A stretch of 64,000 nucleotides of DNA from Chitinophaga pinensis (GCA_945861965.1 CAMAWM010000001.1:43565-107564), one strand, 5' to 3'. Shown: positions 1 through 64,000, counted from the stretch's first letter. Translations and numbers: made by a program. The notes: generated by a model from the sequence alone, not told the origin.

Positions 1-2975
1 AGCAGAAAACTAGTAAGCTGAAACCTATTTCTTTTAATGCAGCTATTGATTTGAGAAACAATTTGAAGTATCTGCGTTATGCTGTTTTGCCTGTATTGGT
101 GTATGTTTTAATTTTAATTGTCTCGCCAAGTATGATTAGTGATAGCGGAGAAAGAATTATAAAATACAATCAAACATTTGCGGTAAATGCTCCTTTTAAT
201 TTTGAACTTAAAAATAAAATTCTTGAAGTTGATCAATTCAACGATTTTGAATTGAAAGTAAAATTATTTGGCAATGAAATTCCTGCCGATATTTTTTTAA
301 TGATAGATGGCAATGCATACAAAATGAAGAAAAATGACCTCTTGAATTTTTCATACACATTCAAAAATATTCAACACAATACTAAGTTCCAATTTTTTGC
401 AGATGAATTTTATAGCAAGGATTATTTGATTGAAGTTTTACCCAAACCATTGATGTTAAATTATCAAATTGTTTGTGATTATCCTGAATATACAGGCAAA
501 AAAGATGAAGTGCTAACTAGTCCAGGAGATGTTGTTGTACCTGCAGGAACAGCAATGAAATGGAAGTTTCTAACAAAACAAACCGAGCAGGTGATTTTGG
601 GTTTTGGAAATAAAATAGTGCAAGCCGAAAAAATTGACGATGCGAAATTTATCTTTTCTAAAAAAGTTTTTGAAAGCGAAAATTATTACATAAAAAATGT
701 AAACACAAAAGTTAAAAATAGCGATTCGATGCAATTTGTAATTTCTGTCATCGAAGACGCATATCCTGTTTTGACGGTGGATGAAAAATCGGATTCAATA
801 AGCAAAAAACAGTTTTATTTTATTGGCGATGCAAGCGATGATTATGGATTAACCAAACTTAATTTTAATTATAGATTTATTAAATCAGCAGATAAAATTA
901 AGACAGAAAAAGGAGTTCAACAAAAACAAATTTTGTTTGAAAAGCGCCAAAATCCGCAACGCTTTTATCACTACTTTAATTTGCATGAAATTAATTTACA
1001 AGAAGGAGATGAAATTGAATATTATTTTGAGTTGTGGGACAACGATGGCGTTCGTGGAGCTAAATCTATTCGATCTAAAACTTCGTTGTACAAAGCTCCA
1101 AGCATTAATGAACTAAAAGATGAAACCAATAAGAATAGTGAAATATATAAAAAAAATCTAAAAGAAACACTAAATGAAGCAAAGGAATTACAAAAGGAAT
1201 TGAAGGATCTTCAGCGAAAAATAAAGGAAAAAAATTCATTGACTTGGGAAGAGAAAAGAAAAGCAGAACAACTACTTCAGCGCGAAAAAGATTTAAATAA
1301 AAAGATGGATGAATTGCAAAAAGAGTTGAAGCTAAACAATCAAAAAGAGCAAGATTATAAGCAGCAAGAGGAAAGAATAGTTGAAAAACAAGCACAGTTA
1401 GAGAAAATGTACAAGGAAATAATGAATGATGAGATGAAGGAGTTGCTTAAGAAAATGGAAGACATGCTGAAGTTGCAAAACAAAGATTTATTGAAAAATG
1501 AAATGGAAAAACTGCAGCTTGAAAACAAAGATGTGGAGAAGGAATTGGATAGAATGTTGGAAATGTACAAGCAATTGGAACTTGAAAAAAAGCTTGAAGA
1601 CGTTAAAAACAATTTAGATAAATTATCAGAAAAACAAGAACAATTAGAAAAGAAAAATGATGACAACACTGCGAAAGAAACTGATTTGAAAACAGAGCAG
1701 GATAAGTTGAATAAAGAATTTGATGACATTAAAAAGGAGTTGAATGAAATAGAAAAACTGAATGAAAAATTAGAAGAAAAACAGGAATTGTCGGATACCA
1801 AAACGGATGAAAAGGAAATAGAGCAAGAGATGGAAAACAGCAGCAATGAACTTAGCAAAGGCAACAAGAAAAAAGCAAAACAGTCGCAAAAGAAAGCTGC
1901 AGAAAAAATGCAGCAGCTAAGCGAAAAAATGAAACAAAAAAGTTTGGAACAAGAGAAAGAGGAGCAAGAAGAAGATGTAAATGCTTTGCGAGAAATACTG
2001 GAAAATTTAGTTGAATTAAGTAAAGAGCAAGAAAATTTGATGCAGCGTTTTGGTGAGGTTAATAGCTATAGTCCGCAATTTGTTCAAATGGCACAAGAGC
2101 AAAAAAACCTAAAAGACAATGCAAAAATAATTGAAGATAGTTTGACAGCATTGAGCAAGCGTGTTGCAGAAATTAGATCATTTATAAACAAAGAAATGAC
2201 GGCAATGATTAATCACATGGATAAATCCAACAAAGGTTTTTCAGAGAGGAATATGCATCATACCAGAGTGGAACAACAAAGTGCAATGACCAATATGAAC
2301 AACCTAGCATTGATGTTGAGTGAAGCATTGAAAAAAATGCAACAGGATATGCAAAGTCAACAAAATTCGGACAAATCAGGAGATGGAAAAAGTAAAAAAA
2401 CTGGAAAAGGAAAGGGTGGAAAAAGCGGCAAGATGAGCATGAGCAAATTGAAAAAAATGCAAGAGGAAATGAATAAACAATTGCGCGAAGGGATGAATAA
2501 ACAAGAAGGAAAAGGACAAAAACAAGGTGAGAAAGGAATGGGAAGCGAATCGTTTGCACGAATGGCATCGCAACAAATGGCAATAAGACAAGCCATGCAA
2601 AAAATGTTGAGTGAGATGGGAGCAAAAGAAAAAGAAGGATTAGGTGGAAACAAACAACTTGGCGATTTGCAAAAACAAATGGAACAATCGGAAAAAGAAT
2701 TATTCAATAAAAAACTTACAACGGAAACATTGATGCGGCAACAACAAATTTTGACTCGTTTATTGGAAAGTGAAAAAGCCGAAAAAAAGCAGGAACAAGA
2801 TACAAAACGCGAAGCAGAACAAGCGCAAGAAAAAGAACGAATTGCGCCACCGCCAAATTTTGATAAATACCTGCAACAAAAAAATAAAGAAACAGAATTG
2901 TTAAGAACCGTACCTGCAGAAATGAAACCATATTTCAAACAAAAAGCAAACGAATATTTAAAAGGAATTCAATAA
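1..2975 (+). CDS. Large K/E-rich coiled-coil membrane-associated protein; 5' end lies outside the window. Possibly DUF4175-like, but this is uncertain.
   Basis: The reading frame is open from the window start; the first in-frame start shown by the ORF track is a TTG at 51. A hydrophobic segment (AVLPVLVYVLILIVS) lies near the N-terminus. A ~330-aa globular region is followed by ~500 aa of heptad-like K/E/L/Q-rich sequence, then M/Q/N-rich and G/K-rich low-complexity tracts. Confidence 0.5.
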   Translation, partial: QKTSKLKPISFNAAIDLRNNLKYLRYAVLPVLVYVLILIVSPSMISDSGERIIKYNQTFAVNAPFNFELKNKILEVDQFNDFELKVKLFGNEIPADIFLMIDGNAYKMKKNDLLNFSYTFKNIQHNTKFQFFADEFYSKDYLIEVLPKPLMLNYQIVCDYPEYTGKKDEVLTSPGDVVVPAGTAMKWKFLTKQTEQVILGFGNKIVQAEKIDDAKFIFSKKVFESENYYIKNVNTKVKNSDSMQFVISVIEDAYPVLTVDEKSDSISKKQFYFIGDASDDYGLTKLNFNYRFIKSADKIKTEKGVQQKQILFEKRQNPQRFYHYFNLHEINLQEGDEIEYYFELWDNDGVRGAKSIRSKTSLYKAPSINELKDETNKNSEIYKKNLKETLNEAKELQKELKDLQRKIKEKNSLTWEEKRKAEQLLQREKDLNKKMDELQKELKLNNQKEQDYKQQEERIVEKQAQLEKMYKEIMNDEMKELLKKMEDMLKLQNKDLLKNEMEKLQLENKDVEKELDRMLEMYKQLELEKKLEDVKNNLDKLSEKQEQLEKKNDDNTAKETDLKTEQDKLNKEFDDIKKELNEIEKLNEKLEEKQELSDTKTDEKEIEQEMENSSNELSKGNKKKAKQSQKKAAEKMQQLSEKMKQKSLEQEKEEQEEDVNALREILENLVELSKEQENLMQRFGEVNSYSPQFVQMAQEQKNLKDNAKIIEDSLTALSKRVAEIRSFINKEMTAMINHMDKSNKGFSERNMHHTRVEQQSAMTNMNNLALMLSEALKKMQQDMQSQQNSDKSGDGKSKKTGKGKGGKSGKMSMSKLKKMQEEMNKQLREGMNKQEGKGQKQGEKGMGSESFARMASQQMAIRQAMQKMLSEMGAKEKEGLGGNKQLGDLQKQMEQSEKELFNKKLTTETLMRQQQILTRLLESEKAEKKQEQDTKREAEQAQEKERIAPPPNFDKYLQQKNKETELLRTVPAEMKPYFKQKANEYLKGIQ

Positions 2976-2984
2976 TTCTAATCA

Positions 2985-3341
2985 ATGCCTAAACCAAAAA
3001 TCAATAAAACTGAGTACACTTTTTTTGATGACGTGTACGATGTTGTGCGGTTAATTCCTAATGGCAGAGTTACAAGTTATGGTGCCATTGCAAAATATTT
3101 GGGAAGTGCCCAAAGCAGTCGATTGGTTGGATATGCAATGAATGCGTCTGGTAAGGAAATGCCAGAGGTGCCAGCGCACCGAGTTGTTAATAGAAACGGT
3201 TTGTTAACGGGCAAACATTTTTTTAATAACGAAAATGAAATGCAAAGATTATTGGAATTGGAAGGTGTGAAAGTGAAAGAGGACAAAATTGCAGATTTCA
3301 AATTGCATTTTTGGGATCCAATTTTAGAACTTGATTTGTAA
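2985..3341 (+). CDS. Alkyltransferase-like (ATL) protein, MGMT/Ogt DNA-binding fold without the catalytic cysteine
   Basis: 118 aa. It carries an MGMT C-terminal-domain signature (NGRVTSYGAIAKYLG ... PAHRVVNRNG). The canonical PCHRV active-site Cys is replaced by Ala, as in ATL/YbaZ-type proteins. Confidence 0.7.
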   Translation: MPKPKINKTEYTFFDDVYDVVRLIPNGRVTSYGAIAKYLGSAQSSRLVGYAMNASGKEMPEVPAHRVVNRNGLLTGKHFFNNENEMQRLLELEGVKVKEDKIADFKLHFWDPILELDL

Positions 3342-3399
3342 ATAGACCACAGTATTTTTAAATTTAAGGTAAAGTTTTTAGCTAATTTGTGAGCAATAA

Positions 3400-5838
3400 A
3401 TGAAAATAATTTTTAACTGTCTTTTTTTAATTAGCATAAATTTATTATGTAATAATTTAGCTTTTTCTCAAGGCGAAGAGGATAGTTTGCAATTGTTGTT
3501 GCCATTCTCAAAAGACGAACAAAGGGTTGATATTTTAAATGCACTTTCTTTTTCGCAGAATGAAAACGACAGCTCAAAAAAAATTGATTATGCAAAACAG
3601 GCATTATCCATTTCAAATAAGCTCAATTATACTAAAGGATTAGCACAAGCGCACATTGCATTTGGAATAGTTGAAAATAACCGACAGCGATATAATTTAG
3701 CAAGAACAGAATTGTTGCACGGTTTGTTTTTGGCTTTAAAATCAACTGATTTGGCCACAATTGGAATAGCTTACGAACATTTAGGAAACCTTTATTTTTC
3801 TACAACTGATTACACAAAATCATTGCGCTATTATTCAGGTGCATTAAAAATTGCAGACCAAAGATTTGATATAAAAAATAGTGCTAATGTAACTTTTGAG
3901 ATAGGTGCACTTTATTTTGAATTGCAAGATTTGAATAAGGCAACAAGCTATTTTTTGCGTTCGTATAAATTATTCAAAAAATTAAAAAATGAATTAATTG
4001 CTGCAAGAATTGAAAACAAACTGGCAATTATTTATCAATCGAAAGGATACGATTTGAACGCGTTGCATCATTACATGCAATGTATAGAAGTATTTAAAAA
4101 GTTTGCAAGTTCAAGCGATATTTCATCGGTTCGAAATAATATTGCAACAATTTATTTAAAACGCGAACAGCCACAAAAAGCAGTAAAAATTCTTGCAGAA
4201 GCATATAAAATGGATGATGCTGTGAAAGATTATAAATCGGCAACAATTTCAGCAACAAATTTATCGTATGCATTTCTACAACTTCGAAAATTTGATTCTG
4301 CGATTTATTATGGTATTACGGCTTTTGAGATTGCAAAAAACAATAAATTTAAAAAGGAATATGCCTTTGCGGCATTTGCGTTAAATTCAGTTTGCAAACT
4401 AAAAGGAGACAATCAGAAGGCATTGTTTTATAAAAACGAATACGAGAAAATTAACAATGAATTGCTAGTAGAAAAAAAGTTGAATTTAGCAAAGCTTCAA
4501 GTAAAAGATGAAGCAGAAAAAAAAGCAGAGCCAATTGATTTATTGAAGAATGAAGATGCTAAATTGAACGAAATTAGTGGCAAACAAAATGCACCATTTA
4601 TACAATCAAATGGCAGTTTGTATTCTGTAATTGGATTGCTAATTGTTGTTGTTATTTCGCTGTTGTTTTTTATTTTTATTTCAAATAAAAAACGAAAAAA
4701 ACAGTTCAAGTCAGACTCAAATCAACTAGGTAGTATTAATAAATTGAATAGCGAAATTAGAACTCCGCTTAATTCGATTTTAGGTATGAGCAACTTGGCT
4801 TCACACAGTAAAAATATTCACGAGCTTCGCCAATATCTTTTAGGGATTAACCAATCGGGAGATGACTTGTTATTTGTTATAAATAATTTCAATTTGTATG
4901 TTCAAATTACAACAAAAAACGATAAATTAATTTCAACACAATTTGAATTTACAGAAAGCTTACGATTGCTTTTTAAATCCTTTGAAATGCAATGCAAACA
5001 GAAAGGAATTTTGTTCAATTCTGCACTTGCAAATGATATTCCGTTGATTGTAAATGGAGACAAAATAAAATTGCTGGCCATCATTCAAAACTTGTTAAAC
5101 AATGCATTGAAATTTTCTGAAAAAGGAGAAGTTAAAGTAGATGTAAAAACCATACAAATATCAAAAACGAAAGTTCATAAAATTCAAATAAAAGTAAGTG
5201 ATGAAGGAAAAGGAATTGATAAAAAAGTTGCAAATGAAAACAAGTTTGGAATAGGATTATTTATTGTAAAACATTTTGCCGAAAAGATGAATGGTGATTT
5301 TGAAATTAAAAATAATGAAACTGGATGTTCAGCTATTGTTAGTTTTGAGTTAAAAGCTATCACAGAAAATATTATTGATTCAATCGAAAAAAAATCAGCA
5401 GCAACTAATTCTTCATCCAAATCAATGTATCGGAAGCAAATTTTGTTGGTTGAAAGCAATCTATTAAATCAGAAAGTGTTGTTGCAGATTTTAAGAAATC
5501 ACGGATATATTGTAACAACAGCCAACAATGGAAAAGAGGCTTTGAGTTGCCTTCGACAATACAATTTTGATGTTATACTTATGGAAATTCAAACACCCAT
5601 TATGGATGGATTTGTTGCAACAAAACACATTAGAAACGATAAAGAATTTGAATGCGATAGCAATTTGCCGATTGTTGCCATGTCATCAAGTAACGACCCA
5701 TTAGAAATGCAGCGATGTTTTGAATTTGGTTTCAACGAGTATCTTATTAAACCGATAAATAAAGAAGTGCTTTTGAAAAAATTAGATGCATTGTGCACTA
5801 ATTATCAATCGTATTTATCAGAAACTAAAGGCAGATAA
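3400..5838 (+). CDS. TPR-repeat hybrid sensor histidine kinase / response regulator with atypical phospho-acceptor residues
   Basis: Signal peptide, ~380 aa of TPR-like repeats and one TM segment (LLIVVVISLLFFIFI). The HisKA-like box reads SEIRTPLNSILGM. The HATPase has an N-box (LLNNALKFS), a G1 box (DEGKG) and a G2 box (GIGLF). The C-terminal receiver reads LLVESN ... DVILMEIQTPIMDG ... YLIKP. Confidence 0.8.
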   Translation: MKIIFNCLFLISINLLCNNLAFSQGEEDSLQLLLPFSKDEQRVDILNALSFSQNENDSSKKIDYAKQALSISNKLNYTKGLAQAHIAFGIVENNRQRYNLARTELLHGLFLALKSTDLATIGIAYEHLGNLYFSTTDYTKSLRYYSGALKIADQRFDIKNSANVTFEIGALYFELQDLNKATSYFLRSYKLFKKLKNELIAARIENKLAIIYQSKGYDLNALHHYMQCIEVFKKFASSSDISSVRNNIATIYLKREQPQKAVKILAEAYKMDDAVKDYKSATISATNLSYAFLQLRKFDSAIYYGITAFEIAKNNKFKKEYAFAAFALNSVCKLKGDNQKALFYKNEYEKINNELLVEKKLNLAKLQVKDEAEKKAEPIDLLKNEDAKLNEISGKQNAPFIQSNGSLYSVIGLLIVVVISLLFFIFISNKKRKKQFKSDSNQLGSINKLNSEIRTPLNSILGMSNLASHSKNIHELRQYLLGINQSGDDLLFVINNFNLYVQITTKNDKLISTQFEFTESLRLLFKSFEMQCKQKGILFNSALANDIPLIVNGDKIKLLAIIQNLLNNALKFSEKGEVKVDVKTIQISKTKVHKIQIKVSDEGKGIDKKVANENKFGIGLFIVKHFAEKMNGDFEIKNNETGCSAIVSFELKAITENIIDSIEKKSAATNSSSKSMYRKQILLVESNLLNQKVLLQILRNHGYIVTTANNGKEALSCLRQYNFDVILMEIQTPIMDGFVATKHIRNDKEFECDSNLPIVAMSSSNDPLEMQRCFEFGFNEYLIKPINKEVLLKKLDALCTNYQSYLSETKGR

Positions 5839-5911
5839 AAAAAATCAGTAATTTGTAAATCGTAATTTATCTGCTTATTTCTGCACCTTAAAAATAGTAT
5901 CACAAAAAAAT

Positions 5912-6784
5912 ATGTCAGTTTTAGTCGATAAAAATTCAAAAGTAATTGTTCAAGGATTTACTGGCGGAGAAGGAACTTTTCATTCCCAGCAAATGATTGA
6001 ATACGGAACCAATATTGTAGGTGGAGTAACGCCAGGAAAAGGCGGACAACTACATTTAGAACGGCCAGTATTTAATACCGTTGCAGATGCTGTAAAATCA
6101 ACATCAGCAAATGTTTCAATCATATTTGTTCCGCCTGCATTTGCTGCAGATGCAATAATGGAAGCAGCCGATGCAGGAATCGAAGTTATCGTCTGCATTA
6201 CAGAAGGCATTCCGGTTAAAGATATGATACCAGTTAAAGAATATATCAAATCAAAAAATTGCACTTTAATTGGACCAAACTGCCCCGGAGTTATTACCCC
6301 TGGCCAAGCAAAGGTTGGAATTATGCCAGGATTTGTTTTTAAACAAGGAAGAATAGGAATTGTTTCTAAATCAGGAACACTTACATACGAAGCGGCCGAT
6401 CAGGTGGTGAAAGCTGGCTTAGGTATTTCTACCGCAATTGGAATTGGAGGAGATCCAATAATTGGAACACCTACAAAAGATGCTGTTGAGTTACTGATGA
6501 ACGATACGGAAACCGATGCAATTGTTATGATTGGTGAGATTGGAGGAAGCTATGAAGCAGATGCTGCACGTTGGATAAAAGCAAATGGAAATAAGAAGCC
6601 AGTTGTTGGATTTATTGCTGGACAAACCGCTCCTGTTGGGCGAAGAATGGGACATGCTGGCGCAATAATTGGTGGAAAAGACGATACAGCTGCAGCCAAA
6701 AAACAAATTATGGCTGAGTGCGGAATATTTGTGGTGGAATCACCTGCTGATATTGGAGAAAAAATAAAAGAAGTATTGGAATAA
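5912..6784 (+). CDS. sucD: Succinate--CoA ligase [ADP-forming] subunit alpha
   Basis: 290 aa with a SucD-typical N-terminus ([35 protein letters not shown]) and a CoA-binding/ligase fold throughout. Confidence 0.93.
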
Positions 6785-6838
6785 AAATTCTATCTGAAGA
6801 TTTTATATAGTTTTAATTAGGTTTGCAGTAATAACAAT

Positions 6839-8125
6839 TTGAAAATAAATATGTCAGAAAATGTAATTAAGCATAGCTCAGAAAATCCATTCCAATCTAT
6901 GATTTCTAGATTTGATAAAGCAGCTAAACTAATAGGATTGGATGAGAGCGATTACAATGTTTTAAAAGCCCCTCAAAAAACGGTGATTGTTAATATTCCA
7001 GTAACAATGGATGATGGAAAAGTTCGCGTGTTTGAAGGATTTCGTGTGGTGCACAATGCAAATCTTGGACCTTCAAAAGGTGGAATTCGTTATTCGATGG
7101 ATGTTAATTTAGATGAAGTAAAAGCACTTGCAGCTTGGATGACATGGAAATGTGCAGTTGTCGGAATTCCATATGGAGGTGGAAAAGGTGGAATTAAGTG
7201 CGATCCACGCAGTATGAGCAAAGGCGAATTAGAAAGATTGACTCGATCATACACAGATTTAATGTTTAATGTTTTTGGTCCTGACAAAGACATTCCAGCC
7301 CCGGATATGGGAACCGGCCAACAAGAAATGGCTTGGATAATGGATGAATATTCTAAGTTGATTGGCTATTCAAGCCCAGCAGTGGTAACGGGAAAACCAA
7401 TCGTTTTAGGAGGTTCTTTGGGTAGGGTTGAAGCAACAGGTAGAGGTGTCATGGTTTCAACGCGTTCTGCATTGGGAAAACTTGGAATTAGTCCTGTTGG
7501 ATCAACTTGTGCAGTTCAGGGATTTGGAAACGTAGGATCAATCTCAGCAAAGCTTTTAGCCATGCAAGGATTGAAGGTGCTAGCTATTTCTGATATTTCG
7601 GGAGCGTATTATAATCCAAACGGATTAGATGCCGAAGAAGCAATTGCTTATAGAGACAGCAACAATGGAACTTTAGAGGGTTATAAAGGCGGAGAAAAAA
7701 TTACGAATAACGAGTTGTTAGAATTAGATGTAACTGTTCTGGTTCCTGCTGCTATGGAAGATCAAATTACAGAAGAAAATGCTGAACGAATAAAAGCAAA
7801 ATTGATAGTTGAAGGTGCAAACGGACCAACCAGCGCAAGTGCAGACGATATTCTGAATAAAAAAGGAATTATGATTGTACCTGATATTTTGGCAAATGCC
7901 GGAGGGGTTACAGTAAGTTATTTTGAGTGGGTACAAAATCGTTTGGGATATTTTTGGACTGAAGAAAGAGTTTATCGCAGAGCAGATAGAGTAATGAAAA
8001 CTGCTTTTGAATCTGTGTATGCTGCTTCAAAAGAATACAATTGTAGTTTAAGAATTGCTGCTTATGCGGTAGCTATAAAAAAAGTAGCAGAAGTAGAAAA
8101 ACTTAGAGGAAAATTTGGAGTATAA
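6839..8125 (+). CDS. gdhA: Glu/Leu/Phe/Val-family glutamate dehydrogenase
   Basis: 428 aa with the catalytic glycine-rich motif GIPYGGGKGGI and a Rossmann segment (GFGNVGS). Confidence 0.88.
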   Translation: MKINMSENVIKHSSENPFQSMISRFDKAAKLIGLDESDYNVLKAPQKTVIVNIPVTMDDGKVRVFEGFRVVHNANLGPSKGGIRYSMDVNLDEVKALAAWMTWKCAVVGIPYGGGKGGIKCDPRSMSKGELERLTRSYTDLMFNVFGPDKDIPAPDMGTGQQEMAWIMDEYSKLIGYSSPAVVTGKPIVLGGSLGRVEATGRGVMVSTRSALGKLGISPVGSTCAVQGFGNVGSISAKLLAMQGLKVLAISDISGAYYNPNGLDAEEAIAYRDSNNGTLEGYKGGEKITNNELLELDVTVLVPAAMEDQITEENAERIKAKLIVEGANGPTSASADDILNKKGIMIVPDILANAGGVTVSYFEWVQNRLGYFWTEERVYRRADRVMKTAFESVYAASKEYNCSLRIAAYAVAIKKVAEVEKLRGKFGV

Positions 8126-8142
8126 AATTTAAAAAACAAGAA

Positions 8143-8793
8143 ATGATTCATCGCGAAGGCAAAGCCACCATACTAATTACTTTGATTGTATTATTTGCAA
8201 TCAATTATTCTGTTAGTTTTTGTCAAATCGAGTGGATACAAAATATTTCAACTGCAGTTTCAATCTTATTTTTAATAATTATTTTGCAGTTTTTTCGCAA
8301 TCCATCTGTTCATACAGAGCAAAACGAAAACCATATTATAAGTCCAGCCGATGGAAAAATTGTTGTAATTGAAGAAGTAGAAGAAACGGAATTTTTTAAA
8401 GATAAACGCATTCAAATTTCCGTTTTTATGTCGCCATTTAATGTGCATGTAAACCGCAATCCAATTTCAGGAATTGTAAAATATTTTAAATACCATCGCG
8501 GACTTTATTTAGTTGCGTGGCATCCAAAATCTTCGACAGAAAACGAACGCACAAGCTCTGTTATTGAATCAAAAAATGGAACTGCAATACTTTTCCGTCA
8601 AATAGCCGGAGCATTGGCAAAACGAATAGTTTCGTATTTGCACGAAGGGCAAAATGTACAACAAGGTGCCGAAATGGGATTTATTAAATTCGGTTCCAGA
8701 GTGGATGTTTTTTTGCCATTAAATTCCAAAATAAATGTTTCGCTTAATCAAAAAGTAAAAGGCGGAAAAACAGTTTTGGCAGAATTGAATTAA
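8143..8793 (+). CDS. psd: Phosphatidylserine decarboxylase family proenzyme (short archaeal/Bacteroidetes type)
   Basis: 216 aa with a membrane anchor and an FGSR self-cleavage-type motif (IKFGSRVDVF) near the C-terminus. Confidence 0.75.
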   Translation: MIHREGKATILITLIVLFAINYSVSFCQIEWIQNISTAVSILFLIIILQFFRNPSVHTEQNENHIISPADGKIVVIEEVEETEFFKDKRIQISVFMSPFNVHVNRNPISGIVKYFKYHRGLYLVAWHPKSSTENERTSSVIESKNGTAILFRQIAGALAKRIVSYLHEGQNVQQGAEMGFIKFGSRVDVFLPLNSKINVSLNQKVKGGKTVLAELN

Positions 8794-9064
8794 TTAACTC
8801 ATTCGCTATTCCCTAATATATTGTGAGTATTTATTTATCAAATGTTCAGGACGTTATACATTAATTATATTTTTTTACCAACCACTTAATACACATTGAA
8901 GTCATTACCAATATAAAACTAAATAACTTTGCTTTTCTTTCATACTTTTCCGGAATTCTAATAACGAATATATTAAGTAAAAATTAAGTATTAAAATGTT
9001 GTCGTACATTTACTAATTTACTATAATTGCTTCTTTAGTTATTTCAAAAAAACATTAAATTACC

Positions 9065-12000
9065 ATGAAACAGAATAAACTAATTTCAAATTTTTTTTTC
9101 TTGTTTCTATTCGTAATTTCTTTTCAAACTATAAAAGCACAACGCTGGGGCGATTATACTCTTTACAGCGCGCTTAATAGTACCAGCACCTATTTATTAG
9201 ATACAGCAGGAAATGTATTTAGAACTTACAATACAAATGGTGCGCCAACTGGAGCACAATGTTATTTAATGCCTGGTGGAATTTTGTATCGCGCAGCAAC
9301 AACAAATAATTCATTCAATGGAAGTGGAACTACTGGAAGATTTCAAAGACTTAGTGCTAATGGAACTGTTAATTGGGATGTAACCTATTCGTCAAGCACC
9401 TATTGTGCACACAATGATTTTCATGTAATGCCAAATGGAAATGTTTTAATTATGGCTTATGAATTAAGATCGGCAAGTGAGGTAGTTGCAGCCGGAAGCT
9501 CAGTTAATCACGCAATGTGGATGGAGAGAATTATTGAAGTACAGCCAACTGGAGGAGGAGGAAATATCGTTTGGCAATGGAGTTCGTTTAATCATCTTTC
9601 ACAAAATTACGATTCAACAAAAGCGAATTATTTACCTCTCATTTGGGCGAAACCTGAATTGTTAGATATTAATTTTAATAATAATGCAAATACATCTGAT
9701 TGGTTACATTTTACAGGTATTGATTACAATGCTGAATTGGATCAAATAGTTGTTAGTTCTCAAAATATGAATGAATTTTATGTAATTGATCATAGCACAA
9801 CAACGGCTGTAGCTGCAACACATTCGGGTGGTAATTCGGGAAAAGGAGGAGATATTCTTTACAGATGGGGAAATCCTGCAGCCTATTCAGCAGGCAATAA
9901 CAGCAATCGAATTTTTAATGGAATAAACGATGCACATTGGGTTCCTAAAAATTGTCCAAGAGGAGGATATTTAGTAGGATTTAACAACAATACAACAGCA
10001 ACTGCATCATCCATTGATATGGCAAATCCTCCTTATTTTGGATACAATTATTCATTGAGTGGAATAGCATATTCTCCTTCAACATATAGTTATCGTAGAT
10101 TGTGTAATGGTAAAACAAATTCTTTAGGAATTTCACAACAATTACCCAACGGAAACACATTGATTACAATGTCTAATTTAGGCGTTATTTACGAAATAGA
10201 TTCGAATGGCACCACTGTTTGGTCAAAAACCATAACGGGAGGAACAGGAGTTCCAAATGTTCCACAAGCATTACGTTATGCTGCATGTTATGTAAATGGT
10301 ACTCCAACTATAACAGCAACAACAAACAAACCCTCGATTTGTGCAGGAACAATTGTTAGTTTAGGTGCAAATCCAGCTGGTGGTTCAAATTATACTTACG
10401 CATGGAAATCATCGCCAGCTGGTTTAATTTCAACCTCACAAAATCCAGTAGTGAATCCTACAGTTACTACAACATATACAGTAACTGTTACTAGTGGTTT
10501 ATGTACGGCTTCTTCATCAGTAACAGTTACAGTCATACCTCAACCAGTAGTCAATGTGTTATCAAATCCAACAACTATTTGTTTAGGAACTTCCTCTCAA
10601 TTATCAGCCACCATGTCGGGTACAGGAACCTATACCTATTCATGGGTTGCAACACCAGGGACCTTTACTTCAAACAATCAATATCCTATTGTTTCACCTT
10701 CAGTAAATACAACGTATTTGGTTACAGCAACAGGAACAACAAATGGTTGCACTGATACTGGAATTGCTTTGGTTAATGTTGGTGCAAATCCAGTTGTTAC
10801 TATCAATAATAGCAATCCAACAATATGTGTTGGAAATTCTACTCGCTTAACGGCAACAGCAAGTGGAGGAGGAAATGTTTATACGTATTCATGGACTTCA
10901 TTACCCGTTGGATTTACTTCAACTGCACCCAATCCGTTGGTAACACCAACTGGAACTACTATTTATACAGTCAAAGTTAAAAGCGCTTTATGTACTGATT
11001 CAACTTATCAAAGTATTACTGTTACTGTAAATACGTATCCAACTGTAGTTGGAAGTTCAGATTCAAATAATTTTTGTGCAGGTGGATCAACTCAATTACG
11101 TAGCATAGCAAGTGGAGGAGATTCAACTTATACTTATTCATGGACTTCAAATCCAACAGGATTTACATCAACACTTCAGAATCCAATTGTTACACCAACA
11201 ACAAGCACAATATATATTATTCGAGTTACTAGTGGTGGATGCACATCAGCTCCATATAATGTTGCTGTTACGGTTAAAAGAATTCCTTCATTTAGTATTT
11301 CAACAACAACGCCTACTATTTGTTATGGTGCATCAGCTCAATTAAATATTACAATAGTTGGAGATACACCATTTGTTTATAATTGGTCGTCAAATCCATC
11401 TGGGTTTTCATCAAATTTAAAAAACCCAATAGTATCTCCTTTAGTAAATACAGTTTATTCGGTTTTAGTTACAAGTGGATTAAATTGTTCAGCTACATCA
11501 AGTATTACGATTAATATTAAACCGAGACCAACAGTAACTGCAAGTGCAACTTCAACTCTTATTTGTTCTGGTGGATTAGCAAGATTAAATGCTGAAGTAA
11601 CTGGTGATGCACCTTATACATATTCTTGGACTTCCATACCAGCGGGATTCACTTCTACTATTTCCAATCCATTTGTAAACCCAATTGTAAATACAAGCTA
11701 TAAAGTTGTTGTTACAAGCGGTGGATGTACAGATACAGCTTCAAATACAGTTTCTATTAATTTAATAAATTTGACGGTAAATGCTACAGCAAATAATACG
11801 AATATTTGTCCGGGAACGAGTACATCATTGAATGCTTCGCCAAGTGGTGGTTCAATTTACTCATACAATTGGAGATCTGTTCCACTAGGATTTAATTCTA
11901 CTCAACAAAATCCAAATATCAATCCTGCAATTACAAGAACATATTTTGTTAGAGTAACAAGTGTAGGATGTAGCGATACTGCAACCTCATCTGTTACTGT

Positions 12001-13216
12001 AAATGTCAAATCATTGCCATCTGTTAGTGCATCAGCGAGTAGTAATTCTATTTGTAGTGGATCTTCCTCAACATTAAATGCAACAGTTATTGGCGATACG
12101 CCTTATACCTATTTATGGTATTCAATTCCAGCAGGATTTACATCTAGTATTCAAAATCCAACGGTTACTCCAACAGCAAACACTGTGTACAGAGTTATTG
12201 TAAGAAATGCGGGTTGCAACGATACAGCTGGAGCAAGTATAGCAATAACTGTTACTTCTGCACCAACTGTTACAGCCGTTGTTACTTCTAATATTATTTG
12301 TGCCGGATCATCAACACAATTAAATGCAATACCTAGTGGTGGTAATGGTGGATATTCTTATATTTGGTATTCAAGTCCAGGAGGCTTTACTTCTACACTT
12401 CAAAATCCGACTGTAAGTCCAATGCTTTCTTCTACTTATACGGTTATCGTAACAAGCAATAATTGTACTGGAACTTCAAATGTAAGTGTTACTGTAAATG
12501 CAATTCCATACGTTACAGCAGTATCCGAATTTAATCCGCTTTGTATTGGATCCTCAACACAATTGAATGCGTTATCGCCATTTCAAGATTCAAGCGCTTA
12601 TAGCTACTTGTGGTCGTCTATTCCATCAGGATTTACATCGTCTTTAAAAAGTCCGATTGTTGCACCAAGTATTCCAACAACATACAATGTCATTGTAAAT
12701 AATAATGGATGTGTGGCATCGTCTGGTGTTTATATTACCATTGCTCAATTACCTCCAACCCCAACTATTTCTCAAACTGGCAATATGCTTATATCAAGTG
12801 CAATTAATGGCAATCAATGGTATTTTGGAACTACATTAATTTCAAACGCAACTTCTCAAACCTATTCGCCAAGTATAAATGGAAAATATTCAGTTCAAGT
12901 TACTGATAACAATAAATGCAACTCTCCAATGTCAGCAGAACATCAATTTACCAGTGTTGGCGTCAACGATATTTTGAGTAATAATAATGTGAAAATTTAT
13001 CCCAATCCTAGCAACGGAATTTTGAATATTGAAAGCGATGTTTTGAAAAACACTAACTTCAGTATTGTTGTTTTTGATGCAATGGGAAAATGTGTTTATA
13101 CATTTAAAAATACATCAACAATAAATCTATCTGATTTAAGAGACGGCTTATATTCCGTTACCATTAAGTTAGAAAACGGAAGCACATACAATAAAAATAT
13201 TTTGTTGTATAGATAA
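9065..13216 (+). CDS. Giant secreted T9SS cargo protein: ASST-like beta-propeller N-domain, ten tandem ~80-aa Ig-like repeats and a Por_Secre_tail C-terminal sorting domain
   Basis: Signal peptide ending ...FQTIKAQ. The N-terminal ~400 aa resemble the arylsulfotransferase (ASST) family (HNDFHVMPNGNVLIM, WLHFTGIDYNAELDQIVVSSQNMNEFYVIDHSTT). The C-terminal ~80 aa match the T9SS type-A CTD (KIYPNPSNGILNIE ... DLRDGLYSVTIKLENG). Confidence 0.8.
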   Translation: MKQNKLISNFFFLFLFVISFQTIKAQRWGDYTLYSALNSTSTYLLDTAGNVFRTYNTNGAPTGAQCYLMPGGILYRAATTNNSFNGSGTTGRFQRLSANGTVNWDVTYSSSTYCAHNDFHVMPNGNVLIMAYELRSASEVVAAGSSVNHAMWMERIIEVQPTGGGGNIVWQWSSFNHLSQNYDSTKANYLPLIWAKPELLDINFNNNANTSDWLHFTGIDYNAELDQIVVSSQNMNEFYVIDHSTTTAVAATHSGGNSGKGGDILYRWGNPAAYSAGNNSNRIFNGINDAHWVPKNCPRGGYLVGFNNNTTATASSIDMANPPYFGYNYSLSGIAYSPSTYSYRRLCNGKTNSLGISQQLPNGNTLITMSNLGVIYEIDSNGTTVWSKTITGGTGVPNVPQALRYAACYVNGTPTITATTNKPSICAGTIVSLGANPAGGSNYTYAWKSSPAGLISTSQNPVVNPTVTTTYTVTVTSGLCTASSSVTVTVIPQPVVNVLSNPTTICLGTSSQLSATMSGTGTYTYSWVATPGTFTSNNQYPIVSPSVNTTYLVTATGTTNGCTDTGIALVNVGANPVVTINNSNPTICVGNSTRLTATASGGGNVYTYSWTSLPVGFTSTAPNPLVTPTGTTIYTVKVKSALCTDSTYQSITVTVNTYPTVVGSSDSNNFCAGGSTQLRSIASGGDSTYTYSWTSNPTGFTSTLQNPIVTPTTSTIYIIRVTSGGCTSAPYNVAVTVKRIPSFSISTTTPTICYGASAQLNITIVGDTPFVYNWSSNPSGFSSNLKNPIVSPLVNTVYSVLVTSGLNCSATSSITINIKPRPTVTASATSTLICSGGLARLNAEVTGDAPYTYSWTSIPAGFTSTISNPFVNPIVNTSYKVVVTSGGCTDTASNTVSINLINLTVNATANNTNICPGTSTSLNASPSGGSIYSYNWRSVPLGFNSTQQNPNINPAITRTYFVRVTSVGCSDTATSSVTVNVKSLPSVSASASSNSICSGSSSTLNATVIGDTPYTYLWYSIPAGFTSSIQNPTVTPTANTVYRVIVRNAGCNDTAGASIAITVTSAPTVTAVVTSNIICAGSSTQLNAIPSGGNGGYSYIWYSSPGGFTSTLQNPTVSPMLSSTYTVIVTSNNCTGTSNVSVTVNAIPYVTAVSEFNPLCIGSSTQLNALSPFQDSSAYSYLWSSIPSGFTSSLKSPIVAPSIPTTYNVIVNNNGCVASSGVYITIAQLPPTPTISQTGNMLISSAINGNQWYFGTTLISNATSQTYSPSINGKYSVQVTDNNKCNSPMSAEHQFTSVGVNDILSNNNVKIYPNPSNGILNIESDVLKNTNFSIVVFDAMGKCVYTFKNTSTINLSDLRDGLYSVTIKLENGSTYNKNILLYR
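10300..12760 (+). repeat. Ten tandem in-frame coding repeats (period ~240 nt, about 78-82 aa) inside the adhesin gene
   Basis: Each unit contains ICxGxSxxLxA ... SGG..YTYSW.S.P.GFTS...NP.V.P...T.Y.V.VTS..C; the ICxG motif recurs at 10337, 10577, 10823 and so on. The repeats are diverged at the nucleotide level and resemble SprB/PKD-like beta-sandwich repeats. Confidence 0.8.
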
Positions 13217-13238
13217 TCTATACAACAAAATATTTTCT
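13202..13238 (+). terminator. Rho-independent terminator with the adhesin stop codon in the hairpin loop
   Basis: Perfect 12-bp stem (ttgttgtataga at 13202-13213 paired with tctatacaacaa at 13217-13228). The loop taa is the stop codon at 13214-13216. The hairpin is followed by aatattttctt. Confidence 0.65.
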
Positions 13239-13348
13239 TAATAAATCTACTTGCAAATAGATAGGTTTAAGCAATATTATTTTTTAATGAAGCTTAAATC
13301 CAAACTCCTTTCATCATTTAAAACAAATCTGCTATCTTGCCGCCCTGT

Positions 13349-15283
13349 ATGAGTGAAATTAAAATTACTTTACCGGATGGCTCTGTTCGTTTGTATGCAC
13401 GGGGTTCGACATCCTTAGAAATTGCAAAATCAATTAGCGAAGGTTTAGCGAGAAATGTATTAGTTGCAAAAATTGGAAGTGAAGTACGCGATGCATCACA
13501 ACCAATTAACGAAGATGCAAATTTAACTTTACTAACTTGGAACGATGGCGAAGGTAAATCGACATTGTGGCATTCGTCAGCGCATATCATGGCTGAAGCT
13601 TTAGAGTTTTATTTTCCTGGAGTAAAATTTTGGGTTGGCCCTCCAGTCGATAATGGTTTTTATTACGATGTAGATTTGGGTGGACAAAATTTAAGCACAG
13701 ACGACTTTAAAAAAATTGAAGACAAAATGTTGGAACTTGCCCGCCAAAATAATTTGTTTCAACGCAAAGAAATTCCAAAACAAGAAGCCATTCAATATTT
13801 TACCGATAAAGGCGATGAGTATAAATTAGATCTACTTCAAAATTTAGAAGATGGAAATATTACCTTTTATACACAAGGAAATTTTACCGATTTGTGTCGT
13901 GGTCCACACATTCCAAATACAAGTTTTATCAAAGCTGTAAAACTAACAGCACTTGCTGGTGCTTATTGGAAAGGAGATGAGCGCAACAAACAACTTACAC
14001 GAATTTATGGAATAGCCTTTCCAAAAAAATCGGAGTTGGACGAATATTTATTGATGCTTGAAGAAGCCAAAAAACGCGACCACCGTAAGCTCGGAAAGGA
14101 ATTAGAAATATTTACTTTTGATGACGATGTTGGTCCAGGGTTGCCTTTGTGGTTGCCAAATGGCGCAGCAATTATTGAACGCTTGGAAGAGTTTGCAAAA
14201 AAAACAGAAGCCGAAGCTGGATACGTTAGAGTAAGAACTCCTCATATAGCCAAAGAAAGTATGTATCTGAAGAGTGGGCATTTGCCATACTATGCCGAAA
14301 GCATGTTTCCGCCCATGGAAATGGATGGCGATAAATACTATTTAAAGGCGATGAACTGCCCACATCATCACAAAATATTTGCTGCAACACCCAAAAGTTA
14401 CCGCGATTTACCTTTGCGATATGCCGAATACGGAATGTGTTATCGATACGAACAAAGTGGCGAATTATTTGGCCTGATGCGTGTGAGAAGTTTGAGCATG
14501 AACGATGCACATATCTACTGCACCGAAGCACAATTTGAAGAAGAATTTAAAAATGTAAACGACCTATACTTAAAATATTTTAAAGTTTTTGGAATTGAAA
14601 AATACGTGATGCGTTTTAGCAAACACGATCCCAAAAAATTAGGACAGAAGTATATTGACTCGCCCGAACTTTGGATTAAAACTGAAGAGATGGTTCGCAA
14701 AGTGTTGCAAAATTTGAATCTAAATTATATTGAAGTAGAAGACGAAGCAGCGTTTTACGGACCAAAGATTGATATTCAAATTTGGAGCGCAATCGGAAAA
14801 GAGTTTACATTGGCTACAAATCAGGTTGATTTTGCTCAAGCAGAACGTTTCGACCTTACTTTTACCAATGAGAAAAATCAGAAAGAACGACCATTAATCA
14901 TACATAGAGCACCTTTAAGCACACACGAAAGATTTATCGGTTTTCTGCTTGAGCATTACGCAGGCAACCTACCACTGTGGCTTTCACCTACTCAGTTTGC
15001 ATTATTGCCCATCAGCGACAAGTATTTAGATTACAGTAAAAAAGTTTTAGAATTGCTGAATTTTTCAGATATTCGCGGCTCGTTTGACAATCGTAGTGAG
15101 AAAATTGGCAAGAAGATACGTGATGCAGAAATGAAGAAAGTGCCTTATATGCTGATAGTTGGAGAGCAAGAAGCGAATGAAGAATGCGTTTCGGTTCGAA
15201 AACACGGAGGCGAAGATTTAGGAAAAATGAAGTTAGACGACTTTGTAAGCTATTTTAAAGAACAAGCAAAAATAAAAATTTAA
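13349..15283 (+). CDS. thrS: Threonine--tRNA ligase
   Basis: N-terminal TGS domain ([30 protein letters not shown]), a class II synthetase core and a C-terminal anticodon-binding domain. The ORF track begins at a TTG at 13337; the ATG at 13349 (MSEIK) is the more likely start. Confidence 0.93.
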
Positions 15284-15293
15284 TAAAAAACGA

Positions 15294-15902
15294 TTGGCAC
15301 TACCACCAAAAAAACCACCATTTAAAAAACCATCAGGAGGATTCGGAGGCGGAAGACCTTTTTTTCGCAAACCACCTTTAAAACCAGGAGAGGGGGAATT
15401 TAACATAAACCATCAGATTCGCGCAAGAGAGGTGAGATTGGTCGGTGAGGGAGTTGAACCCAAAGTATATACCATTGGTGATGCTTTGAGATTAGCTGAA
15501 GAAGCAGGAGTTGATTTGGTTGAAATATCGCCCAATGCTGATCCACCGGTTTGTAGGGTAGTTGATTATAAAAGATTTTTATACGAGCGTAAAAAGAAAG
15601 CAAAAGAAGCAAAAGCAAATCAGGTTAAGCAAGATATAAAAGAAATTCGTTTTGGACCAAATACTGACGAACATGATTTTGAATTTAAGTTGAAGCATGC
15701 CGAAAACTTTTTAAAAGAAGGACATAAAATTAAAGCCTTTGTTTTTTTTAGAGGTCGTTCAATTGTTTATGCTGAAAGAGGGGAAGTGCTTTTATTACAA
15801 TTTGCTCAAAAGTTAGCAGATTGGGGAAAGGTAGATATGTTGCCAAAATTGGAAGGTAAAAAAATGAATTTAGTAATGAGCCCGAAAGGGAAAAATAAAT
15901 AA
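15294..15902 (+). CDS. infC: Translation initiation factor IF-3
   Basis: IF-3 core ([16 protein letters not shown] ... [19 protein letters not shown] ... [16 protein letters not shown]). The tracked start is a TTG; IF-3 genes commonly use atypical starts. A Gly/Pro/Lys-rich N-terminal extension is present. Confidence 0.85.
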
Positions 15903-15911
15903 GTAAAGAAA

Positions 15912-16112
15912 ATGCCAAAAGTAAAAACAAACAGTTCAGCAAAGAAAAGATTTAAACTTACTCCTAGCGGAAAAATTAAACGCGGTAATGCCTACAAGAG
16001 TCACATTTTGACTAAAAAAACAACCAAGCAAAAACGCAATTTAACGGGAGTATCGTATATTAGTAAACCAGATTCTGGTTTAATAAAAAATTTGTTGGGT
16101 GTTGGAAAATAG
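15912..16112 (+). CDS. rpmI: 50S ribosomal protein L35
   Basis: 66 aa beginning [24 protein letters not shown]. Confidence 0.92.
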
Positions 16113-16240
16113 TTGATTCAGTTCAACTCTAACCTTACTCAATAAAGTTTCGGTTTTAAAATTATAACCCGAACAAAAGCTCATCAAGTGTCAACCAACC
16201 GATTGGCCGCTTAGGTTCAAAAAAAAACAAAAACAAAAAA

Positions 16241-16594
16241 ATGCCACGTTCAGTCAATTCAGTCGCATCGCGCAGGCGCAGAAAAAAACTCCTAAAACTT
16301 GCAAAAGGTTATTGGGGATCGCGAAACAATGTGCTTACAGTTGCTAAGCACGCCATCGACAAAGGTTTGGGATACGCATACCGCGATCGTAAAACCAAAA
16401 AACGCAATTTCCGTTCGCTATGGATTATTCGTATCAATGCAGGTGTGCGCGATTTTGGAATGAGCTATTCGCAGTTTATCGGATTAGCCAATAAAAAAGG
16501 TTTGGGATTAAATCGTAAAGTACTTGCCGACATGGCAATGAACGAACCCGATACCTTTAAATCCATTGTTGAGCAGGTAAAAGCTACAGCATAG
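16241..16594 (+). CDS. rplT: 50S ribosomal protein L20
   Basis: 117 aa beginning [30 protein letters not shown]. Confidence 0.93.
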
Positions 16595-16627
16595 ATATTT
16601 CTATTTTGAACTAAAGAGTTTATTTTA

Positions 16628-16668
16628 AAAACCAAAAACCCGCTTCCAAATAGAAGCGGGTTTTTTTA
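16628..16668 (+). terminator. rplT rho-independent terminator; left copy of a 41-bp direct repeat
   Basis: Stem cccgcttc/gaagcggg, loop caaata, then TTTTTTT. The sequence is aaaaccaaaaacccgcttccaaaTagaagcgggttttttta. Confidence 0.8.
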
Positions 16669-16808
16669 TTTTTGTAGTTTAATTTCCAATTCAAAAAATA
16701 ATCATTTGTTTCAAATTTAATTCCTGTTTTTGCCACAAAGCTTTACCTGCAAACTTTGAAAAAATTGATAACTGCCAACGGAACAGCATGAAATAGCGTT
16801 TAACATTA

Positions 16809-16928
16809 TTATACCCGTAAGGGGCGAAATAAAAATAAATATAATATATTATACCCGAGCGGTACATTATAATGATTTTCGATTATATTTGTACCCGTAA
16901 AGGTATAATACAAAATGAATAGTATTTC
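16809..16928 (+). promoter_or_regulatory. Three operator/promoter-like units upstream of the hipB-like gene, phased 40 bp apart
   Basis: ttatacccgtaagggg at 16809, ttatacccgagcggta at 16849 and ttgtacccgtaaaggta at 16889 are spaced exactly 40 bp apart. Each unit is followed by a tataat-like element and contains partial TACC..GGTA dyads. The ATG of the next gene is at 16915. Confidence 0.45.
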
Positions 16929-17346
16929 AGCATTTATCCGGTATCAGAGAAAAAAACTCGGAATAACTCAAGAGGAACTTGCAGCAAAAGCAGGTGTAGG
17001 TCTTCGCTTTGTTCGGGAGTTGGAACAAGGCAAGGCGACATTACAAATGGACAAAGTTGAACATGTGCTTCATTTGTTCGGATTTCAATTAACACCTAGC
17101 AGACAACGGATTGATCCATATACTATTTTTTGGAATTATTTGAATACGGGTGTAAAAATTAATCTCTCTAACAAGTCAATAAAATATGGAATTATAGTAG
17201 AAGAAATTATTGATCGAAATGAAAATAAAATTAGCGCATGGAAATTTGTTTCAAACAACAATGCAATCAAATACCAGCAAAAGCCCGATGATAAACTAAC
17301 AGAAACAATTATACATGCTGATATAATTGCAATTGAAAATCAGTAA
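16915..17346 (+). CDS. hipB: HipB-like XRE-family HTH regulator with an ~80-aa C-terminal extension
   Basis: N-terminal XRE-type HTH (LGITQEELAAKAGVGLRFVRELEQGKATLQMDKVEHVLHLFG). Its stop overlaps the next gene's start as ATGA. Confidence 0.7.
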   Translation: MNSISAFIRYQRKKLGITQEELAAKAGVGLRFVRELEQGKATLQMDKVEHVLHLFGFQLTPSRQRIDPYTIFWNYLNTGVKINLSNKSIKYGIIVEEIIDRNENKISAWKFVSNNNAIKYQQKPDDKLTETIIHADIIAIENQ

Positions 17347-17681
17347 TGCACTTTAATATGAAACAAGGATTCGTTTATAAAAAAAATAAAATGATCGGAT
17401 TGGTTTGGGAAGACGAAAACGGCTACTCTTTCCAATACAATGAAGACTATTTGCCCAATCCAATTTATGGAGAAGTAAGTAGAACTTTACCATTACGTTC
17501 AGAGGTTTTTACGGATAAAAATATGCTGCCTTTTTTTGACGGATTAATACCCGAAGGGTGGCTATTACAAATTGCCATTGAAAATTGGAAACTCAATCCA
17601 AGTGACAGAATGAGTCTATTATTAACACTTTGCAACGATTGTATTGGCGATGTTTCAATTTTTAAAGACAAGAAAAAATGA
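17346..17681 (+). CDS. hipS: Stand-alone HipA N-terminal-subdomain protein (HipS-like)
   Basis: 111 aa matching the HipA N-terminal 'couple_hipA' region (GLVWEDENGYSFQYNEDYLPNP ... LPFFDGLIPEGWLL). Start and stop are translationally coupled to both neighbours through overlapping ATGA sequences. Confidence 0.7.
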   Translation: MHFNMKQGFVYKKNKMIGLVWEDENGYSFQYNEDYLPNPIYGEVSRTLPLRSEVFTDKNMLPFFDGLIPEGWLLQIAIENWKLNPSDRMSLLLTLCNDCIGDVSIFKDKKK

Positions 17682-18613
17682 AATGCTTACTGTGCTATAA
17701 ACCTTTGGCCAATGATGAAATTGACTACCACTCAAAATGTGTAATCAAAGTTTTTGGTTTGAATCAAATGCCCGAATTTGAATTGGATGAAAATAAATTA
17801 AGCGATTATGCGAAGAGAATGATCTCTGCAAATACAACGATAACAGGCGTTCAGCCAAAACTGAGTTTATGGCTAGAAAACTCAAAAAAAAATACTCGAT
17901 TTACAATTGTTGACAATAAAAGCAACTATATCATTAAGCCGCAAAGTCAAACGTATTTATCGTTGCCAGAAAATGAAGATTTATGTATGCACTTAGCTGA
18001 AGCATTAGGAATTGAGGTGGCTAGACATAGTTTGATTCGACTTAAAAATGGAAAACTTGCTTACGTTACAAAACGATTTGATAGAGAAGCAGAGGATAAA
18101 ATTGCATGTGAAGATTTGTGCCAACTTTCCGAAAGTCTAACAGAACATAAATACAGGGGCAGTTATGAAAAAATAGGTAAAACCATTAGTCAATTTTCAT
18201 CGCAGCCCGGATTAGATGTTTTACATTATTATCAACTGGTTTTGTTTAGTTTTATTATTGGTAATGCAGACATGCACTTGAAAAATTTTTCTATGATTGA
18301 AAAAAAGAATGGAACGTTTTGCTTGAGCCCTGCATACGACTTACTTAGTACACACCTCGTAATAAAAAATGAAACTGAGCAAATGAGTTTAAACTTAAAT
18401 GGAAAGAAAAATAAACTTGCAAAAAGAGACTTCGACATCTTAGGTTCAAGTTTGCAATTGACTGAAAAACAAATTCAGAATTGCTATAAATCTATAATTG
18501 ACAGTTTTGATAAATTTTATTGGTGGATAGACAATTCCTTTCTACATGAACAGCAAAAAGACATTTTGAAAAAGTTGTTTACTAAAAGAATTGATTTGCT
18601 ATTACACAAATAA
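17678..18613 (+). CDS. hipT: HipA C-terminal-domain Ser/Thr kinase toxin lacking N-subdomain 1 (HipT-like)
   Basis: 311 aa. P-loop-like TITGVQPKLS; catalytic motif NADMHLKNFS (DxHxKN); a YDLLST motif equivalent to the Mg-binding DFG of HipA. Confidence 0.75.
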   Translation: MKCLLCYKPLANDEIDYHSKCVIKVFGLNQMPEFELDENKLSDYAKRMISANTTITGVQPKLSLWLENSKKNTRFTIVDNKSNYIIKPQSQTYLSLPENEDLCMHLAEALGIEVARHSLIRLKNGKLAYVTKRFDREAEDKIACEDLCQLSESLTEHKYRGSYEKIGKTISQFSSQPGLDVLHYYQLVLFSFIIGNADMHLKNFSMIEKKNGTFCLSPAYDLLSTHLVIKNETEQMSLNLNGKKNKLAKRDFDILGSSLQLTEKQIQNCYKSIIDSFDKFYWWIDNSFLHEQQKDILKKLFTKRIDLLLHK

Positions 18614-18657
18614 AATCGTTGGCGTGAAGTTAAAATTTACAGATTTGAAATGAAATT

Positions 18658-18698
18658 AAAACCAAAAACCCGCTTCCAAACAGAAGCGGGTTTTTTTA
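18658..18698 (+). terminator. Rho-independent terminator; right copy of the 41-bp direct repeat
   Basis: aaaaccaaaaacccgcttccaaaCagaagcgggttttttta, identical to 16628-16668 at 40 of 41 positions. Confidence 0.8.
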
Positions 18699-18757
18699 TG
18701 AAATTGTATTTTTTTTTTTAAAAAACTATTTAATTGCAGAACTAATTAATAAAAATC

Positions 18758-20074
18758 ATGAAAAACATTTTGCTAATCTTAAGTATTTTACTTTCGCATT
18801 TTGCGCAAGCACAAGTAGGAATTGGTACAAGCTCGCCCAATTCAAAAGCAGTGTTAGATTTAACATCTACCACCAAAGGATTGTTGGTGCCGAGAATGTT
18901 AGCTTCAGAAAAAACGGCCATTTCATCACCAGCAACCGGACTTTTAATTTACCAAACCGATGGCACAGCTGGGTTTTATTATTATACGGGTTCAGCCTTG
19001 ATACTTATTAGTTCCGAACTATTAAGTAAAACAGAAGGAACAAATTTTACAAGCAGTTTATTGGTTGGACATAAAACTGCAAGCGGAATAAGTAATGCAA
19101 ATAATAATACGGGTATTGGTATTGATGCATTAAGTTCGCTAACTACTGGAGATGAAAATGCTGGAGTTGGGTTTACTGCTTTGGGTTCAAATACAGGCGG
19201 AAATTATAATACTGCAAATGGTGCTTACGCGCTTGGTTTAAATACAAATGGGTCTAATAATGTTGCTGTTGGCAACTCTTCACTTTACAATAATGCCACA
19301 AGCGATAATGTTGCAGTTGGTTATAAATCACTTTTTACAAATACATCAGGTTCATCTCATGTTGCAATTGGTGCAAACGCACTTAAGTCAAATACAGTAG
19401 GGTTATATAATACAGCATTGGGCTGCAGTACTTTATATTCAAATACAAATACAGGTTTAAATACCGCTTGTGGTTATAAAGCGTTATTTTTAAGTATGGG
19501 GAATAATAATACTGCACTTGGAGCTGAAGCTGGATATGATATAACAACAGGCTCTAACGTAACATGTATAGGTTATAATGCACAGCCTTCTTCTGCAACC
19601 GTATCAAACCAATTTGTATTAGGTAATTCTTCTGTTACAGATTTAAGATGTGCGGATCAAGTGATTGCTGCTTTATCAGACAGAAGAGATAAAGCAGAAA
19701 TTAAAAATATTACCGAAGGAATTGATTTTGTAAAAAAATTAAATCCAGTAACCTTTACATGGAACACACGCGATAAAGCTAAGGTTGGGATTCCTGATGT
19801 AGGATTTATTGCACAAGAATTATTGGCATTGCAAAACAACTCAAAAATAGGCAAAAATTTAGCTTTGGTTAATGCCAGCAATCCTGAGAGATTGGAAGCA
19901 CAATATGGCAATCTGTTGCCGGTATTGGTAAAAGCAATTCAAGAATTGAGTGCGCAAAATGAGACACAAAAGAAATTGAATGAATTGCAGCAAAAACAAA
20001 TTGAAAGGCAACAAAACGAATTGGCTGAATTGAAAAAAAGTATAAACAATTCGCAAGAAAGTGCTAAGAAATAA
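18758..20074 (+). CDS. Secreted tail-fibre-like protein with a C-terminal intramolecular-chaperone (Peptidase_S74) domain and a coiled-coil tail
   Basis: Signal peptide. The N-terminus (VGIGTSSPNSKAVLDLTSTTKGLLVPRM) is typical of Bacteroidetes tail-fibre-domain proteins. The central region carries degenerate NTA.G/SNT.G repeats, followed by an S74 chaperone-like segment (DRRDKAEIKNITEGIDFVKKLNPVTFTWN) and a Q/E/L coiled coil. Confidence 0.6.
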   Translation: MKNILLILSILLSHFAQAQVGIGTSSPNSKAVLDLTSTTKGLLVPRMLASEKTAISSPATGLLIYQTDGTAGFYYYTGSALILISSELLSKTEGTNFTSSLLVGHKTASGISNANNNTGIGIDALSSLTTGDENAGVGFTALGSNTGGNYNTANGAYALGLNTNGSNNVAVGNSSLYNNATSDNVAVGYKSLFTNTSGSSHVAIGANALKSNTVGLYNTALGCSTLYSNTNTGLNTACGYKALFLSMGNNNTALGAEAGYDITTGSNVTCIGYNAQPSSATVSNQFVLGNSSVTDLRCADQVIAALSDRRDKAEIKNITEGIDFVKKLNPVTFTWNTRDKAKVGIPDVGFIAQELLALQNNSKIGKNLALVNASNPERLEAQYGNLLPVLVKAIQELSAQNETQKKLNELQQKQIERQQNELAELKKSINNSQESAKK

Positions 20075-20088
20075 TCAATAAAAATGCA

Positions 20089-21816
20089 TTAATCAACATT
20101 GTCGTGCAAAAACGAATTGTTGGTTTTCATTTCCGATTTTCCGTTGGCATCTTCAAATAAACTCAAGCGCGATAATTGTTGTTCGCTGCTATGTGGCACC
20201 TCGTCTAATCTTTTGTTTCTGCGTTTGTAAGCGGGTTCTTTTTCCAAATCGCGCAATCCCTGTGGACTGGCTATGGTTATGTTTAGGTTTTTTAATTCTT
20301 TGATGCGCAATATGTGTTTTTCAATTCTTTTATCTTGATCTTCATTTATTGGCTCGCTTGTATTTAAATTAGAAGTTGTTTCTGTAGTGCTATACATAAT
20401 TTGTTGAACATGGCTGCTAATTTCGGTTTCTTTGTTTGATGTCATTCCAAAAGTATCAAATTCCAATTCTTCTGTATTTTCCATTTCTTCTTCTATTTCT
20501 GGAACATCGTTCGGAAAATCATAGATTTCAGTTTCTTCGCTTTCGTCAAATGCTTCGATAGAATTGACAATTTCAGTGCTTTCAACTTCTGCTATTGCTT
20601 CCTCTTCGTTTTGCATAAATTTTAGCAATTCCGAATTCGGATCTATTTCATTATTAACTTCCGAAATAATTTCCAAATCAATGCTTGATTCAGTTTCTAT
20701 TTCCGATTCAACAGTGTCATTGATTACAAATTCAATGTCATCGCTCTCGTTATTTATTTCAGGAATAAATTCAATTTCTTCCATTTTATTTTCAATAGGA
20801 AATTGTTGGAATGAATTTTCAGTAGCACCAATAATAATTTTATTTTCACGAGGTTCAAATCCAGTTGCAATTAAAGTAACAGAAATTGATTTGCCCAAAT
20901 TTTCATCGAAACTTGTACCAAAAATCAATTCAGCAGTTAATCCACTTTCTTGTTGAATATAAGCTGAAATTTGCTCCACTTCTTCCATCAATATTTCATC
21001 AGTTCCTGAAGTGATATTGAGCAAAATATTTTTAGCTCCAGTTATTTGATTGTCGTTTAATAATGGCGAAGCCAATGCTGCTTTTACTGCATTGATTGCT
21101 CTGTTTTCTCCCTGAGCAGTTGCACTTCCCATCAATGCTACTCCACTTGATTTCATTACGGTTTTTACGTCTTCAAAATCTACGTTTATATATCCAGGAT
21201 GAGTAATTATTTCTGCAATGCCTTTTGCAGCGGTTGTTAAAATATTATTGGCGTGTCCAAATGCTTCGCGCAATGCAAGATTGCCAAACATTTCTTTAAT
21301 TTTATCGTTGCTAATAATAAGTAAACAATCAACAGATCTTTTTAAATTTTCGAGCCCTTCATTTGCGTATGATTTTCTGCGTTTGCCTTCAAAATTAAAT
21401 GGTGTGGTTACAATACCAACAGTTAAAATGTCCATTTCTTTTGCAGTTTTAGCAATAATTGGTGCAGCACCAGTTCCGGTTCCGCCACCCATTCCGGCAG
21501 TAATAAAAAGCATTTTGGTATTTACGCCCAACATATCAATGATGTCTTCAATGGCTTCCATTGCAGCTTTTTTGCCAACTTCGGGGTTTGCTCCAGCGCC
21601 TAATCCTTGAGTAAGATTTGCGCCCAATTGTATTTTATTTACAATTGTACTCGCTTCCAATGCTTGTAAATCGGTATTGCAAACAATAAAATCTACACCT
21701 TTAATTCCTTGTTCTTGCATATGATTTACAGCGTTGCATCCGCCACCACCTACGCCAATAACTTTTATAATTGACGATCTTTCTTTAGGCATCATAAATT
21801 TGAAATTTGTTTCCAT
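20089..21816 (-). CDS. ftsZ: Cell division GTPase FtsZ with a long acidic C-terminal linker
   Basis: IKVIGVGGGGCNAVNHM and the tubulin signature GGGTGTGAAP. About 230 aa of D/E-rich low-complexity sequence precede the conserved C-terminal peptide. Confidence 0.95.
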   Translation of the reverse strand: METNFKFMMPKERSSIIKVIGVGGGGCNAVNHMQEQGIKGVDFIVCNTDLQALEASTIVNKIQLGANLTQGLGAGANPEVGKKAAMEAIEDIIDMLGVNTKMLFITAGMGGGTGTGAAPIIAKTAKEMDILTVGIVTTPFNFEGKRRKSYANEGLENLKRSVDCLLIISNDKIKEMFGNLALREAFGHANNILTTAAKGIAEIITHPGYINVDFEDVKTVMKSSGVALMGSATAQGENRAINAVKAALASPLLNDNQITGAKNILLNITSGTDEILMEEVEQISAYIQQESGLTAELIFGTSFDENLGKSISVTLIATGFEPRENKIIIGATENSFQQFPIENKMEEIEFIPEINNESDDIEFVINDTVESEIETESSIDLEIISEVNNEIDPNSELLKFMQNEEEAIAEVESTEIVNSIEAFDESEETEIYDFPNDVPEIEEEMENTEELEFDTFGMTSNKETEISSHVQQIMYSTTETTSNLNTSEPINEDQDKRIEKHILRIKELKNLNITIASPQGLRDLEKEPAYKRRNKRLDEVPHSSEQQLSRLSLFEDANGKSEMKTNNSFLHDNVD

Positions 21817-21849
21817 TTTGGTTTAGCTGTTTAACTAAATTATTTTTAT

Positions 21850-23160
21850 TTAAAAATCTTTCATGTCGTCTTCTTCGTACAACCAATTTTTTCCGCGTTC
21901 GATTAATTTTTTTAGAAAACCATTGCTTCCAACTTTTTCTTTTTGCTTTTCGGTAGATTTCAAGCGTGTTGTATTTTCATCCTCTGAACTTTGAAATCCT
22001 TTCATCACCAAACCAACACCGGTTGCATACATTGGGCTTTTTATTCCTTCGATTTCGCTTTTAGCCAAATGTTCGTTTGCATATCCAATACGCGAATCGA
22101 ATCCAGTTACTAGCTCAACCAACATGCTAAGATGCTTTAGTTGCGAACCGCCACCAGTAATTACAATACCAGCATTTAATTTTTTTTCAATTCCCGAGCT
22201 TTTTATTTCGTATAAAACAGATTCGAAAATCTCAGTAATTCTTGCTTCAATTACATGAGCAAGGTTTGTTACCGAAACTTCTTTTGCTGCACGTCCATGA
22301 AATCCTGGGATGCAAACAATTTCGTTTGAGTTGTTTTGTTCTGCTAATGCAGATCCGTATTTTATTTTAAGTTCTTCAGCTTGAATTTTTAATACTGCAC
22401 AGCCTTCAATTACATCTTCAGTTATTATATTTCCACCGAAAGGAATTACTGCAGTATGCCTAATAATACCATTTTTAAAAATGGCAACATCCGTTGTTCC
22501 ACCGCCAATATCAACTAAGCAAACACCTGCTTCCATTTCTTCTGGAGTAAGTACGGCTTCTGCTGATGAAAGGGGTTCTAAAATTAAATCTGCAATTTCT
22601 AGGTTTGATCTTTTAATGCATTTGTAAATATTTTTTATTGCATCTACGTGTCCAGTTATAATATGAAAATTGCTTGATAATCTAACACCGGTCATTCCAA
22701 TTGGATCGGTAACATCTAACACATCGTCAACCGAAAATTCTTGAGGCAATACATGTATTATTTCATCGCCATGTGGAAGTCGCAAATTGTAGGTGTCTTT
22801 AATCAATGCATCCACATCAGCTTTAGTAATTTCATCTTCTTTGTTGCTCCTGCTAATGCTATTCTTGTGTTGTAAACTTTTAATGTGTTGTCCAGCAATA
22901 CCAACATGAACACTTCCAATTTCAATTCGCATGTTTGCATTTTTGCTCATGCTTTCTTTTGCTTTTGCAATAGCTTCAGTAATGGCTCTTACGGTTTTGT
23001 CAATATTTCGAACTTCGCCTCTAATTACTCCTAAACTTTCGGCTTTACCCATTCCGAGTATTTCAATTTTTCCGTGTTCGGTTTTTGAGCCTACAATGGC
23101 ACATACTTTTGTAGTTCCAATATCTAAACCTACTACTACTTTTAATTCGCCTTGTTGCAT
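21850..23160 (-). CDS. ftsA: Cell division protein FtsA
   Basis: Actin-like ATPase fold (VVGLDIGTTKVCAIVG ... DIGGGTTD). Confidence 0.93.
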   Translation of the reverse strand: MQQGELKVVVGLDIGTTKVCAIVGSKTEHGKIEILGMGKAESLGVIRGEVRNIDKTVRAITEAIAKAKESMSKNANMRIEIGSVHVGIAGQHIKSLQHKNSISRSNKEDEITKADVDALIKDTYNLRLPHGDEIIHVLPQEFSVDDVLDVTDPIGMTGVRLSSNFHIITGHVDAIKNIYKCIKRSNLEIADLILEPLSSAEAVLTPEEMEAGVCLVDIGGGTTDVAIFKNGIIRHTAVIPFGGNIITEDVIEGCAVLKIQAEELKIKYGSALAEQNNSNEIVCIPGFHGRAAKEVSVTNLAHVIEARITEIFESVLYEIKSSGIEKKLNAGIVITGGGSQLKHLSMLVELVTGFDSRIGYANEHLAKSEIEGIKSPMYATGVGLVMKGFQSSEDENTTRLKSTEKQKEKVGSNGFLKKLIERGKNWLYEEDDMKDF

Positions 23161-23205
23161 GATATTATTTCAATTTTTTTAAAACTTTTTTTGCTTGAAT
23201 TTATT

Positions 23206-23994
23206 TTACTGCTTACAAACAACTTGACCTTTAAATCTCAAATCAATGCTTTTGTATTTATTCCAACCCACTCTATTCAATCCTTCTTTATAAAATATAA
23301 AAAGCTTTTCTAACTTTAGTTCAGCATCTTCTGCACTGCCAAAAAGTATTACATGTTTTCCAATATTTGGAACCAGAATAAACTCACTTTCAGCTGTTAC
23401 AAATATCTGATGTATCTGTGCTTTCCAGAACGCATGTTTATCAACAATTGTGGCTAAGTTGTATAGTTGTTCGCCCACGTATGAATAAAGTGAATCTTCT
23501 TTTTTATACCGCTCAAAAATATTTCCATTTGCAATAAGTACACGTGCAGTAAATTCATTTGACAATGGCATTTTTATTCCTTTTTTATCAATGTAATACT
23601 CGCTTCCATCGTATCTGATTATACGCAATAATGGAATTCGTTGATTGGTTTTTATAAAAATATTTCCACTTAAATCGCTGTAAACTTTTGCGTTTTCAAT
23701 ATGGCTTTGCTTGATAAGCAACTGCTCTAATTTTGCTGTATTAATTTCATTGATTCGTTTGCCTACAAGTTTATTTCCATCGTAATTTTCTATCGTATTT
23801 AATACGCTTTCGTTAGTAAAAAAACCAATTCCAAGCGGTTCGTTTTTAATTGTTATTTTTTTGCAAACAAGTTTTTCCTCCATATTGTTTACAAAAGCCA
23901 AGCAAAAAAATAATCCAGAAACCAGAACACACCACATAATTGTGATGGCGATTTTTTTAATAATTTGAATGGTTTTTCTATTAAATAATTTCAT
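23206..23994 (-). CDS. ftsQ: Cell division protein FtsQ/DivIB
   Basis: 262 aa with an N-terminal TM segment and a POTRA-like domain; its position between murC and ftsA in the dcw cluster supports the call. Confidence 0.75.
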   Translation of the reverse strand: MKLFNRKTIQIIKKIAITIMWCVLVSGLFFCLAFVNNMEEKLVCKKITIKNEPLGIGFFTNESVLNTIENYDGNKLVGKRINEINTAKLEQLLIKQSHIENAKVYSDLSGNIFIKTNQRIPLLRIIRYDGSEYYIDKKGIKMPLSNEFTARVLIANGNIFERYKKEDSLYSYVGEQLYNLATIVDKHAFWKAQIHQIFVTAESEFILVPNIGKHVILFGSAEDAELKLEKLFIFYKEGLNRVGWNKYKSIDLRFKGQVVCKQ

Positions 23995-24009
23995 TTTATA
24001 CTTGCTCAG

Positions 24010-25398
24010 CTACTTGCTTTTATTTGCTAAAAATATTTTTTTTAGAGGGTCTACTAACATATCGATATCGCCAGCGCCCAATGTTAAAAATATTTCAGGT
24101 TTGTTAAATTTTATTCTGTTTAATAACTCCTCTTTCGAGCAAAGTGATTTCGATTTCGATTTAATTTTATCGTAAAGTATTTTTGATGTTACACCTTTAA
24201 TTGGAAGCTCACGAGCAGGATAAATATCTAATAAAAAAACCTCATCGGCTAATGATAAACTTACAGCAAATTCTTTCGCGAAATCCCGAGTTCGTGAAAA
24301 CAAATGCGGTTGAAAAGCAACAGTAATTTTTCTTCCTTTGTACATATTTTTTACTGATGAAATAATTGCTTTAAGTTCTTCTGGATGGTGAGCATAATCG
24401 TCAATAAAAATTTGATTTTTATTTTTAACAATGTATTCAAACCTGCGCTTCACGCCCAAAAAACTCTTCAATGATTTTCTCAATTCTGTTATTGAAACTC
24501 CAAGCATCAAGCAAGCTGCACTAGCAGCTACTGCATTTTCTACATTGTGCAAACCTGGCATTCCAAGTTTAAGTTTTTTGTAAATTTTGTTTTTGTAATT
24601 AAGATCAAAAATGTATTCGCCATTTTTAATAATAATATTAAAAGCATACACATCTGCCTTTTCATTTATCGAATAAGTTATATATGAAACTTTTAATTTC
24701 TTTAGAATATCCAACTCCTTTTTAACAATTAGAGTTCCTCCACTAACTAAGCAATTAGAAAAATCTAAAAACGATTTTTTTAATTCCTTATGCTTACCAT
24801 AAATATCCAAATGATCAGCATCGGTTGAAGTAATAATTGATAAGTAAGGGCTAAGAGTAAGAAATGAGCGATCAAATTCATCAGCCTCAACAACCATTAA
24901 AGGATCTTTAGATTTTCTTTCGTTAAGCAATAAATTTGTATTGTAATTTGTTGAAATACCACCGAGAAAAGCTGAACAATCCAAACGGCTTTGTTTCAAT
25001 ATATGCGCTATCAAAGTTGATGTTGTTGTTTTCCCATGTGTGCCTGCAACTGCAATTGATTTCTGCTGTTTGCTAAGCAATCCTAATATTTCTGATCGTT
25101 TAAAGATTTCAAAATTATTTTTTATAAACCAAGCTAATTCCATGTTTTCTTTTGGAATTGCAGGCGTTAAAACAACAAAACAATTTGTATTGTCAATGTT
25201 GTATTTTAGTATTTGTTTGTAATTGTCGTCATAATGTATTTGTATGCCTTCGCTTTGCAATTTTTTAGTCAGATCAGTTTCAGTCTTATCGTATCCATAA
25301 ACTTTTAAGCCAATATGATTGAAATATCTTGCAATGGCACTCATGCCTATTCCACCTATTCCTAAAAAATAAATTTTATATTTAATGTGGGATATCAT
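24010..25398 (-). CDS. murC: UDP-N-acetylmuramate--L-alanine ligase
   Basis: IYFLGIGGIGMSAIARYF and a Mur ligase P-loop (GTHGKTTT). Confidence 0.92.
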   Translation of the reverse strand: MISHIKYKIYFLGIGGIGMSAIARYFNHIGLKVYGYDKTETDLTKKLQSEGIQIHYDDNYKQILKYNIDNTNCFVVLTPAIPKENMELAWFIKNNFEIFKRSEILGLLSKQQKSIAVAGTHGKTTTSTLIAHILKQSRLDCSAFLGGISTNYNTNLLLNERKSKDPLMVVEADEFDRSFLTLSPYLSIITSTDADHLDIYGKHKELKKSFLDFSNCLVSGGTLIVKKELDILKKLKVSYITYSINEKADVYAFNIIIKNGEYIFDLNYKNKIYKKLKLGMPGLHNVENAVAASAACLMLGVSITELRKSLKSFLGVKRRFEYIVKNKNQIFIDDYAHHPEELKAIISSVKNMYKGRKITVAFQPHLFSRTRDFAKEFAVSLSLADEVFLLDIYPARELPIKGVTSKILYDKIKSKSKSLCSKEELLNRIKFNKPEIFLTLGAGDIDMLVDPLKKIFLANKSK

Positions 25399-25414
25399 TT
25401 TCTATCAATTAAAT

Positions 25415-26524
25415 TTATACTTTATTTTTTGTTGCAATTAATTCTAGAACTTCATTTGCAATCATTTCTGCTGCGTTTGGAATTGAAAATTTTGCAATGT
25501 TATTTTTCAAAATATTTTGTTTTTCTGTATCATTCAATAGTTGAATAGCTTCATCAATTAATACATGTTTTGCATCTAAATCTTTAATAAGAATTGCTGC
25601 ATTTGCTTCACTCAATGATGTTGCATTTTTAGTTTGATGGTCTTCAGCAACATTAGGCGATGGAACTAATATTACTGGCTTTTCAACTAAACACAATTCG
25701 GCAATTGAAAGTGCGCCTGCTCTTGAAATGACGACATCTGCAGCCGAATAAGCAAGATCCATTTCATAGATAAAATTTTGAATAGCGAAATTTGGAAAGT
25801 GAATATTTTTTGCTTTTGAAAAGCTTTCTCCAGTTTGCCAAATCAAGTTGATGTTGGCTTGTTTTATTTTTTCAATGCCTTGAAAAATACTTTCATTAAT
25901 TGGCCTCGCACCTAAACTTCCACCAATTACCAGCAATGTTTTTTTATTTGGATCTAAATTGTAAAATGCAATGGCTTTATCTTTTTTATTAGAAATATTT
26001 TGCAAGTCTTCTCTTATTGGATTTCCTGTTTTTACAATTTTTTCTTCCGGAAAAAATCTTTGCATTCCATCGTAAGCAACACAAATTTTATCCACTCTGT
26101 TTTTTAAAATTTTATTGGTAATTCCTGCATAAGAATTTTGTTCATGAATAAGTGATGGGATTTTTTTTAGCGTTGCAGCATACAGCATTGCACCACTTGC
26201 ATATCCACCAAAACCAATGGCTACATCTGGTTTAAATTGTTTAATTATAGATAGTGATTTGACAACACTATAAATAATTTTGAATGGGAATAGAAAATTT
26301 TTATATGTAATTCTTCTTTGAAGTCCGCTGATCCATAAACCAATAATTTTATATCCAGCTTTTGGAATTTTTTCCATCTCCATTCTATCACTTGCTCCGA
26401 CAAATAAAAATTCCACATTTCCCTGCAGCATTTTTTGCAACGATTGAGCAACAGCAATAGCCGGATAAATATGACCACCTGTGCCACCACCTGAAATTAT
26501 TATTTTAATTTTTTTCATTAACAA
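25415..26524 (-). CDS. murG: Undecaprenyldiphospho-muramoylpentapeptide beta-N-acetylglucosaminyltransferase
   Basis: N-terminal motif IIISGGGTGGHIYPA and a GT28 fold. Confidence 0.92.
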   Translation of the reverse strand: MLMKKIKIIISGGGTGGHIYPAIAVAQSLQKMLQGNVEFLFVGASDRMEMEKIPKAGYKIIGLWISGLQRRITYKNFLFPFKIIYSVVKSLSIIKQFKPDVAIGFGGYASGAMLYAATLKKIPSLIHEQNSYAGITNKILKNRVDKICVAYDGMQRFFPEEKIVKTGNPIREDLQNISNKKDKAIAFYNLDPNKKTLLVIGGSLGARPINESIFQGIEKIKQANINLIWQTGESFSKAKNIHFPNFAIQNFIYEMDLAYSAADVVISRAGALSIAELCLVEKPVILVPSPNVAEDHQTKNATSLSEANAAILIKDLDAKHVLIDEAIQLLNDTEKQNILKNNIAKFSIPNAAEMIANEVLELIATKNKV

Positions 26525-27689
26525 CTACGGTTTCATTTAAATTATCTTCTGATTCAATATGTCGGCTTACGCTCATAATTATTCCAAATGCAACACTTGT
26601 AAATAATATGGAGGTTCCTCCTTTGCTTACTAATGGTAATGTTAAGCCAGTTACAGGAAAGAAATTTACAGCAACCGCCATATTTATTAATGCTTGAAAT
26701 ACTAAAGCAAAACTTAGCCCAACAGCAATCAAAGCGCCAAATGCTTTGGGTGCTTTTAAAACAATTCTAATGGCTCGCCATAAAAAAAACATATATAACA
26801 TCAACATAGCTACGGCTCCAATAAAACCATATTCTTCTGCAATAATTGCGTAAATAAAATCTGAATACGCTTCTGGCAAAAAATTTCTTTCAGTACTATT
26901 TCCTGGTAGTTTTCCAAATATTCCACCAGATGCAATAGCTATTTTAGCATGATCGTTTTGGTAACTAATGTCAGAATTGTAAACTGGATTTGTAAAATTT
27001 TCAATGCGGTGTTTCCAGGTTAATAATCGTGCTACATGTTTTAAATATTTTTCGGGTGTGTTGAATGCAATCAACAACATAAATGTGATAAGTAAAGAGA
27101 CTGCAGCTGTTAATGCAAGCAAGTGTTTTAAGCTTACACGGCCAATAAACATGATAAGCATACATGTTGAAAATAGTAAAGCTGCAGTCGAAAAATTTTC
27201 TGGCGCTATCAAAGCACATGTTACAGAAACATGAATTAGTATAGGCCAAAATCCTTTTTTGAAATCTTTAATTTCATCTTGCTTTTTAGCTAAAGTTCTT
27301 GTTACATATAATATAATAGCAACTTTAGCAAAGTCAGATGATTGAAGTGTGAAACCCAATATTGAAATCCATCTTTTGGCGCCATTAAATTCCAGTCCAA
27401 AAATTAAAGTGTATATCAACAAAGCGTACGAACACCAAAGCAATACTCTTGAAATGCTAATAAAATATTTATAATGAATGGTGTGTAAAAGCAACATTAT
27501 AAAAAATCCACTGAGCAAAAACATAAATTGATTAAACAAATATATCTCTGTATTTCCATTCGTTTTTTTATAGGCAAGTGCTCCTGTAGAACTGTATACA
27601 GCAAGCAATCCCCAAACAGAGAGAATTAAGATAATCAACCACATTAGTTGATCGCCACGAGGTTTTATTTTTTGCCAAACGCTTAGCAT
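26505..27689 (-). CDS. ftsW: Peptidoglycan glycosyltransferase FtsW (SEDS family)
   Basis: Polytopic membrane protein of the FtsW/RodA family, positioned between murD and murG in the dcw cluster. Confidence 0.88.
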   Translation of the reverse strand: MLSVWQKIKPRGDQLMWLIILILSVWGLLAVYSSTGALAYKKTNGNTEIYLFNQFMFLLSGFFIMLLLHTIHYKYFISISRVLLWCSYALLIYTLIFGLEFNGAKRWISILGFTLQSSDFAKVAIILYVTRTLAKKQDEIKDFKKGFWPILIHVSVTCALIAPENFSTAALLFSTCMLIMFIGRVSLKHLLALTAAVSLLITFMLLIAFNTPEKYLKHVARLLTWKHRIENFTNPVYNSDISYQNDHAKIAIASGGIFGKLPGNSTERNFLPEAYSDFIYAIIAEEYGFIGAVAMLMLYMFFLWRAIRIVLKAPKAFGALIAVGLSFALVFQALINMAVAVNFFPVTGLTLPLVSKGGTSILFTSVAFGIIMSVSRHIESEDNLNETVVVNEKN

Positions 27690-27751
27690 AAATTCAATTA
27701 TTAATTAATAACAACAACTTGTTTTAACTAATATTTATTTTTAATTTTTAA

Positions 27752-29098
27752 TCAAAGATTTCGAACTGCATTTTTAAATTGACGTCCACGATCTTCGTAG
27801 TTTTTAAATAAATCAAAACTTGCACAAGCAGGCGAAAGCAAAACTGCCTCACCTGATTTTGATAATTTAAATGCAACGTGTACCGCTTCTTGAGCACTGG
27901 TTGTATTTATTATCATGTCTACATCTTTGCCAAATGCCTCATGAATTTTAGAATTATCTAAGCCAAGACAAACAATAATTCTTACTTTTTCTTTGACCAT
28001 TTCTTTAAGCATAGTGTAGTCGTTTCCTTTGTCAGTTCCACCAGCAATCCATATTGTTGGTTTGTCCATACTTTCTAAAGCATACCAAGCAGAGTTTACA
28101 TTGGTCGCTTTCGAGTCGTTAATAAAATCAATGCCTCTAATGGTTGCTACTTTTTCAAGTCGGTGTTCCACATTTTGGAAATCCATTAGTGCTTCGCGAA
28201 TGGTTTCATTGCGAATGTCTAATGATTGTCCGATGATGGCTGCGGCCATTGAGTTGTAGGTGTTGTGCCTACCGCGTAATGCAAGTTCTGATGTTAACAT
28301 AGTTAAAGGATTTAATTGATTAGTTTTTATTGTTGAGAAAATTTCCCCGTCAGCCACATAAGCGCCAATTGCAAGTTTTTGGCTGTAGCTGAAAGGAATT
28401 GGATTCGAAGAAAAATTATGATTTGATAAATTATTTATGGTTAATTCGTCATCGGCACAGTAGATGAAATTATCTTTCTCTGTTTGATTTTGAGTGATGC
28501 GAAATTTTGAATCAACATATTTCTGAATACTGTAATCGTATCTGTCAAGATGGTCGGGAGTAATGTTTGTTAGCACAGCAGTTTCAGCTTTAAAATCATA
28601 CATATCATCCAACTGAAAACTGCTAATTTCTAAAACATAGTAATCGTAATTTTTTTGTGAAACCAATCTGGCAAAGCTGGTTCCAATGTTACCAGCAGCA
28701 GCTACATTCAAGTTTGCTTTTTTTAATAAATGTGTAACAAGCGTTGTTGTAGTTGTTTTTCCGTTAGTGCCAGTGATGCAAATTTTTTGTGCATTTGTAT
28801 AACGAGCTGCGAATTCAATTTCGCTGATGATTTTTATTTTTTTCTCGCGGATTTTTTTTACTAAACTATTTTTTTCGTCAATGCCAGGACTTTTTATTAT
28901 TTCAATTGCTGATAAAATAATTTCTTCAGAATGTCCATTTTCTTCAAATGGAATTTCATTTGTGATTAATTCTGATTTGTAATTTTCAGAAATTTTACCT
29001 GCATCAGAAACAAACACATTCAATCCTTTTTGTTTGGCTAAAATGGCTGCGCCTGTTCCGCTTTCACCGCTACCTAATATGATTAAATTATTTTCCAA
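27752..29098 (-). CDS. murD: UDP-N-acetylmuramoylalanine--D-glutamate ligase
   Basis: Mur ligase P-loop ([14 protein letters not shown]); its length and cluster position support the call. Confidence 0.9.
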   Translation of the reverse strand: MENNLIILGSGESGTGAAILAKQKGLNVFVSDAGKISENYKSELITNEIPFEENGHSEEIILSAIEIIKSPGIDEKNSLVKKIREKKIKIISEIEFAARYTNAQKICITGTNGKTTTTTLVTHLLKKANLNVAAAGNIGTSFARLVSQKNYDYYVLEISSFQLDDMYDFKAETAVLTNITPDHLDRYDYSIQKYVDSKFRITQNQTEKDNFIYCADDELTINNLSNHNFSSNPIPFSYSQKLAIGAYVADGEIFSTIKTNQLNPLTMLTSELALRGRHNTYNSMAAAIIGQSLDIRNETIREALMDFQNVEHRLEKVATIRGIDFINDSKATNVNSAWYALESMDKPTIWIAGGTDKGNDYTMLKEMVKEKVRIIVCLGLDNSKIHEAFGKDVDMIINTTSAQEAVHVAFKLSKSGEAVLLSPACASFDLFKNYEDRGRQFKNAVRNL

Positions 29099-29105
29099 CT
29101 TAATT

Positions 29106-30032
29106 TTATATTTTTAAATAATTTTTAATCCAATTCATTAATTCTTTTTCATCTACAATCGACCATGAATGAGGATTACGTGTTCCATTTATTCTATACC
29201 CTTTTCCACTTGTAACAATTAATTCTGCTTGTTTATTTCCGAGTATTCTTAAATCATTAATCATGGCTGAACAATCAGATGAATTCAAATCATAAAAATC
29301 TCTTGCACGATTTTCAATTTGCCAGTTGATGTCAGGTTCTGTATAAAGTCTTACAGGAATATTTTTTAATGATGCGATATGCTTATTCGTATTGTCTGTG
29401 TATGTATATGCAGAATATTTTCTTAATTCTTCATTTGATTTTCCAAATAAATCCTTCATTTTTTCTTTGATAAACTTTGCTTCTTTAACACTTGCTTCTG
29501 ATGAATTACGGACAATTGCTTTATCAATAGAAATTAACATTCGTTCTAAATCAAGTGGAGGATCAATACCAAAAAGCATAGCAGGATTTGGTAATTTGCT
29601 TTCAGCTTGTAAAGCTCTTTCAGCATATTTAACTGCACCAGATGCACCAAGAGAAAATCCGCCAATAATGAATGGTTTGTTTTGAAGGTTATATTTTGAA
29701 ACTACTTCAATTATTATTGATGATAAAATATTTTGAGAGGTAGAATCAAGATAAAAAGTATCCCAATTTTTTAATGATGGAAGAATCAATAAAATATTTT
29801 CTGCTGCGGCAGAATTTGTTATTTTAGAGTCATTAAAAACATTTGAAGGAGCCTCGCCATATCCTGGCAGAAGAACCATCCATGCTTTAATTTCTTTTTC
29901 AGGAATTACAGCAAAATAAAAATTTCTTGAACTATCGGGAGCACTTCTAAAAGTCATTTCAAACTTTTGCGCAAAACTTAAAAGAGAAAAAATTAATGAA
30001 ACTATAAATAAAAAAGTTTTTTTGTTTTTCAT
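29106..30032 (-). CDS. Secreted alpha/beta-hydrolase-type esterase inserted between murD and mraY
   Basis: Signal peptide MKNKKTFLFIVSLIFSLLSFAQ. Nucleophile-elbow motif GGFSLGASG (GxSxG) and a conserved His near the C-terminus (NPHSW). Confidence 0.6.
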   Translation of the reverse strand: MKNKKTFLFIVSLIFSLLSFAQKFEMTFRSAPDSSRNFYFAVIPEKEIKAWMVLLPGYGEAPSNVFNDSKITNSAAAENILLILPSLKNWDTFYLDSTSQNILSSIIIEVVSKYNLQNKPFIIGGFSLGASGAVKYAERALQAESKLPNPAMLFGIDPPLDLERMLISIDKAIVRNSSEASVKEAKFIKEKMKDLFGKSNEELRKYSAYTYTDNTNKHIASLKNIPVRLYTEPDINWQIENRARDFYDLNSSDCSAMINDLRILGNKQAELIVTSGKGYRINGTRNPHSWSIVDEKELMNWIKNYLKI

Positions 30033-30033
30033 G

Positions 30034-31302
30034 TTATCTTACTTTCATTGTTAAAATTGTAACTATAGCAAGCATGATTCCTATAATCCAAAAACGCGTT
30101 ACGATTTTTGATTCGTGATATCCAATTTTTTGATAATGATGATGCAGTGGCGACATTTTGAACAATCTGTTTGATCGTGCATATTCAATTCCGTGTTTGC
30201 GTTTTCGGTATTTGAAAAAATATACCTGCAATACCACTGATAAAATTTCAACTAAAAATATTCCACACAAAATTGGAATGAGCAATTCTTTTCGAACCAT
30301 GATTGCGAATGTTGCAATGATTCCGCCAAGCGATAATGAGCCCGTATCGCCCATAAATACCTGAGCTGGAAAAGCATTGTACCAAAGAAATCCAACACAA
30401 GCACCCACAAAAGCTCCTGCAAAAACAACCATCTCTCCCAGATGTGGTATGTACATGATGTTTAAATAATCCGAGAAAACGAAATTGCCGCTTACATAAG
30501 CCAGTATCCCAAGTACGGTTCCAATAATTGCTGAAGTTCCAGCAGCTAAACCATCCAATCCATCCGTAATGTTTGCTCCATTTGAAACAGCTATTACTAT
30601 AAATGTTACAACAAGAAGGAAAATAATGTAGTTGTATTTTTCAAAACCATCGCCTAAAAATTTTAATAAATCTTTGTAGTCAAATTCGGTTGATTTAAAA
30701 AATGGAATTGTTGTAGTTGTTGCTTTTTCATCTTTTGAATACATCAATTCGCCATCAACAACAACTGGTTTTAAATTGTTTTCTTGAATGTATTCGTTGC
30801 TAACATTTGTTGATTTGAAAAACTCTTTGGTTTTTACATGTTCATTAAAGTACAAAGTAGTGGCTACAATTATTCCCAAACCAATTTGTCCAGCAATTTT
30901 AAAACGACCAGCTAAACCTTCTTTATTTTTTTTGAAAACTTTAATGTAATCATCTAAAAACCCAACAGCACCAAGCCACACAGTAGCAATTAATGCAAGT
31001 ATTATGTATACATTATTAATTCTTGCAAAAAGCAAAGTAGGAATTAAAATAGCGGCAAGTATTATAATTCCGCCCATTGTTGGAGTCCCTGATTTTTGTT
31101 TTTCTCCGGCCAATCCAAGATCGCGAATTTCATCTTCAACTTGCATTCTGCGCAATTTTGCAATCAAGTTTTTTCCATACACCATCGAAATGGTTAATGA
31201 TAAAATAATTGCAAGTGCCGCTCTAAACGAAATGTATTGAAACATTCCCGCTCCCGGAAAGTTGAATTCGTTGTTTAAATAGTCAAATAGATAGTATAAC
31301 AT
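30034..31302 (-). CDS. mraY: Phospho-N-acetylmuramoyl-pentapeptide-transferase
   Basis: Polytopic membrane protein with MraY motifs ([14 protein letters not shown] ... [15 protein letters not shown] ... [13 protein letters not shown]). Confidence 0.92.
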
Positions 31303-31307
31303 ATTAT

Positions 31308-32771
31308 TTATTTATTAAATATTTTTAGCAATTCGATTAAAGTTTCTTTGTCGTTAAAATGTTTTTTAACTCCATTTATTTCTTGATAATTTTCGTGGCC
31401 TTTCCCAGCTAATAGTATGATGTCGTTTTTATAGGCAATGCTTACAGCAGTTTTTATGGCTTCATATCTATCAGATACTCGCAATGTTTTTTTGTAATGC
31501 AATGCTTGAACACCTTTTTGCATTTCGTCAATTATTGTCTCAGGATTTTCGTTTCGTGGATTGTCTGAAGTGAAAATTACTTTGTCGCTAAGTTCGCTTG
31601 CAACACTTGCCATTTCTGGTCTTTTGGCTGCATCGCGATTCCCACCACAACCAACCACAGTAATTAATTGTTCGTTGCGAGAGCGTATCTGATTTATTGA
31701 ACTTAAAATATTTTTTAGCGCATCGGGAGTGTGCGCATAATCAACAACACCTGTTATTCCATTAGTTGATTTAATGAAATCAAATCTGCCAGTTGGCGCT
31801 TCTATATTGCTTAATTTTGTAATTATTTCATGCTTTGATTTTCCAAGAAGTATGGCTGCACCATATGCAGCTAGCAAGTTGTAAGCATTAAATTTACCAA
31901 CCAATTTAAACCAGGCCTCTTGCGAATCAATACTTAAAAGTGTACCATTAAAATCGCTCTCTATAATTTTTGCTTTAAAGTCAGACATCGACTGAATAGA
32001 GTAGGTGCAGCGTGTGGCTTTTGTGTTTTGTAGCATCACCAATCCATTTCGGTCGTCTTTGTTTACAAGTGCAAATGCATCTGAGTTTACTTCATCAAAT
32101 AATTTCTTTTTGGCTTTTATGTAATTGTCAAATGTTTGATGGTAATCCAAATGATCGTGTGTGATGTTTGTAAAAATTAATCCGGCAAAATGCAAACCCT
32201 TAATTCTGTTTTGATGAATTGCATGTGAGCTTGCTTCCATAAAACAATACTCGCAACCGCGATGAATCATTTCATTTAGCAATTCGTTTATTTTTATTGC
32301 ATCGGGTGTTGTATGTGTTGAAGGAATAATTTCTTCATCAATTTGATTTTGTACCGTAGATAATAATCCCACATGATGCCCAAATGCTCTGAACAGTTTA
32401 AAAAGCAAACTTGCAACTGTAGTTTTTCCATTGGTTCCGGTAATGGCTACAATTTTTATTTTTTGTGATGGATGATCAAAAAATTCTGAAGCAATCAAAG
32501 CCATTGCTTCAGTACTATCTGCAACTTTTATGTAACAAATATTTTCATGTATGATAGCTGGAAATTTTTCGCAAACAATAGCCGTTACATTTTTCGTTAT
32601 AACATCATCAATAAAAATATGGCCATCAACTGTGGTTCCCATAATCGCAAAAAACAAAGAATCTGAATTCGCATTTCGCGAATCGAAAGTTAAGTTTGAG
32701 ACAACAACATCGCTGTTGCCCTTAACTTCAACGCCTTTAATTCCTTGTATTAATTGATAAACAGTTTTCAT
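31308..32771 (-). CDS. murE: UDP-N-acetylmuramoyl-L-alanyl-D-glutamate--2,6-diaminopimelate ligase
   Basis: [12 protein letters not shown]-loop; the DNPRNE motif (DNPR, meso-DAP specificity) is present. Confidence 0.92.
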
Positions 32772-32797
32772 TTATTTTTATCTCGCAATAGTTTTAT

Positions 32798-34936
32798 TTA
32801 ACCTAATTGTAAATTCACTATTGAACCTTTATAAATTTTTTCGCCAGTTTTAATAGATTGACTTTTTACTTTTCCAAATCCTTGAATTTTTGTTTTAACG
32901 CCAATGTTTTCTAATAATAAAATGGCATCCTTTGCGCTCATATTTTTTAAATTGGGCATTTCGTTTTTTGAAATAATAACAGGAATTAATGCAACAGAAT
33001 TGTCTTGTTTCACTGCATTCATCCAATCGGTTTCATGCTCACTAATCGAGTCGTTGTGCAAATGAGACGAGATGCTCAACTTGTCTAAAATTATTTTCAC
33101 ATCGTCTTTATTGATCTTTTCGATTGCCGGTAAATCATTGTTGATTGAAGTGTGGTAATATTTTAATTCTTTGTGTAGTTGGACCGAATTAGCATAAACT
33201 TTATCTGCCAAATCTTTAAAAATAGGACCAGCGATATCCGCACCGTAATACAATCCTTTAGTTGGATTGTGCACTATTACATAACAAGTATATTTAGGAT
33301 TTTCTGCAGGGAAGTAGCCGCAAAAAGATGCACGATAAAGTTTGTTTTTATAACCGTTTTTTCTATCTGCAACCAACGATGTTCCTGTTTTCCCGGCAAC
33401 ACTGTAGTTGATGTTTTTTAATTTTGTTGCGGTTCCTCTTAACACAACACCTTCCAACATATTTCTTAACTTTTTAAGGTTCTCATCGCTGCAAATTTTT
33501 TCAACCATTGTTTCGCTTTTGTATTCTTTCAAAAGCATTCCATTGTTCATTATTTTTTTAACAAAAAATGGTTTTACCATTTTACCATTGTTAGCTACTG
33601 CATTGTATAAAGTAACTATTTGTAGTGGTGTAACCATTACTTCATAACCTATGCTCATCCAAGGAAGCGAAGGGCATGACCAAGTTTTATCGTCCGGAGT
33701 TTTTATATAGGATAATCCTTCACCTTTAATTTGCAAGCCAATTTTTTGATCTAGTTTTAATTTCTTAAAGTATTTTGACATTTCTTCAGGATGGTTTTGA
33801 AACGCCATTACTACAGCTTTTGATGTGGCAACATTTGATGATAATTCAAAGCATTGTTGTAGGTTTAATTTTCCTTTTCCGTGCTTTTCTGATTCATACA
33901 TTACTTCTTTGCCACAGTAAGTATGAGAGCCATCTTCCGTATCAAATAAATCGCTTGACTTTACTTTTCCATCTTCTAATACAGCAAGCATTGAAACTAA
34001 TTTAAAAGTAGATCCTGGCTCTAATGCTTCGCCAACTGCGTAATTAAAACGCTCTTCGTATTTATGTTCTGCTGTTTTGCAAAGGTTTGCAATGGCTTTT
34101 ATTTCACCAGTTGAAACTTCCATTAAAATGACTGAACCCCAATCTGCATTATTCGAATCAAGTACTTGCATAAGAGAATTTTCAGCAACATCCTGAAGAT
34201 TTATATCGATGGTTGAAATTATGTCATTCCCGTGTTCTGCAGCTATTTGTTCATCATCGTTAATTGGTATCCAAGTTCCTCCGGCAATTCGTTGCATTAC
34301 ACGTTTGCCACTTTTTCCCGAAAGGTATTTATCGTACGCGCCCTCAATACCAACTTTTGCTACATTTTTTTGTGAGAAACCTATTGTACGTTCAGCCAAT
34401 TGTGAAAATGGTTTTTCGCGTCTGTTTCTTTCCTCAAGTATTAGTCCTCCTTTGTATCTGCCTTTTACGAAAATCGGAAATTTCTCAATTTTACGCATCT
34501 GTTTATAACTGATTTTTTTCTTTAATACATAATATCGCTCACCTACTTTTCTCAGATTTGTAAATAGTTTTTTATACTCATTTGCGGTCTTGTCTTTAAA
34601 TTCATCTGAAAGTTTTTCTGACAAAGAATTGATATACGTATTGAAGGTGTCTTCCTTCGAAAATCCAATAGCTTTTGCATCAATAATTACATCGTAGATT
34701 GGCAATGAAGTAGCAAGCAAATTGCCATTGATATCAAATATATTTCCTCGAACTGGATCAATCTCAAACTCCTTTGTGCTTAGGCTGTCAGCCATTGCAA
34801 TCCATTTTTTGTTTTCAATGAATTGTATTTTTATTAAGTAGCATAATATAATACAAGCAAACACACACATACCTGCATAAGCAAAATAAGTGCGCATCAA
34901 AATAACTTTGCGTGTATTTGTATTAGTTGTGTTCAC
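32798..34936 (-). CDS. ftsI: Penicillin-binding protein 3 / FtsI transpeptidase
   Basis: N-terminal TM segment and transpeptidase motifs (GSTFK, SSN, KTGT). Confidence 0.9.
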   Translation of the reverse strand: MNTTNTNTRKVILMRTYFAYAGMCVFACIILCYLIKIQFIENKKWIAMADSLSTKEFEIDPVRGNIFDINGNLLATSLPIYDVIIDAKAIGFSKEDTFNTYINSLSEKLSDEFKDKTANEYKKLFTNLRKVGERYYVLKKKISYKQMRKIEKFPIFVKGRYKGGLILEERNRREKPFSQLAERTIGFSQKNVAKVGIEGAYDKYLSGKSGKRVMQRIAGGTWIPINDDEQIAAEHGNDIISTIDINLQDVAENSLMQVLDSNNADWGSVILMEVSTGEIKAIANLCKTAEHKYEERFNYAVGEALEPGSTFKLVSMLAVLEDGKVKSSDLFDTEDGSHTYCGKEVMYESEKHGKGKLNLQQCFELSSNVATSKAVVMAFQNHPEEMSKYFKKLKLDQKIGLQIKGEGLSYIKTPDDKTWSCPSLPWMSIGYEVMVTPLQIVTLYNAVANNGKMVKPFFVKKIMNNGMLLKEYKSETMVEKICSDENLKKLRNMLEGVVLRGTATKLKNINYSVAGKTGTSLVADRKNGYKNKLYRASFCGYFPAENPKYTCYVIVHNPTKGLYYGADIAGPIFKDLADKVYANSVQLHKELKYYHTSINNDLPAIEKINKDDVKIILDKLSISSHLHNDSISEHETDWMNAVKQDNSVALIPVIISKNEMPNLKNMSAKDAILLLENIGVKTKIQGFGKVKSQSIKTGEKIYKGSIVNLQLG

Positions 34937-35300
34937 TGGTTATTTTTTGTGGTGGTTTTTTTGATTCTTTTATGCCTGATGGATTCAATTTTTTGGCTAT
35001 TTCGCTTTGCATACTCTGGCTCATCATCTCACTCATTACACTTATATATTCGCTTCTCAACGCTTTATTTTCTTTTGTCATCGTGTCTGTATAGCGAATC
35101 AATTTTTCAGTGCTATGACCATTCCAAATTGTTAGAATTATTAACAGACAGCAGTAAAACATAAATGGCAACTGGTTAATTACGGCACTTCGCGAGATAT
35201 TAAAATCAAAGTCGGCAACTTTTTTTACGGTCTCAGTAAACACTGTATTGTCTACATTGTTTTCCTGATTCTCGTTTTCAATAATTATTTTGTTGCCCAT
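34923..35300 (-). CDS. ftsL: FtsL-like small bitopic cell-division protein
   Basis: 125 aa with a single TM segment (LPFMFYCCLLIILTIW). It sits between rsmH and ftsI and overlaps the ftsI start by 14 nt. Confidence 0.5.
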   Translation of the reverse strand: MGNKIIIENENQENNVDNTVFTETVKKVADFDFNISRSAVINQLPFMFYCCLLIILTIWNGHSTEKLIRYTDTMTKENKALRSEYISVMSEMMSQSMQSEIAKKLNPSGIKESKKPPQKITSEHN

Positions 35301-35323
35301 CTATTAATTTCTTTACAGTTCAA

Positions 35324-36232
35324 TTATGAAACATCGTTCCGTTCTGCAATTCTCAATTTTGCACTTCGTGCTCGCGTGTTTTTATCCAATTCTTTTTCGT
35401 TTGCTACAATGGTTTTTTTATTTAGCGCATCAAATGGTCGATTGATATTGCCATAAAAATCTTTGTTTAATTTCCCGTCAAAATTTCCGCTGTTCATGAA
35501 GTTTTTTACCAATCTGTCTTCAAGTGAGTGATAACTCATTACTACCAATCTTCCTCCTGGTTTAATGATTTCGGGGCATTGACTAAGTAAATTTTTAAGC
35601 GCGTTTATTTCGCCATTCACTTCAATGCGTAATGCTTGAAACACTTGTGCTAAAAATTTCCAATCTTTAATTTTTGGAGTTTGATCTATTATGGCATTTT
35701 TTAAATCAATAACAGTTTCGATTTTTTTTGATTTGCAATACATTTTTATTGCAGATGCCAAACGCCTGCTATTTTTTAATTCACCGTATTGAAATAAAAC
35801 ATCTGCTAATTCTTTTTCACTGTAGTTGTTTAATATTTCTGATGCGCTTTTCGAAGCTGATTGATTCATCCGCATGTCAAGTTTTGCATCGTCAAATCGA
35901 AAACTAAATCCTCGTCCTCCTTCGTCAAACTGATGAGAACTAACACCTAAATCAGCAAGCAATCCATCTACTTTATCATATCCTTGATACTGCAAATGGT
36001 TTTTTACAAACTCAAAATTCTGATCTATAAAAAGTAGTTTTTTGTCGATTGGCAAATTGGGTATCGCATCGTCATCTTGATCAAAAGCAATTAGTTTTCC
36101 TTTTGAATTCAGTTTTTCTAAAATAGCTTTTGAATGCCCTCCACCGCCAAATGTTACATCAACATAAACACCATCAGGTTTTATTTTTAAACCCTCTATG
36201 CACTCATTTAGCATTACTGGAGTGTGGTACAT
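35324..36232 (-). CDS. rsmH: 16S rRNA (cytosine1402-N4)-methyltransferase
   Basis: MYHTPVMLNECIEGLKIKPDGVYVDVTFGGGGHS. Confidence 0.93.
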   Translation of the reverse strand: MYHTPVMLNECIEGLKIKPDGVYVDVTFGGGGHSKAILEKLNSKGKLIAFDQDDDAIPNLPIDKKLLFIDQNFEFVKNHLQYQGYDKVDGLLADLGVSSHQFDEGGRGFSFRFDDAKLDMRMNQSASKSASEILNNYSEKELADVLFQYGELKNSRRLASAIKMYCKSKKIETVIDLKNAIIDQTPKIKDWKFLAQVFQALRIEVNGEINALKNLLSQCPEIIKPGGRLVVMSYHSLEDRLVKNFMNSGNFDGKLNKDFYGNINRPFDALNKKTIVANEKELDKNTRARSAKLRIAERNDVS

Positions 36233-36291
36233 TTTTTTACTTGTGTTTATTAAGAATATTTATTTTCTTATCAACTTGAAAACTCAATTAA

Positions 36292-36750
36292 CTACTTATC
36301 ATCCCTTCTTTTTGTCATCACTTCTTCTGCCATTGCACTAAAATCAACTGGTTGCTCTTTCAACATTTTATCGTACTGTTTCTGGCTCCATATTTCTATT
36401 TTATTGCCATAGGCCAAAAGCACTACATCAACTTTTATTTCTGCATAATCCTGCAATTGTTTTGGCAATAGAATACGTGAAGAAGTATCCATCGAAAGTT
36501 TATGAGCTCCACGTAAAAAATATCTTTTAAACTCCCTCTCTCTTTTAATGTAATCGCTCAGTTTGTTTATGTCTTCAACTGTTGTAGCCCATTCGTTGCT
36601 TGGATAAAGTATGCAACATTTTTCGAAGCCGCGGTTGATGAAAAACGAATTCTTAGCAGCTTTAGATAGCTGCTTTTTCAATGCTGCAGGGATGATAAGC
36701 CTGCCTTTGGCATCCATCGTACAAGGGTATTCTCCGTTTAACTGCGACAT
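36292..36750 (-). CDS. mraZ: Transcriptional regulator MraZ
   Basis: MSQLNGEYPCTMDAKGRLIIPAALKKQL with a duplicated SpoVT/AbrB-like fold. The ORF track starts 15 codons earlier at 36795, but that extension would read through the putative operator repeats. Confidence 0.85.
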   Translation of the reverse strand: MSQLNGEYPCTMDAKGRLIIPAALKKQLSKAAKNSFFINRGFEKCCILYPSNEWATTVEDINKLSDYIKREREFKRYFLRGAHKLSMDTSSRILLPKQLQDYAEIKVDVVLLAYGNKIEIWSQKQYDKMLKEQPVDFSAMAEEVMTKRRDDK

Positions 36751-36791
36751 CTTTTTGTTTTGTATTGCGATGTAAAACAAATTAAAAAAAT

Positions 36792-36822
36792 CCACTTTTC
36801 TCCACTTTTCTCCACTTTGTGG
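36792..36822 (-). promoter_or_regulatory. Putative MraZ operator: three direct GTGG-containing repeats at 10-bp periodicity
   Basis: Plus strand reads tccacttttc tccacttttc tccactttgtgg, so the minus strand reads AGTGG-AGAAA-AGTGG-AGAAA-AGTGG. The site lies 42-72 nt upstream of the mraZ ATG at 36750. Confidence 0.5.
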
Positions 36823-37121
36823 AAAAATAAATTTTAAAACTACGCGATGTGCTTTTTATAAATACTCGTAAATGCTTGTAAGTAAAGGCTTTGTTGGCAT
36901 TTGCAATCTCAAATTGTTTATTTGAGCTATCCACCAAAAAAAGATTTATAAATCAAAAAGTTGTTAATTATTTAAATAACTGCTATGAAAAATTTTAAAA
37001 AATTCGATGGATTTGTTTTATTTTAATCCTATCGTTTTATGATTTCACTACATTCAAACAATGCGTTTCGCTAAACCAAGCTTTTTGTTATTTTCGCTGC
37101 TCTGTTTTTTAAAATCAAATA

Positions 37122-38021
37122 ATGAGTGTTGTAGTTAATCAGCTTACAAAAACATATGGCCAACAAAAGGCCCTTGATAACATTAGTTTTGAATTAAGTT
37201 CAGGCGAAGTGCTTGGTTTTTTAGGCCCAAATGGTGCAGGCAAATCAACTACAATGAAAATTTTATGCGGTTACATACAGCAAACTAGTGGAGCTGCTAA
37301 TGTTTGTGGTTTTGATGTTCAGGAGCAAAGCATTCATGCAAGAAAAAATATTGGCTATTTGCCTGAACTTAATCCTTTGTATGGCGACATGTTTGTTAGA
37401 GAATATTTGCTTTTTATAGCCGACATTCAGCAAATGGGTAAACAATCAAAACGTGCTGTTGATGAAATGATTTCGAAAACAGGATTAAGTGTTGAGCAAA
37501 AGAAAAAAATAAGTCAACTTTCTAAAGGATTTAAACAGCGAGTTGGATTAGCGTCTGCATTGATTCATAATCCTAAAGTTTTGATTCTGGACGAACCGAC
37601 AAGCGGATTAGATCCAAATCAGGTTGTCGAAATTCGTAATTTGATAAAGGAAATTGGAAGAGATAAAACGATCATTCTTTCAACACATATTATGCAAGAA
37701 GTTGAAGCCATGTGCAATCGAGTTATAATTATTAATAAAGGAAAAATTGTTGCTGATGATAAAATTGAAAAATTGCAACAGCAAGCGAAAAAAGAATTTA
37801 TTATTTCAGTAACTTTCAAAAACAAACCCGATAAAAAAATAGTAGAACAAATTCAATCGGTAAATTCAGTTATTGAAAAAGCAGATTTGTTTATTGTCAA
37901 ATCTAAAAATGACATCCGTGAAGAGTTGTCAATGATTGCTTCAAAAAATAATTTATTAATTCTTTCAATGAGTCTTGAAGAAAACTCATTGGAAGAAGTT
38001 TTTCAAACTTTAACAAAATAA
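37122..38021 (+). CDS. gldA: ABC transporter ATP-binding protein, gliding-motility GldA-like
   Basis: Walker A (GPNGAGKST), ABC signature (LSKGFKQRV) and Walker B (LILDEPTSGLD); followed directly by gldF- and gldG-like genes. Confidence 0.65.
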   Translation: MSVVVNQLTKTYGQQKALDNISFELSSGEVLGFLGPNGAGKSTTMKILCGYIQQTSGAANVCGFDVQEQSIHARKNIGYLPELNPLYGDMFVREYLLFIADIQQMGKQSKRAVDEMISKTGLSVEQKKKISQLSKGFKQRVGLASALIHNPKVLILDEPTSGLDPNQVVEIRNLIKEIGRDKTIILSTHIMQEVEAMCNRVIIINKGKIVADDKIEKLQQQAKKEFIISVTFKNKPDKKIVEQIQSVNSVIEKADLFIVKSKNDIREELSMIASKNNLLILSMSLEENSLEEVFQTLTK

Positions 38022-38022
38022 A

Positions 38023-38754
38023 ATGCTTTCAATCCTTAGAAAAGAAATTCGCAGTTTTTTAAGTTCACTAATAGCCTATGTGGTCATCATAGTTTTTTTA
38101 ATAGCAATTAGTTTGTTCATGTGGGTTTTGCCGAATTACAATGTGTTTGATATGGGTTATGCTAACATGGACACCTTGTTCAGTATGGCTCCATGGGTTT
38201 TTATTTTTTTAATTTCAGCTATTACAATGCGAAGTTTTAGTGAAGAAAAAAAATCAGGGACGATTGAAATTTTAACAACAAAACCTTTGAGTGATATGCA
38301 AATTATTTTAGGTAAATATTTTGCTGGAGTACTGCTTGTTTTATTTTCATTGATTCCCACTTTACTTTATTTTTATACTATTTATAAATTAGGATTGCCA
38401 GTTGGTAATATTGATTCAGGCGCAACGTGGGGATCTTATTTGGGTTTATTATTTATGGCAAGTTGTTTTGTTTCAATTGGAATATTTTCATCTGCAATCA
38501 CCGACAATCAAATTGTTTCATTTATTGTCAGTATGTTTTTATGTTATGTTTTTTACAACGTATTCGATCTGTTTGCTGACTTTAAAATGCTTGGTAGTTT
38601 TGATTCTTTAGTGGCATCAATTGGAATTAATTTACACTACCAAAGTATTAGCAGAGGCGTTATAGATTCCAGAGACCTCCTATATTTTATAAGCTTTATA
38701 ACTGTTTTTATTTATGCAACAAAAACAGTTTTTGGATCAAGAAAATGGCAATAG
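38023..38754 (+). CDS. gldF: ABC-2-type permease, GldF-like
   Basis: 243-aa six-TM permease immediately downstream of the ATPase, separated by a 1-nt gap. Confidence 0.6.
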   Translation: MLSILRKEIRSFLSSLIAYVVIIVFLIAISLFMWVLPNYNVFDMGYANMDTLFSMAPWVFIFLISAITMRSFSEEKKSGTIEILTTKPLSDMQIILGKYFAGVLLVLFSLIPTLLYFYTIYKLGLPVGNIDSGATWGSYLGLLFMASCFVSIGIFSSAITDNQIVSFIVSMFLCYVFYNVFDLFADFKMLGSFDSLVASIGINLHYQSISRGVIDSRDLLYFISFITVFIYATKTVFGSRKWQ

Positions 38755-38777
38755 TTAACTTTAGATTGAAATAAATT

Positions 38778-40469
38778 TTGAAAAAAATTAAAAATATAAA
38801 ATCACAATCATTGATTGAATTATGCTTAGTAATAATTCTTGCTTTCTTGTTGAATTTTGTTTTAAGCAATTATTTTTTCAGAATTGATTTAACAAAAGAG
38901 AATAGATTTTCCTTATCAAATGCGAGTAAAAATTTAGCAGCCAAAGTTGTTGAACCAATGTATGTGAAAGTTTATCTTGAAGGTGAATTTCCTGCTGATT
39001 TTAAAAGATTGCAACGATCGGTAAAAGAAATGTTAGATGAGTTTAGTGTTTATTCAAACGGAAATATTCAGTATGAATTTATTGATCCATTTGTAGATGC
39101 TAATGATAAAAAATCAAACGACATTATTCAAGAACTTGGTGGAAAAGGTTTGCAAGCTACAAGTGTTCAAGTAAAAAAGGATGATGAATTTTCGCAAAAA
39201 ATAATTATTCCGGGAGCGCTGATTTTATATAAACAAAGAGAGATTCCACTTAATTTATTGAAAGGTCAATTTGGTGCTGCTCCAGAAGAAACAATAAATT
39301 CATCTATCGAATTGTTGGAATATGAAATTGCAAATGTGTTACGCAAATCAGTTCAAACCAAAGCAAATAAGTTGGCACTTTTGCGTGGTCATGGCGAATT
39401 AGAAAAGTGGGATATTGCTGATGGACGTGCAGAACTTGAATTGTTTTATGATGTTGAGGATTTAGATGTGACACAAGTTCCACCTCAAACTTTAAATGAA
39501 TATGTAGGAATAATAATAGCAAAACCAACAATTCCATTTACAGATTTCGATAAATTTAAAATTGATCAATACATCATGAATGGTGGCAAAGTGTTGTGGT
39601 TGATGGAATCTCAATCAGCCGAAATGGATAGTTTGATGAAAACCAATATGTTTTTTACTTCTTCATTCAATCATAATCTTGACGACATTTTATTTAAATA
39701 TGGTGTTAGAATAAATCAAAATATTGTACAGGATTTGCAATGCGAAGCCATTCCCATTTTAAGTGGAATGAAAGATGGAATGCCACAGCAAAAACTTTTG
39801 CCATGGGTGTTTTATCCAGTAACACCGCCATCTGGTGTGCATCCAATAATTAAAAACATTGACCATATCTGGTTTCAATTTGCATCATCAATTGATACGA
39901 TTCCAAATTCAAAAATAAAAAAAACAGTTTTGCTTCAATCCTCATCCTATTCTCGAGTTGTGCCAGCGCCAGTTCGCATAGATTTGGAAATTGCACGATT
40001 GAATCCCGAACCAGAGTTGTTTAGGACAGGAGGAAATAAAATTCTTGCGGTATTGTTAGAGGGCGAATTCAACTCGATTTTTCAATACCGATACGATGCA
40101 ACAAAAAATCCAGAATTGCCTTTCAAAGAAAAAATTGAAAACGGAAAAATGATTGTGGTAAGCGATGGAGACATTATTAAAAATCAACGTAAAAAAACAA
40201 CAGGTGAAATTTTTCCTTTGGGTTTCAATCGATTTACTCAACAACAATTTGGCAACAAAAGATTTCTGTTAAACTGCGTTGATTATTTATGCGATGAAAG
40301 TGGAATCATTGAAATTCGTAGTAAAGAAATTACACTTCGTCAGCTTGATAAAGCTAAAGTAAAAAAAGAAAAGAAAATGTGGCAACTTGTAAATATTGCC
40401 GTTCCCATCGTTTTGGTTTTATTATTTGGATGGATGAACAGATTAATACGAAATAAAAAATACGCATAA
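38778..40469 (+). CDS. gldG: GldG-like gliding-associated ABC transporter accessory protein
   Basis: 563 aa with an N-terminal TM segment and a C-terminal TM segment (IAVPIVLVLLFGWM). Size and gene context match GldG. Confidence 0.6.
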   Translation: MKKIKNIKSQSLIELCLVIILAFLLNFVLSNYFFRIDLTKENRFSLSNASKNLAAKVVEPMYVKVYLEGEFPADFKRLQRSVKEMLDEFSVYSNGNIQYEFIDPFVDANDKKSNDIIQELGGKGLQATSVQVKKDDEFSQKIIIPGALILYKQREIPLNLLKGQFGAAPEETINSSIELLEYEIANVLRKSVQTKANKLALLRGHGELEKWDIADGRAELELFYDVEDLDVTQVPPQTLNEYVGIIIAKPTIPFTDFDKFKIDQYIMNGGKVLWLMESQSAEMDSLMKTNMFFTSSFNHNLDDILFKYGVRINQNIVQDLQCEAIPILSGMKDGMPQQKLLPWVFYPVTPPSGVHPIIKNIDHIWFQFASSIDTIPNSKIKKTVLLQSSSYSRVVPAPVRIDLEIARLNPEPELFRTGGNKILAVLLEGEFNSIFQYRYDATKNPELPFKEKIENGKMIVVSDGDIIKNQRKKTTGEIFPLGFNRFTQQQFGNKRFLLNCVDYLCDESGIIEIRSKEITLRQLDKAKVKKEKKMWQLVNIAVPIVLVLLFGWMNRLIRNKKYA

Positions 40470-40507
40470 CAATAAACTCATTACTAAAAATAGTTATATA
40501 AACTTTC

Positions 40508-41512
40508 ATGAATCGTTCAATTAAAATCCTGCTAATACTATTTATAGCAACTGTCGCAATTTATTTTTTATTTGTTCGTAAACCTTGGACAACAATTAAA
40601 GGAGAGTTGAAAGATTTTGCAATTAAAGACACTTCAAACGTTACACAAATTTTTATTGCAGACTTGAATCATCAATCAGTTACACTTATAAAACAACAAA
40701 ACAATACTTGGAAATTAAACAAAAATTATATTGCAGATAATTCTAAAATAAAGTTGTTGTTGCAAACCATTCACGATGTAAATGTATTGCGTCCTGTATT
40801 TCCAAAAGAACACAATACTGCCATTGCGGATTTAACAACTCGCGGATTAAAAGTAATTTTTTATAAAGGTGAAAATGTGCTAAAGACAATTTATGTTGGC
40901 TCGGCAACACCTGAACAAACCGGCACTTACATGTTAATTGATGGCAGTGCATCTCCTTATGTAACACATATTCCAGGATTTGTCGGTTTTCTAACTCCTC
41001 GATTTTTTGCCGAAGAACTTAAATGGAGAAACAAATTAATTTTTGATTACAAACCGGAAGAAATTAGGTCGATAAAAGTAAGCTTTGGAAATTCTGAAGG
41101 AAGTTTTTCAATTGATAATTCGGAGAATGAATTTCCGATTTTAAAAGATGGTAATGGAAACATAAAACAAATTTTGGACCTGAAATATTTAAAATATTAT
41201 GTTGCAAGTTTCAATCAACTTTATTGCGAAGGTTTTGATGTTGAACACAACATGGAGTTTAAAGATTCTGTTTTTAAAACACCTGTTTTTTGCACTTTGA
41301 TTGTAACAGATAAAAACGGGAAAAGCAATAAACTTCAACTTCACTTAAAAGCAAGTGATATAAAAACGAAAGAACAATTTGATGAAAATGGTTATCCAAT
41401 TTCAAACGATCCGGAAAAGTATTTTGGATTTATAAATGATGATAAAAATGTAGTTTATATTCAGAAGTATAACTTCGGAAAAATAGTGTTAAAATCTACA
41501 GATTTTAAATGA
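40508..41512 (+). CDS. DUF4340-like protein commonly found downstream of gldG
   Basis: 334 aa with an N-terminal TM anchor; positioned directly after the gldG-like gene. The family assignment is from recall only. Confidence 0.4.
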   Translation: MNRSIKILLILFIATVAIYFLFVRKPWTTIKGELKDFAIKDTSNVTQIFIADLNHQSVTLIKQQNNTWKLNKNYIADNSKIKLLLQTIHDVNVLRPVFPKEHNTAIADLTTRGLKVIFYKGENVLKTIYVGSATPEQTGTYMLIDGSASPYVTHIPGFVGFLTPRFFAEELKWRNKLIFDYKPEEIRSIKVSFGNSEGSFSIDNSENEFPILKDGNGNIKQILDLKYLKYYVASFNQLYCEGFDVEHNMEFKDSVFKTPVFCTLIVTDKNGKSNKLQLHLKASDIKTKEQFDENGYPISNDPEKYFGFINDDKNVVYIQKYNFGKIVLKSTDFK

Positions 41513-41557
41513 TAATTAATCTTGTCTTTTTATGAGCCAAAACTTATGTTTGCCTAA

Positions 41558-42628
41558 ATGAATTTTAAATCCGATTGCATACATTTTAAAGGACATATTC
41601 CTTGCAAACCGCACAAACAACATGGATATCATTGCGATGATTGCAAGGTTTACGAGAAAGTTTCGAAACGAATTTTAATTATTAAACTTGGTGCAATTGG
41701 CGATGTAATACGTACAACTCCGCTTGTAGTTAAGTTCAAAGAATTGTATCCATTATGCAAAATTACTTGGCTTACTTGGACGCCAGATATTCTGCCTCAA
41801 AGTAAGATTGATGAAATTTTGAAATGGGATTTTAATTCAATTTTATATGCTCAAAATTCAAATTGGGATATCGCCATAAACTTAGATAAAGAAAAAGAAG
41901 CTGGAGCACTTTTAAAAATAGTAAACGCCAAAGAAAAGTATGGATTTGTTTTGAATGAAAATGAAATTCAACCATTGAATGACTTAGCAATTCATAAATT
42001 TTCGACAGGTGTTTTTGACGATGTAAGCAAAGCAAATACAAAAAGCTACCTGCAGGAAATATTTGAGATTTGTGGTTTAACACACAATGGAGAACCGTAT
42101 CTTATAGATGCTCACGATGACAAAGGGTATAAGTGGGATTTGCCATTAGACAAAAAAATTATTGGATTAAATACTGGTTGTGGTGGCAGATGGACTACAA
42201 GATTGTGGAGTATTGAAAAGTGGGTTGAATTGATAAAAATTTTAAGAAAACAAGAACCAAATGCTGAGATTTTATTGTTAGGTGGAGAAGCAGAAGATGT
42301 AAGAAACAAAGAAATTCAGAAACTCAGCGGAGCAAAATATTTGGGTTATTTTAGTTTGAATGAGTTTATTAATTTAGTTAATCGTTGCCACTTAATAATT
42401 ACTCAGGTAACAATGGGAATGCATATAACACTTGCGCTGGGAAAGAAAATAATTTTGATGAATAATATTTTTAATCCCTACGAGTTTGATTTATTTGGAA
42501 ATGGAGAAATTGTAATGCCAAATAAAGAATGCAAATGTTTTTACCGCGGAGCCTGTGTTGATGGAACAAGCTGCATGGAAGAACTACCTGCTCAAAAAAT
42601 TGCAGATGCAGTTGCTAGGCATTATTGA
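41558..42628 (+). CDS. Glycosyltransferase family 9 (heptosyltransferase-like) with terminal Cys clusters
   Basis: GT9 N-terminal motif ILIIKLGAIGDVIRTTPL. An extra N-terminal C-x7-C-x10-C-x2-C segment and a C-terminal CKCFYRGACVDGTSC segment are present. Confidence 0.75.
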   Translation: MNFKSDCIHFKGHIPCKPHKQHGYHCDDCKVYEKVSKRILIIKLGAIGDVIRTTPLVVKFKELYPLCKITWLTWTPDILPQSKIDEILKWDFNSILYAQNSNWDIAINLDKEKEAGALLKIVNAKEKYGFVLNENEIQPLNDLAIHKFSTGVFDDVSKANTKSYLQEIFEICGLTHNGEPYLIDAHDDKGYKWDLPLDKKIIGLNTGCGGRWTTRLWSIEKWVELIKILRKQEPNAEILLLGGEAEDVRNKEIQKLSGAKYLGYFSLNEFINLVNRCHLIITQVTMGMHITLALGKKIILMNNIFNPYEFDLFGNGEIVMPNKECKCFYRGACVDGTSCMEELPAQKIADAVARHY

Positions 42629-42636
42629 TAGCGATT

Positions 42637-43269
42637 TTAAGGGGTAAATTGAAACTCGTTTTTCAATTCCGTCAAGGTTTTATTTACAACATTTACATAC
42701 ATATTTATATTTGTAAAAGGTCTGTTGTTTGAGTTTTTAGGTTGGGCAGCAATGATGTCTGCAATGTTCATTCCGCCAATTATTTTTCCGAAAACAGTGT
42801 ACTCGCCATCCAAACTTTTTTGCCCTAAAGTATTTACAACAATATAAAATTGAGATCCACTAGATGCTCTCAAAGGATTGCTTGAATTCCCTAAACGAGC
42901 AGCACCAACAGCCCCATAAATGTGTTTGAATTTTGATGAATCAATTTCTGCAGGAATTGTATATCCAGGGCCACCTTGGCCGTCATTATTTGGGTCGCCA
43001 TCTTTACTGTTTGGATCTCCACCCTGAATTACAAAATTTGGAATGATTCTGTGAAATGTTGAATTGTCAAAATAATGTGTATCCGCAAGTGCTAAATAAT
43101 TATTTCTATGCAAGGGCGTTTCTTTGTAAAGCCACATATACATATTGCCAAAGGAAGTTTTTATTTCTAAAATTTTTTCGGTTGGTCCTGCTGTAGGATT
43201 GTTTTCTTCTTTGCTACACGATAAAAACGCACTTGAAAAAACAAGAATCAAATAAGATAATTTTCTCAT
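42637..43269 (-). CDS. Cyclophilin-type peptidyl-prolyl cis-trans isomerase lipoprotein
   Basis: Lipobox AFLSC and a cyclophilin signature (FHRIIPNFVIQGGDP). Confidence 0.88.
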   Translation of the reverse strand: MRKLSYLILVFSSAFLSCSKEENNPTAGPTEKILEIKTSFGNMYMWLYKETPLHRNNYLALADTHYFDNSTFHRIIPNFVIQGGDPNSKDGDPNNDGQGGPGYTIPAEIDSSKFKHIYGAVGAARLGNSSNPLRASSGSQFYIVVNTLGQKSLDGEYTVFGKIIGGMNIADIIAAQPKNSNNRPFTNINMYVNVVNKTLTELKNEFQFTP

Positions 43270-43443
43270 AAGTATAAAATTTTCTCAAATCTAATTTTTT
43301 ATTGTAAAAATCAAATTGCAATAAAAATTTAAGTCATCCAATTACTTTTTCAAACTTTTTTATTTATGCGTTTAGAATTTTACATTTGCATACTTTTTCA
43401 CCCCCGCAGTTCATTCTTCGGGGGCTAATTTATTTTTACTGAT

Positions 43444-46400
43444 TTGAAAATACAAGAGCTTTTATCGCTTTATAGTACAAGCGAAAAAATACAAAATTTA
43501 AATAGCAGGATTAATCAAAAATCCAGAAATCGAATTTGTCTAAGTGGGCTAATTGGCTCGGTTGATGCAATTGTTGCAGCATCTACTTTTCAATTAAATT
43601 CTCGTACTCAACTCTTTATTTTTAACGATGCAGAGGAAGCAAAATATTTCCAAAACGATTTGGAAAACTTGTTAGAAGGCAAAAAGATTTTATACTTTCC
43701 GCCATCCTACAAACGAAGTTTTCAAATTGAAACTTTAGACAACAACAATGTTCTTGAAAGATCAGAAGTTCTCAATAAATTGACATTAAAATTGTCAAAA
43801 GGCGATTTGATTTGTACAACTGCCGAAGCATTGTCTGAATTGGTAATTAGCGAAGAGGATTTAACAAAAAATACCTATGAATTAAAAGTTGGAGATAAAT
43901 TTGATTTAGAATTTTTCATCGAATTTTTAACAGAACATTCGTTTGAAAGAAAAGATTTTGTATACGAAGCCGGTGAATTTAGTATTCGTGGAGGAATAAT
44001 AGATGTGTATTCATATAGCAACGAACATCCTTACCGAATCGAATTGAATGGCGATTTTGTTGAATCTATCAGAACTTTTGATACGTATAATCAATTATCA
44101 ATTAAAAAAGTTGAACGATTTTTTATTATTCCTAATATTCAGAAAGATATAGATACAACAGCTAAAAAAACTTTTTTTAATTATCTGAAGAACGATACAA
44201 TCATCTGGACAAAGGAATTACAACTTAGCATTGATTTGATAAAAAATGCAGAAGAAAAGTTGATCGTTAATGAAAAGTCTAAACGGGATTCAACATCAAA
44301 AAAATACGCGACTGATTTCATCAATTCCGAACAATTCATTAATTCAATAAAGAATTTTTCGATTGTTGAATTTGGGCTGCGAAATTATTTTAAAGACGAT
44401 CAGAAAATTGTATTTGAAATTTCGCCACAACCTACATTCCATAAAAATTTTGTTTTGTTGAATGAAAACTTAAAAAAAAATCAATCTGAAAACTTCAAGA
44501 ATTTAATTTTTAGTGATAGCGCGCGGCAAATTGAAAGACTCTATAGTATTTTTGATGACCTTGATAAAACCATCGAGTTTGCTCCAGTTTATCATGCTTT
44601 AACAAATGGATTTGTCGATAAAAATTTAAAAATTGCTTGTTATACCGAACATCAAATATTTGATCGATTTTATCGTGTAAGGTCAAGAAAGTATTTCAGC
44701 AATTCAAAAATAATTACACTAAAAGAGTTAAGCGAATTAAAACCTGGAGATTTTGTAACTCACATAGATCATGGCATTGGAAAGTTTGCAGGATTGGAAA
44801 AAATTGAAATCAATGGACGAATTCAAGAAGCCGTTCGATTGGTTTATAAAAACGATGATTTACTTTATGTAAGTATTAATTCGCTGCACAAAATTACTCG
44901 TTATACGGGAAAAGATGGTGTTGAACCACGATTGCATAAACTTGGAAGCGACACTTGGGAAAAATTGAAATCACAAACCAAGAAAAAAGTAAAAGACATA
45001 GCTCGTGATTTAATTAAATTGTATGCTGCACGAAAAGCTCAACCAGGATTTCAATTTAATCCAGATAGTTATTTGCAAGCCGAACTTGAAGCAAGTTTTA
45101 TTTATGAAGACACACCCGATCAAATATTAGCAACACAGGATTTTAAAAAAGACATGGAATCTCCGCATCCAATGGACAGATTAGTTTGTGGTGATGTTGG
45201 ATTTGGAAAAACGGAAATCGCTATTCGAGCAGCATTCAAAGCGGTTACAGATAGCAAACAAGTTGCTGTGTTGGTTCCAACAACAATTTTGGCCAATCAA
45301 CATTTTCGCACTTTTAAAGAGAGATTAAAAGATTTTCCATGTACAGTTGATTACATCAATCGCTTTAGAAGCTCTGCTGAGCAGAAACAAATTTTTGGAA
45401 AAGTACAGCAAGGTAAAATTGACATTTTGATTGGGACGCATCGAATGTTGAGCAAAGATGTAAAATTTAAAGATTTAGGATTGTTAGTGATTGATGAAGA
45501 ACAAAAATTTGGAGTAAGTTCAAAAGAAAAAATTAAATCATTAAGAACAAATGTAGATACGCTTACGCTCACTGCAACGCCAATTCCACGCACTTTGCAT
45601 TTTAGTTTAATGGGAGCTCGCGATTTGTCAATCATAAATACAGCACCTGCCAATCGACAAGCAGTTTCAACCGAATTGCATAATTACAACGATGACCTGA
45701 TTAAAGAAGTTGTATTGAAAGAAGTAGAGCGAGGCGGTCAAGTTTTTGTTGTACATCATCGTGTCAAAGACATTTATGATTTTGCAAATAGAATTTCAAC
45801 ATTGTGTTCAGGAGTAAAAGTTGGTGTTGCACACGGGCAATTGGAAGGAGACAAATTGGAAGATGTAATGATGAAATTTATTGAGGGCGAATACGATGTG
45901 TTGGTTGCTACAACTATTATTGAAAGTGGATTAGATATTCCCAATGCAAATACTATAATAATTAATAATGCGCACATGTTTGGACTTAGCGATTTGCACC
46001 AAATGCGTGGTCGTGTGGGTAGAACAAATAAAAAAGCATTTTGTTATTTAATGGTTCCTAGTATTTCAACTTTAACTGCTGATGCCAAAAGAAGATTGCA
46101 AGCCATTGAAGAATTTAGTGATTTGGGAAGCGGGTTTAATGTTGCTATGCGTGATTTGGATATTCGTGGTGCTGGAAATTTATTGGGGGGAGAACAAAGT
46201 GGATTTATTGCTGAAATAGGATTTGAAATGTATCACAAAATATTGGATGAAGCAATTCGCGAACTTAAAGAAGAGGAATTCAACAGCTCTCCAATTAGTG
46301 AAAATGAAGAAACAAGTTTTAATGAAAGAGGCAGTAAAAATATAAATACAAGTTCTGCTTCATTATTGAATAAAAATTATTCGGTTGAAACAACAATTGA

Positions 46401-46854
46401 AACAGATTTTGAAGCATTAATTCCGGATGAATATGTTAGAAATATTGGTGAGCGCTTGGCGTTGTATAAACAATTATCAGCGACACAAAATAAAGACGAG
46501 TTAATTAAAATTTCGAATGAAATGCGAGATAGATTTGGGCCGCTTCCTTTACAGGTTTTAGATTTAATTGAAGTAATTAGCTTACGAGATATTGCGAAAA
46601 ATCTTGGATTCGAAAAGTTGGTTTTAAAGAATAAGAGGCTAATTGCAACATTCCCAAACGAAAAAAATCAAAACTATTATCAAAGCGAATTATTCAGCGA
46701 AATAGTAGAATTTGTTCAATCAAATTCAATGCGATGTAAATTAAAACAATCAGATAAAATACTTCAGTTGTTAGTTAACGGAGTGGATGAAATAATTGTC
46801 GGAAAAAGATTTATGGAAAATATTTTACAACAAATAAATTCTAATAGGCCTTAG
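43444..46854 (+). CDS. mfd: Transcription-repair coupling factor
   Basis: 1136 aa with a UvrB-homology N-terminus, a RecG-like translocase ([31 protein letters not shown]) and a TRG/CarD domain. The start is a TTG. Confidence 0.93.
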
Positions 46855-48319
46855 CAAACAAAACCCTTTGTGTAGAAGGGTTTCCGCTAAAAATACATTT
46901 GCCATTTTCTTGATGATTATTTAATGGAATACAACGAATAGTTGCTTTTGTTTTTTCCTTTATTTTTTCTTCAGTTTCGCTTGTTTCATCCCAATGTGCC
47001 GAAACAAAACCAGTTTTATTTTCAAGTGCATCAATAAATTCATCCCAAGTATTTACTGTAGTGATATACTCTTCGCGGAAATCGAGCGCTTTTTGATAAA
47101 TATTTTTTTGAATTTGTTCAAGCAAGTGTTCAATTTTATGATCTAAATCTGAAGCACTCATCACTTGTTTTTCTTTGGTATCTCTACGTGCAACTTCAAC
47201 CGTCTCGTTTTGTACATCGCGAGGTCCAATTGCAATTCTAACAGGAACGCCTTTTAATTCATACTCTGCAAATTTATATCCAGGCGAAATGTTTTCACGG
47301 TCATCAATCTTTACAGAAATATTTTTTGCGCGCAATGCTTTTACATACAAATTCACTTTTTCTAAAACCAATATTCGTTCATCTTCTTTTTTTGCAATTG
47401 GAATTATTACAACTTGAAAAGGTGCGAGTTTTGGCGGCAAAACCAAACCTTCGTCATCGCTATGGCTCATAATTAATGCGCCCATTAATCGTGTTGAAAC
47501 TCCCCAAGAAGTTGCCCAAACAAACTCTTGTTTATTTTCTTTTGTTAGATATTTTACATCAAATGCTTTTGCGAAATTTTGACCTAAAAAATGAGATGTT
47601 CCCATTTGCAAAGCTTTTCCATCTTGCATCAATCCTTCAATACAATAAGTTTCCAATGCGCCTGCAAACCGCTCCTTGGCTGTTTTCACACCTTTAATAA
47701 CTGGAACTGCCATTACATTTTCTGCAAAGTCAGCATAAACATCCAGCATTTGTTCTGTCTCTTTTATTGCCTCATCGGCTGTTGCATGTGCCGTATGTCC
47801 TTCTTGCCATAAAAATTCTGTGGTTCGTAAAAACAATCGCGTTCTCATTTCCCATCTTACCACATTTGCCCATTGATTAATTAAAATGGGTAAATCGCGA
47901 TACGATTTTATCCAGTTTCTGTAGCTGTTCCATATTATTGTTTCAGAGGTTGGTCTAATGATAAGTTCTTCTTCCAACTTTGCTTCAGGGTCAATTACAA
48001 TTTGTTTTGTGTTTTCATCAACCTTCAATCGGTAGTGAGTAACAACAGCACATTCTTTTGCAAATCCATCTACATGACTTGCTTCTTTACTGAAAAATGA
48101 TTTCGGAATAAATAGCGGAAAATATGCATTTGAATGTCCAGTTTCTTTAAATCTTCTATCTAATTCGGCTTGCATTTTTTCCCAAATTGCATACCCATAA
48201 GGTTTAATAATCATACAGCCTTTTACATCTGAATGCTCAGCTAAATCAGCATCCTTCACCAGATTGTTATACCACTCCGAATAATTTTCGCTGCGTTTTA
48301 TTTTTTTAAATTCTGCCAT
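46841..48319 (-). CDS. proS: Proline--tRNA ligase (archaeal/eukaryote-like type)
   Basis: [50 protein letters not shown]. Its 3' end overlaps the mfd 3' end by 14 nt, convergently. Confidence 0.92.
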
Positions 48320-48440
48320 TTTCCTATTGATTTCACTTTAATAAAAAAGTGTTGCGAAAATAAGAATTAACTCTGAAGAAAAACACAATAATTAAAGCGT
48401 AAAAAGTTTGTTTGCTAAAACCAATTCTGCATGAATGCAA

Positions 48441-48863
48441 TTATTTAAGATTAAATATTTCTTTTGTTTGATCAATAGAAAATTCAATAAGCTGTTTTAA
48501 AATTTTCATGTCAATGTCTTTAAGTTTATTGACATAGAGACAACTCACTCCAATTTTGTGTTTGCCTAGTTTTTTCAAAAGTTCAAAGGATTCAATTTTA
48601 AAACAAGTCAGGTAAAAGGAGATGCTTTGTTTGCGAGGTGAAAATGCAACAATTGGCCAATCTCCTTCTCTGCCGCTAGCAAATTTGTAATGATAGTTTC
48701 CAAAGCCAATAATGCTGCTTCCCCACATCACAGGATTTTCTTTTGTAATTTTTTTCATGAGTTCTAAAATAACAAAACTGTCTTTTCGTTTTTCTTCATC
48801 CGTTATTTTATTTATAAAATCCACAACATTTTCTTTTTCGGGTTTGGTTTTATTTTCAGCCAT
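48441..48863 (-). CDS. DUF1801 (YdhG-like) domain protein
   Basis: PVMWGSSIIGFGNYHYKFASGREGDWP is typical of DUF1801. Confidence 0.55.
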   Translation of the reverse strand: MAENKTKPEKENVVDFINKITDEEKRKDSFVILELMKKITKENPVMWGSSIIGFGNYHYKFASGREGDWPIVAFSPRKQSISFYLTCFKIESFELLKKLGKHKIGVSCLYVNKLKDIDMKILKQLIEFSIDQTKEIFNLK

Positions 48864-48874
48864 TGTCGTTTTAT

Positions 48875-49396
48875 TTATAATTTGTTTTTCATTGCTTCGT
48901 TCATCATTTTGTAATCAATTTTTCCATTGTTTTCTTTCAAATGATTTAGTATAGCGATTGCTCTTCGAATTCGAATGTCCATTCCTTTTGGCAACCCAAT
49001 AATGTGAAGCAATGTTCTTTGCTTTCCTGGTGTAAGTGAATGAAAAAGCTCATTCCCTTCATCGTCTAATTTTAGTAATTCTGCTAACTCCTCAGGCATT
49101 GGCAATCCATACTTGCTGTCGTCTTTTGTTAATTGTACATTTATCTCAGAACTGGAATTCAGTTTTAATTTATCCCGCGTTTTTTTATTCACATTAATAA
49201 AAAAACCACCGCCTTTTTTATGCATCAAAGCGCATTGAATTTTTTCTGAATCATTAATTATACAAACCACTCTTTTTGATTTTTCAGACACAAAAACAGT
49301 TGCAATTTCATTAGGCACTAAAAAATAATAATACAAAAGGTGTGAGTCGAATTTTTCTAAAACGGCAGTGAAGGTATTTTTAGGTGCTTTTTTCAT
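48875..49396 (-). CDS. DUF1905 / YdeI-OmpD-associated family protein
   Basis: N-terminal DUF1905-like beta domain and a C-terminal YdeI-like helical region (LFHSLTPGKQRTLLHIIGLPKGMDIRIRRAIAIL). Confidence 0.5.
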   Translation of the reverse strand: MKKAPKNTFTAVLEKFDSHLLYYYFLVPNEIATVFVSEKSKRVVCIINDSEKIQCALMHKKGGGFFINVNKKTRDKLKLNSSSEINVQLTKDDSKYGLPMPEELAELLKLDDEGNELFHSLTPGKQRTLLHIIGLPKGMDIRIRRAIAILNHLKENNGKIDYKMMNEAMKNKL

Positions 49397-49494
49397 CCTG
49401 CAAAATTTAAATGCAAATATATCTTAATCCAATAAAAGTTTGTTTCAGGTTTAAATCAATTTTTTAACTTCGCCCAATAAAAATTTTTAAATAA

Positions 49495-51180
49495 ATGTCT
49501 CAACTTATCGAATGTGTTCCCAATTTTAGCGAAGGGGACGATATGAATTGTATTAAACAAATAACCGATGCAATTGAAAGTGTAGAAGGAATAAAACTTT
49601 TGGATGTTGATCCTGGAAAAGCAACAAACAGAACAGTAGTTACTTTTGTGGGTAAGCCAGAGGATGTTATTGAAGCGGCATATAGAGGAATACAAAAAGC
49701 AGCCGAGCTTATTGATATGAGTAAACACAAAGGCGAACATCCACGAATGGGCGCAACAGATGTTTGTCCATTAATTCCGGTTAGTGGAATTACGATTGAA
49801 GAAACAGTTTTGTATTCGCAAAAATTAGCCAAAAGGGTAGGAGAGGAATTAAAAATACCTGTTTATTTATACGAATATTCGCAACAGAATACGGAACGAA
49901 ATAATCTTTCGATTATTCGAGCTGGTGAGTACGAAGGATTTTTTAAAAAAATTAAATTGCCAGAATGGAAACCGGATTTTGGTCCTTCTGATTTTTCATT
50001 AAAAAGTGGAGCTACAGTAATTGGTGCAAGAGATTTCTTGATTGCTTACAACGTAAATTTAAATACTAAATCTGTTCGTTTGGCAAATTCAATTGCATTT
50101 GATATTCGCGAAGCAGGAAGAGTAAAACGTGAAGGAGATTTGTTAACGGGTAAAATTATAAAAGATGAAAACGGAAATGATGTTCGCATACCTGGAACAC
50201 TGAAAGCCTGCAAAGCTATTGGTTGGTTTATTGATGAGTACAATGTTGCTCAGATTTCAATAAATCTTACAAACTTCAAGATTACTTCTGTTCATCAAGC
50301 ATTTGAAGAAGTTTGCAAAAGTGCTGAAAGAAGAGGAATGCGAGTTACCGGTAGCGAATTGGTTGGATTGATTCCGCTTGAATCAATGCTTGATGCGGGA
50401 AAATATTTTTTACAAAAACAGAATCGATCAATTGGAGTTAGTGAAGAAGAGCTAATTCACATTGCAATAAAATCATTGGGATTGGATGAACTTTCTTCAT
50501 TTGACCCGAATAAAAAAATCATTGAATATAACTTGAAAAACACAATGGATGAAAAATTAATCAGTATGAATTTGCGTGCATTCGCAAATGAAACAGCAAG
50601 TGAAAGTCCTGCACCTGGAGGCGGTTCAATTTCAGCTTATGCTGGCAGCTTGGGTGCAGCATTAGGTGCAATGGTAGCAAACCTTTCGGCTGGTAAACGT
50701 GGTTGGGAATCGCAGATTGATTTCTTTAGCACTTGGGCCGAAAAAGGTCAAAAAATTAAAGATGCATTGTTAAAATATGTTGACGAAGATACTCGGGCTT
50801 TTACTGAAATAATGAAAGCATTTGCTTTGCCAAAAACAACCGATGAAGAAAAATTAAAACGTAGCGAAGCTATTCAAATTGCCACAAAATATGCATGCGA
50901 AGTTCCATTAAAAGTTATGAAGACTGCACATTCAACAATTGAATTGTTGCAAGCAATGATTGAAAAAGGAAATCCAAATTCAGTAACAGATGCAGGAGTT
51001 GGAATTTTGTGTGTGAAAGCAGCTGTGCATGGTGCGTATTTAAATGTTATGGTTAATTCAAAAGACTTATTGGATAAAAAATTGTCGGATGAAATTATGA
51101 TTGAAGCAAAAGACATTTTTTATAAAAACAGTAAAATTGCAGACAAATTACTATTGAAAGTGGAGCAATCTATTTCTTAA
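49495..51180 (+). CDS. ftcD: Bifunctional glutamate formimidoyltransferase / formimidoyltetrahydrofolate cyclodeaminase
   Basis: MSQLIECVPNFSEGDD ... formiminotransferase N- and C-subdomains followed by a cyclodeaminase helical domain (SPAPGGGSISAYAGSLGAALGAMVANLS). Confidence 0.9.
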   Translation: MSQLIECVPNFSEGDDMNCIKQITDAIESVEGIKLLDVDPGKATNRTVVTFVGKPEDVIEAAYRGIQKAAELIDMSKHKGEHPRMGATDVCPLIPVSGITIEETVLYSQKLAKRVGEELKIPVYLYEYSQQNTERNNLSIIRAGEYEGFFKKIKLPEWKPDFGPSDFSLKSGATVIGARDFLIAYNVNLNTKSVRLANSIAFDIREAGRVKREGDLLTGKIIKDENGNDVRIPGTLKACKAIGWFIDEYNVAQISINLTNFKITSVHQAFEEVCKSAERRGMRVTGSELVGLIPLESMLDAGKYFLQKQNRSIGVSEEELIHIAIKSLGLDELSSFDPNKKIIEYNLKNTMDEKLISMNLRAFANETASESPAPGGGSISAYAGSLGAALGAMVANLSAGKRGWESQIDFFSTWAEKGQKIKDALLKYVDEDTRAFTEIMKAFALPKTTDEEKLKRSEAIQIATKYACEVPLKVMKTAHSTIELLQAMIEKGNPNSVTDAGVGILCVKAAVHGAYLNVMVNSKDLLDKKLSDEIMIEAKDIFYKNSKIADKLLLKVEQSIS

Positions 51181-51183
51181 ATT

Positions 51184-51483
51184 ATGCTCAAATCTATCGT
51201 AGTAAAAATACTTGTTATTGCATTGATGATTGTAACGCCAATTGTTGCTGGCATTGCTTTTTACGAATATTACAAAGTCAGTATTTTAAATATAAAACCG
51301 GCTTATCCATTTGGTAAATATTTAAATTTTGTAGAAATAAATTACGCTAAACAAATGTTAGTGATTGGAAGTTTAAGTTTAGCATTTGCTGTACTCTCAT
51401 ACCTAACTTTACTTATAAAAAGTTTAATTAAGTTGCTACTGATTGCAGTAATTGTAGCTGTAATTTATTTTTTGTTTCAATAA
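51184..51483 (+). CDS. Small three-TM membrane protein, hypothetical
   Basis: 99-aa hydrophobic ORF starting 3 nt after ftcD; no recognisable domain. Confidence 0.35.
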   Translation: MLKSIVVKILVIALMIVTPIVAGIAFYEYYKVSILNIKPAYPFGKYLNFVEINYAKQMLVIGSLSLAFAVLSYLTLLIKSLIKLLLIAVIVAVIYFLFQ

Positions 51484-51486
51484 AGA

Positions 51487-52173
51487 TTACTTAGTAAAAT
51501 CTGGTTCAGTTATTAATTTATATCCAGAAGGAAGTTTGAATAATGTTTCAGGAACATCCTCAACAACAATTTTTCGCACACTCATTTTAATTTTAGTTCC
51601 GTTTTGGTCTGCGGTGTATTCCATCAAAAATCCATTAATTTCTTCAAATAATTTATCAGATTCATTACCAGATTTTATTTTAGGCAAATCTTCGCAATAC
51701 CAACAAATATTTGCTAAGGTATCGCCATTTATAATTGTATTTATTGTTGCTTTTTTACATTGAAAACCTGCAATAATTTTTGTGTCGCTTGAGTAAGTAA
51801 TTGAAATTTTCGGAATTTTGTTCTGAGGATAAATTTCGTTTTGCATTTTTTGTATTTCCTGCTCCGACTTTTGCATTGCAATTTTTTCGCCCATTCTATT
51901 CATACAAAGTAAAAATGATTTGCTTTCAGGGTCTGATATGATAATCATTTTGCCATCAGCTATTGGAATTTCAACTCGCGATTTTCCGCTTCTAAAATAA
52001 ACAGTTGCATTTGATGGAAGTGTACTGCCCATTTTTGCAATTTCAGGTGTTAAATTCAAATAAGAAATTTCGTAAAATGCTTTGCCGCTCGATATTTTTG
52101 TTTTTTGAGCAACAACTAAATTGCTCAAAAATAACAATGCTAAAACACAATGAATTTTCTTTTTGATAAGCAT
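51487..52173 (-). CDS. Secreted hypothetical protein
   Basis: Signal peptide MLIKKKIHCVLALLFLSNLVVAQ; no recognisable catalytic motif. Confidence 0.45.
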   Translation of the reverse strand: MLIKKKIHCVLALLFLSNLVVAQKTKISSGKAFYEISYLNLTPEIAKMGSTLPSNATVYFRSGKSRVEIPIADGKMIIISDPESKSFLLCMNRMGEKIAMQKSEQEIQKMQNEIYPQNKIPKISITYSSDTKIIAGFQCKKATINTIINGDTLANICWYCEDLPKIKSGNESDKLFEEINGFLMEYTADQNGTKIKMSVRKIVVEDVPETLFKLPSGYKLITEPDFTK

Positions 52174-52207
52174 CTTACTTGTTAAAAAAATAGTATTAAT
52201 TCAACAA

Positions 52208-52984
52208 TTACCAACTGAATTTTTCTTTATTTAAAAATGCTGAAACGCCTTTTTTGCAATCTTCTGTTTTTCGAGCAAATGCATTCATTTCCGCAGCATA
52301 ATCCAATGCGTTATCCAAAGATTTGTTTTGAATTTCATTAATCATTTGTTTTGTCAAGGTCAAACTTTGAGCAGAAGTATTTTTGCATAATTGAGTTGCA
52401 AAATTAAAGACGGTTTCATCAATCAATTCTGTAGAGCAAACAGTATTTATTAAATTATAATTTTTCGCTTCTTCTGCATTCAATGATTCGCCAGTTAATA
52501 AAATTTCTTTTGAGTTTTTCTCTCCAGTTTTTCTTACTAAAAATACCATTACGATGGCTGGCACAAAACCAATTTTTACTTCGGTGTATGCAAAAGTAGC
52601 ATTTTCACTTGCAAAACAAAAGTCGCAAACGCTTGCCAGTCCGCAACCTCCGGCTAAAGCAAATCCTTCAACTTGTGAGATGGTAACTTTTGAGGATGTA
52701 TAAATTAATTTGAAAAGTTCAGCTAAGTTTTTACTGTCATTTAAATTTTCTTCGTGTGTGTTGTTTTGAAGTTTTTGCAAACTTGATAAATCAGCTCCAC
52801 TGCAAAAAGTTCCGCCATTTGCTTTGATGACAATTACTTTGCAATTGCTATCGTCAAGTGCATTTTTATACACGCTTTTAATTTCAGTAACCATTTCGAA
52901 ACTAAGCGCGTTGCGTTTTTCAGGACGGTTAAGCGTAATGTAAGCAACTCGCTCCTTTACTTCGTATAAGACTAAATTTTCCAT
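52208..52984 (-). CDS. Enoyl-CoA hydratase/isomerase family protein
   Basis: VAYITLNRPEKRNALS ... GGCGLASVCDFCFAS crotonase fold. Confidence 0.85.
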   Translation of the reverse strand: MENLVLYEVKERVAYITLNRPEKRNALSFEMVTEIKSVYKNALDDSNCKVIVIKANGGTFCSGADLSSLQKLQNNTHEENLNDSKNLAELFKLIYTSSKVTISQVEGFALAGGCGLASVCDFCFASENATFAYTEVKIGFVPAIVMVFLVRKTGEKNSKEILLTGESLNAEEAKNYNLINTVCSTELIDETVFNFATQLCKNTSAQSLTLTKQMINEIQNKSLDNALDYAAEMNAFARKTEDCKKGVSAFLNKEKFSW

Positions 52985-52987
52985 GGT

Positions 52988-55054
52988 TTAAAAATCATTC
53001 AATGATAAAGTAATTGCTCCGTTTTCGCCAACATCAATTATTTTACTTTTTGTTTTTGATAGTTTTTGTTTGATAAAATCTTTTCTTGTTTTTGAAATAT
53101 CTGAGGCGAGAATAATTTTATTCAATTGCTTGTTTTCGGTTAATTTATTTATGTCAATAAAATTATTTCCGTACAACAAAATGTTTTTTTCATTGCCAAT
53201 CACATGATTGGTAATAGAAATAATTTTATCGTTAAAACGCAAGTCCATTGCTTTGTTTAAATCAATTGAATTTGTTTTTGTTATTCCACTTGCCCAAATG
53301 TGTTGTTGCAAATGAAATCGATATTTGTATTCGTTTTCTAACAATAATTTATCAGCAATAATTGTTGAGTTTTCGCCATCAACCAATTGCAAAGCGACAT
53401 GATTTTTGATGTTGTATATTGTAATAAATTTTTGATTGTGAATTTTTATACTTTCAAATATTTGAATTGAAAAAAACAAACAACATGCAATTAATCCATT
53501 CCTAAAAAATCTTTGTTTTCGAGTTGCAAAATAAACAATGAAATAGGCGATTAAAATATAAAGTAAAATGCTTTCAACAATAGAAATATGTATTCCATTG
53601 ATGTAAGAACCTGGCAGATCATTTAACAAAATGACAATGTTATTGGTAAGCCAAATAAGCTTGTTCATAATGAGTCCAAGTATTGCGGGAATCCAAGAAA
53701 AAATACTTGCTAAAGATGCTGAAAGTATCAATGCAATTCCTATAAAAATAATTAAAGTGGTAATTGGAATGATAACTAAATTACTGATTGGAAAGTAAAC
53801 CGGAAATTGATGAAAATACAACATTCCAATAGGAAATGTTGCCAATTGAGCAGCGATTGAAACAGAAACTATTTTCCATAATTCCTCCATAAAACCATTG
53901 TTGAAATAAAACCATTCGTTGAAATATTTTTGCAAAGCAACAATTCCAATTACAGCACAAAAGCTGAGTTGAAAACCGACATTTGCCAATGTGTTGCTAT
54001 CAAACAAAAGCAATACAAGTGCAGATGCCGCAAGTGTGTTATAGATATTGGATGAAGATTTTATGGCACTTGCAACTGCTACAAAACTGAACATAACACT
54101 TGCTCGTAATATTGATGGCGATAAACCACAAATTAAGGAGTAAACCCAAATTACGGAGAGCGAAATGGTGACTTTAATAATTCGTTGGTATTTTCTTTTA
54201 TCAAAATATTTTAACAATAAATTTATCAGCCAAAAAACCAATCCAACATGCATGCCGCTTACAGCCAAAACATGCAGCGTTCCTGTGTTTGAATACGCTT
54301 TAACAACATCTGCATCAATGTCGTCATCGTAACCAAAAAGCAATGCTTGAGCGACAGCAATTTCATTTTTTGTTTGAACATATTGGTGTAATATTTTATT
54401 AAAATATTTCTGAGATGAATAAGCAAATGCCCAAAAAATATTTCCTTCGTTTTTATTCAATTGCACAAAATCTTTGTTTCGCAAATACGATTGATTGTAA
54501 ATTTGGTTGAATGCTAAATATCGTTTGTAATTAAATTCATTTGGGTTTTGTGGAGCTGAAATTTCATGCGAATTATTTTTTATCAAAATCAAATCGCCAT
54601 AATTAAGTTGTGTAAAAAGTAAAGAGTCTTTTTCAAAATATAAAATCATTAAACCACTAACAGGTGTTTGCGAATTCAAACTGTCAATACAGCTTAATAC
54701 TTTAGCTTTAGCTTTAAATGATTTAGCTCTTTTAAGCGGCTGTTCATCGAGTTGTACAACAAAGTAGTTCGCTTGATGATGACTGAAATGGCTTTTAAAA
54801 ATTAATTGATTGTGAAACGTATTTAATGCAAATCCAAAGCTCAAACAAAGCAAGTTCAATGGAATTCCTTTTAAATGGGTTTTATGTGGATTTACTTTAA
54901 TGAAATGAAGTAAAATATTTATCGAAAGCAAAAATCCAAAAGCAATAAATGCAACATGAGTCGGTAATGGATAAAACATATTTATTCCAATTCCGATGAT
55001 TACTGGAACTGTAATTCGAACGAGTGGAACTTTATGCCAAAAACCCGCAAACAT
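52988..55054 (-). CDS. comEC: ComEC/Rec2-family DNA internalisation channel protein
   Basis: 688-aa polytopic membrane protein with a ComEC core (LSPSILRASVMFSFVAVA ... GFQLSFCAVIGIV). Confidence 0.8.
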   Translation of the reverse strand: MFAGFWHKVPLVRITVPVIIGIGINMFYPLPTHVAFIAFGFLLSINILLHFIKVNPHKTHLKGIPLNLLCLSFGFALNTFHNQLIFKSHFSHHQANYFVVQLDEQPLKRAKSFKAKAKVLSCIDSLNSQTPVSGLMILYFEKDSLLFTQLNYGDLILIKNNSHEISAPQNPNEFNYKRYLAFNQIYNQSYLRNKDFVQLNKNEGNIFWAFAYSSQKYFNKILHQYVQTKNEIAVAQALLFGYDDDIDADVVKAYSNTGTLHVLAVSGMHVGLVFWLINLLLKYFDKRKYQRIIKVTISLSVIWVYSLICGLSPSILRASVMFSFVAVASAIKSSSNIYNTLAASALVLLLFDSNTLANVGFQLSFCAVIGIVALQKYFNEWFYFNNGFMEELWKIVSVSIAAQLATFPIGMLYFHQFPVYFPISNLVIIPITTLIIFIGIALILSASLASIFSWIPAILGLIMNKLIWLTNNIVILLNDLPGSYINGIHISIVESILLYILIAYFIVYFATRKQRFFRNGLIACCLFFSIQIFESIKIHNQKFITIYNIKNHVALQLVDGENSTIIADKLLLENEYKYRFHLQQHIWASGITKTNSIDLNKAMDLRFNDKIISITNHVIGNEKNILLYGNNFIDINKLTENKQLNKIILASDISKTRKDFIKQKLSKTKSKIIDVGENGAITLSLNDF

Positions 55055-55189
55055 GATTTTTTAAAATTAAAGCAAGTATAATTTTTTTTACTGTCTTATA
55101 CGTTTGCACATCAAACTGTGCATATATCTTTCTGCCAAATGTTTTTTGCAATTAAATTTTACGATATTTGAACTCTAAAATTAAAAACT

Positions 55190-55642
55190 ATGTATAACAA
55201 TTTATTACACATTCATAGTTGGTTGCGCTGGGCATTTTTGCTTGCCGCTTTATATCCAATAGTTCGTTCGTTTTACGGAATGATGTACGGAAAACAATTT
55301 ACAAAACAAGATAATACAGCTGCAACAATTTTACTTGCGTTGGCACATACGATGTTATTGCTCGGAATAATTTTGTTTTTTTTAAGTCCTACAATCCAAG
55401 GAGCATTAGAGCAAGGAATGTCTGCAATTATGAAAGACCCAACTTTGCGTCCTCTTGTGATTGAACATCCAGCTTGCATGATTATTTCTGTGGCGTTAAT
55501 TCAAATTGGAAGGATAAAAAGCAAATCTGCTTACGAAGACAGAGTAAAACACCGCAGAACTTATATGTATTACGGAATTGCCTTAATAATTATTCTTTCG
55601 ATGATTCCATGGGAAAGTGCTCCGCTGATGCGAGGAGTTTAA
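55190..55642 (+). CDS. Four-TM membrane protein, hypothetical
   Basis: 150-aa hydrophobic ORF; no recognisable domain. Confidence 0.4.
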   Translation: MYNNLLHIHSWLRWAFLLAALYPIVRSFYGMMYGKQFTKQDNTAATILLALAHTMLLLGIILFFLSPTIQGALEQGMSAIMKDPTLRPLVIEHPACMIISVALIQIGRIKSKSAYEDRVKHRRTYMYYGIALIIILSMIPWESAPLMRGV

Positions 55643-55649
55643 TTTACTA

Positions 55650-55701
55650 AAAATACTTAATCAAAAAAGCAAAAGCTCTTTCTTCACTCCAATATTTTGT
55701 T
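55650..55701. repeat. Left copy of a ~55-bp direct repeat (degenerate duplicate of the 58547..59563 hydrolase 3' end)
   Basis: aaaatacttaatcaaaaaagcaaaagctctttcttcactccaatattttgtt, about 48/52 identical to 58603-58657. It begins 8 nt after the stop of the 55190..55642 ORF. Confidence 0.7.
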
Positions 55702-55779
55702 AGAAATGTAAAAAAAACACTCAACTATTTGTTTAATTGGGGTTTTTAATATTCTTTTGAAATTCAAAATATACATAGT

Positions 55780-57030
55780 ATGAGATTACAAATTCTGTGC
55801 TTACTTGTAGTTTTTGGAATAATAATTACAAGTTGTAAAAGGAGGCTGTCAACAGATTACGATTCGCCTTCTGCGAAAGTTCTTCAAAATTCTGCTGAAC
55901 AACAAAAATTGTTAAATAGAATAATTTGTTTACATGATTTATTTAAAGAAAACAGTCGGTTAGGTAAATCATCTTGGTCAGGCTCATATTCAATAGATTC
56001 AGCTATTATTTATGTTGAAGGGGCTTTAAATTACGAATGGGGTGATGCGCAATGTGATTTGCATGAATATATTAGTTATGAGACTGATGAATTTGAAGTG
56101 GAAATTAATAATAATACTGTGGCAGCAAGTGAAATGGATATATTATATGATTACTTAAACAATTATTCAGCAACAAATTATTATAGTGATTCTTCAGATA
56201 AGCATATACATTCAATAGACTTAGATATTAGTGATATTGAATCGTCAGCGAGCAATAAGCAACGGTTATTTGTGAGAATATTAGTTGCACAAAGAGCACA
56301 TGCTAATCCGGAATCAACCCAATCTAGTAATCCATTTAGTAATTTTAGTTACCGATATAATTATAATGGGGCTTTGTGCGCTGACCAGCCCTATTATTCT
56401 GAACTAGATTTTGGAATTTCTCGATCAGGACGTTGGCAAGATGTACATTTTGCTTGGCATGGCTTTGAATATGGCGGAGCTTTCCTTTTGGAAAGACAAG
56501 TAACAATGGATGAACAATACGTTCCAATTCCACCTCAAGGAAGTGCATATGATTATAGAGTTATTTTTATAAATATTGGTTATAATAATAATGGTGTCAG
56601 CCCGAATGGATTTATAACAGATAAAGACGAACCATTACCATCAAATACTTCAATGCCTAATGGTTCAACATTGGGTACTATTAATACCTCTAAACTCTAT
56701 TCGTATAGTTTTATCACTTCGCAAACTCAACAAAATAGACAAGATGCACATAACAATCTACCATGTTTATATGGAAATGATTTGTATTTTTACTATGGAT
56801 TTTTCCAAAACAATAATAACCTGATCGACAGATACAAACCATCGGCTGGTAAAGAGTTTCATAGTGTATTAGTTTATTCAAGATTTAAGAGATATACTGA
56901 TATACCACCAACTATTGCCTCAACTAAATTAAAGACAATTTCCTTAAATAGTGTTAATAAAGATATTTATTTCTGCCATGACTACAGATTATACTATGGA
57001 ATGCTTGTTTTTGGGCAAGGCTCTAATTAG
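55780..57030 (+). CDS. Lipoprotein of unknown function (N/Y/S-rich)
   Basis: Lipobox IITSC; no recognisable domain. Confidence 0.5.
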   Translation: MRLQILCLLVVFGIIITSCKRRLSTDYDSPSAKVLQNSAEQQKLLNRIICLHDLFKENSRLGKSSWSGSYSIDSAIIYVEGALNYEWGDAQCDLHEYISYETDEFEVEINNNTVAASEMDILYDYLNNYSATNYYSDSSDKHIHSIDLDISDIESSASNKQRLFVRILVAQRAHANPESTQSSNPFSNFSYRYNYNGALCADQPYYSELDFGISRSGRWQDVHFAWHGFEYGGAFLLERQVTMDEQYVPIPPQGSAYDYRVIFINIGYNNNGVSPNGFITDKDEPLPSNTSMPNGSTLGTINTSKLYSYSFITSQTQQNRQDAHNNLPCLYGNDLYFYYGFFQNNNNLIDRYKPSAGKEFHSVLVYSRFKRYTDIPPTIASTKLKTISLNSVNKDIYFCHDYRLYYGMLVFGQGSN

Positions 57031-57047
57031 ATAATAGTATAGACTTA

Positions 57048-58604
57048 ATGAAAACAATAGTTTATAGAAAAATAGCAAACAAGAATTTCTTCTTATTTGT
57101 TATTTTTTTATTCAGTCTGAGTATTATTTATGCTCAATCATTCATTAAGCAAAATTATAATGGTATATCTAATGGTTTGGCTGATATAGTTGAAATAAAT
57201 GAGAACTACTATTTCGCGGGATTTAGGTTTGATAGTTCCATTTACAGTATGAATTTATTGTTTCTTAAAGTATCCCAAAAAGGCGATGTAATTAAAAATA
57301 AAGAATTTGAAGTCAAGGATTCATTATTTTATCCTAAGAAATGGCTATTCTTTAAAAATAATTTTTACTATATTGGTTATAAAATACACAGCCATTATGA
57401 CGATACTAACAATTTTGATTTGAAATTTAAACGTTGGCTTTGTTTTTATAAACTTGATACCTTTTTTAATTTAATTCATTACAATGAAATATTAATAGAT
57501 TCCGTTGTAGATAATCCTCCTTACAATGATAACTTTGGGGTTGAAGTTATTAACGATAAAATATTTGTTGTGGCATGTATTAGTAGGGTAATCCCTAAAG
57601 ACACAATTTACTCATCAAATTGGGCAAGTTTTATTTTTACTATTGAAGAATCAGAAAATATTCAACTTTTTAAAAAATATCTTAATTTTAATGATAGTAC
57701 AGAATCAAAATTTTTATCAAAAATTATTTCTGTCAAAAACCAAATATACTTATATTCAGGGGGTTATTTTTTTATAACGGATTCTACTTTCGATAAATTA
57801 TCTTATGTGCCTATGGGTGGTTTGGAATCATATCCCCAAAGTCCTTTTGATATTCCTATTACTATAAAAAAATACGCTGATGATAAGTTTTTAATTGCTG
57901 GTATTTGTTTCTGGTTTCCTAATCCAGGTATCCCGGTTGGAGGCGACCAATATACTTTGTCGATTGCATACGTTGATAGTTCGGCACATTTTATAAATAA
58001 GAATATTATTAATCCAAATGGCATCAGAGACTTTAAACCTTATGATAATAGTGAAAGCCCATTGTCACTTATTGATTATTATGATAAAAACAATATTTAC
58101 GTTTCAATGAGTAATACTAACAATCAATTGTATGTGGTAAATCTTGATTCTAATTTTACTAAAAAATGGGAACGATTAATACCAATTTCAAATTTTGACA
58201 ATGCCGTATGTATTAAATTGTATAATACTGTAGCCACAAGTGATGGAGGGGTTTTAATACTTACAGTAATATTTAAAAAAATAAATAATGTAACCAAGGC
58301 ATCACATTATGTTTTAAAATTTGATAATAAAGGCAAAAGTAGTTTCCTTAAAGAAATTATTCATGCAAAGGATGTATTTCAGATTTATCCTAACCCATTT
58401 AGTAAGAAATTACTTTTAAAAAACGAAACGAATTCACTATGTATAATTCATATTTTTAATATGATGGGTAAAGAGGTATATACTATTATTGTAAATGATT
58501 CAGAGGGCTTTATTGATACCTCATATTTAAGCGAAGGTTTATATTTTTACGAAATTAAGAATAACAATGGACTCATAACTAAAGGGAAATTAATAAAAGA
58601 ATAA
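57048..58604 (+). CDS. T9SS cargo protein of unknown function with a Por_Secre_tail C-terminal domain
   Basis: Signal peptide; the C-terminal ~80 aa read QIYPNPFSKKLLLKNETNSLCIIHIFNMMGKEVYTI ... LSEGLYFYEIKNNNGLITKGKLIKE. Confidence 0.65.
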   Translation: MKTIVYRKIANKNFFLFVIFLFSLSIIYAQSFIKQNYNGISNGLADIVEINENYYFAGFRFDSSIYSMNLLFLKVSQKGDVIKNKEFEVKDSLFYPKKWLFFKNNFYYIGYKIHSHYDDTNNFDLKFKRWLCFYKLDTFFNLIHYNEILIDSVVDNPPYNDNFGVEVINDKIFVVACISRVIPKDTIYSSNWASFIFTIEESENIQLFKKYLNFNDSTESKFLSKIISVKNQIYLYSGGYFFITDSTFDKLSYVPMGGLESYPQSPFDIPITIKKYADDKFLIAGICFWFPNPGIPVGGDQYTLSIAYVDSSAHFINKNIINPNGIRDFKPYDNSESPLSLIDYYDKNNIYVSMSNTNNQLYVVNLDSNFTKKWERLIPISNFDNAVCIKLYNTVATSDGGVLILTVIFKKINNVTKASHYVLKFDNKGKSSFLKEIIHAKDVFQIYPNPFSKKLLLKNETNSLCIIHIFNMMGKEVYTIIVNDSEGFIDTSYLSEGLYFYEIKNNNGLITKGKLIKE

Positions 58605-59563
58605 AAGTACTTACTCAAAAAAGCAAAAGCTCTTTCTTCGCTCCAATAATTTTTGTTGGGAAAACTTTTTGAAAATCCAACATGCCCACCTTGTTGAGTT
58701 GCTTCTAAATAAAAATATTCAGATTTTTTTGCGATTTCAAAAGGAAAACATTCTTCAGAAAGAAAAGGATCATTTAAAGCATTTACCAGCAAAGTTGGAA
58801 TTTTAATTTGATGTAAAAATTGTTTGCTGCTGCATTTTTGGTAATAATCAGTCGAATCGATAAATCCGTGAATTGGTGCTGTAAAGCGAGAATCCCAATC
58901 TGCAAAAGTTTTTATTTTTTCAATTCCTTCAGTATTTAATTTTTCGGAAAATAGTTTCGCTTTTTTTAGAATTTTTTTGTTCATGCTTTTTAAAAAGCGG
59001 TGCATATAAATTTTGTTTGAACCTTTAGCCAATGCTTTTGAACTTGCTGCCAAATCAACAGGAACTGAGAATGTAGCTGCGGATTTTATTTTTAAATTAA
59101 TGTTTACTGACTCCTCGCCCAAATATTTTAAAAGTGCATTTCCACCCAGACTAAAGCCACACAAAAAAATAGATTCATACAAATTGTCGGAAGAAATTTG
59201 ATTGATAACTTCTGAAATATCATCGCTCGCACCGCTGTGGTAGCTTCTTAGTTTTAAATTCATTTCGCCACTGCAGCCTCTAAAGTTTACTACACATACA
59301 TCAAAATTCCGCTCGCTGAAATATTTCGAAAACCCTTTGATATACTGAGATTGCGAACTTCCTTCCAATCCATGAAAAAGAATCAATAAATTTTTTGAGG
59401 AATTTGTAATCCAATCCAAATCTAAAAAATCGCCATCAGCTAATAATATTCGTTTGCGTTTGAAATGAATAGAAACATATCGAAATAAAGTTGGAAGTAT
59501 TGTTTCTACATGTTTGTTTTTAAAAAAACGATTGCCTTTAAAATTGGATTGTAGAATTGGCAT
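58547..59563 (-). CDS. Alpha/beta-fold hydrolase (YheT/ABHD-like)
   Basis: HGLEGSS ... GFSLGGNALLKYL (GxSxG) ... GGHVGF. The last ~15 codons may be read-through into the repeat. Confidence 0.7.
   Translation of the reverse strand: MPILQSNFKGNRFFKNKHVETILPTLFRYVSIHFKRKRILLADGDFLDLDWITNSSKNLLILFHGLEGSSQSQYIKGFSKYFSERNFDVCVVNFRGCSGEMNLKLRSYHSGASDDISEVINQISSDNLYESIFLCGFSLGGNALLKYLGEESVNINLKIKSAATFSVPVDLAASSKALAKGSNKIYMHRFLKSMNKKILKKAKLFSEKLNTEGIEKIKTFADWDSRFTAPIHGFIDSTDYYQKCSSKQFLHQIKIPTLLVNALNDPFLSEECFPFEIAKKSEYFYLEATQQGGHVGFSKSFPNKNYWSEERAFAFLSKYFYSFINFPLVMSPLLFLIS
58603..58657. repeat. Right copy of the ~55-bp direct repeat (authentic 3' end of the hydrolase gene)
   Basis: aaaagtacttactcaaaaaagcaaaagctctttcttcgctccaataatttttgtt. 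On the minus strand it encodes ...NKNYWSEERAFAFLS of the hydrolase. Confidence 0.7.
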
Positions 59564-59580
59564 TCGTATTTTTTATTTAA

Positions 59581-60510
59581 TTAGGAATTCGTTTCGGTAA
59601 GATTGAAATGCACTAATTTTTTAAAAACTTCAATTCGTTGGCTTAATACATTTTCATTCAAATCCACTAATCGTTCGGTCCCAAATTTCTCGACACAAAA
59701 ACTAGCCATAGCCGAGCCATAAATTACTGCATTTTTCATGTTTTCAAAACTTATGTCATCGGTTTTGGCTAAGTAGCCAATAAAGCCACCAGCAAATGTA
59801 TCGCCTGCACCGGTTGGATCAAATACTTCTTCGAGTGGCAATGCCGGAGCAAAGAAAACTTCCTTGCCATGAAACAGAAGTGCACCGTTTTCGCCCTTTT
59901 TTATGATTAAATATTTAGGGCCCATTTCCTGAATTTTAACTGCTGCTTTTACCAATGAGTATTCGCCCGAAAGTTGTCGAGCTTCTTCGTCATTAATTGT
60001 CAAAACATCAACCATCGAAAGTGTTTTTTTCAAATCATCCATGGCTATTTCCATCCAAAAATTCATCGTATCCATTACAATCAATTTTGGACGAGTTGTC
60101 AATCGTTCAATCACGGTTTGCTGTACTTTTGGTGTCAAATTCCCAAGCATTAAATACTGACAGTTTTGATACGAATCGGGAATTATAGGATCAAAATCAC
60201 CCAGTACATTTAATTCAGTAATTAACGTATCGCGGCTATTCATATCGGTATGGTATTTTCCGCTCCAGAAAAAAGATTTTTCGCCTTTTTTTATTTGCAA
60301 TCCTTCTGTATCTACTCCATGATTGTTTAAATGCGAGATAAATTCATGCGGAAAATCATCTCCGACAACGCCAACCAAGTTTACATTTTTGGTAAAGTAT
60401 GAAGCGCAAAGAGAAATGTAAGATGCTGCTCCACCAACGATCTTGTCTGTTTTTCCAAAGGGAGTTTCAATGGCATCAAATGCAACACTACCGACAACTA
60501 ATAGACTCAT
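59581..60510 (-). CDS. PfkB-family carbohydrate/nucleoside kinase
   Basis: PfkB signature DPTGAGDTFAGGFIGYLA. The likely start is MSLLVVGSVAFD at 60510; the tracked ORF extends to 60549. Confidence 0.8.
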   Translation of the reverse strand: MSLLVVGSVAFDAIETPFGKTDKIVGGAASYISLCASYFTKNVNLVGVVGDDFPHEFISHLNNHGVDTEGLQIKKGEKSFFWSGKYHTDMNSRDTLITELNVLGDFDPIIPDSYQNCQYLMLGNLTPKVQQTVIERLTTRPKLIVMDTMNFWMEIAMDDLKKTLSMVDVLTINDEEARQLSGEYSLVKAAVKIQEMGPKYLIIKKGENGALLFHGKEVFFAPALPLEEVFDPTGAGDTFAGGFIGYLAKTDDISFENMKNAVIYGSAMASFCVEKFGTERLVDLNENVLSQRIEVFKKLVHFNLTETNS

Positions 60511-60592
60511 AAATATTTTTTTAAATTTTTTTTGCCGCGAATATTGCATAATAAATCTGCAAAACCTATCATTGCAGCCCCATTAACAAAAT

Positions 60593-60666
60593 TCCTTGGT
60601 AGCTCAGCTGGTTAGAGCACATGACTGTTAATCATGGGGTCGCTGGTTCGAGCCCAGCCCAGGGAG
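60593..60666 (+). tRNA. tRNA-Asn (anticodon GTT)
   Basis: 74-nt cloverleaf: acceptor stem tccttgg/ccaggga, D-arm gctc-agctggtta-gagc, anticodon arm catga-ctGTTaa-tcatg, 5-nt variable loop, T-arm gctgg-ttcgagc-ccagc. CCA is not encoded. Confidence 0.85.
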
Positions 60667-60670
60667 CAAA

Positions 60671-60705
60671 AAGCCAATCGTAAATTACGGTTGGCTTTTT
60701 TATTT
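60671..60705 (+). terminator. Rho-independent terminator after tRNA-Asn
   Basis: Stem agccaatcg/cggttggct with one G-U pair, loop taaatta, followed by ttttttattttg. Confidence 0.65.
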
Positions 60706-60728
60706 TGTTTCAAGCATATTTTGCATTT

Positions 60729-60756
60729 GTAGAGACGATGCATGCAACGTCTCTAC
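60729..60756. repeat. REP-like perfect palindrome
   Basis: gtagagacg-atgcatgcaa-cgtctctac: 9-bp perfect stem and 10-nt loop. Confidence 0.7.
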
Positions 60757-60778
60757 AGGGAATCATTTCATCATTATT

Positions 60779-61007
60779 TCAAACATAATAGTCATCTTCT
60801 TTCCAATTTACAGGATTATTTATGATATAATTTCTGATGTTTTCAAATGACCGAGCATCGCGAATGATGTGGTCGTAAAATCGGGGTTGCCATTCAAAAT
60901 CAGGGTTTATTTTTCGGCATTCTTTGCTGACTGCTGATTTGAATGACCTGATAATAACTGATAGTGAATATGCCTTTGGGCTAATATTCTGAAAATGCTA
61001 ATTTTAT
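60779..61007 (-). pseudogene. N-terminally truncated RAYT / IS200-like (HUH Y1) transposase remnant
   Basis: The minus-strand frame opens directly after an in-frame stop with no initiator and reads HFQNISPKAYSLSVIIRSFKSAVSKECRKINPDFEWQPRFYDHIIRDARSFENIRNYIINNPVNWKEDDYYV*. This matches the Y1 transposase C-terminus (SFKS..., WQ.RFYDH.IRDE..., YI.NNPV.W). The N-terminal HUH motif is missing. Confidence 0.7.
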
Positions 61008-61016
61008 TCGAATTAT

Positions 61017-61043
61017 GTAGAGACATTACATGCAACGTCAGAG
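61017..61043. repeat. Second, degenerate copy of the REP-like element
   Basis: gtagagacattacatgcaacgtcagag shares gtagagac..catgcaacgtc with the 60729 copy. Confidence 0.55.
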
Positions 61044-61121
61044 TGTGAAAAAACTATTCACAAACAGGATGTAAACATGAGGATAAAAGTAGAAAAAACA
61101 AAGCAAATAAGATTGTTCATT

Positions 61122-61373
61122 TGAGTATTCAAAACACATGGAATACATCACACCAATTTAATGGGACTAAAAAAAGTAAATGGAGAGTTTGCCTTAATCA
61201 TGATGGTTTATAACATGAAACGCTGCATGAATATTTTAGGAATGGATGATTTGATAGAAAAAATAAAAAACTGGGTACCCAATTACAAAGGGACAACTCC
61301 TATTTTTAATAAATCGACCTTTATAAAAGCCATTACAGCACACTTTTTTCGCCAACAAAAATTAGCAGCTTAA
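61122..61373 (+). pseudogene. C-terminal fragment of an IS5/IS1182-family DDE transposase
   Basis: ...GLKKVNGEFALIMMVYNMKRCMNILGMDDLIEKIK... resembles the conserved C-terminal helix (E..L...AYNLKR..N) of IS4/IS5/IS1182 transposases. No upstream DDE domain is found in any frame. Confidence 0.5.
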
Positions 61374-61489
61374 AAATCAAGTATCGTATAATCGAAGCAA
61401 ATCGAACAATACCCTATGCTATAAAATAATTTGTACCCTTTTTTTATGAAAAACTGAGTTTTTTCACAGCCTGACGCCTCTAATATAAA

Positions 61490-64000
61490 TTACATATTCC
61501 GTCTGTACTGTCCACCAACCTCAAACAATGCATTTGTTATTTGTCCAAGCGAACAATATTTTACGGTTTCCATTAATTCGGCAAAAATATTTTTGTTGTG
61601 AATGGCTGTTTGTTGTAATTTTAAAAGCATTTCTGCTCCTTTTTCTGTGTTGCCTTTTTTCAATTCATTCAACATTTCAATCTGATATTCTTTTTCATCG
61701 GCCGTACTTCTAATAATTTCTTTGGGCAAAACAGTGGGCGAACCCTTGCTGCTTAAAAAAGCATTGACACCAATAATCGGAAATTCGCCCGAGTGTTTTA
61801 GCGTTTCGTAATAAATGCTTTCCTCTTGTATTTTATTGCGTTGGTACATGGTTTCCATTGCGCCCAAAACGCCACCTCGTTCGCTTATTTTATCAAACTC
61901 AGTCAACACAGCTTCTTCAACCAAGTTGGTCAATTCTTCAATAATAAACGAACCTTGTAAAGGGTTTTCATTTTTTGCCAATCCCAATTCGCGGTTTATA
62001 ATTAACTGAATAGCCATTGCTCTTCGCACACTTTCTTCGGTTGGCGTTGTGATGGCTTCATCGTAGGCATTTGTATGAAGTGAGTTGCAGTTGTCGTAAA
62101 TGGCGTACAATGCTTGTAGCGTTGTACGAATATCGTTGAAATCAATTTCCTGAGCATGCAAACTTCGTCCGCTGGTTTGAATATGGTATTTCAGCATTTG
62201 ACTTCTTTCGTTTGCAGCGTATTTCAGTTTCATGGCTTTTGCCCAAATTTTTCGAGCTACACGCCCAATCACTGAATATTCGGGGTCTATTCCGTTTGAG
62301 AAAAAGAAAGAAAGATTGGGAGCAAAATCATCAATGTGCATTCCACGACTTAAGTAATACTCAACAAAAGTAAAACCGTTAGAAAGCGTAAGCGCTAACT
62401 GCGTAACGGGATTTGCTCCGGCTTCGGCAATGTGATATCCGCTAATGGAAACCGAATAAAAATTTCGTACGGCTTGGTCAATAAAATATTGTTGCACATC
62501 GCCCATCAAACGCAAACTGAATTCGGTTGAAAAAATGCAAGTGTTTTGTGCTTGATCTTCTTTCAAAATATCTGCTTGAACAGTCCCTCGAACTTGACTC
62601 AAAGTTTCGGTTTTTATTTTCTCGTACACGTCTTTTGGCAAAACCATTTCGCCCGAAATGCCAAGCAACATCAATCCAAGACCGTCATTTCCTTCTGGTA
62701 ATTCTTCGTTGTATTTTGGTCGTTTTGTGCCTTTCGTTTTAAAAATTTCTTCTGTCTTTTTATTGACCTCATTTTCCAAATTATTTTGTTTGATATACAA
62801 TTCGCATTGTTGATCAATAGCAGCATTCATAAAAAATGCACAAATAATTGCAGCAGGTCCGTTAATGGTCATCGAAACTGAGGTTTTTGGATCAGCCAAA
62901 TTAAAGCCTGAATACAATTTTTTTGCGGCCTCAAGACTCCAAACACTTACACCCGAATTGCCAATTTTGCCATAAATATCGGGCCTGTGATCGGGGTCGT
63001 TACCATACAGAGTAACCGAATCAAAAGCAGTAGATAATCTTTTGGCGGGCATTCCTATGCTAACATAATGAAAGCGTTTGTTGGTGCGTTCAGGTCCGCC
63101 TTCACCGGCAAACATTCTGGTTGGATCTTCGCCCTCTCTTTTAAACGGATAAATTCCGGCAGTGTAAGGAAAATCGCCAGGCGAATTTTCTTGCAACATC
63201 CAACTAAGCAAATCGCCCCAACCTTTAAATTTGGGTAATACAACTTTTGGGATACGCTGTTGCGACAGACTAGTAGAAAAAGTTTTTAGCGAAAGCACTT
63301 TGTTTCTAACTTTGAATTTATATTCATCATCGCTGAATAGTTTTTTCTTTGCATTCCAATCTTCTAAAAGTTTTTTGTTTTTTGGATCGAGTTCTAATTT
63401 TATGCTTTCGTATTCGGCAATCAATACTTTTATTGCATTCTTTTTTTCATCGTCTTTAACATTTTTCAGAATTTTTTCAAACTGTTCGGCAGCGGCAATG
63501 CTCATATCCAATTGTGTATCCGAAAGAGTTTGTATGGAGTAAAAAAGCGAATACATTTTATCGGCTACTTTGCTTTGATGGATGGCCCAATTGTCGTAGC
63601 CACGATTGTTTTCCGAAATTTCAGAAAGGTAACGTGTGCGATGAGGAGGAATGATGTAAATTTTTTCGCTCATCTCTTCACTTATGGCATAGTTTGATTT
63701 TAAATCGGCATCGGTTATTTCAACTATTTTATCCATCACGGCTTTGTACAAACTGTTCATTCCTGGATCGTTGAATTGAGATGCAATCGTGCCATAAACT
63801 GGCATTTGATTGCTGTCTATGTCAAACATTTTATGATTGCGTTGGTATTGTTTTTTTACATCTCGCAAAGCATCAAGAGCGCCTTTTTTGTCAAATTTGT
63901 TGATAGCAATAATGTTTGCAAAATCCAACATGTCAATTTTTTCAAGTTGTGTTGCGGCTCCGTATTCTGGTGTCATTACATACAAAGCCACATCGCTGTG
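61490..64000 (-). CDS. icmF: Fused isobutyryl-CoA mutase (IcmF-like: MeaB-type G-domain plus B12-dependent acyl-CoA mutase substrate domain); 5' end lies outside the window
   Basis: The N-terminal part inside the window carries the MeaB/ArgK G4-region ([31 protein letters not shown]). It continues into a methylmalonyl-CoA-mutase-type TIM-barrel domain ([20 protein letters not shown] ... [22 protein letters not shown]). The ORF remains open at the window edge. Confidence 0.8.

Follow-up and report, generated by a model that had tools for sequence, protein, structure and literature searches.

Transposases of the HuH/Tyr type that act on REP sequences (TnpA-REP, or RAYT) bind the REP hairpin in single-stranded DNA, where the tetranucleotide that they read is the GTAG at its foot; strand cleavage and rejoining depend on a metal-binding HuH motif and a catalytic tyrosine. 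Among the TnpA-Y1 enzymes, subclass 2.4 is marked by the motifs NH[IFV]H, WQ, and YIxNNP (Table 1 in Quentin, Siguier, Chandler, Fichant, 2018, PMC6006769), has a median length of 194 aa, and is hosted mainly by Cyanobacteria and Bacteroidetes (PMC6006769); it is the same as RAYT group 4 (Bertels et al., 2017, PMC5581495). Its REPs are long and of the double-foot type, with a 5' GT[AG]G and a 3' C[TC]AC, and uniquely in this subclass they also occur inside the gene, between the HuH and the Tyr motifs, usually in frame (PMC6006769). Intragenic insertions and an association with RAYTs have also been reported for the GTAG-tagged REP superfamily, surveyed by Di Nocera, De Gregorio and Rocco (2013, PMC3733652), who found GTAG REPs in Proteobacteria, Cyanobacteria, Chloroflexi, and the PVC group, and CGTC repeats in Bacteroidetes.

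The locus described here lies in a window of 64 kb (the whole stretch of DNA that was analysed) and is, with high probability, a wrecked REPtron of the subclass 2.4/RAYT group 4 type, in which the stub of an IS1182 element has replaced the missing part (see the table). The window has 33% GC and encodes T9SS-tailed proteins; it is thus Bacteroidota-like. With subclass 2.4 the locus shares this Bacteroidota-type host, the WQ and YIINNP motifs, and the double-foot form of its first palindrome (REP1); unlike a working member, it retains only the C-terminal 72 codons of the gene, with stops in the linker and a one-armed, putatively intragenic REP (REP2). The TnpA-REP of E. coli (YafM; PDB 4ER8) is likewise of the HuH/Y1 type, binding GTAG-guided REP hairpins, and its gene is flanked by cognate REPs; the E. 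coli protein belongs, however, to subclass 2.2, with the motifs DHLH, WE, and YIHYNP, and its REPs are single-foot, have bulges, and do not occur inside the gene. The short, GTAG-tagged palindromic stem-loop is a property shared with the GTAG superfamily, but in contrast to the survey of that superfamily it is found here as a GTAG...CTAC double-foot type in a Bacteroidota-like genome.

Features of the locus, in window coordinates, with the evidence for each
Feature	Coordinates	Strand	Evidence
tRNA-Asn(GTT), left neighbour of the remnant	60593-60667	+	ARAGORN; Rfam tRNA 66.3 bits
Intrinsic-terminator-like hairpin, 15 pairs, with T-run	60668-60710 (hairpin 60668-60700)	+	DNA fold
REP1, intact double-foot REP hairpin T-GTAGAGACGATGCATGCAACGTCTCTAC-A (GTAG...CTAC)	60728-60757		Repeat search, DNA fold
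Pseudogene fragment, assigned as C-terminal (Tyr-motif) half of a subclass 2.4 TnpA-REP/RAYT	60779-60997	-	Translation, profiles, homologues
Decayed linker from putative intragenic REP to C-half, three stops in the C-half frame	60998-61015	-	Translation (stop)FE(stop)N(stop)HFQN...
REP2, left arm only (foot TGTAGAGAC and inner bases) of a putative intragenic REP	61016-61033		Repeat search
Internal-deletion derivative, 445 bp, of a ~1.77-kb IS1182-family element	61034-61478	+	Inverted repeats, alignment to L001
Left inverted repeat (IRL), 22 nt	61034-61055		Inverted-repeat pair
Open frame, last ~80 residues of an IS1182 transposase	61122-61373 (called ORF 61161-61373, 70 aa)	+	Profiles, homologues
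Right inverted repeat (IRR), 22 nt	61457-61478		Inverted-repeat pair
Fused B12-binding/MeaB/methylmalonyl-CoA-mutase (IcmF-like) gene, 3' part, right neighbour	61490-64000	-	ORF call; continues past window edge

The RAYT fragment consists of 72 sense codons (60782-60997), for which the original prediction had counted 76 while rightly recognizing the C-terminal part of a Y1 transposase on the minus strand; it translates as HFQNISPKAYSLSVIIRSFKSAVSKECRKINPDFEWQPRFYDHIIRDARSFENIRNYIINNPVNWKEDDYYV and ends in a TGA stop codon (60779-60781). It has no ATG, GTG, or TTG start and for this reason is missing from the ORF listing. In profile searches, it covers positions 59-121 of the 121 in Pfam Y1_Tnp (E=5.6e-4, 20.5 bits, cut-off 23) and 68-132 of the 146 in NCBIfam REP_Tyr_transpos (E=2.9e-10, 40.2 bits, cut-off 80); both scores fall short of cut-offs set for full length, as half a protein would be expected to do, and the full-length relatives, at 49-57 bits, likewise stay under the REP_Tyr_transpos cut-off. 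The sole real match among solved structures is E. coli TnpA-REP (4ER8, residues 93-122, a weak similarity with E=0.0016 over 30 residues), of which the fragment keeps the positions W94, Q95, H101, R104, and Y115, the last being the catalytic tyrosine. Two motifs are present in the fragment, EWQPRFYDHIIRD (the WQ motif, in WQPRFYDH) and NYIINNP (the YIINNP motif). Identity to 23 database proteins ranges from 48% to 71%, the upper value being that of the nearest homologue. Taken together, the motifs and the double-foot type of REP1 assign the fragment to the C-terminal half of a subclass 2.4/RAYT group 4 transposase, an assignment made from half a protein in which the HuH motif is missing. As had been predicted, the N-terminal half with the HuH motif is gone: three N-halves used as tblastn queries find no HuH half anywhere in the 64-kb window (best E=0.088, in an unrelated place), and there is no second RAYT half in it either. 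The absence of NH[IFV]H is thus due to truncation of the gene, which makes the fragment a remnant, not a functional member of the subclass. The three stops of the linker fall within 18 nt directly upstream of the C-half and in the same frame; lacking a start codon and the HuH metal site, and preceded by these stops, the fragment cannot be made or act, and it is predicted to have no function.

How the gene would have looked when intact can be judged from its relatives, of which a metagenome scan provided 79 loci encoding a C-half with 47-67% identity to the fragment. The HuH half is present upstream in 71 of them, and in 61 of these 71 a single open frame runs through the REP, which is translated into peptides such as VETLHATSL or GRDAMHGVST. 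A 28-nt GTAG...CTAC hairpin starts 47-150 nt before the C-half in about 50 of the 79. The gene in a Melioribacteraceae MAG (L015) reads ...LPNHIHGIIILNDTG, then GTAGAGACGTTGTATGCAACGTCTCTAC, then the C-half, with a second palindrome 4 nt past the stop codon; in this locus and in two others (L014 and L010) the intragenic palindrome lies between PNH[IVF]H and the C-half. A further locus (L050) has three identical REPs in the order REP - N-half - REP - C-half - REP, and identical copies around both halves are also found in L130, L187, L170, and L191. A C-half alone with a REP upstream is seen in only one of about 72 assessable relatives (L215), and the state of the window is therefore read as decay, not as a recurrent mobile unit. 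The notion that many homologues consist of the C-half only was rejected, as the DNA inspected has the N-half upstream; short C-half ORFs mostly come about where gene callers split the gene at the intragenic REP or where a contig ends.

REP1 follows the stop codon of the fragment at a distance of 21 nt. Its outer stem is a perfect 9 bp (60729-60756), found by repeat search and folding just where the original prediction had placed it, downstream of the tRNA and its terminator, and over the full extent the arms of 15+15 nt contain one mismatch. Its folding energy as single-stranded DNA is -10.1 kcal/mol (z -5.2), which none of 200 shuffles equals. The pattern GTAGAGACNNNNCATGCAACGTC has only two sites in the 64-kb window, REP1 and REP2, and occurs in none of 100 shuffles; the 8-mer GTAGAGAC is likewise confined in the window to these two sites, and no dispersed REP copies are found in the window away from the locus. 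This lack of dispersed copies in 64 kb is uninformative, given that a replicon contains the 16-mers flanking group 4 RAYT genes only about 14 times (Bertels et al., 2017, PMC5581495).

Scanned across 596 Gb with one genome per species, the exact palindrome GTAGAGAC-N5-ATGC-N3-GTCTCTAC is present in at least 120 genome stretches, where by our own estimate chance would give about 0.5 matches for its 20 specified bases. The hosts, among the matches listed, are Cyanobacteria, Bacteroidota, Ignavibacteriales, Chloroflexota, Acidobacteriota, several proteobacterial classes, Deinococcales, Patescibacteria, and Phycisphaerales. Of the 128 copies in these listed matches, 104 are perfect 28-nt palindromes, and at least 15 covarying variants of the inner stem preserve the pairing (for example GTTG/CAAC, AAGG/CCTT, GTAG/CTAC, GGTG/CACC, and GCAG/CTGC). 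REP1 differs by 1 nt from the commonest variant among them (core GTTGCATGCAAC), and its own core sequence is found in none of the 128. An HMM built from 61 full-length relatives detects a RAYT-like frame within 600 nt of 14 of the listed copies; 83 of the 128, with flanks of 600 nt or more on either side, have no RAYT-like frame there. Several contigs with dispersed copies come from the same assembly. Judged by these matches, the palindrome represents a true REP family that is widely dispersed: a 28-nt double-foot REP with identical foot and centre across many phyla and covarying inner stems, which should be a useful handle for finding subclass 2.4 REPtrons and REPs in metagenomes. A search of the literature for the literal GTAGAGAC palindrome returned nothing relevant. 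At the locus itself, REP1 could act as a substrate in trans, or as a passive RNA or DNA structure beyond the tRNA terminator.

On the far side of the fragment, the original prediction had seen the last ~80 residues of an IS5/IS1182-like transposase and nothing else of the element. The transposase tail is there, matching positions 455-487 of the 488 in NCBIfam transpos_IS1182 (19 bits, E=5e-4) and Pfam DDE_Tnp_1_6 (E=0.0046), and shares 79% identity with the tail of a complete IS1182-family element; the element as such, however, is whole-ended, with both inverted repeats in place, and internally deleted. Its parent is seen complete in L001 (approximately positions 1551-3318), where ORF1, of 437 aa, contains the domains DUF772, DDE_Tnp_1, and DDE_Tnp_1_6 and scores 311.9 bits on transpos_IS1182 (cut-off 270), as against 54 bits for IS5 (cut-off 140). 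Since the parent ORF1 passes the IS1182 cut-off, the stub is IS1182-derived, although it has no transposase, and the IS5 part of the label falls away. Window positions 61033-61154 align to the left end of the parent (1550-1671, 92%) and 61149-61476 to its right end (2989-3316, 90%); the ~1317 bp lost in between held nearly all of ORF1. The deletion junction (~61149-61154) lies at a short imperfect microhomology, and the residual transposase ATG at 61139 now reads MEYITPI followed by a stop.

The repeat search returned the ends of the stub as an inverted repeat (61036-61055/61457-61476) with 18 of 20 nt complementary (90%). Comparison with the parent and with two further deletion derivatives, L137 (~937 bp) and L138 (~488 bp), shows a common left repeat of 22 nt, AACGTCAGNNTGTGAAAAAACY, and a common right end, ...GTTTTTTCACAGCCTGACGKT, from which the window deviates in its last two bases (CC); the TTCGGGCTTKGCG that follows the right repeat in the other three copies is absent in the window. 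Sequence outside both inverted repeats is also conserved in these three copies, which bears on the exact termini of the IS. No target-site duplication flanks the window copy or any of the other three, as would be expected if one end had later been deleted or if this member of the family does not generate duplications. Like the MITE-like derivatives of IS1182, the stub keeps both 22-nt ends and no transposase; unlike MITEs, it shows no sign of multiplication, no other IS copy being found in the 64-kb window, and its junction is unique among the derivatives seen. A single MITE family with a shared junction was rejected, since the junctions of the window copy, L137, L138, and P0025 (residues 1-33 fused in frame to the last ~108) all differ, which speaks for independent decay events.

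Between the linker and the stub lies REP2, which had been described as a second, degenerate copy of the palindrome. It does match REP1 in 21 of 24 nt (61016-61039), with 61034-61039 overlapping the left inverted repeat of the IS; what is present is, however, only a left arm, which has no right arm to pair with and cannot fold. Its foot is ~30 nt away from the first conserved C-half residues, a distance that falls in the range of the intragenic REPs of the relatives (19-120 nt), and on account of this position it is best read as an intragenic REP between the HuH and the Tyr motifs, whose HuH side is missing and whose inner part overlaps the IS. The original view of a fragment flanked by two REPs thus holds for the association with REPs but, on this reading, not for the flanking position of the second one.

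We infer the order of events from the anatomy and the family assignments, as the 79 metagenome loci include no close relative (>67% identity) and no ancestral or empty site. Originally, a gene for a HuH/Tyr single-strand-DNA transposase of ~190 aa would have occupied the minus strand of the spacer from the mutase gene to tRNA-Asn, with REP1 just past its stop codon and REP2 inside it, in the variable loop between the HuH and the Tyr motifs. The IS would then have entered in or beside the intragenic REP, a single deletion at the IS end would have removed the right arm of REP2 together with the HuH half, and a separate internal deletion at the short microhomology would have gutted the IS. The stub occupies the place where the right arm of REP2 and the ~270-300 nt of the HuH half are expected, and the mutase stop codon, up to which the first deletion would have extended, is 11 nt from its end. 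In one form of this course, the IS would have inserted at the centre of the REP and a later deletion from its right end would have taken the rest, which fits the two deviant bases of the right repeat and the absent TTCGGGCTTKGCG; in another, the IS would have been near the mutase gene and its left end would have come to adjoin REP2 through a deletion at the CAACGTC that both have.

These two courses are jointly favored over one in which the HuH half had gone already before the IS arrived, or independently of it, by recombination or RAYT-catalysed excision between a flanking REP upstream and the intragenic one; a single hybrid REP would have been left beside the mutase gene, into which the IS stub inserted later. 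The substrates for such an event exist in the five relatives with identical REP copies around both halves, and the closeness of the far IS end to the mutase gene is as expected if nothing but a REP stood there. Joined to each other, the IS flanks give TGTAGAGACATTACATGCAACG(C)CTCTAAT, which in our reading weakly resembles a full REP, but the REP so reconstructed does not fold (-0.6 kcal/mol, z +0.3). The right flank (CCTCTAAT) matches the expected REP end weakly, in 5/8 to 7/10 positions, which is not significant; there is also no target duplication, and the single C-half-only relative with an upstream REP shows that the route is not a common one. Because of the missing fold and the weak right flank in particular, we regard a prior loss of the HuH half as unlikely, though still deserving of consideration beside the favored entry of the IS followed by deletion.

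The identity of REP2 is complicated by the fact that the left repeat of the IS starts with AACGTC, the six bases with which the REP also continues at this point. In all four IS copies, the inverted repeat thus opens with the 6 nt that end the match to REP1, and CATNNC, a conserved string 5-10 nt beyond the repeat in L001, L137, and L138, agrees with REP2 at the three positions where it deviates from REP1 (by our reading of the alignment). The stretch 61025-61039 could accordingly be either REP or IS-associated sequence, which leaves the 9-nt foot TGTAGAGAC as the one part that appears clearly REP. That the second palindrome would be nothing but chance and IS-end sequence, the RAYT gene having merely been truncated in its linker by IS insertion and deletion, is nevertheless quite improbable: the 9-mer has just two copies in 64 kb, both at this locus, the other copies of the IS lack it in their left flanks, and it stands where the relatives carry their intragenic REP, for which we estimate the chance of a random 9-mer in a ~100-nt window at ~1e-3. 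Very improbable is a composite REP - C-half - REP unit moved in trans by an intact RAYT, for which the REP sequences on both sides of the fragment and the many short database homologues (66-126 aa, C-half only) might be adduced, since those ORFs are mostly split genes with the N-half upstream (L015, L014, L010, and the 71 loci above), the window has no second copy, and the nearest homologue has only 71% identity.

With REP2 read as an intragenic REP broken by the IS, the shared AACGTC and the position of the IS, abutting the centre of that REP, raise the thought that this IS1182 lineage might have the double-foot REP hairpin as its specific target. Enterobacterial REPs are targeted in this way by IS1397 and ISKpn1, and by analogy a DDE-type IS would here home to the recognition hairpin of an unrelated HuH transposase, inactivating its gene; we consider this a highly doubtful proposal. 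All parts of the locus are of described kinds, and together they amount to ordinary genomic debris. The annotation should list a RAYT (TnpA-REP subclass 2.4) pseudogene, two REPs, one of them intact and the other a half, and a non-autonomous remnant of IS1182, but no genes; the significance of the locus goes little beyond this annotation, save that it would offer a clean example of a domesticated REP transposase gene dying, broken at the hairpin in its own coding sequence.

The arrangement is repeated at 99.7-100% identity in three independent metagenome contigs (L009, L221, and L222) and is thus not an assembly artefact. An Rfam scan of 60300-61700 finds nothing besides the tRNA. The hairpin following the tRNA folds at -12.7 kcal/mol (z -5.9). 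A tRNA-adjacent hotspot, as had been proposed, is not a general property of these genes: the 279.5 kb around the 79 relatives contain 3 tRNA genes, no enrichment over the ~1 per 90 kb that we estimate as the expected density, and a general association of RAYT genes with tRNAs was rejected on this count. One contig (L221) matches the window at 99.94% from 60662 rightwards, while the 1334 nt to the left are unrelated, encoding a T9SS lectin-like protein but no tRNA; it would thus represent a structural variant broken exactly at the 3' end of the tRNA. An integrase at the breakpoint was ruled out, the neighboring gene being that for the lectin-like protein. Three further contigs end within the tRNA-Asn. 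In the variant, the terminator-like hairpin stays with the right-hand segment, and the IcmF-like product encoded there has 1147 aa, with PF02310, PF03308, and PF01642.

At least 120 genome stretches (L017-L136), from about nine phyla, contain the 28-nt palindrome GTAGAGAC-N12-GTCTCTAC, a double-foot REP of which REP1 is one copy; its foot and its GCATGC centre are the same in all of them. Among the matches listed, 104 of the 128 copies are perfect palindromes, and the inner stem occurs in at least 15 covarying variants; judged from these sequences, such cross-phylum conservation is strong beyond the usual for a REP.

Two relatives of the RAYT pseudogene were seen near known or putative RNA genes in other stretches. 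That of L010 belongs to subclass 2.4, is frameshifted and carries the intragenic REP in frame; it lies ~250 nt downstream of a putative tmRNA (ssrA) gene, as read from its GGGGCGACCGGTTTCGACGGG start. That of L162 lies ~500 nt downstream of a tRNA-Asn. Its N-terminal half contains several peptide repeats encoded by REPs (TDVAMQ...), in addition to the REP-coded peptide that such genes usually have between the HuH and Tyr motifs.

In the IS1182-lineage element, conservation extends beyond both 22-nt inverted repeats between copies in differing contexts (L001, L137, L138), with CATNNC ahead of the left repeat (IRL) and TTCGGGCTTKGCG 3' of the right one; either the true termini would lie further out, or the element would have a strong target preference. 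The transposase of the full-length copy (L001-L008) is split into two ORFs, of 437 and 70 aa, and even this copy may be defective, because its comparison with the proteins P0025, P0027 and P0031 points to a shift of reading frame close to ...RKRQEWNEHIFGTIKRKWG.

At the tRNA-Asn, the window matches the metagenome contig L221 (ENA ERZ27280294 k141_884023) at 99.94%, up to a left end of L221 that is unrelated to the window, encodes a T9SS Laminin_G_3/Por_Secre_tail gene and contains no tRNA in its 1334 nt. Three further contigs from the same organism end inside the tRNA. The pattern suggests a structural variant with its break exactly at the tRNA 3' end (window 60662).

Coordinates of the features described
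Feature	Stretch	Position	Remark
Match to L221	window	60662-64000	
Unrelated left end	L221	1-1334	
Subclass 2.4 RAYT gene	L010 (GCA_900089805.1, FLOH01000054.1)	1890-2880	
RAYT relative	L162	1929-3183	
Indicated transposase frameshift	L001	2900-3010	
Conserved DNA outside IS repeats	L001	3319-3393	also 5-20 nt left of each IRL
	L137	~1784-1800	as above
	L138	~3978-4054	as above
42-nt hairpins	window	16628-16669, 18658-18699	
56-nt repeat	window	55648-55701, 58602-58657	
Por_Secre_tail (T9SS) gene	window	57048-58604	

Two other repeats occur in the window. Two terminator-like 42-nt hairpins (AAAAACCCGCTTCCAAAYAGAAGCGGGTTTTT), 97.6% identical and spaced 2030 nt apart, are flanked by DNA otherwise without similarity. 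A 56-nt repeat (91% identity) is located in the region of the Por_Secre_tail gene's 3' end and also near the end of the adjoining gene on the opposite strand.
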